Below, piece after piece: positions 1 through 64,000 of a stretch of 64,000 nucleotides of DNA. Numbering within the stretch: position 1 is the stretch's first letter; the number at the start of each line of letters is the position of its first letter. The notes beneath the pieces are model-generated. The model was not told the DNA's origin. It ran no database searches and was given only the letters and a program-made list of their open reading frames with translations. Source of the stretch: an uncultured Methanosarcinaceae archaeon (GTDB lineage: Archaea > Halobacteriota > Methanosarcinia > Methanosarcinales > Methanosarcinaceae); NCBI GenBank assembly GCA_963727895.1, contig CAVSHT010000003.1:32001-96000 (forward strand), given 5' to 3'. Made by a program: the position numbers and the translations under genes.

Positions 1-4
1 AATT

Positions 5-1315
5 TTATTTCACTGTAATAGACATTGTTTTAGTACTACTTCCAGCAGCGTTCGTTACAGTTAATTTTATAGTATATTTTCCTGCTCTAGTATACTTGTG
101 TGTTGGACTCTTAGCTGTTGAAGTTGTTTTGTCACCGAGGTTCCAAGACCATGACGTTGGTGAACCTGTACTTTTATCTGTGAATTTCACATTTAATGGA
201 TGTTTACCAGTAGTTGGAGATGCAGAAAATTTAGCAAACGGTGAGTAGATAAGAGTACCCATGTAAATATCGTAGTTAGTTACATCGTTTTGGTTCCCAT
301 TACGGCTATCCCTCCAAACTATCCTGTCACCATATATTTCAGGGTCACTTTGACTTGATCCATTAGTGGTGATTTTAGTTTCAGTGGAAGTGGAAATATC
401 GTACATTATGATATCCGTATTACCAGGATCCATGCCTCCCTCTTCCCATACGATCTTATTGCCATAGATAGCAGCTTGAGAAGCATAACCATTACCATAG
501 GGGGAACCAATCATATTTAAGGTGGAAGTGGAAAGGTTGTACACATAGACATTGTAGTTTGTACCTGTGCTTTCTGCCATCCATACTATTTTGTCTCCAT
601 AGATCCTGGGAAAAGACAGAACAAAACAAGCGCTGTCTCCATAATTTACCTGGCTTTCCACAGAAGTGGAAAGATTATACATATAAATCTGCACGTGTAA
701 ATATGGGTTATATGGGTTCTCTTCCATATTCCGTTCATCGCGCCACACTATTTTGTCTTTGTATATATCAGGACCCGCTTGTGTTAAGTTATTAGTTGTT
801 ATCTGGTACTCCTTCGAGGTGGAAATGTCGTACATGTAGATATTCCAGTTTCCAACAGGATAATTGTATTCATCAAAGCTTCCCCCATTGCGCCCATCCA
901 TCCACACTATTCTACTATCGTAAATTTTAGGATAGAGTGCTTTTCCGCTTGTGGTGATCCGGGTTTGTTTTTTAGTAGTAAGATCTTGCAAATAGATATC
1001 ATAGCCTCCATTGCGCTCGTCTTCCCATACTACCCTGTTTCCATAGATAGCAGGCGATACCTGATTTGCCGTATTGGTAGTATGAATTTCCTGGCGAGTT
1101 GAGAGATTATATATGTAGATGTCCCAATTTCCGTTGCGGTCATCCTGCCACACTATGGTGTTACCATAGATATCAGGGTTCAGTGAATTTGATGGATTTG
1201 TTGTTATTTGCTTTTCAGTAATAGACGCTGAAGCCGTGGATGAAATCACAATTAAAAATAACATTAGTAATAATGATACTAAAGCTACTGAATGCAATTT
1301 TTTATTAATTTTCAT
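5..1315 (-). CDS. Cell-surface protein with Methanosarcina beta-propeller repeats and C-terminal PKD domain
   Basis: Signal peptide; repeated 'P(D/A)IYGxxIVW.D.RNGN.DIYxYxL' blades; PKD motif 'FTDKSTGSPTSWSWNLGD...PTHKYTRAGKYT'. Confidence 0.9.
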   Translation of the reverse strand: MKINKKLHSVALVSLLLMLFLIVISSTASASITEKQITTNPSNSLNPDIYGNTIVWQDDRNGNWDIYIYNLSTRQEIHTTNTANQVSPAIYGNRVVWEDERNGGYDIYLQDLTTKKQTRITTSGKALYPKIYDSRIVWMDGRNGGSFDEYNYPVGNWNIYMYDISTSKEYQITTNNLTQAGPDIYKDKIVWRDERNMEENPYNPYLHVQIYMYNLSTSVESQVNYGDSACFVLSFPRIYGDKIVWMAESTGTNYNVYVYNLSTSTLNMIGSPYGNGYASQAAIYGNKIVWEEGGMDPGNTDIIMYDISTSTETKITTNGSSQSDPEIYGDRIVWRDSRNGNQNDVTNYDIYMGTLIYSPFAKFSASPTTGKHPLNVKFTDKSTGSPTSWSWNLGDKTTSTAKSPTHKYTRAGKYTIKLTVTNAAGSSTKTMSITVK

Positions 1316-1808
1316 TATCCAACCTGATTATCTGTATTTATTTTCATAGAGCTAATGTTTATAATATTAAAGAGTTTAATCCTTAAACTTTTGTATTCAA
1401 AACCAAAATATTATAAAAAAGTGTAACTAAATATTATATTACAGTTTAGGTTAAAAAGAGATGTTAATTAATATTTATAAAATCTTATAATAATAGTATT
1501 AATGCTCTACAGCAGGGTTAACATAATTTCGAATAATTGTGAGATACATTGACAGATAAATTGACAAAATAATAGTTCAGATAATTTTTCCAGCAATTCA
1601 GAAACAATTGATAGAACAAGTATATTATACATTTTATAATATAAACTATATATAAATGTTATGAGTTATCCCACCTATAATTTGTTTGAAAATGATCGGT
1701 ATGCATTTACTGATAAATAATTAAAATTGACTTTATAATTTAAAATAAGAAAAGAATACAATTTAGTATAAATGATCTCGACATTTTATAATAAATATCG
1801 CTGAATGA

Positions 1809-2664
1809 GGTTCCGTTGCAAAAAATCTTAGAATAAGCCTGTAAATCTATGAATAATGAATAAAAGTTAAAATATTCAAAAAGATATGTCAATATTATAG
1901 AACTATTCCAAATAATTGATTAATATATTTAGCTTCATTAAAGCCAGAGTAATTTAAGTTCTTGATTTGTCCTTTTTTAATCATATTCATAGCTTCAATT
2001 CCTTTTAAAGTTTTAATGGCTGTATGAAAAGACTGAAATCCTAACATTGGATTAACTATTCGTTTAATGGATCTATGATCCTGTTCTATAATGTTATTCA
2101 AATATTTGATTTGTCGAATGCCTACGTTTATAGGTAGTATTTTATCATTTTTCAGTTTATCTATAGCAGGTGGATAAGCTGGATTTTTGTCAACTGTGAT
2201 TACTCTTGGAATTTGATTATGATTAGAGTTCAAAGCTTTCTTAAAAAAACGTTTTGCTGCTTTTTGGTCTCGTTTTGCACTTAACATGAAATCAATTGTA
2301 TCTCCATTTGAGTCAACTGCTCGATAAAAATATTTCCATTCACCTCTCACTTTTATATAGGTTTCATCAACTCTCCAAGAGTTATTAGTTGGTCTTAAAT
2401 ATCTACGTACCTTCTTTTCGATTTCAGGAGAGTATTGATGTACCCATCTCATTATCGTAGTGTGATCAACTTCTACTCCTCTTTCTGCCATCATTTCCTT
2501 TAAATTTCGATAACTTAATGGATATTTTAAGTACCATCTAACATTCAATAAGATAATTTCACCTACAAAGTGCTTCCATTTAAAGGAATTAGACAGCATA
2601 TCACTATCTTTGATTTCATTTTTATTTTAATTATATCCTTAGCAGATATTTTTGCAACGGAACC
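1809..2664 (-). mobile_element. IS6-family insertion sequence, apparently intact
   Basis: Terminal IRs GGTTCCGTTGCAAAAA (1809) and TTTTTGCAACGGAACC (ends 2664) flank the transposase; no target duplication visible. Confidence 0.93.
1895..2599 (-). CDS. IS6-family DDE transposase
   Basis: Motifs SWRVDETYIKV, YRAVD, ITVDKNPAY, YLNNIIEQDHR. Confidence 0.95.
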   Translation of the reverse strand: MLSNSFKWKHFVGEIILLNVRWYLKYPLSYRNLKEMMAERGVEVDHTTIMRWVHQYSPEIEKKVRRYLRPTNNSWRVDETYIKVRGEWKYFYRAVDSNGDTIDFMLSAKRDQKAAKRFFKKALNSNHNQIPRVITVDKNPAYPPAIDKLKNDKILPINVGIRQIKYLNNIIEQDHRSIKRIVNPMLGFQSFHTAIKTLKGIEAMNMIKKGQIKNLNYSGFNEAKYINQLFGIVL

Positions 2665-2906
2665 GGTTATTCTGCCATGTAACGGCTGCCTGCAAAGGCG
2701 CCGTTTTCAGCAGTCTTAATGTGGTTAAAAGTCTTATTGATAAGACTTCTACATCAACAGGACTGAAAGTGTTTTCGACTATCAGGGATAAAGTTTATGC
2801 AACGGCAAGAAAAGTAAGTGAAAACTTCAAGGAAAATATGAAAATTGTCTTTGATGAGTATTTGGGAAAATGGAATTATAGAGCAATTCCAGAGGTAAAA
2901 ACTTGA
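2665..2906 (+). pseudogene. 3' remnant of an ISAzo13-type transposase, cut by the IS6
   Basis: C-terminal 'T.TGLKV...DKVYAT.RKVS.NFKENMKIVFDEYLGKWNYRAIP' resembles ISAzo13 transposase ends; no true start. Confidence 0.6.
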
Positions 2907-2926
2907 ATTTATATTTCAAGTATTCC

Positions 2927-3163
2927 TAAATATATTAATCAATTATTTGGAATAGTTCTATAATAGTAATACATCTTTTAGAATATTTTAACTTTTATTC
3001 ATTATTCATAGATTTACAGGCTTATTCTAAGATTTTTTGCAACGGAATCGATAACTTCACCAACAAAGTGCTTCCATTTAAAGAAATTAGATAGCATGTA
3101 ACTACCTTTGATTCCATTTTTATTTTAATTATATCCTTAGCAGATATTTTTTGCAACGGAACC
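2927..3163. mobile_element. Two abutting IS6 end fragments (transposase 3' end plus IR, then transposase 5' end plus IR)
   Basis: Near-identical to both ends of the 1809-2664 element; IRs end about 3048 and 3163. Confidence 0.8.
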
Positions 3164-3188
3164 TAGAGTATGAGATTATATAATTTTC

Positions 3189-4331
3189 TCATTTAGTAAC
3201 TGTAACAAATTGGCTCTTTGAATTACTTCCAATCTTATTAGTTTCCGTTAAAGTAACTTTAAATTTCCCCATTTTTTGATACGTATGTGATGGATTCTTT
3301 AAAGTCGAAATTGTTCTATCTCCAAAGCTCCATTTTTCTGTCATATTTACTCCTTTGCTTATATCTATAAAAGAGACTGTTAATGGTACTTTCCCACTTG
3401 ATTTTGACATTTTGAATAAAGTTACTGGAGACTTAATAGCAACTAGAGGTAAGTAATCAGTATTATTACTGTCTATTTTATAGGGAGAATCTGCAATTCC
3501 ATCATAATTTTTGTCAGCAGCTGTCTGAGAAAAGCCTTTACCATTAGGAGAACCCCAGAAATTTCCACCAATATAAGGTCCTAAAACAATGTTATAATTT
3601 GGAGTCTTAGTGGTATTCCATAAATGATTAACGCTCCATGAAGGATATGACAGATCAAATATTATGTTCTTTTTATTGTTGAAATAATTATCATAAACAG
3701 TAGAAGTAACGTATCCATCAAACTTGATTCCTATATTACAACCAGTTATTGTATTTTCTGAAATACTTGCACTTGTATTTCCTCCAATTCCTTCATCTAA
3801 CTGTATTCCAATATCCACATTCCTAATTTTATTTCCAGTTATGGCCACACCAGAATCTATTAAAATAATTCCCCCGTCTGTGAAATCATTGTTTTTAATA
3901 ATACCCGAAGCCATTTCTCCAGTAATATAAGCATTACATGAATAAAAATAATTATTTTTTATTATTTCATTCTGAGCCCCATAGCCACCTAATTCAATAC
4001 CGTTTTTAATAATAGAAAATCCATTGATATTAATATTACCTTTTTCATATTGAATATAAGGATCTGCATAATCTGTGAATCCATCAACTTTTGGATTATT
4101 TATTCCAAGAATTGTTAAACTGTCTGTTTTAATCTTAACGGTCTCATAATAAGTTCCAGAATTAACAATGATGGTGTCTCCTTTATGTGAGGCGTTTACA
4201 GCACTTTGAATTGTATGATACTTTTCTTTGGTTCCTACTTTTAAAGTAGCAGCTGATACAATAGATAAATTAATAATTATAAACAAAATCATCACTGCTA
4301 ATATAAACACTAATTTTTTAGTAGATTTCAT
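3189..4331 (-). CDS. NosD/parallel beta-helix plus PKD cell-surface protein
   Basis: 'YHTIQSAVNA', 'GPYIGGNFWGSPNGKGFSQ...DGIADSPY', C-terminal PKD; paralog at 42386-43531. Confidence 0.88.
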   Translation of the reverse strand: MKSTKKLVFILAVMILFIIINLSIVSAATLKVGTKEKYHTIQSAVNASHKGDTIIVNSGTYYETVKIKTDSLTILGINNPKVDGFTDYADPYIQYEKGNININGFSIIKNGIELGGYGAQNEIIKNNYFYSCNAYITGEMASGIIKNNDFTDGGIILIDSGVAITGNKIRNVDIGIQLDEGIGGNTSASISENTITGCNIGIKFDGYVTSTVYDNYFNNKKNIIFDLSYPSWSVNHLWNTTKTPNYNIVLGPYIGGNFWGSPNGKGFSQTAADKNYDGIADSPYKIDSNNTDYLPLVAIKSPVTLFKMSKSSGKVPLTVSFIDISKGVNMTEKWSFGDRTISTLKNPSHTYQKMGKFKVTLTETNKIGSNSKSQFVTVTK

Positions 4332-4611
4332 AGTTTGAACTCATATATTTAATTTTAATATTTAACATATATAATGTTTAGATTTATATTAATAACTAGA
4401 AGCAAAATAAAATGACAGCTTTGGAAGCAATGAAAAAAACAGGCATGAAAATAACACCTTTACAGAAGAGTAAAAGTATGAATCAAATGTTTATGCACAC
4501 TAAAAGTACATTATTCCATTTTTTTTGGTACATAGATATTAGATTATATTTTTATTATTTCTGGATGTACCTCTTTTTCTAAAAAATAAAAAGAGTGTTG
4601 CCACTCTTATT

Positions 4612-6540
4612 TCATTTGTATATATATCTATCTTTTGTAGTTAATTTACTTTTACCTACAGGTGTGATCACAGTAACATCAACTGTTCCTTTCTTTCCTG
4701 CAGGAGCAATTACAGAAATCTTTGTATCGGATGTAACAGTTAGCTTACTAACTGATACACTTCCGAACTTCACAGCAGTTGCACCTGTAAATCCAGATCC
4801 ATAGATAGCCACATGATTTCCACCTTTAGTAGATCCAGAAGAAGGAACTAATGAAGTAACTTTTGGTGTTACTTGTTGATATGTGAACTTATCGTTATCA
4901 GAAGTAGAGCTTGTGCCAGTAGGCGAAACTACAGTGACATCAACTGTTTCTGTTCCTGCCGGTGAGGTTGCAACGATATGAGAGTCATCGATAACTTTGA
5001 CACCAGTTGCAGCTTTGCTTCCAAACATAACTTTCTGCACTTCATACAAGTTCGTTCCTGTTATGGTTACCTTTGTACCACCATTTATCGGACCTACACT
5101 CGGTGTAACACTGTCAACTACAGGATTTGGTTTAAATACAAAATAACCTTGCCAAGGATCACTTATTCCACCAGTTGATGTAACTACTACTGACGCATAT
5201 CCGGCATCCTCTTGTGGTGTAATTGCTTTGATTTGAGTATCAGAGATAAAGGTTATCGCTGTGGCTGGGAAGTCCCCAAACATCACTTGTGATATGCCTG
5301 TGAAACCAACACCTTTTAAAGTTACAACTGTACCGCCTTCTGTTGGGCCTATAGCTGGTGATACGCTATAGATTTTTGGATGTGCTATATATGTATATTT
5401 ATCTCTGCTTGAATTAACACTTACTCCACCGGCTGCAGTTACCTGGATGTCAAAAGTTTTTGGAGCTCCTGGTTGAGTAGTCAATTGTGGAACCGTTATG
5501 CTTATTTTATTGTCGGTAACACTTAGGATCGTAGCAATTTTAGAACCAACAACCACTTTAGATGCTCCAGTAAATCCGTATCCAAGTATATCAATTGTGT
5601 TGCCACCATCATATGAGCCAGTTGTAGGTGTTATACTAGTAATGTATGAGACCTGTACATAGGTATACTGGTCAGCAGAGCTGGTACCGCTAGTTCCAAA
5701 TGGGGTTGTAACAGTAACATCGACTGTTCCAGTTCCAGCTGGAACGGTTGCAGTAATCTTGTTGTTATTAACCACGATGACATTTGTAGCTGGGGTAGCT
5801 CCAAAGTTTACATTTGTAGCTCCGGTGAAATATGATCCAGTAATGGTTACTTTATTTCCACCATTAACTGAGCCAGATTTAGGAGATACACTGCTTACTG
5901 ATGGGGCTGTTCCCCATGTAAACTTACTGTTCACCCAAGGCTGGCTTAAACCAGCAGGGGTTTCAACTTCAATGATAGCATTATCACCAAGAGGCCCAGC
6001 AGGTGCAGTTATCGTTATTTGGTTGTCATTATCGACTACCAGGTTTGTACCCAGATATTGCTGACCAAAATGCTGACCAGTAGGATTACTGTCAATAAAA
6101 ATAACTTTATCTGCGCCAGTGAAATACGATCCGCCTATTGTTACTTCCGTGCCTCCTGTGCTTAAACCTATCAAAGGTGATACATCACTGATTGAAGCCA
6201 CTGGCATGTATGTATACAAATCAGCTGAGGTTTCTGAACTCGTTCCTTCTGATGATGTGACATGTACATAGACTTGTCCATAATCCGTTCCAGCGGGGGC
6301 ATTTAATGTAATAGAACCATCATTTACTATACTAAAACCAACTGCTGTTCCTCCAAAATCAACTTGTGTTGCACCTAAAAATCCAGAACCCGTTATAGTC
6401 ACAGCATTTCCTCCGGCAAGTGGGCCGGCACTAGGATGAATACCAGTGACTGATGGTGTCGCTGCTGCAGTTGCAGTTGTTGCAAAAACCACAAGCATGA
6501 ACAATGTCAATGCAAATAGCATATTTCGCTTACTATTCAT
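4612..6540 (-). CDS. Secreted multi-IPT/TIG-domain surface protein
   Basis: Signal peptide then about 7 repeats 'P.V..VSP..G...GG..VTITG..F.GA..V.FG'; start taken as MNSKR after a GAGGT RBS. Confidence 0.88.
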   Translation of the reverse strand: MNSKRNMLFALTLFMLVVFATTATAAATPSVTGIHPSAGPLAGGNAVTITGSGFLGATQVDFGGTAVGFSIVNDGSITLNAPAGTDYGQVYVHVTSSEGTSSETSADLYTYMPVASISDVSPLIGLSTGGTEVTIGGSYFTGADKVIFIDSNPTGQHFGQQYLGTNLVVDNDNQITITAPAGPLGDNAIIEVETPAGLSQPWVNSKFTWGTAPSVSSVSPKSGSVNGGNKVTITGSYFTGATNVNFGATPATNVIVVNNNKITATVPAGTGTVDVTVTTPFGTSGTSSADQYTYVQVSYITSITPTTGSYDGGNTIDILGYGFTGASKVVVGSKIATILSVTDNKISITVPQLTTQPGAPKTFDIQVTAAGGVSVNSSRDKYTYIAHPKIYSVSPAIGPTEGGTVVTLKGVGFTGISQVMFGDFPATAITFISDTQIKAITPQEDAGYASVVVTSTGGISDPWQGYFVFKPNPVVDSVTPSVGPINGGTKVTITGTNLYEVQKVMFGSKAATGVKVIDDSHIVATSPAGTETVDVTVVSPTGTSSTSDNDKFTYQQVTPKVTSLVPSSGSTKGGNHVAIYGSGFTGATAVKFGSVSVSKLTVTSDTKISVIAPAGKKGTVDVTVITPVGKSKLTTKDRYIYK

Positions 6541-7181
6541 TATAGAGACCTCTTTTTTCATAGTTCGTCAAATTTACTTATATTAAATTTATTTTTTTAA
6601 AATGGGGAAATTAAATAGTATCTTCAATATATTTTTTGAATTTTTTATACGTTATTTAGTAGAATAATTGGATTAAAACTAATTTTTTAAAATATATTTA
6701 AGAAACTATTTGACATATTAAGTTCTTTAATCAAATTAATAAATGTTTCTCTAAAGATAATTACACATAATATTAAAAATATAATACCATCCCTTATAAA
6801 AGAATAATTTTTTTTATATACTAAAATTGATGTTTATAAAAAAAGTTATGATAATATATATCAATTTGTATATTATAATAATAGAAGATATACCTATATA
6901 TATATACATAATATCGAAATTATAACAAAATCTAAGATTTATGAACCGCATACAATTTAAAAAAAGCGAACAAATGAATCAAAATTTTATGCAATCATAT
7001 CTAAAAACTTAATAATATATATAGGTAGTAATAAATATATGATAACACTCAGAATTAATGGAAAACATATAATTTAAGAAAGAAAAGGAGTAAATCAAAA
7101 CTTTTGATACTTTTTAATATTTTATATTTTGGTTCTTTTTTAAAAATAAATTAATTTGCATCAATAGATACATTTATATAG

Positions 7182-7936
7182 GGTTCCGTTCTAAAAAATC
7201 TTAGAATAAGCATGTAAATCTATGGATTAGGACCAAAAGTTAAAATCTTCAAGAAGATGTATTACTATTATAGAACTATTCCAAATATTAGCAGATTAAA
7301 AAGACTGAAATCCTAACATTGGATTAACTATTCGTTTAATGGATCTATGATCTTGTTCTATGATGTTATTTAAATATTTGATTTATCTAATGCCTACGTT
7401 TATAGGTAGTATTTTATCATTTTTCAGTTTATCTATAGAAGGTGGATAAGCTGGATTTTTATCAACTGTGATTACTCTTGGAATTTGATTATGATTAGAA
7501 TTCAAAGCTTTCTTAAAAAAACGTTTTGCTGCTTTTTGGTCTCGTTTTGCACTTAACATGAAATCAATTGTATCTCCATTTGAGTCAACTGCTCGATAAA
7601 AATATTTCCATTCACCTCTCACTTTTATATAGGTTTCATCAACTCTCCAAGAGTTATTAGTTGGTCTTAAATATCTACGTACCTTCTTTTCGATTTCAGG
7701 AGAGTATTGATGTACCCATCTCATAATGGTTGTATGGTTGACTATTACTCTCCTTTCTGCCATCATTTCCTTTAAATTTCGATAACTTAATGGATATTTT
7801 AAGTACCATCTAACATTCAATAAAATAATTTCACCCACAAAATGCTTCCATTTAAAGGGATTAGATAGCATGTCATTATCCTTTACTTCCCTTTTATTTG
7901 ATTATATCCTTAACAGATATTTTTTGCAGCGGAACC
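7182..7936 (-). mobile_element. IS6 copy with internal deletion and premature stop (transposase pseudogene 7383-7871)
   Basis: Both IRs present (degenerate); ORF stops at 162 aa; about 100 bp of the 3' part is missing. Confidence 0.88.
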
Positions 7937-8003
7937 CCTTTCCATATATTGATGAAATAATATTTCAATATGGAAAATTTACGCAAATATAATGTATCAT
8001 TCA

Positions 8004-8240
8004 GGGTTCCGTTGCAAAAAATCTGAGAATAAGCATGTAAATCTATAGACAATAAACAAAAACCAAAATATTCAAGAAGATTTATCAATTTACGGAACTA
8101 TTCCAAATAATTAATGAACATATTTAGCTTCATTAAGACTAGAGTAATTTAGATTCTTGAGTTGTCCTTTTTTAACCATATTCGTTTTGGCTCCGGTAAT
8201 TGAGTTTATGCAGATCTCCTAAAACCTAGTCAACATTTTG
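8004..8240 (-). mobile_element. IS6 3'-end derivative fused to an unrelated ~60 bp segment (also at ~15872-16107 and ~36631-36866)
   Basis: IR plus transposase C-terminus joined to an 'aaaatgttgactag...ggagccaaaa' segment at the same junction in three places. Confidence 0.7.
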
Positions 8241-8720
8241 ATTTTACTGTTATTAAGCAGGACTTCCTTCGGGATCTGAAGCGTTAAAGTGGATCATAGA
8301 TTATCAACTTGCTAGAAAAAATCAGGTTCCGTTGCAAAAAATCTGGTCATTTTACAAAATGAGTGAAAACCTTCATTACTCCTTATTTTTGATATTAAGT
8401 ACACGTACAACGTAACCAAGTAATTTAAACAAAATTATAAAAACAGCCCAAGTTGCAAAACAAATAACTACAAAATCTAAAATTAATGTAACTATATCTA
8501 TAGTAACTGTATCCATAATCTTATCAACCTGTAAGAATATCGGTAGTGTGTCGAAAGTTCTGTAAGAAAGGATTTGTCAGAATTTTGAGATGTTTGGGAT
8601 TTTCTAAATCAACTGCGCAGGGACACACAAAAACCTCTAAAACATATAATACAACTGAATGCATATATATATATTTATAGTATATTATATAGAATTGTAA
8701 TATATTTATAGTTGATTTTT

Positions 8721-9575
8721 GGTTCCGTTGCAAAAAATTTCAGAATCAGCACGTAAATCTACAGACAATGAACAAAAGTTAAAATATTCAAAAAGATGTG
8801 TCAATATTATAGAACTATTCCAAATAATTGATTAATATATTTAGCTTCATTAAGACCAGAGTAATTTAGATTCTTGACTTGTCCTTTTTTAATCATATTC
8901 ATCGCTTCAATTCCTTTTAAAGTTTTAATGGCTGTATGAAAAGACTGAAATCCTAACATTGGATTAACTATTCGTTTAATGGATCTATGATCTTGTTCTA
9001 TAATGTTATTCAAATACTTGATTTGTCGAATGCCTACGTTTATAGGTAGTATTTTATCATTTTTCAGTTTATTTATAGCAGGTGGATAAGCTGGATTTTT
9101 ATCAACTGTGATTACTCTTGGAATTTGATTATGATTAGAATTCAAAGCTTTCTTAAAGAAACGTTTTGCTGCTTTTTGGTCTCGTTTTGCACTTAACATG
9201 AAATCAATTGTATCTCCATTTGAGTCAACTGCTCGATAAAAATATTTCCATTCACCTCTCACTTTTATATAGGTTTCATCAACTCTCCAAGAGTTATTAG
9301 TTGGTCTTAAATATCTACGTACCTTCTTTTCGATTTCAGGAGAGTATTGATGTACCCATCTCATAATGGTTGTATGGTTGACTATTACTCCCCTTTCTGC
9401 CATCATTTCCTTTAAATTTCGATAACTTAATGGATATTTTAAGTACCATCTAACATTCAATAAAATAATTTCACCCACAAAATGCTTCCATTTAAGGGAT
9501 TAGATAGCATATCATTATCCTTTACTTCCCTTTTATTTGATTATATCCTTAACAGATATTTTTTGCAACGGAACC
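8721..9575 (-). mobile_element. IS6 full-length copy with a 1-bp deletion near the transposase start
   Basis: IRs at 8721 and ending 9575; 'tttaagggatt' versus 'tttaaagggatt' in the sister copy shifts the first codons; remaining ORF 8807-9478. Confidence 0.88.
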
Positions 9576-10162
9576 ATATTATTAATATAATCTTCCAATA
9601 TAATTTCAGTTTCTTTTTCTGAATGTTTGATCTCATTTTTATTAACATTTTTATTATTATTTTCATCAACATTCATTGCATAATTCCTCCTAGACGTTAT
9701 AACATAGATATTTAGATAGATTTACATTAATCTTTTCTAAACATTGAAATTAGAACGAAATTTCCTGCTCCAGAGTATCAAATTTCATCCAAATTTTGGG
9801 TATTATAATCAAATCCATAATTAATCAATTTGTCACGATTCCTCACTTAATCAAAGATATATGAAGGTCAACTCTAATATATTTAAACCTTTTATAAAAA
9901 TAAAATATAAAATAGAACATTTTTTATAACATCAGTTAAGAATTTTATATTTATAAAAGAACATAATATTCAATATGTTTATAGTTTTGATAAACATAAA
10001 TCAAAAATAGAATTTTACCATATTTTATCCTTTTTAGGACATTTATCCTCATATCATATACAATGAGAATCTTAAAAGACCCTAAAAAGGAAATATAAAG
10101 TTATTTCAGACATAAAGCCATTATAATATATAAATATATTTTTTTAAAAAGAGGTTCCAAAA

Positions 10163-11218
10163 ATGGATAAACGATTTTTAGTGCTTATTACACTACTGAT
10201 ACTATTATCAAGTTCTGGAATATGTATTACAGCTGCTGAATCATCAAGTGGTAACTCCACAAATACGGATACTGTTAGTAATGAATTAACTAGTACTGGA
10301 TCAACTGATGATAATTCAATAAGTGATAATTCGGTAAATGATACTTATGTAGATAATGCCTCTACAGACAATACTTCTATAGATGATACCTCTACAGATA
10401 ATAATTCAGTAAGTAATGTTTCTACAGATGACACTTCTGTAGATAATGCTTCTGCAGATAATAATTCAGTAAGTGATGTTTCTACAGATAATAATTCTGT
10501 AGATGATGCTTCTGTAGATAATAATTCTGGATATAGTACTTCTACAGAAACTAATTCTGAAAATAACGCATCAACTGCAAGTAACCTGACAAATGAAAAT
10601 GAGTTAAACTCATCTGAACCACAGACTAATATTCAACATACAGAAATAAGTCAGGTATATATCAATAATTCACAAAATGTAAACATAAGCATTACAAACT
10701 ACAATTCGGTTGTCAATAACATAAACTTCGATGCAACAAAATCTTTAGGCAAGACTACTGTTGTTGTGGAGGATCTAAAAGATAAATCTCACTTAATTAA
10801 TAATCCACCTACAGATAATATCTACAAGTCATTCAATATATGGATCAACAACGGAAATATAAATAATAATTATATTAAAAACACAGTTGTTAATTTCCAA
10901 GTTGAAAAATCATGGCTCAAGAAGAACAATTTTAAAAACTCAGCTATCGTCCTGAATAGATACAGTAACGGGAAATGGATAAAAATACCTGTGACCATAA
11001 CAGGATATAATACAAAGTATGTATATTTCAAAGCTAAAGTTTCTGGCTATTCTTCATTTACAATAACCGGAAAAACAGATCAGGCAACGGTAACTACAAA
11101 GCCTATACAACAAGTAAACAGTAATTCTGTATCCAGTAATTCTGGATCTCAGAATGAGATTATACGTCTTTTAAATGAAATCATAAATCGTTTGGATGAA
11201 ATCATTAAACTGATATAA
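10163..11218 (+). CDS. PGF-pre-PGF domain surface protein with Asp/Asn/Ser/Thr pentapeptide repeats
   Basis: 'KTTVVVEDLK', 'IYKSFNIW', 'FQVEKSW', 'YVYFKAKVSGYSSFTITG'; 15-bp repeats ~10310-10540. Confidence 0.85.
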   Translation: MDKRFLVLITLLILLSSSGICITAAESSSGNSTNTDTVSNELTSTGSTDDNSISDNSVNDTYVDNASTDNTSIDDTSTDNNSVSNVSTDDTSVDNASADNNSVSDVSTDNNSVDDASVDNNSGYSTSTETNSENNASTASNLTNENELNSSEPQTNIQHTEISQVYINNSQNVNISITNYNSVVNNINFDATKSLGKTTVVVEDLKDKSHLINNPPTDNIYKSFNIWINNGNINNNYIKNTVVNFQVEKSWLKKNNFKNSAIVLNRYSNGKWIKIPVTITGYNTKYVYFKAKVSGYSSFTITGKTDQATVTTKPIQQVNSNSVSSNSGSQNEIIRLLNEIINRLDEIIKLI

Positions 11219-11677
11219 TAAATTTCGTTTTGCAGTACTGTGTAGTTTACAAATCTGATTAGACTACACAACACCTGCTAAACAATATATTTTTCAGCAT
11301 TGGTAGAATAAAATTGATCATGCCTATTATAATATAGACAAGCGTCTGTGCGCCCGAGACGACAGACAAGACAAAACCCTTAAGAAAAATCGTAAATTTA
11401 CTGAGTTTCTTAGGATCCTTCAAAATCATTGAGCCTTTAATAATTCCTCAATCGAAACTCACTGTGACCAAGTCACGTACTTTACCAAATTAATTTCAAA
11501 ATAGATTTTCTTAATTTCTTTTTTATAATTTTATTTTTATATATTATACACTAACCGTATTAAATTTAGACCATTTTTAGTCAACCCTTGACTTTAATCT
11601 TAGAAGACTTTTTCATTTATTATCAGGATTTCATGAGATCCTTGTTTTTGCTTTCAACCTTCTTTCTGGCTTGTCTG

Positions 11678-12355
11678 TTACGCAGTTACTGTCTGTTCCG
11701 GTGAACCTGTCAACCATAATTCTTCAGTTGGAATTTGTCTTGCGAAAATCAACCTTAGCTCTTTTCTGCCGTGGTCTGCTTTATCGATGAATATATCATT
11801 AGTAGAACATCTCTTTTCAACTGTATCAAAAACGTCACGTTTTAGTTTTCTCAGATTCTTTGTAGACTCAGGCTGGTATTCCTTAGGTAGATAATTTTCA
11901 ACGAATTTTTTAAAATTCCTTGAATCCATTATCCTGGAATCTATATTTGCAAACGGTGAAACCGCCTTAGGAAGGTCTGTACTTTTTTTCATGTAGTCTA
12001 TTAAAAAATCTGCACGAATCTCAGTAATATTCTTAGAAGGAGAAATTAGAGATCGGTCAAGGATTTCAGGCTTTAATGTAGTGTTTATTTTAGACACCAT
12101 ATCATATAGCCTGGTTATATGATCTGGAATCGTGGGTTCGTGGTCTTCATCATCATAAGAAAAATCATCAATTCCTAAAACAGTTTCAATTTCTGCAAGT
12201 CTCTGAACTGGTTTTATCTCTGAAGTTGCTAGTCTCGCGTCAAAAGAGGTGTTTACAAATTTATCCATATAAGGAGCAATCAAATCCACAAATTCTATCC
12301 TTTCCGGTTCAGATGCGTTTTTAAAGGCTTGACTGATATCTGACAGGGAAATCAT
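11678..12355 (-). CDS. Hypothetical protein, cassette copy A
   Basis: 225-aa ORF; close paralogs at 25071-25757 and 38482-39189. Confidence 0.85.
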   Translation of the reverse strand: MISLSDISQAFKNASEPERIEFVDLIAPYMDKFVNTSFDARLATSEIKPVQRLAEIETVLGIDDFSYDDEDHEPTIPDHITRLYDMVSKINTTLKPEILDRSLISPSKNITEIRADFLIDYMKKSTDLPKAVSPFANIDSRIMDSRNFKKFVENYLPKEYQPESTKNLRKLKRDVFDTVEKRCSTNDIFIDKADHGRKELRLIFARQIPTEELWLTGSPEQTVTA

Positions 12356-12447
12356 AGATATCTTTCCCCCATTCCTATGATCTCGAGAAATTCTTGATCA
12401 GAAAATAGAGGAATATACTTTATATGTACATAATCAGCGAGGCTCAT
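12352..12447 (-). CDS. 31-aa leader ORF MSLADYVHIKYIPLFSDQEFLEIIGMGERYL coupled by an ATGA overlap
   Basis: GGAGG RBS upstream; TGA overlaps the ATG of the 225-aa gene; identical at 25754-25849; homologous to the first 31 aa of ORF 38482. Confidence 0.65.
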   Translation of the reverse strand: MSLADYVHIKYIPLFSDQEFLEIIGMGERYL

Positions 12448-12948
12448 TTTAAGCCTCCTGTATAAAAACAGTTTTTAGAAGTGCTAAAAATTCATTTATT
12501 TTGCTATCCTGTTCAGTACGATCGAAAAGTTTATACCTATCGGTGTCTATATAACTACTAAGCAATGTTATCCCTCTTATACTGGGGGTCAGGGTTCTTT
12601 GTTGGAAGCGCGGAACCCTGCCAATTAATCTTTTTTATAACTAAAAAGAGTCAATTATATTAAAACCTGTTTCTCCATTCTTTTTACTTGTTCTCTTCTT
12701 TTATTTTTTAGATATTCAAAACATGTTCATTTTTTTGCAGTTGAAATTTCTCCTTACAAAAATAAGCTAAATTCTTGAAAATTTCTATGGAAAAAAGAGA
12801 TTTTAGTCAAATTTTTCTTGAGGATTAGATATTGGGGAATTTAAATCCGGCTAAAATGAGTGTCAATGCCGGTGAATAATTCCTCATTTTAGCCGGATTT
12901 AAATTCCCCAATATCTAATCCTCAAGAAAAGCTTGAGGATCGTAAATA

Positions 12949-14185
12949 ATGCTGAAAATGGAGGAATGGCTATTGATACGAGATTTGTATTCACAAGGCT
13001 TTAGCATCAGTGAAATCGCCAGAAAAACAGGCTTTGACAGGAAAACTGTGAAGAAATATATTCGGCTGAAAACCTTGCCTGAGCCCCAGAAACGTCCTGG
13101 AAGAAAGAGCAAGCTTCAAAACTTATATTCTTGAAAAACTCAAAGAAGGTTCCTATACTGCTGCTCGCCTATTTCGTGAAATAAGAGAAATGGGTTTTGA
13201 TGGAGGAAAAACCATAGTCAAGGACTTTGTACAAAAAGTTCGACCTGAGCAGGAAACCCCTGCTGTATTTCGCTACGAAACAAAACCAGGTGTACAGGCT
13301 CAGGTAGACTGGGGAAAGATGGGAACAGTTGAAGTTGATGGAAAAACAAAGAAACTATTTTGCTTCAACATGATTCTTGGATATTCAAGAATGAGATATG
13401 TTGAATTTACACTGAGCATAGACACTCCAACTCTAATTCAGTGTCATTTGAATGCTTTTGAGTATTTTGAAGGATTTACACAGGAAATTCTCTATGATAA
13501 CATGAAACAAGTTGTTATCAAAAGAGCCTTAAAATCATCAGATTCTAAATGGAACTCACAGTTTGAGGATTTCTTCAAATGCTTTGGTTTTATTCCCAGA
13601 TTATGCAGGCCTTACAGGCCTCAAACAAAAGGTAAAATTGAAAATACAGTAGGTTACGTCAAAAGGGATTTCTTCCTTGGAAGAAGGTTTACCTCTCTTG
13701 AAGAACTGAATGGCCAAGTTAACAGTTGGTTAGAAAAAGTAAATTCAACTGTCCATGGAACAACCTATCAAATCCCTCTTGAATGCTTTAAGGAGGAGGA
13801 CCTGAACCCTCTGGGTCAGGTTCCTCCTTACAAAGTTGTTCAGAAGGAGACCAGAAAGGTCTCCGGATACTGTTATATTTCATTTCTTGGAAATAAGTAT
13901 TCTGTTCCTTACAGGTATGCAGGAAGAACTGCAGAGATTCATATTTTTGAAGAAAAATTAGAGATCTATGTTGATTATGAAAAGATCTGTGAACATGCAA
14001 TTCTCCCAGGTAACTGCAGAGTTTCAAGGAAAAAGGAACATTTCCAGGGTTTACTGAGTGAGATTCTTAAAGAGAACTCAAAATGCAAGAAAAATTCACA
14101 GATTCCGTTGAAATCCTCAGGTCCTGAAGTTGAAAAAAGGTCTCTTGATGTCTATGAAATATTTAGCCAGGGAGGTTTTGAATGA
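12949..14185 (+). pseudogene. istA: IS21 transposase IstA, frameshifted near 13115
   Basis: HTH 'SISEIARKTGFDRKTVKKY' in one frame; 'ETKPGVQAQVDWG', 'ILYDNMK', 'PQTKGKIE' in the next. Confidence 0.9.
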
Positions 14186-14954
14186 ACAATTTTAGCTATG
14201 GGAGGCTTCACAACAATCTGCAATACCTGAAACTGAATACTGTTGAAGAGCTCCTTGACAACTTTCTTGAAATTGTTGTAAGGGACAACAAGACAACAAT
14301 GGAAGTTCTTGATTATCTATTTGAACAGGAAAAGAAACACAGAGAAGCTGTTGCAATTGAGAGAAAGATGAAAAGTACAGTTTTTCCTATTAAAAAGACT
14401 CTTGAGGAATTCTATTTTGAGTTTCAGAAATCCATTGATAAGAAGATAATCGAAGACCTTGCAACCTTGAGATTTGTTCATAATTCAGAGAATGTTGTTT
14501 TATTTGGTCCATCAGGTGTTGGCAAGTCTCACCTTGTAATTGCTCTTGGAATCGAAGCAGTAAAGTCGGGGATTTCGGTTTACTTTACCAATACAGGAAA
14601 CCTTATTGAAAGGTTGAAAACAGCAAATCAAGAAGGAATGCTTGAAAAGAAACTCAGGGACTTGATGAAGTATAAAGTGCTGATTATTGATGAAATAGGA
14701 TATCTCCCATTTAACGAAGAAAGAACTCACTGTTTATTTCAGCTAATCTCAAGACGTTATGAAAGGAATTCAATGATCTTAACATCGAATAAGTCGTATG
14801 GAGAATGGGAGAGATATTCAAGGACCATGTAATAACGGCTGCTGTGCTTGATAGGCTTCTCCATCATTCTACGACGATTAATATCAAAGGGGAAAGTTAC
14901 AGGCTGAAAGAAAGGAAAAAACAGGGTATAAAAACAGGAAATCTATACCAGTAA
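14182..14954 (+). pseudogene. istB: IS21 helper ATPase IstB, frameshifted near 14810
   Basis: Walker A GPSGVGKS, 'LIIDEIGY', 'LTSN'; tail 'AVLDRLLHHS..INIKGESYRLKE' continues in another frame. Confidence 0.9.
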
Positions 14955-15050
14955 TTTTTAACAAGTTCATGAAAAATTGAATAAACTTTATATCACAAAG
15001 TGGGGAAAATTAATCCGGCCAAAATGGGGAAAAGTAAACCGGCATTGACA

Positions 15051-15253
15051 ATTGCAAATCTCATTATGGGGCGATCTTTTTCTGCACGCATATTTAAAGA
15101 TGAAATTAATGCTGCGAAGCCTATCAATATAAGGATAACAAGGTTATTTATACCATACACAAACAACCCTATTATACCAATGAGTATCATTAAAAAAGAA
15201 ATAATAATGCCAATGGTACCCCGTTTTTTCATATTAACTTTCGAGCTTCGCAT
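15051..15253 (-). pseudogene. Small membrane protein truncated by the IS21 right end
   Basis: Two hydrophobic helices; ORF runs into the IS terminus. Confidence 0.4.
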
Positions 15254-15539
15254 ATTTTCAAATCCTATGCTTAATTTGTTTATTTATTGTATAAAAACTT
15301 ATACAAAAATTTTAATTTACTGAAATGAGTAGAAATTCTAGGAGTATATTTTATGGATTCCATTGCAAAAATCTAGTTTTTTAGGATATTTCGAGATACG
15401 AACTTTAATTTCTAAAACGTTCGTTCATATTCAGTTTTTAAGGTAAAAACTATGCATTCATATAAGTCAAAATTTGTTTTTAATTATTGCTTTAAGATTA
15501 GGTAGTAAGTTAAGTATTTTGAAAAAGAACATACATAAT

Positions 15540-15881
15540 ATGAAAAAAAAGTTCATTATTTATTTTGTAATAATACTTAGTTTAATATCTATTGTACTGT
15601 TTTTTTATATTCCCTTTGCTATTTTGTCCCAAAAAATCAATGTGATTCTTGGAAGTATGTTTGGATTTGTTTTGTTGTATTTTATTGTTATGAATGTACT
15701 TTGGTTAAATTCTTTATTACCACATACAAATAAGATAATAAAAAACAAGACTATAATACCCAAAGAGGTCCAATTGTGGTTTACAGTGGTAGAAATCTTT
15801 TTAATAATACTCTGGATAATCCATAGATTTAAGTCAAAACCTACATATTTGAGTAGGGCAACATTTTGTCTAAAATGTTGA
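15540..15881 (+). CDS. Small hypothetical membrane protein
   Basis: MKKKF start followed by three hydrophobic segments; 3' end runs into an IS6 derivative. Confidence 0.45.
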   Translation: MKKKFIIYFVIILSLISIVLFFYIPFAILSQKINVILGSMFGFVLLYFIVMNVLWLNSLLPHTNKIIKNKTIIPKEVQLWFTVVEIFLIILWIIHRFKSKPTYLSRATFCLKC

Positions 15882-16747
15882 CTAGACTTCAGGAAATCCA
15901 CATAAATTCGATTACGGGGGCCAAAACGAATATGATTAAAAAAGGACAAGTTAAGAATCTAAATTACTCTGGTCTTAATGAAGCTAAATATATTAATCAA
16001 TTATTTGGAATAGTTCGATAATATTGATAAATCTTCTTACATATTTTAATTTTTGTTCTTTGTCTGTAGATTTACATTTTTATTCTGATATTTTTGCAAC
16101 AGAATCTCTTAAAAAATGGTTGAAATTCTGTCATGTGATTAATAGCATCATTTTTAAGCTGTCTATAGATTCCACAGTAGTGTTTATCAAAATCTTTTGT
16201 ATATGTATATGAATTGTCTTGGTATACAGTACATTTCAAAGCGTATTTACATTTAGTGTCAGGCATATCCATTTCCTTTTTAACTTCAATTACGGTCCTT
16301 ATGAAACCTATGAGCTACATATGAGAAACATATCCAGATCATAAAGATCTGATTGAAGGTACTAGAAACTACTTAATAATATTTAGAATAAAGTATATAT
16401 ATATACTTTTTGGATATATTCTATGTTGAAATATGGATAACTATATGGCTCACATGTAAATAGTCCTCATTTTGGCAGGTTAATTACGAAAAAAAATTAT
16501 AAAATTGCCTCGTTGAAATCCGTATAAATTTAATAGAGTCGTGGTGCAAAAATCTGGTTCTACAAGATATTTAACATACGAATTTTTTTGAATTAGAACG
16601 TTCGTGTATTTACCATTTTTAGCTCAATTTCCAAACTGGATTATTTTTATAAAATTCAAAATACGAGCGTTTTAACATTTAGTTCGTATATTTATTTTAT
16701 GGAGAATAACAGAAATCCTTTTTTAGTGTAAACATCTTGTAAACATT

Positions 16748-17194
16748 ATGCTAAAACCAAAAGTTATGGTAAGTGCAAGGATTCCAAAAGAATTGTCTAC
16801 ATTTTGTTTACAGCATTATGAGAACATGAGTATTGCAATTAATACAGCTTTAGAATTACTGCGAGATCAAGAGAGTATACAAAATGAAAACAACTGTATA
16901 CAGAACGAAAACATTTGTAAACAGGATCAGGAGGGAGAACTAAATGGATTACAAGAGCAAATAATATCTAATGATGAAAATTATAAAGAGATAATTAATG
17001 GTTACAAAGTTAGGATAGAAGAGAGAGATCAGTACATAGAAACTTTGAAAAGAGAACTTGAAAAAGCTCATCAGGACAAAGATAATATCCAAAATATCTA
17101 TGACAATTATATGCGACAAATGCAAACATTAATTCAGCAGAAAGCAATTGAAGTACCTGGGGATAAAAAGAAGCCATGGTATAAATTTTGGTGA
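16748..17194 (+). CDS. Plasmid-type protein: RHH/CopG-like N-terminus, coiled coil, C-terminal KKPWYKFW
   Basis: 'VMVSARIPKEL...MSIAINTALELL'; coiled-coil heptads; paralog at 45431-45967. Confidence 0.75.
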   Translation: MLKPKVMVSARIPKELSTFCLQHYENMSIAINTALELLRDQESIQNENNCIQNENICKQDQEGELNGLQEQIISNDENYKEIINGYKVRIEERDQYIETLKRELEKAHQDKDNIQNIYDNYMRQMQTLIQQKAIEVPGDKKKPWYKFW

Positions 17195-17689
17195 TTCACA
17201 TTTTCAACAGTGCGTTTCTTTCATGGTCACATTATGCTGTTTTATTGTCATTAGATTTAATTCTCTAATTAGATTTATAATTAATTATATATATTAATTT
17301 TAGCTTGCACTTGAATCATATTGATCATTTTACCACATACAGGTGTGTTAAATATGGTTCTAATAATTGTTAGACGCAACGACAGAAAAATTGATTGAAG
17401 TACTGATAGGGTAATAGTCCAGGCAATTTCTCTATCACTTTCTCCAGAGATGTGTCAAACGATAATTAAAGCAATTGATCAAGCGATATCACTAACAATG
17501 CCAACTATTTTTATAGACCCCTCTCCTTAAATTTTAAGAAATGAATTTTTAAATACCGGGGTCCAAGTGATTATGTACAAAACAAGAAGTCAAAAGTGAT
17601 ACTAATATTACTCTTAATATTCTATTTCAAGTAATTCTACATATTTCAGACAGAAACATTATCTTCTACTATCATTTATTGGTTATATG

Positions 17690-17865
17690 GTATCCTCTTT
17701 AAATTGTATGGGTAAAAGTAAATTTCATGTATTCGCTGAAAATTTAAAAATTTATCAACGTTTAGAAAACAACCTCAAGCAACGCATTCAACTTTACAAC
17801 TGTTTAATAAACTTGTTGCATATTTTTTGAGTTGGAAAATTCTCCATTGAATTTGAAGAGGATAC
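17690..17865. mobile_element. 176-bp MITE with GTATCCTCTT(C/T)AAATT terminal IRs
   Basis: Inverted copy at 47419-47594; partial end ~36365-36401. Confidence 0.75.
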
Positions 17866-18209
17866 GAATAATTTAAGAATTAATGACAGTGTAACATAAG
17901 TTCTATAAAATTACAAATTTTAAAAAGTTTTTGAGCCAAAAATTCCATATCAGAAGATCAATTTTTATTTACTGTATACAAAAAATTAACTTAGAATTTA
18001 CAGCAAATTCGCAACACTGCCTTAACTTTTCTAATTATGATGGTTTTCAGTGATTTTGTAAAATCGCCATATTTTTTGCAACGGAACCAAAAAAATATTG
18101 TAACTTTGTATAAATCAATAACAATCGACAACATTATCAGAAAAATAATCTATACTCAAAACTTAATCAGTACCAGCAACTAATATTTGAGGTGATCTTT
18201 ATAACCGAC

Positions 18210-18485
18210 ATGAGAAATTTCGTACTACGAGACGAAGAAGGAAATGAGCATGGAGTCTTCATCGGGAAACAACCTCATCAGGCTGCTCTGAAAGCTGCAA
18301 ATAGATGCAAGGGAACAAAATCAAAACCAGTTACTCTTATTCTCAGGGAACGTGGAACTAAAAAAGTGCACATTTTCAAGGCATGGAAACAAACTGTTAA
18401 AGCCCCAGAAAAACGGCCTGAATGGATGCCAGAGAAAATAAGCAAACCCTTTGTTATGAAAGAGAGAATAGAAACAATAGATTAA
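18210..18485 (+). CDS. mc1: Methanogen chromosomal protein MC1 paralog
   Basis: 'RNFVLRDEEGNEHGVF.GKQP.QAALKAANR...LRERGTKKVHIFKAW...PEWMPEKISKPFV'. Confidence 0.93.
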   Translation: MRNFVLRDEEGNEHGVFIGKQPHQAALKAANRCKGTKSKPVTLILRERGTKKVHIFKAWKQTVKAPEKRPEWMPEKISKPFVMKERIETID

Positions 18486-18561
18486 AGAAGTTATTCTCCG
18501 ATTGTTTGGAACATTTTCAAGACATGTCGGAATTCACTTATACTATTTTTACTATTTTTTT

Positions 18562-18706
18562 TATTTGTATTCGATTAAGGAATCTGTTAACGTTATAAAT
18601 TACTACTGAAATCCTCTACACATCTCGATTTTCATTTATAGGTCTACAGAAAAGGCAACAAAAATAACACATTTCTTATAGATCCTATCTTAACTGACTA
18701 CAAATG
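18562..18706. mobile_element. ~144-bp MITE with CATTTGTATTCG-type ends (IS4/ISH8-like), degenerate copy
   Basis: Similar to 23202-23345 and 43550-43693. Confidence 0.7.
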
Positions 18707-19041
18707 AATTTCATCTACGAAGTTTTTTCATTTAAAGGAATCGAATAGCATATTACTACTTTTAATTTCCTCCTTTTTCGACTGAATCCTTATTATGAAT
18801 TTTTGCAACAGAACCGCTTTTCTTTCCTCCGATTTCAGAGAATTTCTGTAAAGCCAAAAAAGGAGACTTTTTAATATCTTCTAAGATCACTAATTACCAG
18901 TAATTCTACTTGTAGTTGATTGCAATGAATCAAAGACTCAGAAGATAATAGAAAGGTCCAAGATTCAATACTTCTTTGTGAAGATTACTCCCCAGTGAAG
19001 CATTTGCTTACTTGCTTGCTGATATTTTATCCTGCTTAAAT

Positions 19042-19461
19042 TCAGACAGAAGTTTCCTTACTCATGATATAAGCAATCATTTTAGGATTAAACCTATAGC
19101 ACCTTGAAACGTTTGCTTCAATATCCTCATTGAGTTTTCCTTCAGATTTCATTTCCTTTATTTTTACAGTCACTGAGGACGGAACAGTATAATACTCGTT
19201 TATATCTTTTCTATGACCCCAGACGTCGCCTTCTATAGGCTGGATTTGCTGCATTTCAAAGAACATTTCTATGGATTTTGAGATCGTAGACATGTAAGAC
19301 TTAGGTAACTGAATTACCTCAAGTTTTGGGCAGGTTTCAACCAATCCAAAGATGTCTTTATTTGACGGCCTAAAGGCCAGGTGGACAATACGCTCATTAG
19401 GATTTAATGTAAAGATTTCTTCTCTTGAACTAACTACTCGAATTTTCATACTTTCCCCCAC
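19042..19461 (-). CDS. DUF1699 family protein
   Basis: 'MKIRVVSSREEI.TLNPNE.IVHLAFRPSNKD...EGDVWGHRKDINEYY'. Confidence 0.88.
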   Translation of the reverse strand: MGESMKIRVVSSREEIFTLNPNERIVHLAFRPSNKDIFGLVETCPKLEVIQLPKSYMSTISKSIEMFFEMQQIQPIEGDVWGHRKDINEYYTVPSSVTVKIKEMKSEGKLNEDIEANVSRCYRFNPKMIAYIMSKETSV

Positions 19462-20409
19462 TCTAATTTTTTTTAAATTGTACTTTGATATACACTACAT
19501 ATACTGATTATAAATAATTATCTCATTGAACTAACATTATTTAAATAGTGTTTGAAAAACATCTACGAACTAAATATTAAAACATTCATATTTGGTAAAA
19601 AATATTCTAAATATTGATAAAAAATAAGTGATTTTCTCTTAAAATACGACATTCTAAGTCAAAAAGTTCGTATATCAATACTTTTTGAAAAAGTGGTTTT
19701 TTAGGAAAATGTATAGGTTTTACAACGAAATTTTCGCTACATTTTTTAGATTTTGCATTGCAACTTAGGTACTAAATTTTGATCTTTACCTCATTTAAAT
19801 TAAATTTAAAATATCTATTATTATTTATATGGTTAATGTACTGTTATATCATATACGGTATGAAATAAATCTAAATATATAATTTCTCTGCATAACAGGG
19901 ATGGGGTAAAAACATGAGTAAAACAGACAAAAATATTGTGCTAGACGTTACAAGCAAAACTAATGCTGCAATAAAAACAAAAAATATTTCACAATTCACC
20001 TCTACTACCCAATTTTGGTACTTCCCATTACTAAAAGTAGTCCAATTTGTGGTTCCATTGCAAAAATCTGGCTTTTTCATAAAATAAGTAAAAACCATCG
20101 CAATTCGGGAAGTTAATCATTTTTCTTCGGGAAAAAATTATACATAAAAGTGAAAATTATAGTGTAAAATTGCAGAAATATTTTTTTTTGCAATGGAACT
20201 AGAATTATAGTATCAAACTGAGGAAATATCATTTTTGCACCACAACCTGATCGTGGATTCGAGTTATAGAAAGCCGTAAACATAAGACTATATTTAGTTT
20301 TTTATTAAATGTGAGAGATATACTCGTTTTTTCGAAAACGATCAATAACCCAGATACACAACCCACAACCTTAAATAAATTTAATAAACCCAAATTTGGG
20401 GAGTATAAT

Positions 20410-20781
20410 ATGAAAAAAGAGATATTGGGGAACGCATTTAAGAGACTAGCTATTTTACTAGTAATTCTTTTTGTAATATCAGTGATAGTTACGCCAGTGA
20501 TAGCTACGTCAGCAAAGAATAAGTTTATGCAAGCTGATTTTTCTGCAAGTCCTACATCTGGACATAAGCCACTTGCAGTGCATTTTACTGACCATAGTAA
20601 AAGTCACTTGAAGGTCTTATATTGGTCTTGGAGTTTTGGAGATAAAAGTACTTCATCATTAAAGAATCCTACACATGTATACAAAAATCCCGGAAGATAC
20701 ACTGTTAGCTTAACAGTAAAATGTCCACACGGTGTTATCGACACTAAAAAAGTATATAATTATATTAAAGTGATAAAGTAA
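20410..20781 (+). CDS. Small secreted PKD-domain protein
   Basis: Signal peptide; 'ADFSASPTSG..PL.V.FTD...WSFGD...NPTHVY..PGRYTVSLTV'. Confidence 0.85.
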   Translation: MKKEILGNAFKRLAILLVILFVISVIVTPVIATSAKNKFMQADFSASPTSGHKPLAVHFTDHSKSHLKVLYWSWSFGDKSTSSLKNPTHVYKNPGRYTVSLTVKCPHGVIDTKKVYNYIKVIK

Positions 20782-20791
20782 GTGAATATCT

Positions 20792-20899
20792 GGTTCTGTT
20801 GCAAAAAATATCTGCTAAGTGCCCGCAACGAAATGACCTATGCAACTTAACAGAACCTATTTTATTATATTCCTAGCAGATATTTTTTGCAACAGAACC
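20792..20899. mobile_element. Mini IS6-ended element (~108 bp)
   Basis: GGTTCTGTTGCAAAAAATATCTGCTA at the left end and its inverse at the right end. Confidence 0.7.
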
Positions 20900-21176
20900 A
20901 TTATTTCCATACTGCATAATTGATAACAGACTAATGCTTACCAGCAATTGATTTCATCGCAAAGTACTAAAATTAAAGATCAAAATTGATAAGTCGGTTA
21001 TTCTAAAACCTGTGTATTTCCATAATACACAAAAACTTGACTTCAAATTTACAGCAAATTTGCACACTGCCTATAATTAATACCTTTATATAATATTTTT
21101 TAGAGCGTCTTTGCAACGGAACCATTAAAAGAGATAAAAGATATAATGAGTGAATATACATTAGGAGTTGAGATGT

Positions 21177-21548
21177 ATGGGAATAGTTGAAGAAACACAA
21201 GTTGCAAAGAACATGACTTTTGTGCCGGTAACTGAGATAAAAGGATCTAAAATCTTCACTGTTAAAAACGAAGAACTCGGAAAAATTGAAGAAGTCATGA
21301 TTGACTCTGAACGGGGAAGAATAGCATACGTAGTACTTGCTTGTGATTGTTTCCTTGGTATGTCCTGTAAATTATTTGCCGTTCCTTGGGAAGTTCTTGA
21401 AGAAAATAGAGGCGATTATCTCCTTAGAATTGAGAAAGGAGCACTCGAAGCGGCAGAAGGCTTAGACGACGATGTGTGGACTTTAACCAGTAATGATTTG
21501 GCTAAAGTGTATGAACAGTATAAACTTCATCCTTACTGGGAAATTTAA
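21177..21548 (+). CDS. PRC-barrel domain protein
   Basis: 'ELGKIEEVMID...GRIAYVVL...FLG...KLFAVPW'; 'YE.Y...PYW'. Confidence 0.88.
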   Translation: MGIVEETQVAKNMTFVPVTEIKGSKIFTVKNEELGKIEEVMIDSERGRIAYVVLACDCFLGMSCKLFAVPWEVLEENRGDYLLRIEKGALEAAEGLDDDVWTLTSNDLAKVYEQYKLHPYWEI

Positions 21549-21595
21549 AAACTCATTTTTGTGGTGCAAAAAATCTGGTAATGGTCGGGTTCCGT

Positions 21596-21745
21596 GGTTC
21601 CGTTGCAAAAATAATTTTTCTGTACGTTGAGGTTATTCTTCGTTCCTTAAAATATCATTTTAATCCATATGTACTCACCAAACTTATCTTATTGTGAAGG
21701 TTTTCAACGATTTTGTAAAATGCTCTGATTTTTTGCAACGGAACC
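21596..21745. mobile_element. 150-bp IS6-ended MITE
   Basis: IS6 IRs at both ends; inverted copies at 22373-22519 and 23449-23598. Confidence 0.85.
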
Positions 21746-22091
21746 TTTAATTCTGTATCACAGATTCAAAATGTATATCTGCATTCAGTTTTATTATATA
21801 CTTTAGAGGTTTTTGTGCGTCCCTGCTTAGTCGATTTCAAAAATCCCAAACATCTCAAAACCCTAAAAAATTATTTTTAATGACGCACCACCTCCAATAG
21901 AATTACAAAATGAGTAGTTAACATTTGTCTGTGATTTGATTTCTCAATGTTTATTTTCTCAGCTGTTTATTTGTCAGATTTCTGATAAGTGGAATTTTTA
22001 CCACAATTTTTTAGAAAAATGTATCAAAAGTCTTATGAGATATAAAATAAACCGTAAAGATTACTGTAAAAGTAATGGGGGTATTAAATTT

Positions 22092-22229
22092 ATGAATAAA
22101 AATGATTCCAAATGCAGCAAAAAATCTACTTACGAAGAAAGTGACTTGCTCGCCTTTGCATTACTAGCTCTGCTTGTCTTATTTGCATTCAAGTACATTA
22201 TTTATCCCGATATTGTCGTTTATCTATGA
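22092..22229 (+). CDS. Small membrane peptide (45 aa)
   Basis: GGGGGT RBS then MNKND...; a single hydrophobic helix; stop overlaps the next MITE. Confidence 0.4.
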   Translation: MNKNDSKCSKKSTYEESDLLAFALLALLVLFAFKYIIYPDIVVYL

Positions 22230-22357
22230 GCTCATCTCAAAACTTGAAATTTGCTTCTTTAGCCTTGTATTTCAAATAGTCAATAAGGCTCAAGATCATG
22301 AAAACAACTTTGAAACTTCCAAACGATTAAGAATTTAGTGACTTTTGGGATAGGCTC
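22228..22357. mobile_element. 130-bp MITE with GAGC(C/T)(T/C)ATC(C/T)CAAAA ends
   Basis: Imperfect terminal IRs with TAT on both sides; a related end at ~37747. Confidence 0.65.
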
Positions 22358-22372
22358 TATAAATCAATAAAT

Positions 22373-22519
22373 TGTTCCGTTGCAAAAAATCAAAGCATTT
22401 TACAAAATCATCGAAAACCTCCACAATAGGATAATTTTGATGAGTAAATTTGGGTTAAAATGACATTTAAAGGAAAGAAAAATTACCTCAAAGTACAGAA
22501 ATTTTTTTGCAACGGAACC
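22373..22519. mobile_element. IS6-ended MITE, second copy
   Basis: IRs at both ends; similar to 23449-23598. Confidence 0.8.
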
Positions 22520-22794
22520 AAAAATAGAATGTTTAAAGGCTTCTATGTATGGCATATACAGCTGTAGAAGTTCCTTGTATAAATTTTAACATAATGTAAT
22601 AAAAATTACGAGGCAACCCTTATAATTACTTAACACTAAAATTTAAATAGTTTTAAATTAATTATATATCTGGACCCAATCAGCTGGGATCTTCAACCAC
22701 ATCTAGGCAGGTCTAATCATTCATCCTGTTCACTCAAGCTTGGGCGGATTAATCTCTCCCGCCCTTTACCTCCTGCTTTTTTGAAATTTTAACC

Positions 22795-22939
22795 TTCATA
22801 TCCACAGACCTCCTGCAGTAACACTCAATTAAACTCCCGAGGAATTCCATATTTTCATTGGACTTTGATAGTTAAATGATAAATGCTCAACTAAATTGTA
22901 TATATTTTTCGCAATCAAAGAAGGTCTCTGGATATGAAC
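22795..22939 (-). mobile_element. Internally deleted derivative of the IS481-type element at 40378-41620
   Basis: Both termini plus the transposase 3' remnant. Confidence 0.75.
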
Positions 22940-23201
22940 CTTAATATTCTTATATTTGACCTCTTAGAATAAACACTTGTTCGTTTTCGCTATCTTGAGA
23001 CACTTTTCACTATGCTCTATTATACTATATAGTCATGTGCGTGTGCGGCACAGCCGCCAACACCGCCAAAATAGTTAAGTTATAAAAAATTAGGAGAAAG
23101 GTTTATTGAAATAAGTAGAAAATTAAGGATTCTGTTACAAAAATTATATGATATAAGTAAACTCTGTTATGCAGTAAATGATCTAAAAATCTAATTTTTA
23201 A

Positions 23202-23345
23202 CATTTGTATTCGGTTAAGATACGATCTATAAAAAATGTGTTATCTTTGTTGCCATTTCTGTAAACCTATAAATGTAAATCGAGATACATAGATTATTGC
23301 AGTAGTCATTATAACGTTAACAGATTCCTTAACCGAATACAAATG
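23202..23345. mobile_element. 144-bp IS4/ISH8-like MITE with a 9-bp target duplication
   Basis: CATTTGTATTCGGTTAAG...CTTAACCGAATACAAATG flanked by AATTTTTAA on both sides. Confidence 0.85.
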
Positions 23346-23448
23346 AATTTTTAAGGATAATTTAAGATACGAACCTTTTTTTGATCTAGAACATTCGGAT
23401 TTTAAGTAAAATTTTGCAAGTTTTGCCATCCTATCCCTCAGGAATAAG

Positions 23449-23598
23449 GGTTCCGTTGCAAAAAATCAGAGCATTTTACAAAATTGTTGAAAACCTTCAC
23501 AATAAGATAAGTTTGGTGAGTACATATGGATTAAAATGACATTTTAAGGAAAGAAGAATAACCTCAACGTACAGAAAAATTATTTTTGCAACGGAACC
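23449..23598. mobile_element. IS6-ended MITE, third copy
   Basis: Near-identical inverse of 21596-21745. Confidence 0.85.
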
Positions 23599-23605
23599 TA
23601 GGCTC

Positions 23606-23869
23606 ATCTATAAAGCGAATCGTTAATCCAATGTTAGGATTTCAGTCTTTTCATACAGCCATTAAAACTTTAAAAGGAATTGAAGCGATGAATTTGATTA
23701 AAAAAGGACAAGTCAAGAATCTAAATTACTCTGGCTTTAATGGAGCTAAATATATTAGTCAATTATTTGGAATAGTTCTATAATATTGACGCATCTTTTT
23801 GAATATTTTAACTTTTATTCATTATTCATAGATTTACAGGCTTATTCTAAGATTTTTTGCAACGGAACC
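23606..23869 (+). mobile_element. IS6 3' fragment with IR
   Basis: Encodes 'SIKRIVNPMLGFQSF...QLFGIVL'; IR ends 23869. Confidence 0.85.
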
Positions 23870-24004
23870 CTTGAACCCACACTTTCCGCAAGAGCCATTG
23901 CCGAAAGACTTAATATAGGAAAAGATACGGCGCTAAAAGCTATAAAATACATTAGAGATTCAAGAGCCTCCAGGTATCAAGAAAAAACGCCTGGATTAAT
24001 ATGA
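23870..24004 (+). pseudogene. C-terminal HTH remnant of a gene cut off by IS6
   Basis: 'LSARAIAERLNIGKDTALKAIK' is an HTH pattern and starts right at the IS6 IR. Confidence 0.55.
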
Positions 24005-25070
24005 ACTACTTTCTTCAAAATTTTTACTTTTTTTTATTTTTCCAGAAATACACTTCTTTTTCGCAGACAGTTTTTAGACTGTTGCTTTCATACAAACACT
24101 ATGCGTACACTTCTTACAAACATTTTACTTATCATCTCATTTTTTGTGTCTGCTCCAATAAAACCAGTATCAGAAGGAAAAAATGACTTGTTACTTATTA
24201 CTAACTAGACATGCGTCTGAGAGTAGCAGACAGACAGACAAAACGAAAATTGCTTTTTGCTAGTGGTGGAAGGATTGAGTTTTAAGGGGAGTTTTTCTAA
24301 AGAGTTGCAGAAATGGCTTTGAAGATTTTGAAACATGCAAGCCATGCGAAAACGCTATCATTGGAAACAGACAGGTGGTCTTTTTTGTATCTCTAAATGA
24401 TTATATAGACGTGCAAGGCACAAGGAGCAGCCAGCCAGAAGAACACACCAATATTTCAACGAATCAGCCGATATTATTGTAAACATTTTATATATATTTA
24501 AACACATATAATATAATCACTTACTAAAAGTTTTGTTACCATTAAAAACATTGCAGGAGTTCTCTATCACCTCTCCTACACCCTCCTGATGAAGCCGTTC
24601 GTCTTTGGGCGACACTTCCTGCTGTTAGGGTTTTTCAAGCTTTCCCTGACAGCACACTCCTCTTTTCCTCTCATTATTTTCTAAAGCAACAGAAATCCTA
24701 CTTATGGATCTTGAAGAGCACATACCCCCCTATTCTAAGGCTATAGGAAAGGTTTAAAAAAATGGTAAGGTGGTAATTTGCTTATGGCTCAGGAGTTTGG
24801 GGCTGTAAGGGCAAATCTGAGGCGTTTGTTTTAGTCCTTGAAATGTTGTAACCAACTGTGACCAGGTAACGTACTTTACAAGATTTATCTCAAGATTAGT
24901 TTTCTTAATTTCTTTTTTATAATTATATTTTTATATACCCTACACTAATCGTATCAAATTTAGACTATTTTCAGTCAATTCTTAACTTAAATTTTAGTAG
25001 CTTTTCTTTTTAACGGTGGGATTTCATGAGATCCTTGTTTTTGCTTTCAACCTTCTTTTTTGCTTGTCCG

Positions 25071-25757
25071 TTACGCAGTTACGGTCTGTTCCGGTGAACC
25101 TGTCAACCACATAGGCAGTTCTTCATCTGGGATTTGTCTTGCGAAAATTAATCTAAGTTCGTTTCTGCCATGATCTGCTTTGTCAACAAAAATATCATTA
25201 GTGGAGCATCTCTTTTCAGCAGCTGCGAATACATCTCGTTTTAGTTTTCTCAGATTCTTCATGGATTCAGGCTGGTACTCCTCAGGTAGATAATTTTCAA
25301 CGAATTTTTTAAAATCCCCTGAATCCATTATCCTGGTATCTATATTTGCAAAAGGAGATGCAGCTTTAGGAAGCATGTCCTTATTGTTTTTTATATACTC
25401 AACGAGAAAATCAGCGCGAATTTCTGTGATATTTTTAGAAGGAGAAATTAGAGATCGATCAATAAGTTCAGGCTTTAATGTAGTGTTTATTTTAGACACC
25501 ATATTGTTTAGCCTTGTAATTTGTTCAGGGATGGTAGGTTCGTGGTCTTCATCATCATAAGAATAGTCATCAATTCCAAGAGCAGTCTCAATTTTGGCAA
25601 GTCTCTGAACTGGTCTTATCTCTGAAGTTGCTAGTTTCGCGTCAAAAGAGGTGTTTACAAATTTATTCATATAAGGAGCAATCAAATCAACAAATTCTAT
25701 CCTTTCCGATTCAGATGCGTTTTTAAAGGCTTGACTGATATCTGATAGGGAAATCAT
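25071..25757 (-). CDS. Hypothetical protein, cassette copy B
   Basis: 228 aa; paralog of ORFs 11678 and 38482. Confidence 0.85.
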   Translation of the reverse strand: MISLSDISQAFKNASESERIEFVDLIAPYMNKFVNTSFDAKLATSEIRPVQRLAKIETALGIDDYSYDDEDHEPTIPEQITRLNNMVSKINTTLKPELIDRSLISPSKNITEIRADFLVEYIKNNKDMLPKAASPFANIDTRIMDSGDFKKFVENYLPEEYQPESMKNLRKLKRDVFAAAEKRCSTNDIFVDKADHGRNELRLIFARQIPDEELPMWLTGSPEQTVTA

Positions 25758-25849
25758 AGATATCTTTCCCCCATTCCTATGATCTCGAGAAATTCTTGAT
25801 CAGAAAATAGAGGAATATACTTTATATGTACATAATCAGCGAGGCTCAT
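25754..25849 (-). CDS. 31-aa leader ORF, copy B
   Basis: Identical to 12352-12447; RBS and ATGA coupling. Confidence 0.65.
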   Translation of the reverse strand: MSLADYVHIKYIPLFSDQEFLEIIGMGERYL

Positions 25850-26424
25850 TTTAAGCCTCCTGTATAAAAACAGTTTTTAGAAGTGCTAAAAATTGGTTTA
25901 CTTTACTATTCTGTTCAATACGATCGAAAAGTTTATACCTATCGGTGTCTATGTAACTACTAAGCACTAATATCCCTCTTATACTGGGGGTCAGGGTTCT
26001 TCGTTGGTAGCTTGGAACCCTACCAAATTAATCTTTTTTATAACTAAAAAGAGTCAATTATATTAAAACCTGTTTCTCCATTCTTTTTACTTGTTTTCTT
26101 CTTTTATTTTTTAGATGTTCAAAACATGTTCATTTTTGTGCAATTGAAATCTACCCTTAAAAAATAAGCTAAATTTGTGAAAATTTATATGGAAAAAATA
26201 GATTTTAGTCAAGCTTTTCTTGAGGATTGGAAATTTGGGAATTTTAATCCCGGCCAAAATGAGAAATTATTCACTGGCCTTGCCACTATGAATTAAAAGA
26301 AGCTCTCAAAATCGCAAAATGTGCGTGTAAACTATATTCAGAAGAATACCACATTGAGAAGATAAGGAATAAAAAGTGTGATTGGAAACTTGTATATGTC
26401 TCTAAAATGAAAAAAATTAGGAAA

Positions 26425-26934
26425 TTATAATGTATAAGTATCAGTTTCGGTTAGAAAATCGATAGTGTCATATGTTGAATATAATTGATTCAAGATTGCT
26501 TCATAATCCGGCATCGGAGTTTTTCTTTGGTTCTCAACCAATTCTTTGAATCTTTTTGACATTTCATGGGGAAGTTCTATTAACTTCAGAGCCTTCACTA
26601 TGCCCGTCATTCCATCAATTAAAACGACTTGGACCGTATAACCTGTCTTCTTGTCTGTAAGTTCTTGTAATTCATAAGGCTGTGATAGAGCAACATTATA
26701 AGGTGTATCCATCCAGGGTAAATGTCCGAATTTAAAAAGAAGAAATATAATTCTTTTTTCTTCAATGAGCCTGAGTTTTATTTCCCCATCTTTGATTTCT
26801 TTAATTTCCGAATCAAGAGGACTATCAAAGACTATCTGGAGAAAGCCACCACCTTGATTGAAAAAGAAAGTGAAGCCTTCAGGAATTCGTTTTAATCCTG
26901 CATGATATGGTTTTCCTACTTCTAATTATTGCAT
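26425..26934 (-). pseudogene. Hypothetical protein with a stop at codon 3
   Basis: ATG CAA TAA, then an open frame 'LEVGKPY...FKFGHLPWMDTPYN' in frame with ORF 26425-26712. Confidence 0.6.
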
Positions 26935-27867
26935 ATTGGATACATTTATGTTCAGAATGTTAACTCTTGTGTTTTTTTCTCTTTTATCTGGAAGTTCTTT
27001 AACATAAAATAAAAAAGAATATAATGGCTCTGTAGAAGTCTTGGTTCCGTTGCAAAAATCTCAGAATAAAAATATAAATTATTACAGGATATGTGTGATA
27101 TCATAACTCCATGTTCAGTATATCTATAACTGGATCTTCTAGTTCTTCGAGTTCTTTAAGTTCTCTTTGAATATCTGCAGTAGTTATTTTCGAGTATCCC
27201 ATATGACTTAAAAAGCATCACTAGATTATAAATGTTGCTTTTTAAGAGAATATCTGCTTCAAAACCCGAGATTTTACTGAAAATTGTGAGAAAAAGGCAA
27301 CAAATTGACCAAAATGTTGTCTTCTTGAGTAAAAAAGTTTTACCTCAAAAACCTCTGTATCATAAATTAGAATTTACAGAACTTTTGATTACTGCCAATT
27401 CAAAACTATAGTTCTATATATTGGAGAAAATTATTGCATAACCATGCCCGACTTTTTTGAGAATTTTCTCTCTAATTTAAAAAGAAAAATTCCACTTTTG
27501 AATAAAGATTACGTAACTTCAGAATTCGTTCTTGGAGTATTGATGCACTTATTCCTTTTTATTTGCATTATTACCTTATTGTATTTACTATCAATACATT
27601 TGCAATTGTTATCTTCAACGTAGGCGTATGGTAGGGTCTCAAATCCTCTATAAAATTCACTCCATATTTTATGCATAGATTAAAACCCTTGCATAAGCGT
27701 GATTATTCCGTTCAAATTCTTTGTTATAATATTCACAGATATATAAACAAAAATCACAGGTTATGCTATAAAACCTATATATTCTTTCACTTCAGTTGCA
27801 ACATTTCTAATTCTAGAAAATACAAAATTATTTTAGGATAAAACAGTTTACAATTCAAAATTTAAAG

Positions 27868-28311
27868 TTAAAAAATACCTAGATCTTGTTCTTCTTCCCT
27901 CTTTTTTTCAGATGCAATTTCTTTTCTTAGGCTTTTTATGTTTTTATTAGCCCACTTATGTACATTATAATTTGTATGATTCAATATCTGCTCCATAATA
28001 TTAATTTGCTTTTCATAATATGGAATTACTGAGCCACTCCATGAAAAAGTACCTAAGTTTCGGTCTATTTCTAATAATACATCAGAACGGTAGCCAAAAT
28101 TATCAATTAATAATTTTGCAAGAGGATGTAATGACCAAGAACCTTTGTTTTTTGAAAAAATCGGCACCATTCTAGCAAGTAGAACTGGAGCTTTTTCAGA
28201 TTCTTTTCTACACCATAAAAGAGTAATTGAAAAGGCTAGAAACTTATTCCCGGAATCTGTTTCCGTAAATAAAAGTAAATACGGAAGGCATGAAACAAGA
28301 GTAATTTTCAA
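27868..28311 (-). pseudogene. C-terminal fragment of a larger protein (SWSGS motif)
   Basis: No convincing start; ends 'FSWSGSVIPYYE...V.KWA...I..EKKREEE'. Confidence 0.5.
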
Positions 28312-28694
28312 ATTTAGTCCTGGAAACGTACCAATGAAAAGGAACGGTACATTAAATCTAAATTTAAGCTAAATAAAATAGCAGCTGAACAGGGTAAATT
28401 TCTGTCGAAAAATCGGAAACTATTTTCTTATAGGATAGAACTATCCAGTACATTATTATAATTTTACTCGGCTAGTGTAGCTTGACATTGTCACATTAAC
28501 CCATTTTTGCATATATTACAGCCTATTTCCACCCAAATTCACATCATTTTGAAATTTATACCTTCCTATTTTTGTTTCTTCCATTTTTGTCGTAATCAAC
28601 AGTTTCATTATTTTCACTTTAGTGATTTTTTCCTTTCAAGATTGCATACTTACCAGTAACCAGAACAAGAATCTAATTTATCTACTCCTAAAAA

Positions 28695-30340
28695 TTATGA
28701 ACGTCTTAACCTGCTAACTCTTGCCTTCCTTCTCAGATCATTATCTTTATTTAAAATTCTTGCAATTTCCCAAGCATCGATTCTTTTCAATGGATTATGG
28801 TACTTCAGTATCCATATAACTCCAGGAATTGAAATCTTACATATTTTTTTGAATTTTTTCTGATAAGAGAGTAAAATAAGCATCGCAAGCATTACCAATG
28901 CCATATGATGATGCCATGCATTCCAATTTATTACCATATATTCTGCCATTCCACAGTTTCCTTTTGCATCCTGAAATGCTCTCTCAATCCAATACCTTGA
29001 ACTTTGCATTTTTGCAAGTTCATCTAATGGAGTAGCCTCAGAAGCATTACATAGTGAATATTTAATTTCATTCGATTCTACATCTTTACTTATGAGAAGC
29101 CATAAAGGCTTCTCACAAGGTAAGTTATTCTGTCGTCTTCAAACCTTTATAGCCTTAAAATCAAATTGCGTGCGGCCACCCCACCCTAAAGGATGGGGTA
29201 TGCTTCGGGCCGCCCGCCCGGTTAATTGGAGACAGATGATTAAGCATCCTTTAACAAGGTTTCCTTACTATAAGTGATTGAAATTTTGACCTCGGTTTCC
29301 TATCCGATTTACTATCTACTTAATAGGAAGCTATGGTTTAGATATTCAAAGAGAAATAAGAAGAGGCGAGGGTCCACTTCATCCCCAATCTAAAGAATGG
29401 GGTATTCGTGACCCTCTGCGCTCCTGTTGTAATAAACTTTTTTGTACCCTTTTTTCGTTTTTCTAACATTGATAAGTTTCCATTCCTCTATTGAGCTGGA
29501 AAGAGAACCAATTCTTGTTGAGAATGTATTCAAAACCTTAGGTATAGTAGGGTTTCTTCCTCTTATTCCTTTTTTTTCAGGAATCCCAACTAATGGTTCA
29601 TCAATATAAACGAGAGTATCAACAGCTACATCTGCAACAAAAGTTAAGCCTCTACTTTTGAGTTCTGTCAATAGCTCAGGATTTTCACCGTAGAATCCAT
29701 CCATTATGACATAAGAAAAAAGAATACCTTCTTCTATTGCATTATCAATCATTTCAAGTCCAAGCTCATACTTGGTTCTAAATTTTATCTCCTCAAGAGG
29801 AACTTTAGCCTTTAAACAACGTGCTTCGTCGTCAATCCATTTTTGAGGGAGATATAATCTCCCATCAATCAACATTCTCTTCTTCTTTTTGAAATAAGCA
29901 AGGAATACACCAACCTGACAATTATCCTTTTTTCCAAGATTACCGCAATACTGATAAGAAACTCCAACCGAACTATTTCCAGATTTTTTTATGCTTGATT
30001 CGTCAAGTATAAGAACACCATTTTTGCCTATAGTTTGAATGGCTTTTGTTCGAACAGATTTGAGGAGATCTGCAGAACGCCAAGGAGAACTTGAGACAAA
30101 ATGGCTTAGTGATTGGTTGTTAGAATATTTACAACAGTAAATTGCCATTTTTCTCATATTTGTCCTATATGGAAGAAGCATCAAACCATTAAGGTAATCA
30201 ATACACGTTGAAACAACACAACGAGTTTTCGTTTGAAAATAGAAGTCAAGATGCTTTTCAGAAATGTATTTTTCTACAGAGATAATGTTTGACTTGATAA
30301 AGTCTCCTGTTATTTGTTTCACTATCTTAGATTCATACAA
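28695..30340 (-). pseudogene. IS701 transposase split by a 272-bp insertion and a TGA
   Basis: 'LILDES..KKSG..SVGV..QYCG.LGK.DNCQVGVFLAY', 'DGFYG', 'RYWIERAFQDAK...WHHHMALVMLA'. Confidence 0.88.
29161..29432 (-). mobile_element. Non-autonomous IS200/IS605-type (PATE-like) element
   Basis: Subterminal hairpins CCCCACCCTAAAGGATGGGG and CCCCAATCTAAAGAATGGGG; removing it restores KKVY-FKAIKV with no target duplication. Confidence 0.75.
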
Positions 30341-30535
30341 ATAATATTATACTCCGCGGTAGGCGTAAAAAGGAAATGTGACAAAGTCAAGGTAAAGTAT
30401 ATTTATAAATATAGTTTTAATATAACTTTTTCTTTCCTTGTATTCTATTTTGATTGTACCATACCTATTGATTGGTACGGTAGGTACGATTTTAGGTTTA
30501 GAAACAGTTTGACTGTCTTCATGAGTTATATTTAT

Positions 30536-30680
30536 TTAGCTTGATAGTATTTTTTGAGAATTAATTTCTATATTTTGAGCTACTTTATCAACTGCATCAG
30601 CAAACTTTTCAACACGTTCTGCGGTAGTATGACTTACGTTTTGTTGTTTAGCTATTTTATAGGCAGTAGGTTTTACCGCA
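30536..30680 (-). pseudogene. Possible HTH fragment of a ParB-like plasmid/phage protein
   Basis: 'TAYKIAKQQNVSHTTAERVEKFADAVD' pattern only. Confidence 0.3.
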
Positions 30681-31048
30681 TATATTCCAAGCAGCACTTC
30701 ATACACTTTATAACTAAGTTGCACAATAAAGAACAGTGGTGAAACAATGACAGCACGTAGGCAAAAAGAAAAGGCGAGTAAAAAAGCTGCAGCTGACGCA
30801 GAAAGAAAAGTACAGAAGCGAATGGTCCAGACTCCACGTGTCTAAACCTATTAACCACATGCCTGTAAGCTAACGGAAACGGGTCATAGGATTAGGTGGA
30901 ATCTGATCTATTCACTTTCATCCAGGCAGCCAATAGGCGGAACTGTGCAGTATCGTGCTAGTGTCGCGTCAATTCTCAAAAATTCAACGATTACGAATAA
31001 ATACAATCGATTTTATACGGCATTTTGCTGTTGACCCGACACTAGTAT

Positions 31049-32230
31049 CTATTTTTCGAAAGAAATTGTTAAATCTGTGAGTTCAGAGTTACTTCCAATT
31101 CTTATTGGTGGACCCCATGTGCCGAATCCAGAGGAAACAACTACCTGATATTCTTCTTTTCTCAAATAGCCCCAACTGTTTTCAAATATATGCTTGGCAA
31201 TCAAATTGTTGGGGAAAAATTGTCCGTTATGCGTATGCCCAGACAATTGTAAATCGATTCCATTTCGCTGTCCTTCCTTCAGATTAACGGGTTGGTGATC
31301 TAACAGAATAATCGGGAGATTGTTGTCGATACCATCTACAAGGCTAGATAGCTGAAGACGTGATTTTCCGAACATACGACCAGCTATGCGATCATCTCTA
31401 CCAATTATATAAAATTGATTATTTATTTTTATGCATTCATCAACCAGCACATTAATCCCAGCCTGATGCAAATATTTCACGGCTAGCTCACTATTGCCGC
31501 CAAGATATTCATGGTTTCCTAAAACTGCATATAAGCCGTACTTGGATCTGAGTTTTTTCAGTATTTCCGGCATTTTATTATTGGCAAACAATCTCACATC
31601 CTCGTCTATTGTATCCCCAACAAGAAAAACAATGTCTGGATCAAGTTCGTTGATTTTATTAACCATTGCATCAAGACGATTATTATCAACTACTAGCCCA
31701 AGATGTATGTCGGATACCATAACAGCATGAATTTCTGACAAATTTTGTACCTTTTTTTTAATGGTGATATCATAATGCACAACGTGTGGATGATTCGCAT
31801 TCCAGGTTCCATATATTAAAAGAAGAAAAACCAAGGATAAAACTAAAAATCCCCAGTAAAATGATGGATATTGAATAATCGGAGTCGTTGGGAATATGAG
31901 ATTAATTAAGTGATGAAGAATATCCGTACCGATCCATATCAAAAAAGAGTAGTAAACAGCAGCTAGCCAGTAATCGCCTGTTATAGAAATAAGATCATTA
32001 ATATATCCAGGATAAAATCTTTTTCCTAACCTGGATGCAAAAAATGATGTTGCAAGAAGTGCATAGCAGGTCCAGTAAAGCAAAGAGTAAGGTTCAATAA
32101 GACTTTTTATTGACTGAAAAAAACGTAAGCCTACATAATAGTTTCCGGCAATATAGATTGAGATAAAAATACTTAAAATACCGAGAAAAAGCAAACTTAT
32201 TTTTGTGTTTTTCTTTCCTTTATCCTTCAT
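31049..32230 (-). CDS. Membrane-anchored metallophosphoesterase (YkuE-like)
   Basis: N-terminal TM helices; SDIHLG, GDTID, GNHE, HQP, SGHTHNGQ. Confidence 0.92.
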   Translation of the reverse strand: MKDKGKKNTKISLLFLGILSIFISIYIAGNYYVGLRFFQSIKSLIEPYSLLYWTCYALLATSFFASRLGKRFYPGYINDLISITGDYWLAAVYYSFLIWIGTDILHHLINLIFPTTPIIQYPSFYWGFLVLSLVFLLLIYGTWNANHPHVVHYDITIKKKVQNLSEIHAVMVSDIHLGLVVDNNRLDAMVNKINELDPDIVFLVGDTIDEDVRLFANNKMPEILKKLRSKYGLYAVLGNHEYLGGNSELAVKYLHQAGINVLVDECIKINNQFYIIGRDDRIAGRMFGKSRLQLSSLVDGIDNNLPIILLDHQPVNLKEGQRNGIDLQLSGHTHNGQFFPNNLIAKHIFENSWGYLRKEEYQVVVSSGFGTWGPPIRIGSNSELTDLTISFEK

Positions 32231-32320
32231 AATATTCTATCTCAGAATACTGTTTTGTTAATGGCACTTTTCTAAATCCTTGACAGAAATCAATGCATAT
32301 TCATGCGTCTTCGGTTAATC

Positions 32321-32606
32321 TTCATGTCCACAGATCTCCTGCAGTAACACTTAATCTTCATGTCCACAGACCTCCTGCAGTAACACTCAATGAAACTACC
32401 GATGAATTTCATATTTCCACTGGACTTCGATAGTTGAATGATGAATGCTCACGTAAATTGTATCTATTTTTCGCAATCACAAGAAAGTTCTAAAAATAAT
32501 TAAAAGTTGCATAATTTAGCCTCTTGACTACAGATGTTGATTTGTGTTTACAAATATGTCAGAAGATTTAAATCAAATTTACTGTGAAAGGTCTCTGGAC
32601 ATGAAC
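32321..32606 (-). mobile_element. Deleted derivative of the IS481-type element with a tandemly duplicated end
   Basis: TTCATGTCCACAGA(T/C)CTCCTGCAGTAAC at 32321 and 32357; other terminus ends 32606. Confidence 0.8.
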
Positions 32607-33316
32607 CCTAATTGTGAAAATTTACACTGATTTTGTAACAAAGCCAGATTTTTTGCACCATAACCATAAAAGAGAAACGAAATTTTAGCGAAGTACTGAA
32701 ATTACCTGATAAAACAAAACAGGATGTAAATGTATAAATATCACATATATACTGTTTAGAGTATAAAATTGGCTGGATCAGACTGACTATCTGAATATTG
32801 GTTCTACTTGTTTTGTTGCATAATTCCATAGGATTCTTGATTCTGCTTGAACCCTTTTTTATATGTTTAAATGATGAGGCTTCGTAAAAACGAATGAATG
32901 CTGCAGGGATGCAGCACAAAACCACGCCAGGAATTTTGCAGGTATCATTCAACATAGACAGGCTGATTAATTCTGCAACAAAGTAGCTATATTTTGAACT
33001 TGCATACTCCTGAAGCTTCATCTAGGATGAAAAATGACTTTAGTTAGATTATTTAAAAGATTTGAGTGTTTTTACCTAGATCTATTAAATATATATGAGT
33101 CCTTAAAGGAATACAAGTTTTCAAAAAAGTATAATATGACCTATCTCTCTTTGAACAGCTTCTTTAACGTGAAGATAGCAAAAAAGCTCCAGAACTTGAA
33201 AAAGAAGCTGACAGATTCTTAACAGGAAAAGCTCGTGCTATTCTCTAAGAGAAAGAATTGAAGACCCAATTACAGGCCTCCGAAAAAATGGTTTTAAATC
33301 TTGAGGAAGGCATTGT

Positions 33317-34735
33317 ATGGTAAGCGATGAAGAAATGAGGTCCGGGAGTATTGTAAATCTGTTCTGGAAATTTGCATTTCCGGCAGTTGTAGGAGTTGTC
33401 ATTGCAGGAATTCAGGAAATAATCGATGGTTTCTTCATAGGAAACGCTATCGGAAACCAAGGACTTGCAGGAGTTACTCTTGCTTATCCCCCTTATTTGG
33501 TTGTAATTGGAGTAGGCGTAATTATAGGTATTGGCTCATCCAGTCTCATAGCCCTGGAACTTGGAAAAGAAAATTTCAGAGAAGCCCTGGACATAGTACA
33601 TAATGCTTTTCTCTTAAGCGTGCTTGCAGGAGCAGTTTTTATGGTAGCTGGGCTGATTTTTTGCGAAACCTCTATCAGTTGACTTGGAGGCAGCGGGCCT
33701 GCCCTTATCTTCGCTCGCGAGTATCTCAGGATCATTTTCATGGGTTCGATTTTTATGATCCTTACGATCGCCCTTGATCCCCTCGTCAGGAATGACGGAA
33801 AGCCAAGGCTTTCCATGCGCATAATGGTTGCAGGAATAGTTCTAAACTTCGTGTTTGATTACCTTTTTGTTATGCATATGGGAATGGGAATGTCAGGTGC
33901 TGCCATTGCTACGGTAATTTCCTTTACTTTGCCTGCAGTAATGCTTATGCAATATCTTTTTGGCAGCGAGGCAAAATTGAGACTTCAGCTTAAAACCATG
34001 AGATTCAAAATCGGGACACTGATACAGATCCTGAGAGCCGGTCTCCCATCCTTCATGATGCAGTTATCACTGGCTCTCGTGATCTTTGCCTATAATTACA
34101 TGCTGCTCAGATACGGTTCTGAGCTTGCAGTCTCAGCCTACGGCATTATAGAATATGTCTTTTCAATATTCTATATGCTCTTTGAAAGAATAGCCCTGGG
34201 AGTGCAACCGATCATAGGTTCAAATTACGGAGCTGGCTGCTATGAAAGAGTTTCAAAGACCCTGAAATTGACAATGCTTTCGTGTATTCTTATAGGAGCT
34301 TTCGGATTTGCATTGATCTACTTCTTCCCAGAGAAGCTGGTACAAATATTCAGCAGGGACGACTCTGAACTTCTGAGGATTACACTGCGAGGAATGAATT
34401 TTTTCATGTTCTCTTTGCTTGTTGAAGGCACTGTGCTGCTCACTTCTATCTATTATCAGTCAATAAACATGGTCAGGACAGCACTCTTCATTCAATTAGG
34501 AAAAATTTTTATTTTCCTCTTTCCCCTGCTATTTATTCTGCCCATCTTCTTCGGTCTGGATGGAGTCTGGTTTGCAGCGCCGGTTACGGAGTATATCATG
34601 ATGCTGGTGGTTTTGTCTATGCTTTTGAAGGAATTTAAGTTCCTAAGGAATGGAAAGGCAGAAACTGAGACGAATTCCAAGTTTGTTAATTTCAACCACG
34701 CTGAAAAGGTGGAAACTTCATTTCAGGTACATTGA
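33317..34735 (+). pseudogene. MATE family efflux transporter with an in-frame TGA at 33680-33682
   Basis: 'FAFPAVVG...IIDGFFIG', 'RNDGKP', 'LGVQPIIGSNYGAG'; the two ORFs share a frame. Confidence 0.88.
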
Positions 34736-34885
34736 AAGATTCTGTTGCAAAAAATCATAATAAGGATTCAATTGAATAAGGAGAAAATCAATAGAACGAT
34801 AATATGCTATCTAATTCCTTTAGGTTCCGTTGCAAAAAAATTATGAAAGGGATTCATTGAAATAAGTAGAAATTTAAGGGTTCTG

Positions 34886-35004
34886 TAGGACTTACGCAGT
34901 TGAGCTGAAAAATCAATATCATCAAACTCTTAACTATCTAAAAATAAATATATGACCGCACAGCCTATTGTTACCGATTTTGTATTTATAGTGCGTAAAT
35001 CCTA
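34886..35004. mobile_element. 119-bp MITE with TAGGA(C/T)TTACGCA ends
   Basis: Terminal IRs TAGGACTTACGCA and TGCGTAAATCCTA. Confidence 0.7.
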
Positions 35005-35007
35005 AAT

Positions 35008-36186
35008 TTATATCACCAACTTAAAACTATTAGTCCAGAATACCATCAAAAAACCTTGTAAAAGAGCGAACGATAGCATAACAAGATCTTCTGAAACGCG
35101 ATTTTTAGTAATGTCCGCAAATAGGATGTAAATTGGAAAAATTACAAGAATAAACCTAGGCATTGACAAAATTCCGGTAGAAAGTGGAACTAAAATAGAA
35201 TACATACAAAATAACCAATAAGAAAACCGGATTTTTTTGTAAAACAATATGAAAATAAAGATAGCAATGGTGGTCGAAGCGGCCTCAAAAGCTGAATAGA
35301 TATTCCTACGATAACTGTCAATTAGAATCCCCAGAGGATTTCCAAAATGTCTGTGCCACATTACTTGAGCATGTGCAAAAGCCATGGAATCTCCAGTTAT
35401 ATGATAATTAAAGATCATAACTAAAATTGTGCCTAGGGGAATTAAGAAGAGATAAAACAGAGGCAGTATCTGATACCTAGTATTTTTAAGGCTTTTTAAA
35501 GCTTTATATTCCCTTAGCAAGGGCATAAGACCTTCGTAAAGCAAAGGTAAAACGACAAGAACACCAGTAGACCTTGTTAAGGATAAAAAGAATCCTGTGA
35601 TTCCAACTAGATACCATTTACCTATTCTGGCATAATAGAAACACATCAAAGTAAGAGCAAGATAAAGAGATTCGGTGAAAACTCCCGAAAGGATAAAAGA
35701 AACCGGAAAGAGAAACAGGTATTTTATCGCTTTAGTTGATGTATCTTCATCATAATCGAGCTTTACTAGTTGATATAAGTAAATACAGGAAACTATTAAA
35801 CAAAAGTTTGATACTATTAAGCCAGCGATATAGTAATTTTCTATGATTAAACCTAAAAATCTCATAATTAATGGATATAGTGGAAAAAACGCAATACTAG
35901 ACTGATGTGAAATCACCTGAATCGGAGAACTTGGGGTATAGCCATACTGAGCAATTTTCATATACCATCTTGTATCCCAAACACCCCATATATCCAGCCA
36001 GGCATGATTTGTCCAGGCATGTTGATGGACAAGTCGATGTAGTCCATAAAAGGATTTGGATGCTAAAACTTTACGAGATAATATGCCAATCATACTCAAA
36101 ATTATTCTCGTGCTGAAGAACATCAATAAGATATATTTGATTTTAGGAATCTGAACTCTATAGTTGGACAATGATATTGTATTCAC
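35008..36186 (-). CDS. GT-C membrane mannosyltransferase (PIG-V-like)
   Basis: 'WDTRWYMKIAQYGY', 'AFFPLYP', 'FTESLYLAL', 'SMPRF'. Confidence 0.85.
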   Translation of the reverse strand: MNTISLSNYRVQIPKIKYILLMFFSTRIILSMIGILSRKVLASKSFYGLHRLVHQHAWTNHAWLDIWGVWDTRWYMKIAQYGYTPSSPIQVISHQSSIAFFPLYPLIMRFLGLIIENYYIAGLIVSNFCLIVSCIYLYQLVKLDYDEDTSTKAIKYLFLFPVSFILSGVFTESLYLALTLMCFYYARIGKWYLVGITGFFLSLTRSTGVLVVLPLLYEGLMPLLREYKALKSLKNTRYQILPLFYLFLIPLGTILVMIFNYHITGDSMAFAHAQVMWHRHFGNPLGILIDSYRRNIYSAFEAASTTIAIFIFILFYKKIRFSYWLFCMYSILVPLSTGILSMPRFILVIFPIYILFADITKNRVSEDLVMLSFALLQGFLMVFWTNSFKLVI

Positions 36187-37112
36187 GTGTTGTTTTTCCT
36201 TCTTAAATCATTTTCTTGTTTTATTTGTATCCTTTTCAAACTCAATGTAAAAAGTACATTTCTTACTTATGACGATAATTGAAAAATTTAACTAAACTTG
36301 AAAAACATGTTCAAACGGCATGCTGGACTTCACTACTGTACTAATAAATTCCTTAGGGTGTTCCAGGTTAGAAAATTTACCATTGAATTTGAAGAGGATA
36401 CGATTTTTGCTGCATAATAGAGCTTACTTCTGCCATATAATCTTTGCAACAGAACCTTAGACTACACAGTACAAAAAACTTAGCTTCAAATTTACAGCAA
36501 ATTCAGGAAACTGCCTAAATTTTTAATTAAATAATTTTAAAGCTAAAAATTTTTGTAAAGAGGTAAATCTATATTAAGAAATTTAGGGATTTGTTACGAA
36601 ATGTTAATTTCAGGGATATTATATACGGCTAAAATGTTGACTAGATTTTAGGAGATCCACATAAACTCAATTACCGGAGCCAAAATGAATATGGTTAAAA
36701 AAGAACAAGTCAAAAATCTAAATTATTCTGCTCCTAATGAAGCTAAATATATTAATCAATTATTTGGAATAGTTCTATAATATTGACAAACATTTTTAAA
36801 TATTTTAACTTTTGTTCATTGTCTGTAGATTTACATGCTTATTCTGAGATTTTTTGCAACGGAACCGGAAAGACTATTCAACTTTCAGATCTGTATCATT
36901 GCAATGATCATGAGGTAGGATTAGCGAATTTTATAAAAATCCAGATTACTAAAGAAGAAAAAGAATAAGAGAAACAAAATTTTCTCAATGTAATCAATTT
37001 TCTTGAATATTTTAACTTTTTTCATTGTTTATAGATTTACATGATTATTCTGAAGTTTTTGCAACGAAATCTTTTAACTTAATAACAAAAGTTATACTTG
37101 CATTAACTTGCA

Positions 37113-37514
37113 TTACAGATTTTCCTCTGGGTTATTGAGAATTGCAGTCCACCACCAGCTAGCCATATCCAGAAGATCCTTTGAAAACTGGCCTGAAAGC
37201 CTGTATTCTTTGTTTTTTATAGAGATAAGCCCTGCTCCAAGCAGTTTATTGCGCATTGCGTAAAATGAAGCACGACATATTTGGAGTTCTTCCAAAATGA
37301 CTTTCCACTCATCCGTTCGGATTGCATTTCCTGCAGCTTGTCGCTCTTCAATCATTACAAGGAATTTTCCCCCTGTAACCGCAGTGGTATCTTCTTGAAA
37401 GATACGCCGCATAAGGTTATAATAAGGGTCTCTTGAATGACTTATACGAGTATTGGCATCAGATCTTACAACAATAGTTGTTGCTGTTTTGGGAGCATTT
37501 TTAACAAGTGACAC
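37113..37514 (-). CDS. Hypothetical protein, winged-helix-like C-terminus
   Basis: 133-aa ORF; 'RASFYAMRNKLLGAGLISIKNKEYRLS'. Confidence 0.65.
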   Translation of the reverse strand: MSLVKNAPKTATTIVVRSDANTRISHSRDPYYNLMRRIFQEDTTAVTGGKFLVMIEERQAAGNAIRTDEWKVILEELQICRASFYAMRNKLLGAGLISIKNKEYRLSGQFSKDLLDMASWWWTAILNNPEENL

Positions 37515-37956
37515 GACTCATTATATTCAAACACATATTATAAAAATAGATTCAATGTATCTCAAAGAATTGATTTTTTAGCTCTTGTAAGATCTCACAA
37601 AGATAGCTACGTTTTACCTCAAAAAGTTCGTATCTTGAATTATCCTATAAAATTAGAATTTTAGATTATTTGCTGCATAACAGAGTTTACTTTTGCCATA
37701 TAATTTTTGCAACGGAACCGTTCATATTATAGCAAAGTTCTACTAAGAGCCTATCCGAAAAGTAGAAGAACTGCATTTTAGGGTAATATTGAGTAGTGAC
37801 ACCACGAAAGATTGTTTTTCCATCTAATTTTTTTAGATAGATCTAAACGTTTCAGAAATTTCGTAAATATTTAGACATCAATATCAAAGAAAATTTAGAT
37901 TTAAAGTAAGAATTTATGATCAAAAATTGTAATGTCAAGAAAACGATATAAATTCT

Positions 37957-40279
37957 TGTCAAGGCCGGTTTACTTTTCCCTATTTTGGCCGGATTAATTT
38001 TTCTAGAAATGAATGCAGTGTACTTAATTTTAATTCCGGTGAATAATTCCTCATTTTAGCCGGGATTTAAATTCCCAAATTTCCAATCCTTAAGAAAAGT
38101 TTGACTAAAATCTCTTTTTTCCATATAAATTTTCAAGAATTTAGCTTATTTTGTTAAGGGTAGATTTCGATTGCAAAAAAATGAACATGTTTTGAATATA
38201 TAAAAAATAAAAGAAGAAAACAAGTAAAAGAATGGAGAAACAATTTTTATATTATTGAAACCTTTCTTACTTAAAAAAGATTAATTTAGTAGGGTTCTTC
38301 GTAGCCAGCTTAGAACCCTGACTCCCCGTATAAGAGGAATAAGTATGTATACACTTAGTAATAACATGGGTACCTTAGGGTATAAAGTTTTCGATCGTAC
38401 TGAACAGGATAGCAAAATAAATGAATTTTTAGCACTTCTAAAAACTGAGAAATACTGTTTTTATACAGGAGAGGACTTCTTATGAGTCTCTCGGATTATG
38501 TGCCTATTGAGTTTATGCACTTTTTTGAACAACCTGGAATTGTTGAAGCTCTTAAAGGTTTTGCAAGATATCTGATTAATGAAGATCCAGAATTCAAAGT
38601 TGAACTTAAAACAAAATTTGATGCTCATCTTCTCACATCCGAGGTAGAGCCTGTGCAGAGATTATCTAGTATTGAAACTGTTTTGGGAATTGATGACCTC
38701 TCGTATGATGATGAAGACCACGAACCTACTATTCCAGATCATATAACCAGGCTATACGACATGGTCTCTAAAATAAACACAACATTAAAGCCTGAACTTA
38801 TTGATAGATCACTTGTAGCACCTTCTAAAAATATCACAGAAATTCGCGCGGATTTTCTCGTTGAGTATATGAAAAAAAGTACAGACCTTCCAAAGGCGGT
38901 TTCGCCGTTTGCAAATATAGATACACGGGTTCTGGACTCCAGAGATTTTAAAAAATTTGTTGAAAACTATCTGCCTGAAGAATTCCAGCCTGAGTCTACG
39001 AAGAACCTAAGAAAACTTAAGCGTGATGTGTTTGAGGCTGCGGAGAAAAGATGCTACACTAATGATATTTTTGTTGACAAAGCAGATCATGGCAGAAACG
39101 AACTTAGATTAATTTTCGCAAGACAAATCCCAGATGAAGAACTGCCTATGTGGTTGACAGGTTCACCGGAACAGACCGTAACTGCGTAACGGACAAGCAA
39201 AAAAGAAGGTTGAAAGCAAAAACAAGGATCTCATGAAATCCTATCGTTAAAAAGAAAAGTTACTAATATTAAAGTTAAGCATTGACTGAAAATAGTCTAA
39301 ACTTAATACGATTAGTGTAGGGTATATAAAAATAAAATTATAAAAAAGAAATTAAGAAAACTAATTTTGAGATAAATCTTGTAAAGTACGTTACTTGGTC
39401 ACAGTTGGTTACTACAATATCTCAACGACTAAAACAAACGCCTCAAATTTGCCCCTACAGCCCCAAACTCCTGAGCCGTAAGGAAAAATTACCTCACCAT
39501 TTTTTCAAACCTTTCCTAGAGCTTTAAAAAAGGGGAGTATGTGCTCTTCAATATCAATAAGTAGGATTCCCGTTGCTTTAGAAAATAATGAGAGGAAAAG
39601 AGGAGTGTGCTGTCAGGGAAAGCTTGAAAAACCCTCATAGCAGGAAGTGTCGCCCAAGGACGAACGGCTTCATCAGGAGGGTGTAGGAGAGGTGATAGAG
39701 AACTCCTGCAATGTTTTTAATGGTAACAAAACTTTTAGTAAGTGATTATATTATATGTGTTTAAATATATATAAAATGTTTACAATAATATCGGCTGATT
39801 CGTTGAAATATTGGTGTGTTCTTCTGGCTGGCTGCTCCCTGTGCCTTGCACGTCTATATAATCATTTAGAGATACAAAAAAGACCACCTGTCTGTTTCCA
39901 CTGATAGCGTTTTCGCATGGCTTGCATGTTTCAAAACCTTCAAAGCCATTTCTGCAACTCTTTAGAAAAATTCCCCTTAAAACTCAACCCTTCCACCACT
40001 AGCAAAAAGCAATTTTTTGTTTGTCTGTCTGTCTGCTACTCTTAGACACATGTCTAGTTAGTAATAAGTAGCCAGTCATTTTTTTCTTTTGATCCTGGTT
40101 TTACTGGAGCAGACACAAAAATGAGATAATAAATAAAATGTTTGTAAGAAGTGTATGCATAGCGTTTGTATGAAAGCAACAGTCTAAAAAACTGTCTGCG
40201 AAAAAGAAGTGTATTTTCTGGAAAAAGAAAGAAAAGTACAAATTTTGAAGAGAGTAGTTCATATTAATCCAGGCGTTTT
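37957..40279 (+). mobile_element. Copy C of the cassette, preceded by an isolated IS21 right end (37957-38003)
   Basis: TGTCAAGGCCGGTTTACTTTTCCC matches the inverse of 15001-15050; left-end remnant from 38036. Confidence 0.72.
38482..39189 (+). CDS. Hypothetical protein, cassette copy C (leader-fused form)
   Basis: 235 aa; GGAGAGG RBS; paralog of ORFs 11678 and 25071 with a different N-terminus. Confidence 0.85.
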   Translation: MSLSDYVPIEFMHFFEQPGIVEALKGFARYLINEDPEFKVELKTKFDAHLLTSEVEPVQRLSSIETVLGIDDLSYDDEDHEPTIPDHITRLYDMVSKINTTLKPELIDRSLVAPSKNITEIRADFLVEYMKKSTDLPKAVSPFANIDTRVLDSRDFKKFVENYLPEEFQPESTKNLRKLKRDVFEAAEKRCYTNDIFVDKADHGRNELRLIFARQIPDEELPMWLTGSPEQTVTA

Positions 40280-40377
40280 GTGAATGTATTAAATCTTAAT
40301 TTATCTTCATCTACTACGTGAAGACCTCTTTTTACAATCATAAAATGTTTTTTCTGAATATATAACTATATGTTAGC

Positions 40378-41620
40378 GTTCATGTCCACAGACCTCTTGC
40401 AGTAACACTCAATGAAACTTCCGAAGAATTCCATATTTCCACTGGACTTCGATAGTTGAATGATGAATGCTCACGTAAATTGTATCCATTTTTAGTAATC
40501 ACAAGAAATTTCTGAAAATCATTAAACGTTGCATGGTATTGTAAATTTATGAATTCATATTGCAAAGTCTCTATTGCTCGTTCAATGAAAGCGTTCAACC
40601 ACGGATGTGCCTTTGGAAGAATATGATGTATAATATTATTTTTATTACAATATTCACGCGCAGTCGCATTATTAAACTCCAAACCTCCATCAGATTGAAT
40701 CTCGATTACAACATCTTTTGGTACTATTTTGCGTAATTGGTGAAGAGATTCTACCACATTCGCACCTGATTTTGTCTTATGGGCATCAAGGATTACAATA
40801 CCACTGTTAAAAATATCAAGTACACCAAAAACATACGCAGTCTCACCATTTCCAATTCTCCGTTGAGTATAGTCCATATTGAAAGAGCTCAATGGTTCTT
40901 GAGGGCGTTGAAGATGTTTGGAACTTATAGCCGTCTTCTGTTTTCCAGTAAGCCCAGCAATAGCAAGAATATGATGAACCCATGATTTGCCAACACAAAC
41001 TGAGCTTTCTTTGTTCTCTTTTTTTTTATTGAATGAAGCTGCAATTCTTCGAACTCCCTTCACAGCTTTATCCATTAATCCCGTCAATTGCTGTACTCTC
41101 TCTGATTTTAAGACATGGTCTGTTTTTTCCATTGCATCAACAAACGCATGTTTAGATGATTCGATTTTGTTTGTATTATTCAAATAGAGATTTATTATTT
41201 CAGCTTTATCTTCATCCGTTAGCTTTCGATATGGATTTTTAGGCTTCGAAGGCGTGTCCTTCAAGTCTTCTGCTCTACTTCCGTCTTTTGCTCTTTCAAC
41301 AAGATAATAGAAAGTACGTTCGCTCATTCCATACATTTCCCACAGTTCTCTATCGGTATATTTTCCAGATTTTCGCAGTTCAAGGATTTTGGCTCGAATT
41401 TCTGCCACTCTTTCAGGTGGAAAATATTTTTGGATATCCTCCCATTTATAAACGTATATTTCAGACATATAGTAACGCCCATAATTGCTGCAAAAAATAA
41501 CATTTTGTATCTCAATAAAGTTGTAGTATTTAGCCTATTGACTATAGATGTTGATTTGTTTTTACAAATATGTCAGAAGATTCAAATCAAATTTACTGCA
41601 AGAGGTCTGTGGACATGAAC
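40378..41620 (-). mobile_element. IS481/IS3-like element with perfect 28-bp IRs
   Basis: GTTCATGTCCACAGACCTCTTGCAGTAA at both ends, inverted. Confidence 0.88.
40380..41468 (-). CDS. rve-type DDE transposase (IS481-like)
   Basis: N-terminal HTH; 'FNMDYT', 'IQSDGGLEF', 'PWLNAFIER', 'YN.REHSSFNYRSP'; stop lies inside the IR. Confidence 0.85.
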   Translation of the reverse strand: MSEIYVYKWEDIQKYFPPERVAEIRAKILELRKSGKYTDRELWEMYGMSERTFYYLVERAKDGSRAEDLKDTPSKPKNPYRKLTDEDKAEIINLYLNNTNKIESSKHAFVDAMEKTDHVLKSERVQQLTGLMDKAVKGVRRIAASFNKKKENKESSVCVGKSWVHHILAIAGLTGKQKTAISSKHLQRPQEPLSSFNMDYTQRRIGNGETAYVFGVLDIFNSGIVILDAHKTKSGANVVESLHQLRKIVPKDVVIEIQSDGGLEFNNATAREYCNKNNIIHHILPKAHPWLNAFIERAIETLQYEFINLQYHATFNDFQKFLVITKNGYNLREHSSFNYRSPVEIWNSSEVSLSVTARGLWT

Positions 41621-42088
41621 ACTAGCTTATCAGAATCATTGTCCCCTACTATATATGGTAATACCATAGTATGGCAGGATGACCGTAATGGAAATTGGGA
41701 CATATATGCATATGACCTTAAAACCCATCAACAGATACACACTAACGATAAGATAGGTCAGATTAGTCCTGCTATATACGATAATAAAATAGTATGGCTT
41801 GATTCTCATGACGATGGAAAAACAGATATCTACATGGGCACAATCAGTTACCTTCCAGTTGCTGCCTTCTCTGCATCTCCAACAACAGGGAAACATCCAT
41901 TGACGGTGAAATTTACTGATAAAAGTACAGACGTATATTACTGGTCATGGAACTTTGGGGACAAAACAACTTCAGCAACGCAGAGCCCAACCCACAAGTA
42001 TACTAAAGCTGGGAAATATACTGTAAAATTAACTGTAAAGAACGCTGCTGGAAGTAGTACTAAAACGATGTCTATTACAGTGAAATAA
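41621..42088 (+). pseudogene. Beta-propeller/PKD surface protein lacking its 5' end (cut by the IS481-like element)
   Basis: 'IYGNTIVWQDDRNGNWDIY' and the PKD tail closely match ORF 5-1315; no signal peptide. Confidence 0.8.
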
Positions 42089-42385
42089 AATTGATAACAG
42101 TAAATTGTTTTTAACTTTTGGAGCACTTGGGACAGTTATTCTATCTGTTTCATTTGTTCCTTTTAATAAGAAACATTTAATTGTTGTATTTGATGATAAT
42201 AATTTATGAAATAGCTATTTTAAATTATTTCATTTTGCGTTACTATCTTTATTTTTTATAGGCTTTTTACCACAAAAGTAAATTCATTTTGTAAAATTTT
42301 GATTAAAATGAAAATGTTTAACACTATAAAATATATTTTAATATTAAACATATTAAATATCAAATTAAATGCAAGAGTTTTAATT

Positions 42386-43531
42386 ATGAGATCGAATAAA
42401 AAATTAGTGTTTATATCAGTAGTGATGATTTTATTTTTAATTGTAATTTCGTCTAGTGCATCAGCTGCTACTCTAAAGGTTGGATCTAAAGAAAAATATC
42501 ATACAATCCAAAGTGCTGTAAACGCTGCACATGATGGAGATACCATTATTGTTAATTCGGGTACTTATCATGAGACCGTAACGATTACAAAAAGTAGTTT
42601 AACAATCCTTGGAAAAAATTATCCAAAGGTTGATGGATTTACTGATTATGCTGATCCTTATAGTCAATATGGACAAACTGAAATTAATATCAATGGATTT
42701 TCTATAATCAAAAATGGTATTTATTTAGGTGGGTATGGAGCACAGAACGAAGTAATAAGAAATAATTATTTTTATTCTTGTAATGCTTATATGGATGGGG
42801 AAATGTCTACTGGTGCTATTAAAAACAACGATTTTACAAACGGTGGAATTTTTTTAGTAGATTCTTATGTAGACATTACTGGAAATAAAATTAGGAATAC
42901 AGATATTGGAATACAGTTAGCTGAAGGAGTTGGAGGGGATGTAAGTGCAGATATTTCAGAAAATAAAATAACTGGTTGTAATGTAGGAATTAAGTTTTGT
43001 GGAATTGTTATATCTAGTATTTATGATAATTACTTCAGCAATAAAAAGAATATAGTATTTGATCCATCATATCCTTCAGAGGATTATAGTGGTCAGTCTT
43101 GGAATACTACTAAGACTCCAAATTATAACATTGTTTTAGGACCTTACATTGGTGGAAACTTCTGGGGTTCTCCTAATGGCAAAGGTTTCTCCCAAACAGC
43201 TGTTGATAATAATTATGATGGAATTGCAGATTCCCCTTATAAAATAGACAATAACAATATTGACTACTTACCTCTAGTTGCTATCAAGTCTCCAGTAGCT
43301 TCTTTCACAATGTCAAAATCAAGTGGAAAAGCACCATTAACAGTTTCATTTACAGATACAAGCAAAGGGGTAAATATGACCGAAAAATGGAATTTTGGAG
43401 ATGGAACAACTTCAACTTTAAAGAGCCCATCACACAAGTATAAAAAGGCGGGAAAGTTTAAGGTTATTTTGACAGAAACTAATAAGATTGGAAGCAATTC
43501 AAAGAGTCAATTTGTAACAGTTACTAAATGA
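42386..43531 (+). CDS. NosD/beta-helix plus PKD surface protein
   Basis: Close paralog of 3189-4331; start taken as MRSNKK. Confidence 0.88.
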   Translation: MRSNKKLVFISVVMILFLIVISSSASAATLKVGSKEKYHTIQSAVNAAHDGDTIIVNSGTYHETVTITKSSLTILGKNYPKVDGFTDYADPYSQYGQTEININGFSIIKNGIYLGGYGAQNEVIRNNYFYSCNAYMDGEMSTGAIKNNDFTNGGIFLVDSYVDITGNKIRNTDIGIQLAEGVGGDVSADISENKITGCNVGIKFCGIVISSIYDNYFSNKKNIVFDPSYPSEDYSGQSWNTTKTPNYNIVLGPYIGGNFWGSPNGKGFSQTAVDNNYDGIADSPYKIDNNNIDYLPLVAIKSPVASFTMSKSSGKAPLTVSFTDTSKGVNMTEKWNFGDGTTSTLKSPSHKYKKAGKFKVILTETNKIGSNSKSQFVTVTK

Positions 43532-43549
43532 GAAAATATAATTTTCTTT

Positions 43550-43693
43550 CATTTGTATTCGATTAAGGAATCTGTTAACGTTGTAATGACTACTGCAATA
43601 ATCTATGCATCTCGATTTACATTTATAGGTTTACAGAAATGGCAACAAAGATAACATATTTTTTATAGATCGTATCTTAACCGAATACAAATG
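43550..43693. mobile_element. 144-bp IS4/ISH8-like MITE with a 10-bp target duplication
   Basis: CAT...ATG termini flanked by AATTTTCTTT on both sides. Confidence 0.85.
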
Positions 43694-44944
43694 AATTTTC
43701 TTTTACTCTTTTTAATAACTGTTATTGGATTATTATTAACTGCAGGAATAATTTGTCAATTTAAATAGGGTGGTGTGTATAGATTAATTAAATTATTCTA
43801 TAGTACACCCTTTTCTGTTAATCACAATTTGCAAATTTTCGATGTATTAATTTGGGTCACGATATTTTAAAAAAAGTTTTATGAAATTTTGAGAGGGGGG
43901 TCTGTTTAAATAGATTGAATAATTGTTAGACAATTATTTGAAAAAAATTTCCAAATCGTTTGACACATTTCTGAAGAAATTGATAAAAATTGCCTGAACT
44001 ATTACCCTATCAGTATTTCAATTAATTTTTCTGTCGTTGCGTCTAACAATAAATAATTAAAACCATATAACACACACGTATGTGGTAAAATGATCAATAT
44101 AATTCAAGTGCAAGCTGAGGTTAGTAAATAAAATTAATTATAACTATAATTAGGCAGTTATATCTAATGACAATGAAACAGCATAATGTGTGACCATGAA
44201 AGAAACGCAGTTAAAAATGTGAATTACCAATGTCTATAGCGCTTACAAGTTTTTTATTAAATTAATGTATGAAAATATAATATAAGAAGACTTCCACCAC
44301 GAATTATTGTTTCCTGGACGTTCGATTGCATTCTAATTTAGAGACTTTTTATTATTTTCTGGTCTTGTATTGATTGCAGTCAATTGCTAGTGAAATTAAT
44401 GATAAATTTTGGCAATCCCAGAAGATATTAAAAAGTCTCCTAATTTATTAAGTAGTTTTAACTCTTCTATTTCTTTTATTTTGAAATAATATTCAGAAGA
44501 ATTTCTTCTGTAATTTTGATAGGATAGTAGGTTGTATCTAGATTGTAAAACAAACCTCCTTTTATGGATATGCAGGGAGCTTTGGTGGAGAGTTTTCCTG
44601 CAAATTATAATAGCAAATTGATCCTTAGTAATAGGCTTTTTACATTCCAGTTTTTTATCCATTTTTTGAATTTATAGAGGTTCCTGATAATATAATTCAC
44701 AATCTCAAAAGTTTTTTAAGCTATTATGTCTTCAACAGCTCTTTCTAGAAAAGAGAAATCCCTAGAATATAAAAGTTTATCCCCTCGATGTTCTCTTTTC
44801 TTTTTCTTCTTTTTATTAGAGTATTTCAATATTCAGCGCCTATTGTTATTGATTTACAAAACCCTTTAATTGTGATTTATCACATAAATCAATGCAGGAG
44901 CAAGAGAACTAATTATAAATATTATAAACATTATAACAATTATC

Positions 44945-45160
44945 ATGCAAGCGAAAACTACAATCCAGATATCAACAAAAAATCGAGATGAGCTAAAGGC
45001 TATCGGAAAATTCGGTGAAAATTACGATGACGTCATTGAAAAATTGATCAACGAGTACAAAAACCAAGAACATAAAACACGAATTGACCGAATAGCGACA
45101 GAAGCAAAGCAACACTTTCGAGATCATCGGGATGAATATGTGAGTATAGATGACCTTTAA
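44945..45160 (+). CDS. Antitoxin, RHH-like
   Basis: 'TTIQIS...RDELK..G..GENYDDVIEKLI'; overlaps the toxin start. Confidence 0.8.
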   Translation: MQAKTTIQISTKNRDELKAIGKFGENYDDVIEKLINEYKNQEHKTRIDRIATEAKQHFRDHRDEYVSIDDL

Positions 45161-45416
45161 AGTTTTCATAAAAGCAAAAGTTCTTGATGACCTACCACAA
45201 AGTAGAAGAAAACAAGTTGCTGAAGCTTTAAAAGATCTAAAAAATGGGTTTCAAGGCGATAATAAGTGCAGAATAGAAGGTTATAAAGAAGATGTGTACC
45301 GCCTTCGAATCGGGAATTACAGAGCGTTCTATACCGTTGATTTCGAAGAGAATGCAATTGTTGTTTTTGACATCCTGACACAAGAGCAAGCGCACAAGAA
45401 ATACAACCGTCTTTGA
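45150..45416 (+). CDS. relE: RelE/ParE family toxin
   Basis: 88 aa; 'YRLRIGNYRAFY.VD'. Confidence 0.88.
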   Translation: MTFKVFIKAKVLDDLPQSRRKQVAEALKDLKNGFQGDNKCRIEGYKEDVYRLRIGNYRAFYTVDFEENAIVVFDILTQEQAHKKYNRL

Positions 45417-45430
45417 TTTTTCTATTCTTT

Positions 45431-45967
45431 TTACCAAAACTTATACCATGGCCTCTTTTTATCTCCAGGTGCTTCTATTGACTTCTGATTCAGCATATCA
45501 TGAATATTAATTGCCTGAGATTGCATTGTATTTGTTAGATTTTCAATTTGGGTGTCCTTTTTCTCTAACTGTTGATCTTTAACCGCAAGTTGGTCTAACA
45601 GATCTTTAATTCTTGCGTTCTGTAGATCATCTTTAATTTTGATTTGTTCTTGAAGGTCTTTAATTCTAGCTTCATGTAATTGCAGAATTCCTTTATTATC
45701 AGGTTCTTTATTTTTTAGATTTTCAAGATTTTTTAACAAATTTTCATTATAGTTTTGTAACTCTTTTATTTTTACATCTTTTTCTTCTATGCAATTTTCA
45801 TGTTCAGTGATCGTGATTACATCTGTCTTACAGATAAGTTCATTTTGATTACACAAGAGTTTTAAGCCCGCAATTATAGCATCAGTCATGTTCTTATACT
45901 GCTGATTACAGTCATCATACATCTCTATCGGTATTCTAGCAGTCACGGACTTTTTTATCTGCTGCAT
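45431..45967 (-). CDS. RHH-like/coiled-coil protein ending KRPWYKFW
   Basis: 'SVTARIP.EMY...MTDAIIAGLKLL'; paralog of ORF 16748. Confidence 0.75.
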   Translation of the reverse strand: MQQIKKSVTARIPIEMYDDCNQQYKNMTDAIIAGLKLLCNQNELICKTDVITITEHENCIEEKDVKIKELQNYNENLLKNLENLKNKEPDNKGILQLHEARIKDLQEQIKIKDDLQNARIKDLLDQLAVKDQQLEKKDTQIENLTNTMQSQAINIHDMLNQKSIEAPGDKKRPWYKFW

Positions 45968-46230
45968 ATTGATTACATATGTCTTACAGGTTAAATAGAT
46001 AATTATTTGTTTTTTTGCAAAATAATTTTCTCTATTATTTTAAAGTTTTAAGTCTTTTTTATATATAACCTAATATTCAAATTAAAAGTTATTGTTTAAA
46101 ATATAACGTGAACAGTATTGAGAAACACATAAAATTCATTATGAGGTGGGTAAGTGACTGGAATATCAAATAAACTGAAAATACTGTATAAAGGAATTAT
46201 TAGCTATCTTTTTGGAGCTTTTTTTTAATA

Positions 46231-47289
46231 ATGAGTTTAAGTTCGTTTGGTTTACATAATTATATTGCAGGACTACTTTTCTTTTTAGCGTCAATTGTGA
46301 CAATTCCTCTAGCTGTAAATCAATTGAAAAAGAAAACAAGAATTACAATGAGTGGAATTACACAGTTTTTTATTGTTTTTCTTTTAGTAGCAACAGCATT
46401 TGCTGCTATCCCTGTTGCTCCATCTGCAACAAATAGTACCTTTAATAATTCCAAAATGATAGCAACGTCGCCGTCATCTGTCAATGGTAATGAGGTAGTC
46501 TTAGTACCAGCCAATTTGACTCAAGTTGCAACACAAAATCCTATCTCAAAACAAAATATAATATCAACTGCAACACCATCTCAAACATCTACTTCGATAA
46601 TTGAAAATAAAGGAAAACTGGACATTTTAACAAGCCCCACTGGTGCTACTATTATAATTGATGGAGTTTCTAAAGGAATTTCACCAATAGAGGGATTATC
46701 TGTTGATGCAGGAACTCATACTGTAGAAGCATATCTCTCGGGATATTCCTTACAAAAAGAAAAGGTAGAAATCTCAAATTCTGAAACAAAAAAATTATTC
46801 TATACTCTTATTATAAATACAAATTTAAGTACAACATCAACAGGAATATCAACTTCTGAATCAACAAAGGCACAAGCCACAACATTAGATTCAAAGACTA
46901 CAACAACATCAGATACGAATAAGAAGAATAGTATATCTAATTATGAAAAATCGAAGTTTACAGCTACAACAACGTCAGATACGAATAAGAAGAATAGTAT
47001 ATCTAATTATGAAAAATCGAAGTCTACAGCTACAACAAAGTTAGATACGAATAATACAAACAATGATAGTGTATCTAATTATGAAGAATCAAAGTCTACA
47101 ACTACAACAACTTTAGATACGAATAATACAGACAATGAATTAATATATGCAAGCTCAAAATCTGATGTATACCATGCAGCAGGATGCAGGTATGTAGAAA
47201 GAATTAAGCCCGAGAATCTTATTACCTTTAAAAGCAGAAAAGAAGCCGAAGCCGCAGGTTATAGAGCATGTAAAGTATGTGGTGGTTAA
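46231..47289 (+). CDS. Membrane-anchored PEGA-domain protein with Ser/Thr repeats and a C-terminal Ada-like Zn-binding domain
   Basis: 'TSPTGATIIIDG...GTHTVEAYLSGY'; 'S.KSDVYH..GC.YV.RI...EAEAAGYRACKVC'; probable true start GTG 46154 with a T8-tract frameshift. Confidence 0.8.
   Translation: MSLSSFGLHNYIAGLLFFLASIVTIPLAVNQLKKKTRITMSGITQFFIVFLLVATAFAAIPVAPSATNSTFNNSKMIATSPSSVNGNEVVLVPANLTQVATQNPISKQNIISTATPSQTSTSIIENKGKLDILTSPTGATIIIDGVSKGISPIEGLSVDAGTHTVEAYLSGYSLQKEKVEISNSETKKLFYTLIINTNLSTTSTGISTSESTKAQATTLDSKTTTTSDTNKKNSISNYEKSKFTATTTSDTNKKNSISNYEKSKSTATTKLDTNNTNNDSVSNYEESKSTTTTTLDTNNTDNELIYASSKSDVYHAAGCRYVERIKPENLITFKSRKEAEAAGYRACKVCGG
46900..47130 (+). repeat. Intragenic ~66-bp tandem repeats
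   Basis: TTTSDTNKKNSISNYEKSK(F/S)TA twice plus degenerate units. Confidence 0.85.
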
Positions 47290-47418
47290 TTAGCCTATTC
47301 TAGATTTTCTTTCTATTGTTCTTTTATTGTCCTATATTATTTTGGGTGAATAAACTAAGTGATTCTGTTGCAAAAAATCTGGCTTTGTTACAAAATCAGT
47401 GAAAAACTTCACACTTAG

Positions 47419-47594
47419 GTATCCTCTTCAAATTCAATGGAGAATTTTCCAACTAGTAAAATATGTACCAATTTTGTTAAACAGTTGTTAAGTTGAATAC
47501 ATTGCTTGATGTTGTTTCTTAGATTTGGTTAAATTTTTAAATTTTTAGCAAATACATGAAATTTACTTTTACCCATACAATTTGAAGAGGATAC
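47419..47594. mobile_element. 176-bp MITE, second copy
   Basis: Perfect GTATCCTCTTCAAATT IRs. Confidence 0.78.
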
Positions 47595-47812
47595 GAATAT
47601 TTTGTATATTGTCCCTTCTTTTACAATTTAAAAGTTTAAAATATCTTATTTTTGCATATTTTCTCAATATTGAATTATCGGAAAGCCTTCTTCGGATAGG
47701 ATTACCGTACACATTTTAATTTCAATATTTTTATTTTTAATTTCGGCATGTTTTTAGAAAGTATGTCAAGCAATATCTTTAAAAGTAAGTAATTACTTAC
47801 ATACTTATTTAT

Positions 47813-48433
47813 ATGGAAGACACAGAACAAAGAATCTTAGATGCAGCTTTGAGGGTATTCGCCAGCGAAGGATACACAGGTGCGACTACTCGAAGAATTG
47901 CGGAAGAGGCAAACGTTGCCGAGGTAACTTTGTTCCGAAAATTTAAGTCAAAAGAAAATTTGCTTAGAGAGGTGTTAATCAATAACCAAACTGCTTTTTC
48001 ATCACTGTATGACTTATTCCAGAAAGAAAAAGATGTAAACCTTGAGGTCGAGCTTCGTATTTTGGGGAAAAACATTGCAAAAGTTATGAAGGATAAAAAG
48101 AAGGATAGCAAGCGCCGGATGTTTATGTTCATGCTGTTTGAAGAAGGAAAAAGGAGACCCGAAGTATCTGAGGCTCTATTAGCTTTTCTTCAAATGAACA
48201 TTAAGCCTTTAAGTGAATATTTTGAGCTACAAATTCAAAATGGGAAAATGCGTACCATCAATTCTAGATCGGCAGCAATAGCTTTTGTCAGTTATTTTGT
48301 CTACACAACTTTACTCAGAGAAGTATTTGGTGACAGTTTTTTGGGTGATTGTGATGAGGAGATTGAACGGTTTATTGACATATTTACTAAAGGTATCCTG
48401 AAGGTTGAAGAAAACTCAAAAACAGGTGAGTAA
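47813..48433 (+). CDS. TetR/AcrR family regulator
   Basis: 'ILDAALRVF...[30 protein letters not shown]'. Confidence 0.93.
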
Positions 48434-49183
48434 ATGGAACCAATTATTGAGATAAAAAATCTTGTTAAAGTTTTCCATTCAAGAGGGAGAACAATAACTG
48501 CAGTAAATGATGTCAGCTTCGATGTATTTAAAGGAGAAATTTTTGGTATGATAGGACCAAATGGAGCTGGCAAATCCACTACGTTTTCCATGCTTACTAC
48601 TTTGTTAAAACCTACTGGTGGCAGTATAAAGGTTGCGGGCTTTGATGTTCAAAAACAAGACGATAAAATAAGACCACTCATAGGCATAGTCCCACAGAAG
48701 CTCAGCCTTTATCCACTCCTTACAGCCAGAGAGAACCTGGAATTTATGGGTAATCTCTATAACATTCCAAAAAAAGTTTTAGAAGATAAAATCGACTACT
48801 ATCTGAAGCTTGTAGGACTTGAAGCTAGTTCTGATCGCTATACTGGAGGTTTTTCTGGTGGTATGAAGCAGCGCTTATCAGTAATCGCTGCGGTATTGCA
48901 TGATCCTCAGATTTTATTCTGGGACGAACCTTCAACCGGTCTTGATCCTCAGACTAGAAATGTTATCTGGAAACTTGGTAGAAAATTCAATGAAGAGGGA
49001 AGAACGCTAGTTTTTACAACTCATTACATGGAGGAGGCAGATAATCTCTGTAACAGGGTTGCTGTAATGGATTCAGGCAAAATGGTAGCTCTTGATGATC
49101 CCGAACGTTTAAAGAAAACTACCGGAAGTACAAATCTTGAAGAAGTGTTTGTACATTTCACCGGAGAACAGGTACGTGATTAA
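48434..49183 (+). CDS. ABC-2 exporter ATP-binding protein
   Basis: GPNGAGKST, FSGGMKQR, DEPSTGLD, TTHYMEEA. Confidence 0.95.
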   Translation: MEPIIEIKNLVKVFHSRGRTITAVNDVSFDVFKGEIFGMIGPNGAGKSTTFSMLTTLLKPTGGSIKVAGFDVQKQDDKIRPLIGIVPQKLSLYPLLTARENLEFMGNLYNIPKKVLEDKIDYYLKLVGLEASSDRYTGGFSGGMKQRLSVIAAVLHDPQILFWDEPSTGLDPQTRNVIWKLGRKFNEEGRTLVFTTHYMEEADNLCNRVAVMDSGKMVALDDPERLKKTTGSTNLEEVFVHFTGEQVRD

Positions 49184-50291
49184 ATGACAATAAAAACTGA
49201 GCTAATGGATTCATTAATAGTAGCAAAAAAAGAATTCAAAGTACTTTTTAGAAAAAAGTGGCTTGTAATTCCTTTGTTTTTATTTCCCATAATCATGATA
49301 GTCTTTTTTGGCTATGGAATGGGAGGGACTGTCAAAAATTCCCCTATTTTAATAGTTAATGACGACACAGGAAGAGCTTCAAATTCCCTTATTCAGGAGA
49401 TCGGAAGTTATACTCCAAAATACGATGCAAACCCAATGTTTTCAGTGACCTATACAAAGGATATGTCACAATCGGAGGCTGAGAGCAAAATAAATGATGG
49501 AATATACAAAGGTGTTCTGCTTATTCCAAATAATTATAGTGATAGCATAGCCAAAAATGAAAGTACTAGTTTAACGCTTCTGACAGATTCTTCAGATACG
49601 ACCACGAGTCAAACAATAATAAACTTTATAAGGCAATTGCTGTCAAAAACGGGATCAGTTATCCTAAACATTCCCAATATTTACGGTAACCTTGAATATT
49701 TAGATTTTCTCACACCAGGCGTTATAGCTCTTACAGTGTTTATGGGTTCTGTAGCAACTACAGGTTCTGCAATTGCCGGAGAAAAAGAAGACGGTACACT
49801 TATTCGTATGCTGATGACACCAATCAGTAAGAGATCTGTAATTCTAGGAAAAACGATCTACCAGTTAATCTTGCAATTAGCTAGAGCTGTTGTTCTGATA
49901 CTTGCAGCGTTTTTCCTTGTAGGATTCCATATGAATGGTAGCTGGCTTCTTATTTCTCTTGTGCTTGTTATTTTCACTCTTGGTGGCGTAGGGATGGGAA
50001 TAGTCATGTCTTCAAGGGTAGAAGATATGGAATCTTTCTTTCAATTAAACATGCTAATTACTATGCCATCAATGTTTGTTACAGGCGTATTTTTCCCCTT
50101 GAGCTCGGTTCCTGATTGGATGCGTTATATAGCTTATTGCTTGCCGTCTGACTTATGCAATCGATGCTATGCGTACTATTATGATCAAGGGTCAGGGTTT
50201 GAACGCCATATCTAGTGATTTGATAATACTTACACTCTTTGCAATTGTTACTTTTACTTTAGGTGTCCATCTTTTCAGGAGGGAAGCATAA
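49184..50291 (+). pseudogene. ABC-2 permease, +1 frameshift near 50146
   Basis: Last helix 'LTYAIDAMR...LFRREA*' is in another frame and ends 50291. Confidence 0.8.
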
Positions 50292-50292
50292 A

Positions 50293-51280
50293 ATGAAAAA
50301 AATGATAATAATCTCTCTTCTATTAATTGCTATGATGTCATGTGCAGAAGGAGCTTCTGATACCCCAAACAATTATAATGTTCCCCAGAGCTTTGATCTT
50401 GGAAAAAACTATTACACTGTTTACGGTAGTCCTGATCTTAATGCTAATATTATTGGAAGTAATGAATTTGATAAGGACCAAACTGGCTACTTTGAATATT
50501 AATCTAATGAACAGAGGTAAATTATTAGGATTCAAAAATGACAAAACTCCTTATGGTTCCGATGAAATGTATGCTGCCCAGACCGAAATGAAACTGGAAA
50601 GTGGTGTAGTTGACGCTGAAAACGTGGTAGCTTCTCTTTCAACAGATCCCGGAAGTCCAATAGAAATCAAATCAGTTAGCCAGCAGATAGGTTCCATAAA
50701 AAGTGGAGAAAATGCACTGGCACCGACACAATTTGCAATAAAAATTGATAAAAAGGCAAAAGCAGGAGAATATAACCTCTACCTGAACCTCTCTTATGAT
50801 TATCAAAAGAACGTCCAGATAATGGATCCGAATGTCACTGCTCAGACCTATGATGTAAATCGCTGGTATGGAACAATGGAACAGAACCAGACGTTAAAGA
50901 TTAAAGTGAAAGATCAGGCTGATTTTGAGATTGTAAATACTACAGGTAGTCTTTCTCCAGGTGGAGAAAATATAATTGATATAACAATTAAAAACACAGG
51001 TGAGGAAGAAGCAAAAAACGTTAAAGCAATTATTAATCCAGCTGATCCTTTAAGCACAACTGATAGTATGGCATTCCTGTCTACTATGGCACCTGGCAGT
51101 ACGGCTGTTGCAAAAATTAAGATTAAGGCAGATAGCGAAGCTGTACCCAAAGTATATGGAATTGATACGGTTTTAAAATATGAAACTCCAGAAGGTGACA
51201 CTAATTATTCCGATGTTCTTGATGCTCCGGTAGAGGTAAAAGAAGCTGGATTTTTCGAGAAGCTTTTTGGATGGATTTAA
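50293..51280 (+). pseudogene. COG1361/S-layer-domain protein, +1 frameshift near 50485
   Basis: Signal peptide MKKMIII in one frame; 'GEYNL.L..SYDYQ', 'IKNTGEEEA' in another. Confidence 0.75.
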
Positions 51281-51398
51281 TCAAAAATATATCTTGGGGA
51301 GATACTCCTCAAGATCACTATTTTTATTTGAGTAAATAGATCTAAATATCATCACCAACACAAAGTATATATGTTATGGTGCGTTCTCTAGTCATGTT

Positions 51399-52031
<633 letters not shown>

Positions 52032-52052
52032 AAAACCTGGAAACTATTTTTA

Positions 52053-52084
52053 TGGTTGGTTTGCTTATCTGGCAAACCGAACCA
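52053..52084. terminator. Hairpin between convergent genes
   Basis: TGGTTGGTTTGC / GCAAACCGAACCA followed by T-rich tracts. Confidence 0.5.
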
Positions 52085-52175
52085 CGATTTTAAAAATTCT
52101 ATTTTAAAATTCGATTTATTCTTTTTCTTAGTTAATTTCAAAATTGCTACTTATTCTTAAATTTATTTTTTTACA

Positions 52176-52959
52176 TTATAGGTTATGAGCTAATGCCACA
52201 TCAGGGCTCCCAGGAACAACATACCGCATACCAGCAATCTTTCCTATAACTACGGGCAGACCATATACCTCCTCAATAACCTGAGGTGTAATTACCTCAA
52301 CACCTCCGTGAGCGTGAATTCTCCCTCCTTTCAGGAAAATAAACCGATCTGCATACCTGAGGGCCTGGTTAAGGTCGTGCATTGTCATTACGGCTGCAAT
52401 CCTGTGCTCAAGGACAATCTGCCTGATAATAGTCAGAATTTCAACCTGATTTTTCATATCAAGACTACTTGTAGGTTCGTCAAGGAGGAGGTACTTTTGG
52501 CTCCTGTACGAGTGAGCGTGCAATTGAAACCTTCTGAAGTTCCCCTCCACTCATCTCATCAATATATGTAAGGCGAAGTTTTTCCATGGAAAGTAATCTG
52601 AAAACTGAATCGACTATTTGAAGGTCTTTTTCGGTAACATCCCATTTTATATGAGGCCTCCTTCCAAGCAGGACTGCATCAAAAGCTGTCAGCTTCCCGG
52701 TTTCCACCCGCTGAGGAACATACCCAACAAGGCGTGCGATCTCCATTGTTCCAAGGTCAAATAGGTTATTTCCATCAAGATGAACTGTTCCTCCTTTGGG
52801 GCGGAGAATTCTGTTTATACATTTTAAAAGTGTAATCTTACCAACTCCATTGGGTCCAAGGATTGCTACAATTTCTCCTTCCTCTATGGAAAAAACTATT
52901 TTATGGAGGATTTTACGGTTGCGAGACAAGAATTCAAGTTCCTCTACTGAAAGAATCAT
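52176..52959 (-). pseudogene. Iron/cobalamin ABC transporter ATPase, frameshifted near 52490
   Basis: GPNGVGK and MSGGELQ in one frame; LLLDEPTSSLD and MHDLNQA in the next. Confidence 0.88.
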
Positions 52960-54025
52960 CGTTTGTACCCCTTAAGAAGTAAGTATATGAAGACCGGTGC
53001 TCCCATGAAAGCAGTAAGGATAGATACGGGAAGCACATATGGTGATATTATAAGCCTTGCCGCAGTGTCTGACGCCAGAAGAAGAAGTCCTCCAAATATT
53101 GTAGAACCAGGTATCAGGTACCGCTGGTCATCTCCTATTACCTTTCTGACCATATGAGGGCAAACCAGCCCTATAAACCCTATAACCCCAAGAAACGAAA
53201 CAATCACTGCAGAGACTAGGGCTGCGCCTACCATACCTATTAACCTTATCCTTTCCACATTGACGCCCAGACCTTTTGCAGTCTCATCTCCTGCATCTAT
53301 TGCATTGTAATTCCAGCTGTTAGCAATGAAGAATATAATTGCAAGCAGCACAACGCCTGTCATTATCTCAAGTTCTGACCAGTTCACTCTTCCTACATCA
53401 CCAAGAGTCCAGAAAACAACTGCTGCAAGCTGGGTATCATCAGCAAAGTACTGGAGGAATGCTGTACCTGCGGTAAAGAGGGAAGAAAGCGCAACTCCTG
53501 CAAGTACCATTACCTCGGGTGAAGCTCCCCGTATACTTGAGATTAGCAAGATCATTCCTGTCGCAAGAAGGCAAAAGAAAAGAGCTACCGTTGTTGTCAG
53601 GTAAGGATTGTTGATTATCACGGCATCTGCAACTGTAGACTGTACTTTTCAGGTGCCGAGAAGCACAACAGATACTGCAGCTCCAAAAGCGCCGGCATTT
53701 GAAATTCCAAGCGTGAAAGGAGATGCGATGGGGTTACGCAGAATAGACTGCATCGCAACCCCTGCAATCTACAGCCCGGCTCCTGCAACTATTGCAGCCA
53801 GGGCTTGAGGAAGCCGGATGTTCCAGATTATTAAATTCCATTTTGTCGAAACACTGTGTCCTGTTATGGTTTGCAGTACTTCATAAGGTGGTATTGTCAC
53901 TGCTCCTACTGAGATTGAGTAAATAAGCATAATGAAGAGGAACAGAATCCCCCCATTATCCAAAAGTATTTTCTGCGTATATACACAAGATAATCTTCTG
54001 AAACTGCTCCTTTTGAGAAATGCAC
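52956..54025 (-). pseudogene. FecCD-family permease with a frameshift plus in-frame TAG (53769) and TGA (53649)
   Basis: 'IRLPQ', '[21 protein letters not shown]', 'GDETAKGLGVNV', 'GVIGFIGLVCPH'. Confidence 0.88.
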
Positions 54026-54043
54026 TTTTTTAAACCCTCCATC

Positions 54044-55252
54044 TTATTGCAGAATTTGTTTAAATCCTAGATTACTGTATTGTTTGTTCAGATCTGAAAA
54101 TACAGGTTTACCAACGAAGAAAGTGTATATCTCGTTAGCTTTTGCTTCCGGATCGATATCTTTAAACCTATCTGGATAGAGCACTTTTCCTACAAAATAA
54201 GCGTTTGCAAGCACGGATTCATAATTAATGCTGTAGTAGTTGTAAGGAATCACTCCATAGACCTTTTTGTTTTTTACAGCTGAAAGTCCTGCGAGAGATG
54301 TATCATTCTTGAGCTCTCCAATTGCTCCTTCATTACCAAGCTGAAGGGTTCCAACATCAATGAATAGATAATCGGGGTCCCAGTCTACAAGTGCTTCTTT
54401 GGCAATATCCGCATGTTCTGTACCCATTCCGGCTGCAACATTCTTTGCATTCACCCAGAGGAATGGTGGATAAGCAGGTTCTGTAGAAATTATTCCATGA
54501 GCTCCTGCCATGCTCACACCACCAATATAGGCAGTCTTTCTTTCGGACTCGGGAATGTCGGCAGTCCTGTTTTCTAAGTCCTGCATAGTAGCATTGATAT
54601 AATCGATTATCTCTTCTGCTCTTTGCTGTTTACCTACTACTTTACCCATTATCCTTAAAGAGCTATACATTTCAGCTTTCTGTTTTTCATTCGTTAGAGA
54701 TCCGTAAGGGAACATGACAACGGAAATTCCGGTTTTATTCTGAAGTTTGTCGGCGTCAGCTGCACTGGTTGTTGTCGATTGACCACTTGTACTGGTTTTC
54801 AGAATGACCTGGGGGTTGATGGCAATTATCTTTTCAGGATCATCTTTACCTCTGAATTCCCCAATAAGGGGATAATCTTTAAGCTGCGGATTCGCAAGGG
54901 CATAGGGACGACCTTCTGATTCGCTTTTCTCTTTCTCTATGCCGTCAACCCCGACTACATTGTTCTGAGCTTGAAGGTATACAAGATAACGCAGGCATCC
55001 TGCTCCTGAGCAGACAACTTTGCTGACATTTTCAGGTATGGTGACGTTTCTCCCTACACCATCAGTTATTGTGATTCCAGGAGACTCTGCTACTTTATCT
55101 GTACTCGTGTTTCCAGCAGAGCTTGCGAGCCCTTCATTATTTTTCCCTCCAGATGTGGATTTGCTGGTACATCCAGAGGCTACTATCAGGGAAACAATGA
55201 GCAATCCTATAAGTATAATTTTTCTTAATTTAATACTTAAATCTCTTTTCAT
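54044..55252 (-). CDS. Iron/cobalamin ABC substrate-binding lipoprotein
   Basis: Lipobox 'VASGC'; 'ITDGVGRNVTIP', 'DPEKII', 'LSAVKNKKVY'. Confidence 0.9.
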   Translation of the reverse strand: MKRDLSIKLRKIILIGLLIVSLIVASGCTSKSTSGGKNNEGLASSAGNTSTDKVAESPGITITDGVGRNVTIPENVSKVVCSGAGCLRYLVYLQAQNNVVGVDGIEKEKSESEGRPYALANPQLKDYPLIGEFRGKDDPEKIIAINPQVILKTSTSGQSTTTSAADADKLQNKTGISVVMFPYGSLTNEKQKAEMYSSLRIMGKVVGKQQRAEEIIDYINATMQDLENRTADIPESERKTAYIGGVSMAGAHGIISTEPAYPPFLWVNAKNVAAGMGTEHADIAKEALVDWDPDYLFIDVGTLQLGNEGAIGELKNDTSLAGLSAVKNKKVYGVIPYNYYSINYESVLANAYFVGKVLYPDRFKDIDPEAKANEIYTFFVGKPVFSDLNKQYSNLGFKQILQ

Positions 55253-55765
55253 GTTACTTCCTCTAATTTAGTAATGAAAATGTATTACATAAATTTAACT
55301 AAATCTTCCTATTATAGTTATATATTGAATATTTTTTCTTTATATTGTATGATTTATCATGAACTAATTGAAAAATAAACTTATTATTTTAATTTTTTAT
55401 TTTACAAAAATAATATAATTAATTAACAGTGTTTACTAATCTTTATTTAAAATAACACTTTTATATAATTACATCCTACAATATTTCCCTGAATCACTAT
55501 CCATAAAACTCACGCATTTGAAGTATAAAATCAAGAACAATCAGCGTTGTTACTGGCTCCATATTTTGAACAGTTTAAGGTTTAATGCTATTGGTTTCTT
55601 AGCTCAATTGCGTTCAGTCCGAATCCATTTATTTACAGTCTACTCGAACCAGAGATTTTTGAAACAAATCTTTTGTCTCACATTTTCTTGGTTTAATCCA
55701 GTTGGAGTTTCTAGAAGTTAGAAGTAGAAAAGATTCAGTTTGAATCAATAATAAGGATAGATAGC

Positions 55766-56899
55766 ATGGAAAAAGGCAAAAGCATAATCGGGATTGATCT
55801 TGTCAACGAGGCCGAAAATTGTGAAAGAGCCTCAGACTTAATGCAAAAACCTAAAATTGAAGCCGATCGTCTTTTTAAGCTTCTCGATTCTTCGATTCAG
55901 GGTTTAAGAGAATGCAGACTTATTTCTACTGCACTTGAACTAGGGGTTTTTGAAGCTCTTAAAGTTCCTTTATCTGCAGAAACTTTGGCTGAAAAGCTTG
56001 GTTGTGATCCTGTACTTATGCCTCATTTCTGTGATGCTCTCTATAGCCTTGGGCTTCTTGATAGATTTAAAGAAGGGGAGTATGAGGAAAATGAAAATCT
56101 ACAAATGAAGGAAAATAAAGGTGCAGTATATCTTGTTTCAGAACTTAGTGCAACCTATCTTATGAAAACTTCTCCATTCTCGCAGCAGCATTACCTTAGT
56201 GAAAGATTAAGGAATATTGAGTTATGGTCTCGTCTTCCTCAGATCTTGAAGAATGGACCTGATATCGTTGAGAAAGGACCTTTTTTCGGGGAAATCATTC
56301 AAAACATGGCTGAAAATGCACGTTGTGGGGGGCTTCAGGAAACTGTCAATATTGTTATGGAAAACGTTGATTTCAAAAACATTAATAAGATGCTTGATCT
56401 TGGGGGAGGACATGGATTATATGCTATTGCTTTTTCAAAAATAAAAGAAAACCTTCAGGCTTTTGTTTTTGATTTACCCTCTGTAACGGAAAAGACAAAG
56501 CACTTTATAGAAAAATATGGAGTATCAAATGTAGATGTAATTCCAGGAGATTTTTTCAAAGATAAAATCGGGAATAGATACGATCTGATTTTCTTTTCCT
56601 TTAATCCTGGAGGAAAAGTACCTTCCCTCATACCTAAAATTGCAGAAGCATTAAATCCTGGAGGCATTTTTATAACACGGCAGGTTCCTGATGAAAAAAT
56701 GAAGTCCGATCCCCTTATAAGCCTTGACTGGAACCTCTGGACATTTGAAGATGTGAAAAAAGGAGGTTCAAGCTACAGTTTTGAGAACAGTGTTCCTTTT
56801 TTCGAATATATAGAGATGCTTGGAAATTACGGGCTTGAAGTATTCCAATCACTCGATATGAAGGGCGCATCAAGGATCGTTTTTGCACGGAAAATATAA
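55766..56899 (+). CDS. SAM-dependent O-methyltransferase with dimerisation domain
   Basis: 'ALELGVFE.L', 'LDLGGGHG', 'VFDLP', 'GDFF'. Confidence 0.9.
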   Translation: MEKGKSIIGIDLVNEAENCERASDLMQKPKIEADRLFKLLDSSIQGLRECRLISTALELGVFEALKVPLSAETLAEKLGCDPVLMPHFCDALYSLGLLDRFKEGEYEENENLQMKENKGAVYLVSELSATYLMKTSPFSQQHYLSERLRNIELWSRLPQILKNGPDIVEKGPFFGEIIQNMAENARCGGLQETVNIVMENVDFKNINKMLDLGGGHGLYAIAFSKIKENLQAFVFDLPSVTEKTKHFIEKYGVSNVDVIPGDFFKDKIGNRYDLIFFSFNPGGKVPSLIPKIAEALNPGGIFITRQVPDEKMKSDPLISLDWNLWTFEDVKKGGSSYSFENSVPFFEYIEMLGNYGLEVFQSLDMKGASRIVFARKI

Positions 56900-56989
56900 T
56901 TAATCTGAGTAAAATCTGGATTGAACTACAAACAAGTTAAACATTTTCGAAAATTCAGCTTGATTTATGGATAATGCATTTAAAAATAG

Positions 56990-57729
56990 GGCATTGATAC
57001 TTAAACATAGTTATATACTATTAGAAAATATATTTCTTCATGAACTGCCCCAGATGCAATAGTTCCAGTCACAAAAAGAACGGTATAGTTGGTGGGCATC
57101 AACGCTACAAATGCCATGATTGTGGCTATAACTATACAGTAGAGCTAAAATCAACTGCTTTTTCCGCCTCTGTTAAAAGACAGGCTTTACAACTTTACCT
57201 TGAAGGATTAGGCTTTCGTTCAATAGGAAGAGTTTTAGGGGTGAGTCATGTTTCTGTCCAAAGATGGATCAAGAAATTTGGTCAGGAGTTAGAGAACCTA
57301 AAAAGTGAAAATGAGATATCTATTGTTGAAATGGATGAAATGTACACTTACATTGGTAACAAAAAAAATATTGCTGGATCTGGATTGCTGTTGATAGAGA
57401 TGGGAAAAAGTTCATCAACTGCTCTTTTGATAGCAGAGGAACGGAAACTGGAAAACTACTATGGGAAAAAGTGAAGAAAAAAGAGATTGGAGAAGTGATG
57501 ACAGATCACTGGAGGGCATATGCAGAGTTTCTTCCAGAAAAGAGTCATACTCAATCAAAAGCAGAAACGTATACTGTTGAAGGATATAACAGCATATTGA
57601 GGCACTTTTTGGCAAGGTTGAGAAGAAAGACAAAGTGTTATACAAAAAGTCTTGAAATGCTAAAGTACTCGGTTATTCTATTGATGAAATACAGAAATAA
57701 AGAACTAGATATATTTAGATAACAATGCC
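56990..57729 (+). mobile_element. IS1-family element with 8-bp target duplication AAAAATAG
   Basis: GGCATTGATACTTAAA and TTTAGATAACAATGCC ends; AAAAATAG on both sides. Confidence 0.93.
57040..57722 (+). CDS. IS1 transposase (InsAB) read through a -1 frameshift at the A8 run 57361-57368
   Basis: Zn ribbon CPRC/CHDC, HTH, 'EMDEM', then -1 frame 'YCWIWIAVDR...MTDHW.AY...TYTVEGYNS'. Confidence 0.9.
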
Positions 57730-57747
57730 AAAAATAGAATGGGGTTT

Positions 57748-58572
57748 TTAATTTGATATCTCCAGACTCATATCTATCCATCTTGATTTATGGATAAGGG
57801 ACCCCATGGATATAACATCGACTCCTGTTTTTGCATAAACTTCAAGGTTTTCCTGATATATCCCACCAGAGGCTTCTACAATAACCGAGTCTCTCAGCCC
57901 TTTTTCCTTAAGGATCTCCAGTGTTTTCAGAATAGCGTCGGGTTTCATGTTGTCCAGCATTACAATATCGGCTCCGAGCTTTATAGCAATCACGGCTTCC
58001 TCTCCAGATTCAACTTCAACTTCTATTTTCCTGGTGAAGCTGCTTTTTTTCGCGGCCTCAATAGAGGCTTCTATTCCCATCAGTTTAATGTGATTATCTT
58101 TAATCATAACCGCGTCAGAAAGGTTGAACCTGTGGGTGTCTCCTCCACCTGCAGCTACAGCCAGTTTTTCGAATTTTCTTATGCCTGGAGTAGTTTTTCT
58201 AGTGCAGGCTACCCTCGTAGTCTCAGAATATTTCCGTACCATATTCACACAAGTTCTGGTAAGGGTTGCAATTCCACTTAAGTGCCCAAGAAAATTCAGA
58301 GCAAGCCTTTCTGCTCTGAGTATAGATACTGCCCCTCCTTTCAGTCTGAAAATTATTTCTCCTTCTTTGAGAGTGTCCCCGTCTTTATGGGTGGTTTCAG
58401 CTTGAATCCCAAGATAACAAAAAATTGATTCGGCTTCTTTAATCCCTGCAACAGTGCAATTTTCTTTTGTAAAAATTACGGCTTCTGTGATCATATCAGG
58501 CATAATAGTACAAGAAACGTCATCGTACCCCATATCTTCTTCCATAAAACTTTCTATTTCTTTGACAAGCAT
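57748..58572 (-). CDS. nadC: Nicotinate-nucleotide pyrophosphorylase (quinolinate phosphoribosyltransferase)
   Basis: 'ER.ALNFL.HLSGIAT.T', 'TRKTTPG', 'HRFNLSDAVMIKDNH', 'EASGG'. Confidence 0.96.
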   Translation of the reverse strand: MLVKEIESFMEEDMGYDDVSCTIMPDMITEAVIFTKENCTVAGIKEAESIFCYLGIQAETTHKDGDTLKEGEIIFRLKGGAVSILRAERLALNFLGHLSGIATLTRTCVNMVRKYSETTRVACTRKTTPGIRKFEKLAVAAGGGDTHRFNLSDAVMIKDNHIKLMGIEASIEAAKKSSFTRKIEVEVESGEEAVIAIKLGADIVMLDNMKPDAILKTLEILKEKGLRDSVIVEASGGIYQENLEVYAKTGVDVISMGSLIHKSRWIDMSLEISN

Positions 58573-58914
58573 AATTTTACCCTGTATATTTCTCGAATTT
58601 ATAAGATGCGTGCTGTTATCCCTGCTAGCTTCTTTACCAAAGTTAAAGTATTAAAATACATGCAGATAAAAACCAAATCAACAGTTTTGGTTTAAAAATA
58701 ACTCTTTTCCAAGTCTTTTCTGTGAAGTGGAATATGTAGACTCAAAGTTTGAAAATTTTCATATTAAATAGTTCAGCAGAAGGTTTAAAGATGGGAACCT
58801 GAATACAGTATTCTGATTTTAGGGCTTATAAAGCCTGTTAATAAAATACGATAATCATGTAATGATAATTATGGAATAATGATACGGTTATTTATTGTTT
58901 CTCAGGAGTCTAAA

Positions 58915-59730
58915 ATGCTGAAAATAGGAATTATTGGCTGTGGATTTATTGGTGGGCAGATTTGTAAGGCTATTGAAAACGGGGCTATCGACGCAGAGCT
59001 GTATGCTATCTCGGACTTGTCAGAGAGCAGGGCTCTTAAACTGGCAGCTTCCCTGAAAAACTGTAACCCTGCCTGTATGAAGATAGAAAAATTACTTCGA
59101 AATGTTGACCTTGTTATAGAAAGTGCCTCTCAGGGCGCTGTAAGAATAGTAGTACCTCAAGCTCTTGAAGCAGGAAAGGACGTGATGGTTCTAAGTGTAG
59201 GCGCTCTTGCAGATAAAGAACTCCGAGACAAGCTCTTTAGACTTGCAAAACAGAATAACTGTCATCTCTACTTCCCATCAGGTGCAGTTGCTGGGATAGA
59301 TGGAATAAATTCCGCATCAGCAGCAGAAATATATTCAGTTACCCTTACTACCAGAAAACCGCCTGTGGGTTTTGTAGGGGCTCCACATGTCGAAGCTTTG
59401 GGAATTAAGCTTGAAGACCTCAAAAAAGAAACTCTACTATTTGAAGGTCCTGCCTCGGAAGCAGTCAAAGCTTTCCCTGCAAACGTAAACGTTGCAGCTA
59501 CAATAAGCCTTGCTGGAATCGGCTTTGAGCGAACTAAAGTAAGAGTGATTGCCGACCCAACGATCTCAAGAAATATGCACGAGATAACTGTAGAAGGTGA
59601 ATTCGGTAAATTCCTCACCAGAGTTGAAAATCTTCCCTCTCCTGAAAACCCGAAGACCAGCTATCTTGCAGCTCTTTCTGCAATTTCTACTCTTAAGAAA
59701 ATCCTGAGCCCCGTTAAGATTGGAACCTGA
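58915..59730 (+). CDS. nadX: L-aspartate dehydrogenase
   Basis: 'GIIGCGFIG', 'SGAVAGID', 'FPANVNVAA', 'NPKTSYLAALS'; lies in the NAD cluster. Confidence 0.95.
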   Translation: MLKIGIIGCGFIGGQICKAIENGAIDAELYAISDLSESRALKLAASLKNCNPACMKIEKLLRNVDLVIESASQGAVRIVVPQALEAGKDVMVLSVGALADKELRDKLFRLAKQNNCHLYFPSGAVAGIDGINSASAAEIYSVTLTTRKPPVGFVGAPHVEALGIKLEDLKKETLLFEGPASEAVKAFPANVNVAATISLAGIGFERTKVRVIADPTISRNMHEITVEGEFGKFLTRVENLPSPENPKTSYLAALSAISTLKKILSPVKIGT

Positions 59731-60167
59731 TCTTTTTATAAGGAGTAGAATATTACCCGCTGGATGACCCCGTTGAATGATCCATACCGAAATTTGGGTT
59801 AACCAGCTTTCCTGAATGAGCTGAAAATATATATTTTCTTGCCCTTAAATATCTCTTTTGATCAAAATAAAGAATCGAAAAAAGGACAACTTTTTCCTTA
59901 AGTGCAATTTTGCCATTCTTTTGAGACAGATCTTGGGTGATTCACAAATATTATATAGAGCAGAAGAGTTAAGCACGTAAGTTATCAGGAACAAATGGAA
60001 TGTGTGCAAAAAGAAAACGCTGTATCAAATTTACGCAGTTAAATTCTTTTTTTACGTCCAATTGCCTGTTGATATTTCTTAATATTAAATTATGATCTTA
60101 AGTTCCATCTTTAACTTCATTTCCAGATCTTAGTCCGGGTTTTATTTCAAAAACTCACGGTGTTCCC

Positions 60168-61082
60168 ATGCAGCAAGCAGAGCTTATAGAAAAGATCAAA
60201 GAACTCAAAATAAAACGAAATGCTGTTATTCTTGCTCATTACTATTCTCGTCCTGAGGTTCAGGATATCGCAGATTTTGTCGGCGATTCTCTAGGCCTAA
60301 GTCAGGAGGCAATTCGTCAGAATGCTGATGTTATTGTCTTTTGCGGTGTTCATTTTATGGGAGAAAGCGCTGCAATTCTTTGTCCTGACAAGACTGTTAT
60401 CTTACCGGAAAGCGATGCCACCTGTCCTATGGCTGAGATGGTGAATGTCGAAGGTCTTAAGAGAGAAAAAGAAAAACACCCTGATGCCCTGGTTGTCTGC
60501 TATGTTAATAGCTCAGCTGCTATTAAGGCCGAGTCTTATATTTGCTGTACATCCGCTAATGCTGTAGAGGTAGTGAATTCTCTCGAAGCCGATGAGATTA
60601 TCTTTGTGCCTGATAAAAATCTTGCAGCTTACGTTGAATCCAGAACTGATAAAAAGATTATTCCTTGGGAAGGACACTGCCCCACGCATCATCAGATTCT
60701 CAGAGAAGATGTCTTGAATATGAAAGAAAAGCATCCTGATGCTAAGTTTATTGCGCATCCGGAGTGCCGTCCTGAGGTTCTGGAACTTGCAGATCAGATA
60801 GCAAGTACTCGGGGGATGATAATGTATGCAAAAAATTCTCCTGCAAAAGAGTTTATCATAGGCACTGAATGCGGACTTCTTCATGGGCTCTATAAAGCAG
60901 CTCCAGAAAAGAAATATTATTGCATCTCTGAATTTGCTTGCTGCCCAAGCATGAAAATGATTAATCTTGAAAAAGTCCTTACATCACTTGAAAAAATGCA
61001 AAATATGGTTACCGTTCCATACGACGTGAGGATCAGAGCAAAAAAGGCACTTGACCGTATGCTTGCAGTAAAAATTGGATGA
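60168..61082 (+). CDS. nadA: Quinolinate synthase
   Basis: 'ILAHYY', 'FCGVHFM.E', 'C.MA', 'YVNSSA', 'HPEC', 'CPSMK'. Confidence 0.96.
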
Positions 61083-61751
61083 ATAATCGGTAATTTAAAC
61101 TTTGTTTATTTGTTGGACTCCTTTATTTAATTGAGTCCATTCCAAAACTCAAAGTTTGTTTTCTGGATTTTTATTTTGGTTTTGAATTCTTACTTGAGTT
61201 TCTTGTCAGGAATTTGGTTCTAAAAGTTGGCTTTGTAGAAATTCTCTAAACTCTGTTTTTGAACCAACATTATGAAGTATCTGATTAAAAAAGCAGTATG
61301 GATGATATCTTGATTTTTCAAAATTTTGAACTCTTTATATTACTTTTAAACATATTATCTAATGTTCATATGGGAAAAACCATATAATTGGATCTGTATG
61401 GGGTATGAGTCAAAGGAATTTTATAGTAAAGTAATATACTTATTAAAAGGATAATATTAAGTAAAAAAAAGTTTTATTTCTTACCGTTCTTAGCTTTGAT
61501 ATATTAGGATTAACTAGTTTCAATATATAGGCGGATGTAGACAATGGTCTTGATACTCAGAGAAAAGTCTGTTTCGTTATTAAACAAACTGTGACACAAC
61601 AATTTGGGACTAAGAGTTATCTATTGAACTATGGAATAACAAATTCGATTACAACCTCTCAATTTATTCAATCGATTTTATAATTAACTGTTGATGATTT
61701 AATGAGATACCATAGATTTCTGTTCATGGATGTGTGGACGGAGGCAAAAAA

Positions 61752-63191
61752 ATGAAAGCCGATTTTTGTAATTCATTATTTTATATTCTATTGATATTGC
61801 TAATAATTCCTGGAATGACTCCCGGTCTGGCATCTGCTCTAGGGGACAGTCAAAACACAAATAGTGGATACTCAGCAGATAGTGGAAGTTCAAGTGCAGG
61901 AGATTCAATTTCGGATAATGGAAGTTCAGACTCAGGAAATTCAATTTCAGATAGTGGAAGTTCGGATACAGGAGATTCAGTTTCAGATACGGATAACAAA
62001 AGTTCTGACAATGGGGATTCAGGTTCTAATTCAGACACGGTAGATTCAGGCAATAGCTCAGACAGCGGAAGTTCATCAGACAACGGAAGTTCAGATTCCG
62101 GTTCGGATAACGGAAATTCAAGTACTAATCCAGATAATAAAAGTTCAGATTCTGATAATGGAAATTCAAGTTCTAATTCAAGCACTGTAGATTCAGGTAC
62201 CACTCCTGATAATGGAACTACAAGTTCTGATAATGGAACTACAAGTTCTAATAATGGAACTACAAGTTCTAGTGAAAATTCAGGTTCCAATTCCGTCAAA
62301 GTATATTCAGGTACTAGCTCAGACAGCGGAAGTTCAGATTCCATTTCAGATACTGGAAGCTCAGATAACTTAAGTTCTAATAGTGGAGATTCTGAGGTTC
62401 AAAACTTAGAAAATACAAGTTCAGATAATGAAAGTTCAAGTAACGAAAGCTCAGATAATGAGAATTTAAGTAGTGGAAATGACAGTTCTGATTCTTCTTC
62501 GGATAGTTCATCTTCTTCTAGCGGTTCTGGATTAGCTGTTATTTCCAGCGAGCCATCAAGTAATATTGCTGTCAAAGAATATTCGACTATGAATGTTATG
62601 TCTGGATACCCTGTCAAATTCGATTTTGTGGAAAATTCAACATGCATTACATATATCAAATTTGACCCAACAAAGACATTCAGGCAAACAACAGCAATTG
62701 TAGAAGAACTTAAAAATACATCTGCTCTTGCATCAACACCTCCCCCAGGCAAAATATACAAAAATGTAGATATCTGGGTAGGCGAAGGAGCAGGGCTTCC
62801 TTCTTCTTTAAAAGATGGAAGTGTAGGGTTTAGAGTTGAAAAGTCATGGATCAAAGAACAAAATATCAGTGATTCTCGGATAACTCTTCAAAGATATGAT
62901 AATGGATGGAAATCTCTTTCCACGGAGAAAGTAGGAGAAGACGAAAATTACGTTTACTTTGAAGCTGAAACACCTGGCTATTCGTGCTTTGCAATAACAG
63001 ATTCTACTGGGCAGAGTGAAGATGGAAACAAAACTCTGGTTGAACAGGAAATCACAAAAACTCTGAAAACCCTTGAAGCAAATAACAGTATGATACAGAA
63101 TCCAATGAGAGCAGGTAGGATAGTTATGTCTGTTTCTTTTCCACTTTTCTTGGCTATAGCTGGATATTTTGTGGTAAAGAGAAAGATCTGA
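61752..63191 (+). CDS. PGF-pre-PGF domain surface protein with a long Ser/Asp/Gly linker
   Basis: 'SEPSSNI', 'TTAIVEELK', 'FRVEKSW', 'YFEAETPGYS.FAIT'; C-terminal TM helix. Confidence 0.88.
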   Translation: MKADFCNSLFYILLILLIIPGMTPGLASALGDSQNTNSGYSADSGSSSAGDSISDNGSSDSGNSISDSGSSDTGDSVSDTDNKSSDNGDSGSNSDTVDSGNSSDSGSSSDNGSSDSGSDNGNSSTNPDNKSSDSDNGNSSSNSSTVDSGTTPDNGTTSSDNGTTSSNNGTTSSSENSGSNSVKVYSGTSSDSGSSDSISDTGSSDNLSSNSGDSEVQNLENTSSDNESSSNESSDNENLSSGNDSSDSSSDSSSSSSGSGLAVISSEPSSNIAVKEYSTMNVMSGYPVKFDFVENSTCITYIKFDPTKTFRQTTAIVEELKNTSALASTPPPGKIYKNVDIWVGEGAGLPSSLKDGSVGFRVEKSWIKEQNISDSRITLQRYDNGWKSLSTEKVGEDENYVYFEAETPGYSCFAITDSTGQSEDGNKTLVEQEITKTLKTLEANNSMIQNPMRAGRIVMSVSFPLFLAIAGYFVVKRKI

Positions 63192-63613
63192 AAATAGACT
63201 TTTAAATTAGTATGTGAGATTTTTTTCTCACCTACTTTTATGATTTCTCTTAGGTCCAAGACCAAGTTTCTCCTTAATTTAAGAAATACGGGCTGAACTT
63301 CTGAATATTAGCGTGTTACATGCAATATCAGCTTTTTCTTTTTATATTGAAATAGTATTTAAGCACATAATACTGTTTTTTGTAGAACTCATTGAGCACA
63401 ATACTCTCAAAGGTATATGATCCTGCTAGTTTTCCAGCAAGAAAATCGTACAAAAGGTACCTGTCAAGTCTATAAGAGACACAGGTTTTTCAAGATACAG
63501 TCAAATTTACAAATTGTCTATCCCATCCAGATTTGATAGTTTTTCCTTCCAGTAAATCGAATAAAAAAAGGAGAAATAAAGGTTGAAAAGAATGAACAAG
63601 TACATTCTTAACT

Positions 63614-64000
63614 TTAGACCTTTACTTCTCCTCCATTTAATACAGCTGTTTCACTTAACATTTACTTCTTTTGTCGTATTACCGTAGCTCACTACATAAG
63701 GACCTGTAGGTGCAGTCACGAATTTAGTCTGACATGAAATAGGACCTTCTGTTGAATAAGGCACTGTAAATTCATACCGACCCTGTGAATCCGCAGTGGT
63801 GGACTGTGAGTAGTCAAAAGTTTCTTCCCTGATTTGTGCGAATTGTAGTGTTTATTTTAACTGTCTCATTTGGGGAAGCTGTACCGGTTATGTTTGCACC
63901 TTTGACATACTCAAAGATCTTGACATAGCCGGTGTCCGCTAGCGGAAATATTTCCTCCAAATACGAAATCATAGATCTGTTTATACGTAGTTTCGTCGGT
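63614..64000 (-). pseudogene. aglB: 3' end of oligosaccharyltransferase AglB, with three +1 frameshifts as sequenced
   Basis: 'GYVKIFEYVKGANITG', 'GRYEFTVPYSTEGP', 'TGPYVV' recovered across frames; gene continues beyond the window. Confidence 0.75.

Follow-up and report, generated by a model that had tools for sequence, protein, structure and literature searches.

Eight paralogous loci of a putative virus- or plasmid-type regulator gene in a Methanosarcinaceae archaeon, five of them headed by an apparent IS21 relic

Mobile insertion cassettes and MITE-like elements, which are non-autonomous derivatives of insertion sequences (IS), have two inverted ends and consistent limits. In the IS21 family, IstA binds several sites per end (PMC10122671). 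Pseudo-compound transposons and translocatable units of the IS26/IS6 family follow a model worked out for the bacterial IS26 (PMC4196232 and PMC7986276, in part). Among archaeal viruses, it is reported that Orf4 of the pleolipovirus SNJ2 is a small winged-helix lysogeny repressor of a provirus and acts at a palindromic site (PMC10123103, in part).

The window analyzed here, a stretch of 64,000 nucleotides from the genome of an uncultured Methanosarcinaceae archaeon, carries three copies (A, B, and C) of a block in which all or part of an IS21 left end is followed by upstream DNA, an intact gene of about 230 codons, and conserved 3′ DNA. The copies in the rest of the genome are labeled D to H, and loci on metagenome contigs or in other relatives bear numbers with the prefix L. 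A sequence-only reading had placed the block at the three sites of the window; a repeat search and whole-genome BLASTN bore this out and raised the count to at least eight copies plus one fragment in the genome. Like the non-autonomous IS derivatives, the blocks combine an IS end with a non-transposase gene in several copies, but they are one-ended and their outer limits are variable. With somewhat better than even confidence, we explain them as eight paralogous loci of a virus- or plasmid-type regulator, in which the IS21 end is a relic and which spread by segmental and IS-mediated recombination. The copies and their immediate surroundings are as follows.

11323–12860 (−): copy A, with a partial IS21 end, upstream DNA (12356–12806), ORF A, 3′ array (11463–11689), and downstream DNA
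12861–15051 (+): IS21-family element, with istA at 12949–13134 and 13190–14185 (frameshifted) and istB at 14182–14832
23870–27042 (−): whole segment of copy B, between two IS6-family end tips
23985–26285 (−): block of copy B as delimited in the sequence-only reading
38028–40279 (+): copy C, with an IS21 left end of degenerate tip, upstream DNA (38105–38481), ORF C, 3′ array (39178–39403), and a tail cut at 40279
40380–41468 (−): transposase (rve/DDE) belonging to a different IS, roughly 100 nt beyond the cut in the tail of copy C
C4:79459–81943, C4:35738–38305, and C4:3669–8719: copies D, E, and F, respectively, segments between IS6 tips

By BLASTN, copies A and B are 87.8% identical over 1411 nt, B and C 90.9% over 1635 nt plus 81.4% over 485 nt, and A and C 82.0% over 772 nt plus 81.3% over 471 nt. 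The repeat unit of copy B exceeds the limits first given to it, reaching past 23985 to 23870 and past 26285 to 27042, and its segment comprises a 95-aa ORF, the IS21 left end, upstream DNA, ORF B, the 3′ site array, a non-coding tail, and the remnant of a small HTH ORF. Past the 3′ array of copy A, the DNA is collinear into a PGF-pre-PGF gene; the metagenome contig L029 combines the same downstream DNA with an upstream region of the E type. PGF-pre-PGF, MC1, and DUF1699 genes are all present in the window and point to a genome of methanogen type; no tRNA was found in the window. Since the assembly is 84% complete and several IS21 copies run to contig ends, further copies or intact IstA/IstB may be absent from it.

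The following IS21 ends lie in or beside the three blocks.

12807–12860 (−): IS21 left end of copy A, positions 23–76 only
26209–26285 (−): IS21 left end of copy B, 77 nt, with its tip at 26285
37956–38001 (+): solo IS21 right-end fragment of 46 nt, oriented like the left end of copy C and lying 27 nt outside it
38028–38104 (+): IS21 left end of copy C, with a degenerate tip

The first 76 nt of five copies are the left terminal repeat of the IS21-family element at 12861–15051; the likeness goes no further, and contigs carrying IS21 proper part from copy B at 26209. The blocks hold no istA, istB, second inverted end, or target duplication of that family. The observation that every block starts with this end is correct for B and C, whereas copy A keeps only part of it, owing to the full IS21 that adjoins this copy head to head; no target duplication is seen there. 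The istA of this neighbor is frameshifted, in agreement with the earlier description of the neighboring transposases as decayed. Matches to Rfam microRNA-type models at 12804–12937 are far below the gathering score and were discarded as an artifact of the hairpin formed by the head-to-head IS21 ends. The left end contains two GCCGG-N7-TTCCYC repeats of the IstA type, and the same type occurs twice in the right end. Both repeats are exact in G only; D has one mismatch in each, half is missing in A, and those of B (substitutions and a 1-nt insertion) and C are damaged.

In A, B, C, D, and G (five of eight copies) and in the metagenome contig L030, the end is joined to the block at exactly the same position, as the sequence-only reading had supposed when it placed a fused IS21 end in front of a module. 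It is absent from E, F, and H and from most relatives elsewhere. The left flanks of G, B/D, C, and L030 are four unrelated sequences, each starting at or within a few nucleotides of the IS21 tip, which would also be expected from a live transposon end. A non-autonomous IS21 cassette, consisting of a left end and a passenger gene, mobilized in trans by IstA/IstB, with its second end cryptic, lost, or borrowed, is nevertheless an unlikely explanation in our judgment. It would account for the fixed inner junction, the four flanks beginning at the tip, the two exact repeats retained by G, and an IS21 end that has diverged less than synonymous sites, and it fits the frequency of IS21 in the genus (matches in 34 of 59 genomes, nearly all over nt 2–82 only) and the IS21 copies or fragments at or beside the cassette end in A and C. 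Yet no inverted second end was detected in the 7–9 kb scanned around each copy (25-nt core with ≤5 mismatches, 13-nt tip with ≤2, repeat motif with ≤1), nor any inverted IstA-type repeat within several kb; B and D share flanking DNA beyond the tip; the right limits vary and are fixed by other IS elements; and E, F, and H, like most relatives, do without the end. The damaged repeats of B and C, an assembly without an intact istA, and a dS of at least 0.3 between all copies are further points against it, and homologous recombination with dispersed IS21 left ends can likewise yield new flanks that start exactly at the tip. Mobilization of the cassette by IS21 is thus not supported, nor is the view that the IS21 end defines or drives a mobile unit. 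The sequence-only reading had named homologs without the end and without consistent boundaries as its refutation, and these are largely what was found. The IS21 end before the gene looks like a leftover rather than a working transposon end. For transposon biology, the lesson is mostly negative, in that a lone IS21 end beside a repeated gene is insufficient to call a mobile unit.

The outer limits of the copies are associated with other elements, as seen around copy B.

23851–23869 (−) and 27043–27061 (+): IS6-type inverted repeats flanking copy B, with tips facing the segment
23867–24001 (+): 3′ half (residues 46–90) of a small convergent HTH ORF, cut by the IS6 end
24005–24856 (−): tail part 2 of copy B, non-coding, shared with C and E at 94–95%
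26425–26712 (−): 95-aa ORF beyond the IS21 tip, common to B and D

Beyond the IS21 tip, the homology of B and D continues for about 780 nt and reaches an IS6 junction common to both (27043 in B), and the 95-aa ORF in this stretch matches PHROG_12389 (E 9.8e-11), a PHROG of unknown function. Segments bounded on both sides by IS6-family ends are found for B, D, E, and F and not for A, C, G, and H. Because IS6-type ends are very dense here (29 in the window against 0.01 expected; 290 in the genome), such bracketing could be incidental; the IS6 piece beside B is 267 nt only. The right limits fall at tail positions of about 215–238, 355, 691, 1090, and 1205, where they are set by insertions of IS6 or other IS elements, and the copies do not all have identical outer limits with unrelated flanks. 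The small HTH ORF, which has 90 aa in copy E and a weak match to HTH_11, is truncated identically in B and in a tail fragment at C3:27866. Tail pieces without the gene lie at C5:339590–341177, C3:27866–28243, and C14:74498–74688.

The tail of about 1.1 kb, described earlier as close between B and C, is indeed 94% identical over about 1090 nt, with a strongly conserved block around 24500–24600 in its second part. It reads as composite non-coding DNA. Substitutions by codon position (40/32/29) show no codon periodicity and the indels (1, 2, 3, 4, 29, and 139 nt) are not multiples of three, so that the tail was rejected as a decayed gene. A search for iteron structure in it found none, and the other 58 genomes of the genus gave no tail homologs beyond chance-level short matches.

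Between the IS21 end and the gene, the upstream DNA carries remnants of former N-termini. In copy B, its features are as follows.

25758–26208 (−): conserved upstream DNA
25849: start of a type-2 N-terminal remnant of 31 codons, whose own stop overlaps the main ATG
around 25919–25940: remnant of a type-3 N-terminus
25994–26020: hairpin GGGTTC-N15-GAACCC

The N-termini are nested. Type 3 is the N-terminus of L030; in C, a remnant of it is followed by type 2; A and B have remnants of types 3 and 2 and then type 1; D and G resemble A and B except for a deletion within the type-3 remnant. The series displays the stepwise replacement of a protein module. From the identical junction together with the nested remnants we infer a single fusion, in which the 76-nt IS21 left end would have come to lie about 215 nt ahead of the ancestral start, in the lineage of five of the eight copies.

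All three ORFs of the window are intact, with the lengths of 225–235 aa that had been read from the sequence.

11678–12355 (−): ORF A, 225 aa, intact
25071–25757 (−): ORF B, 228 aa, intact
38482–39189 (+): ORF C, 235 aa, intact, with a type-2 N-terminus

Over the 28 pairs, dN/dS ranges from 0.06 to 0.23 with a median of 0.11, and dS from 0.30 to 1.18. The copies are hence old and under selection. The purifying selection that had been proposed is supported; dS values of this size speak against any recent amplification. Mosaicism among the proteins, likewise proposed, was corroborated by runs tests on eight triplets, in six of which none of 10000 permutations reached the observed value (4 and 6 of 10000 in the other two); the pattern is that of gene conversion. 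Jukes–Cantor (JC) distances in the IS21 end, the upstream DNA, and the 3′ DNA (0.05–0.39) are far below the divergence of synonymous sites, suggesting that these flanks are either constrained or often converted. The relic reading leaves the low divergence of the IS21 end unexplained. Transcript support comes from a single 756-nt contig of one RNA library, at about 91% identity; no RNA contig was placed on the tail, which does not mean that it is silent.

In the model of the protein (pLDDT 88.8), a variable, helical N-terminus leads through an acidic linker into a C-terminal winged helix of the order helix-strand-helix-helix-strand-strand, at residues ~100–209 of ORF B. In the fold search, the best match had a Z of 7.8 with an rmsd of 3.3 over 91 residues, to winged-helix domains, and none reached 8; among the 50 matches listed, nearly all align to residues ~100–209 and the great majority are winged-helix domains. 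The first structure model gave the same result. By sequence, no above-threshold match to Pfam, NCBIfam, PHROG, or PDB was obtained, all matches being sub-threshold, such as DZF_N (19.4 bits against a cut-off of 27.1), and none of 59 diverse family members reached a Pfam cut-off. Foldseek searches against PDB and against viral models yielded nothing at E ≤ 1e-3, and the best protein atlas score was 0.78, giving no lead.

The second conserved part of each locus is about 215 bp of 3′ DNA common to all eight copies, with the following elements in copy B.

24857–25082 (−): 3′ site array, shared with all eight copies and including A/T-rich, TATA-like DNA
24857–24872: distal GTNAC cluster
25019–25034: palindrome GGATCTCATGAAATCC
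25066–25082: GTAAC pentamers overlapping the stop codon

Two or three GTNAC pentamers, spaced by about 10 and 8 bp, lie at or just past the stop codon, followed by a 16-bp palindrome about 36 nt past the stop (54–57 nt where the pentamers sit behind the stop) and then by A/T-rich promoter-like DNA. The pentamers keep their position whether coding or non-coding. Of 38 family loci, 23 carry the palindrome with ≤3 mismatches, placed at +36 or +54–57; the site array is a conserved feature of the entire protein family. In a genome scan, every one of the eight copies had the GTAAC and palindrome motifs on its downstream side, and six had the distal GTNAC cluster there as well; elsewhere in the genome, the only matches were two to the palindrome with two mismatches, at C8 and C12. 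A 23-aa hydrophobic peptide encoded antisense over the stop codon is present in the close copies and is not conserved in distant relatives, so it was set aside and the conservation at the stop codon is ascribed to the DNA level. The predicted fold and a site array that travels with the gene suggest a sequence-specific DNA binder, which would probably bind its own 3′ array.

The gene is a component of virus- or plasmid-like elements of archaea. The family has 43 relatives at E ≤ 1e-3 among 208 candidates and 195 cluster representatives among 1.84 billion. Within the order, the gene is present in 11 of 284 genomes, all of one genus; a genome-contig scan with narrow peptide patterns found one locus only, on a contig labeled as an Acidobacteriota MAG, and tblastn against phage and plasmid collections and an IMG/VR scan found no relative. 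As the sequence-only reading had surmised of the module, copy H and metagenomic relatives adjoin virus- or plasmid-like genes. The neighbors of copy H and L031 are ORFs of 133, 605, 94, 326, 289, and 938 aa, of which the 605-aa ORF matches tail-spike PHROG_2234 and the 938-aa ORF AAA_10 and the terminase-like PHROG_2666. In copy H, the gene is divergent to this module of six genes, which encodes a spike-like protein and a large ATPase. The fragment C4:20320–20457 is also beside the virus-like module. In L032 and L033, about 2.1 kb free of ORFs comes after the gene, ahead of a D5-type primase-helicase; L022 is near a ParB-like gene, and L044, L050, and L051 are near YopX and PcfJ genes. The 133-aa ORF to the left of copy C gave no alignment with the 133- and 124-aa ORFs of L031 and L037.

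Such neighborhoods raise the possibility that the copies are separate integrations of related viruses or plasmids, each decayed to little beyond the regulator gene. The virus-like module still adjoining copy H and C4:20320–20457 is in line with it, as are the varied mobile elements that carry relatives, near-identical variants on metagenome contigs, and the high dS and low dN/dS, which are expected for divergence in free-living element lineages. Five copies, though, agree in their IS21 junction and in their nested N-terminal remnants, B and D have a common IS6 junction, B and the C3:27866 tail fragment show the same truncation of the small HTH ORF, and a cursory look beside the copies revealed no integrase or att repeats. 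We therefore hold this history to be improbable.

It is also conceivable, though very unlikely in our view, that a plasmid or virus used the gene and 3′ array as its minimal module for replication or partition, with the protein as initiator or centromere-binding protein and the array as its iterons, and that the cassettes are remnants of integrated mini-replicons. GTNAC pentamers that resemble iterons adjoin the gene at helical spacing with A/T-rich DNA behind them, the ORF-free stretch between gene and primase-helicase in L032 and L033 is long, L022 has its ParB-like neighbor, and weak Foldseek rows point to the initiators RepE and Pi (probability 0.28–0.44, E 0.2–0.3). Against this, the protein has a single winged helix where RepE-type initiators have two, it shows no significant similarity in sequence or fold to any known initiator or centromere-binding protein, a chromosome could hardly tolerate eight origins or centromeres, and the palindrome directly before the TATA-like stretch is a better fit to an operator.

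Under the favored explanation of paralogous regulator loci, the core of each locus would be the intact gene of ~230 aa with its ~215 bp of conserved 3′ DNA, and the protein would be a site-specific DNA-binding regulator of virus- or plasmid-like elements, most plausibly a repressor or immunity factor and less likely an origin or partition adaptor. Orphan copies may have escaped decay by being of use to the host or to resident elements. Segmental duplication and recombination in an IS-saturated island would have spread and reshuffled the copies, with short-tract gene conversion between them contributing to the reshuffling, and both processes are partly shown by the data above. A more far-reaching version, to which we give little credence, takes the gene and its GTNAC/palindrome array as a self-contained module derived from methanogen viruses, of which the host maintains many diverged copies as a repertoire of superinfection-immunity repressors. 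New N-terminal modules stacked before the conserved winged helix, together with gene conversion among copies, would generate new specificities, and the fused IS21 end and IS6-type translocatable units would effect the spread.

To our knowledge, very few virus-host regulators of methanogens are known, and no description of the gene or cassette was found in the literature on Methanosarcina IS21 and other insertion sequences, proviruses, and pleolipoviruses (supplements excluded). If the favored explanation holds, these loci represent an undescribed regulator family of archaeal mobile elements, with about 195 sequence clusters, no Pfam model, a recognizable cognate DNA array, and eight selected copies in one methanogen genome. 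They would then provide a handle on virus-host regulation in methanogens and an example of provirus regulators retained by the host.

Compared with IS26/IS6 units, copies B, D, E, and F are likewise segments of 2.5–5 kb between IS6 tips, B and D share one junction, and transposases here match DDE_Tnp_IS240, as in the IS6 family. They differ in that many of the flanking IS6 elements, mapped by their end motifs, are fragments or 150-nt miniature pairs, and in that the copies are old (dS ≥ 0.3). With the iteron-binding initiators RepE and Pi, the loci have in common short repeated sites adjoining the gene and a winged-helix resemblance in Foldseek, but one winged helix stands in place of two and the matches are far from significant. 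SNJ2 Orf4 is a further possible parallel, in that the loci have a winged-helix gene beside a virus-like module and a conserved palindrome next to promoter-like DNA; as differences, the protein described here has a long helical N-terminus and an acidic linker, and its site array lies 3′ of its own gene.

The sequence-only reading had described a block in three copies, A, B and C, each made of an IS21 left end, upstream DNA, an intact gene and a tail. The repeat was confirmed by a repeat search and by BLASTN against the whole source assembly, in which the window corresponds to G000:C3:32001–96000. Identity is 87.8% over 1411 nt for A and B; for B and C it is 90.9% over 1635 nt and 81.4% over a further 485 nt, and for A and C 82.0% over 772 nt and 81.3% over a further 471 nt. 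As had been claimed, the ORFs of A (225 aa), B (228 aa) and C (235 aa) are all intact. BLASTN combined with a six-frame protein search brought the genome total to eight copies, five of them beyond the window, and also recovered a gene fragment:

Window ~11323–12860, minus strand: copy A
Window 23985–26285, minus strand: copy B
Window 38028–40279, plus strand: copy C
C4:80701–81384: copy D
C4:37081–37782: copy E
C4:4823–5530: copy F
C14:37084–37767: copy G
C14:4179–4763: copy H
C4:20320–20457: gene fragment of 46 residues

The gene is full length (225–235 aa) in seven of the eight copies; in H, the N-terminal module is frameshifted, with a 194-aa core still open. The IS21 end is present only in A, B, C, D, and G and is lacking in E, F, and H. 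Copy A is followed by a PGF-pre-PGF surface-protein gene (10163–11218, plus strand) with Ser/Asp/Asn-rich tandem repeats of a 15-nt (5-codon) unit at 10286–10570, and on the metagenome contig L029 the homolog is followed by this gene too.

The ~230-aa protein matched no Pfam, NCBIfam, or PHROG family at threshold, none of 59 diverse family members scanned reached the Pfam cut-off, and PDB sequence searches were empty. Among 208 candidates, 43 were relatives at E ≤ 1e-3, all unnamed or "hypothetical", and 1.84 billion clusters yielded 195 representatives at E ≤ 1e-3, 124 of which reached ≤ 1e-10. The protein family is therefore small but real. It occurs in 11 of the 284 genomes of the order (source genome counted), all from one genus, and the relatives in the other ten share only 27–38% identity, several being fragments with internal stops. 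The second AlphaFold model (59-row alignment, pLDDT 88.8, pTM 0.62) predicted N-terminal helices, a lower-confidence acidic linker, and a helix-strand-helix-helix-strand-strand domain at residues ~100–209. For this part of the model, an exhaustive structure search retrieved mainly winged-helix domains, in agreement with the first model; the best match had a Z of 7.8 (rmsd 3.3 over 91 residues), and none reached Z 8. The predicted model shows the fold of a winged-helix domain, an assignment that does not imply a function.

The gene neighborhoods of copy H and of the relatives indicate that the gene is part of archaeal mobile elements, as had been proposed. Copy H adjoins, in divergent orientation, six ORFs (C14:5595–12735; 133, 605, 94, 326, 289, and 938 aa) that are 91–95% identical in protein to the neighbors of a homolog on metagenome contig L031, except for the 94-aa ORF (55%). 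Matches of the 605-aa protein are to a pectate-lyase-like domain and to the tail-spike PHROG_2234; those of the 938-aa protein are to AAA_10 and to the terminase-like PHROG_2666. A broken second copy of this virus-like module (C4:15171–20283) adjoins the gene fragment. At two loci (L032, L033), an ORF-free stretch of ~2.1 kb separates the relative from a D5-type primase-helicase downstream. Of the other relatives, one (L022) lies behind a ParB-like gene, one (L026) near a DUF5906 protein, and three (L044, L050, L051) among YopX, PcfJ, and RNA-ligase genes. The six-gene module found nothing beyond matches of 22–25% identity in the phage collection, and no relative of the gene was detected in the phage collection, the plasmid collection, or IMG/VR. 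Beside copy H, the spike-like (beta-helix) ORF is split in two, and a 53-codon ORF, AbrB/SpoVT-like by eye, lies between the copy and the module (L066, i.e., G000:C14, ~5106–5267, minus strand). The only match in the species-representative genome collection, L021, is on a contig labelled as an Acidobacteriota MAG; its neighbors, Hsp20 and IS pieces matching the window, resemble those at the archaeal loci, and the bacterial label may reflect mis-binning or transfer.

Selection on the gene and recombination between copies, both suspected previously, are borne out. In the conserved core, dN/dS ranges from 0.06 to 0.23 (median 0.11, all 28 pairs) and dS from 0.30 to 1.18, indicating old copies subject to purifying selection rather than a recent amplification. 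In sliding windows, the best-matching partner switches every 60–200 nt, and for B and D, for example, one 60-nt window shows 100% identity and a different one 64%. In runs tests on eight triplets (10000 permutations), the observed clustering was never reached in six and was reached 4 and 6 times in the remaining two.

An IS21-family element, its extent judged from its other genomic copies, occupies window positions 12861–15051, and the blocks have 76 nt of its left end in common:

12807–12860: IS21 left end of A, positions 23–76 only (first 22 nt missing)
26209–26285: IS21 left end of B
38028–38104: IS21 left end of C, with a degenerate tip

The full element abuts the end of copy A head to head, forming a 130-nt near-palindrome (12807–12936); microRNA-type Rfam matches produced by these two left ends were rejected as spurious. 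No target duplication was found at this element, which suggests a rearrangement after insertion. The inner junction between IS21 end and cassette is identical at base level in A, B, C, D, G, and the metagenome contig L030, whose protein is 67% identical, which points to one ancestral fusion. The sequence-only reading inferred a module captured by this end and amplified, and some features fit a working transposon end: four left flanks unrelated to one another (G, B/D, C, and L030) start at its tip, both IstA-type repeats (GCCGG-N7-TTCCYC) are exact in G, and its between-copy divergence (0.08–0.14) is below that of synonymous sites. However, three motif searches found no inverted second end, and B and D have ~780 nt beyond the tip in common, taking in a 95-aa ORF (PHROG_12389) and one shared IS6 junction. 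The repeats carry damage in B and C, and A lacks half of them. An intact istA is also missing from the assembly, which counts only weakly against a working end given the 84% completeness of the genome and the position of IS21 copies at contig ends. On L029, the downstream DNA of A, including the PGF-pre-PGF gene, stands behind an E-type upstream region without an IS21 end, indicating that homologous exchange between copies re-sorts flanks; new flanks exactly at the tip could also be explained by recombination with left ends of dispersed IS21 copies. The earlier interpretation was thus partly right, in mobile-element origin, selection, and recombination, and its central point, capture and amplification of a unit by way of an IS21 end, is not supported.

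The conserved DNA behind the junction holds a hairpin, GGGTTC-N15-GAACCC:

12592–12618: leader hairpin in A
25994–26020: leader hairpin in B
38292–38318: leader hairpin in C

Its stem is invariant and its loop variable in A, B, C, D, and G, and L030 has a variant hairpin. Stacked remnants of older N-termini follow. L030 uses a "type-3" N-terminus; C has a type-3 remnant and then uses "type-2"; A and B have type-3 and type-2 remnants ahead of "type 1", whose in-use ATG overlaps the stop codon of the type-2 remnant; D and G keep this order, and their type-3 remnant carries a deletion. Positions 167–382 of the B query are 68% identical to DNA preceding a relative of 37% protein identity in another genome, G247, which identifies the upstream DNA as the native leader of the gene rather than IS21 DNA.

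The surroundings are rich in IS6-type ends (GGTTCCGTTGCAAAAAATC, ≤3 mismatches), with 29 in the window against 0.01 expected and 290 in the genome, and three window ORFs match DDE_Tnp_IS240. Several end pairs ~150 nt apart (e.g., 21596–21745, 22373–22519, and 23449–23598) look like miniature non-autonomous IS6 derivatives. By their end motifs, copies B, D, E, and F are 2.5–5 kb segments between IS6 tips, an arrangement described for IS26-type units (PMC4196232, PMC7986276). Because such ends are dense here, the bracketing may be incidental.

Downstream of the stop codon, ~215 nt are common to all eight copies. H diverges at 238 nt, and A and G stay together to 355 nt, where a repeated ~125-nt sequence begins in G. 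About 1205 nt are common to B, C, and E, with parts in F and D; this tail is non-coding, lacking codon periodicity and having indels that are not multiples of 3. At its end stands a small convergent HTH ORF of 90 aa in E, and beside or inside this ORF, IS6-family ends are inserted at three different places in B, E, and F. The tail of C is truncated at 40279, ~100 nt short of a transposase gene that belongs to another IS, and tail pieces without the gene exist, e.g., behind pdxS/pdxT at C5:339590–341177. The conserved ~1.1-kb tail, formerly counted as part of the cassette, is thus a composite with variable limits, not one functional unit. One ~100-nt block (~24500–24600, minus strand; ~39660–39760, plus strand; also C5:339590–339968) keeps ~95% conservation even relative to the tail-only copy behind pdxS/pdxT, which is itself 75% identical. 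The block shows stem-like complementarity (GCAGGA...TCCTGC), has no Rfam match, and may represent a small structured RNA.

Family members down to ~30% protein identity have GTNAC pentamers at the stop codon, in sets of two or three with spacings of ~10 and 8 bp, and GGAC usually comes next. One subgroup has pentamers that overlap its final codons, accounting for the conserved C-terminal TVTA; in another they lie just behind the stop, showing that the constraint acts on DNA. The palindrome GGATCTCATGAAATCC follows at a fixed distance (+36, or +54–57 in loci with post-stop pentamers); 23 of 38 distinct loci have it at ≤3 mismatches, and it is directly followed by A/T-rich, TATA-like DNA. In the source genome, GTAAC and palindrome motifs lie downstream of all eight copies and a distal GTNAC cluster downstream of six, the only other matches being two 2-mismatch palindromes on C8 and C12. 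From these motifs, we infer a putative array of protein-binding sites on a downstream-facing promoter, with the winged-helix protein itself as the simplest candidate to bind it. A 756-nt contig of ~91% identity from a single metatranscriptome run spans 25019–25766, taking in the ORF and 52 nt more, as far as the palindrome extends; its source is a relative or another copy, and it shows only that such a sequence is present in an RNA library. The closest functional analogue named is Orf4 of pleolipovirus SNJ2, described in PMC10123103 as a winged-helix repressor acting through a palindrome, and the likeness to it is one of kind.
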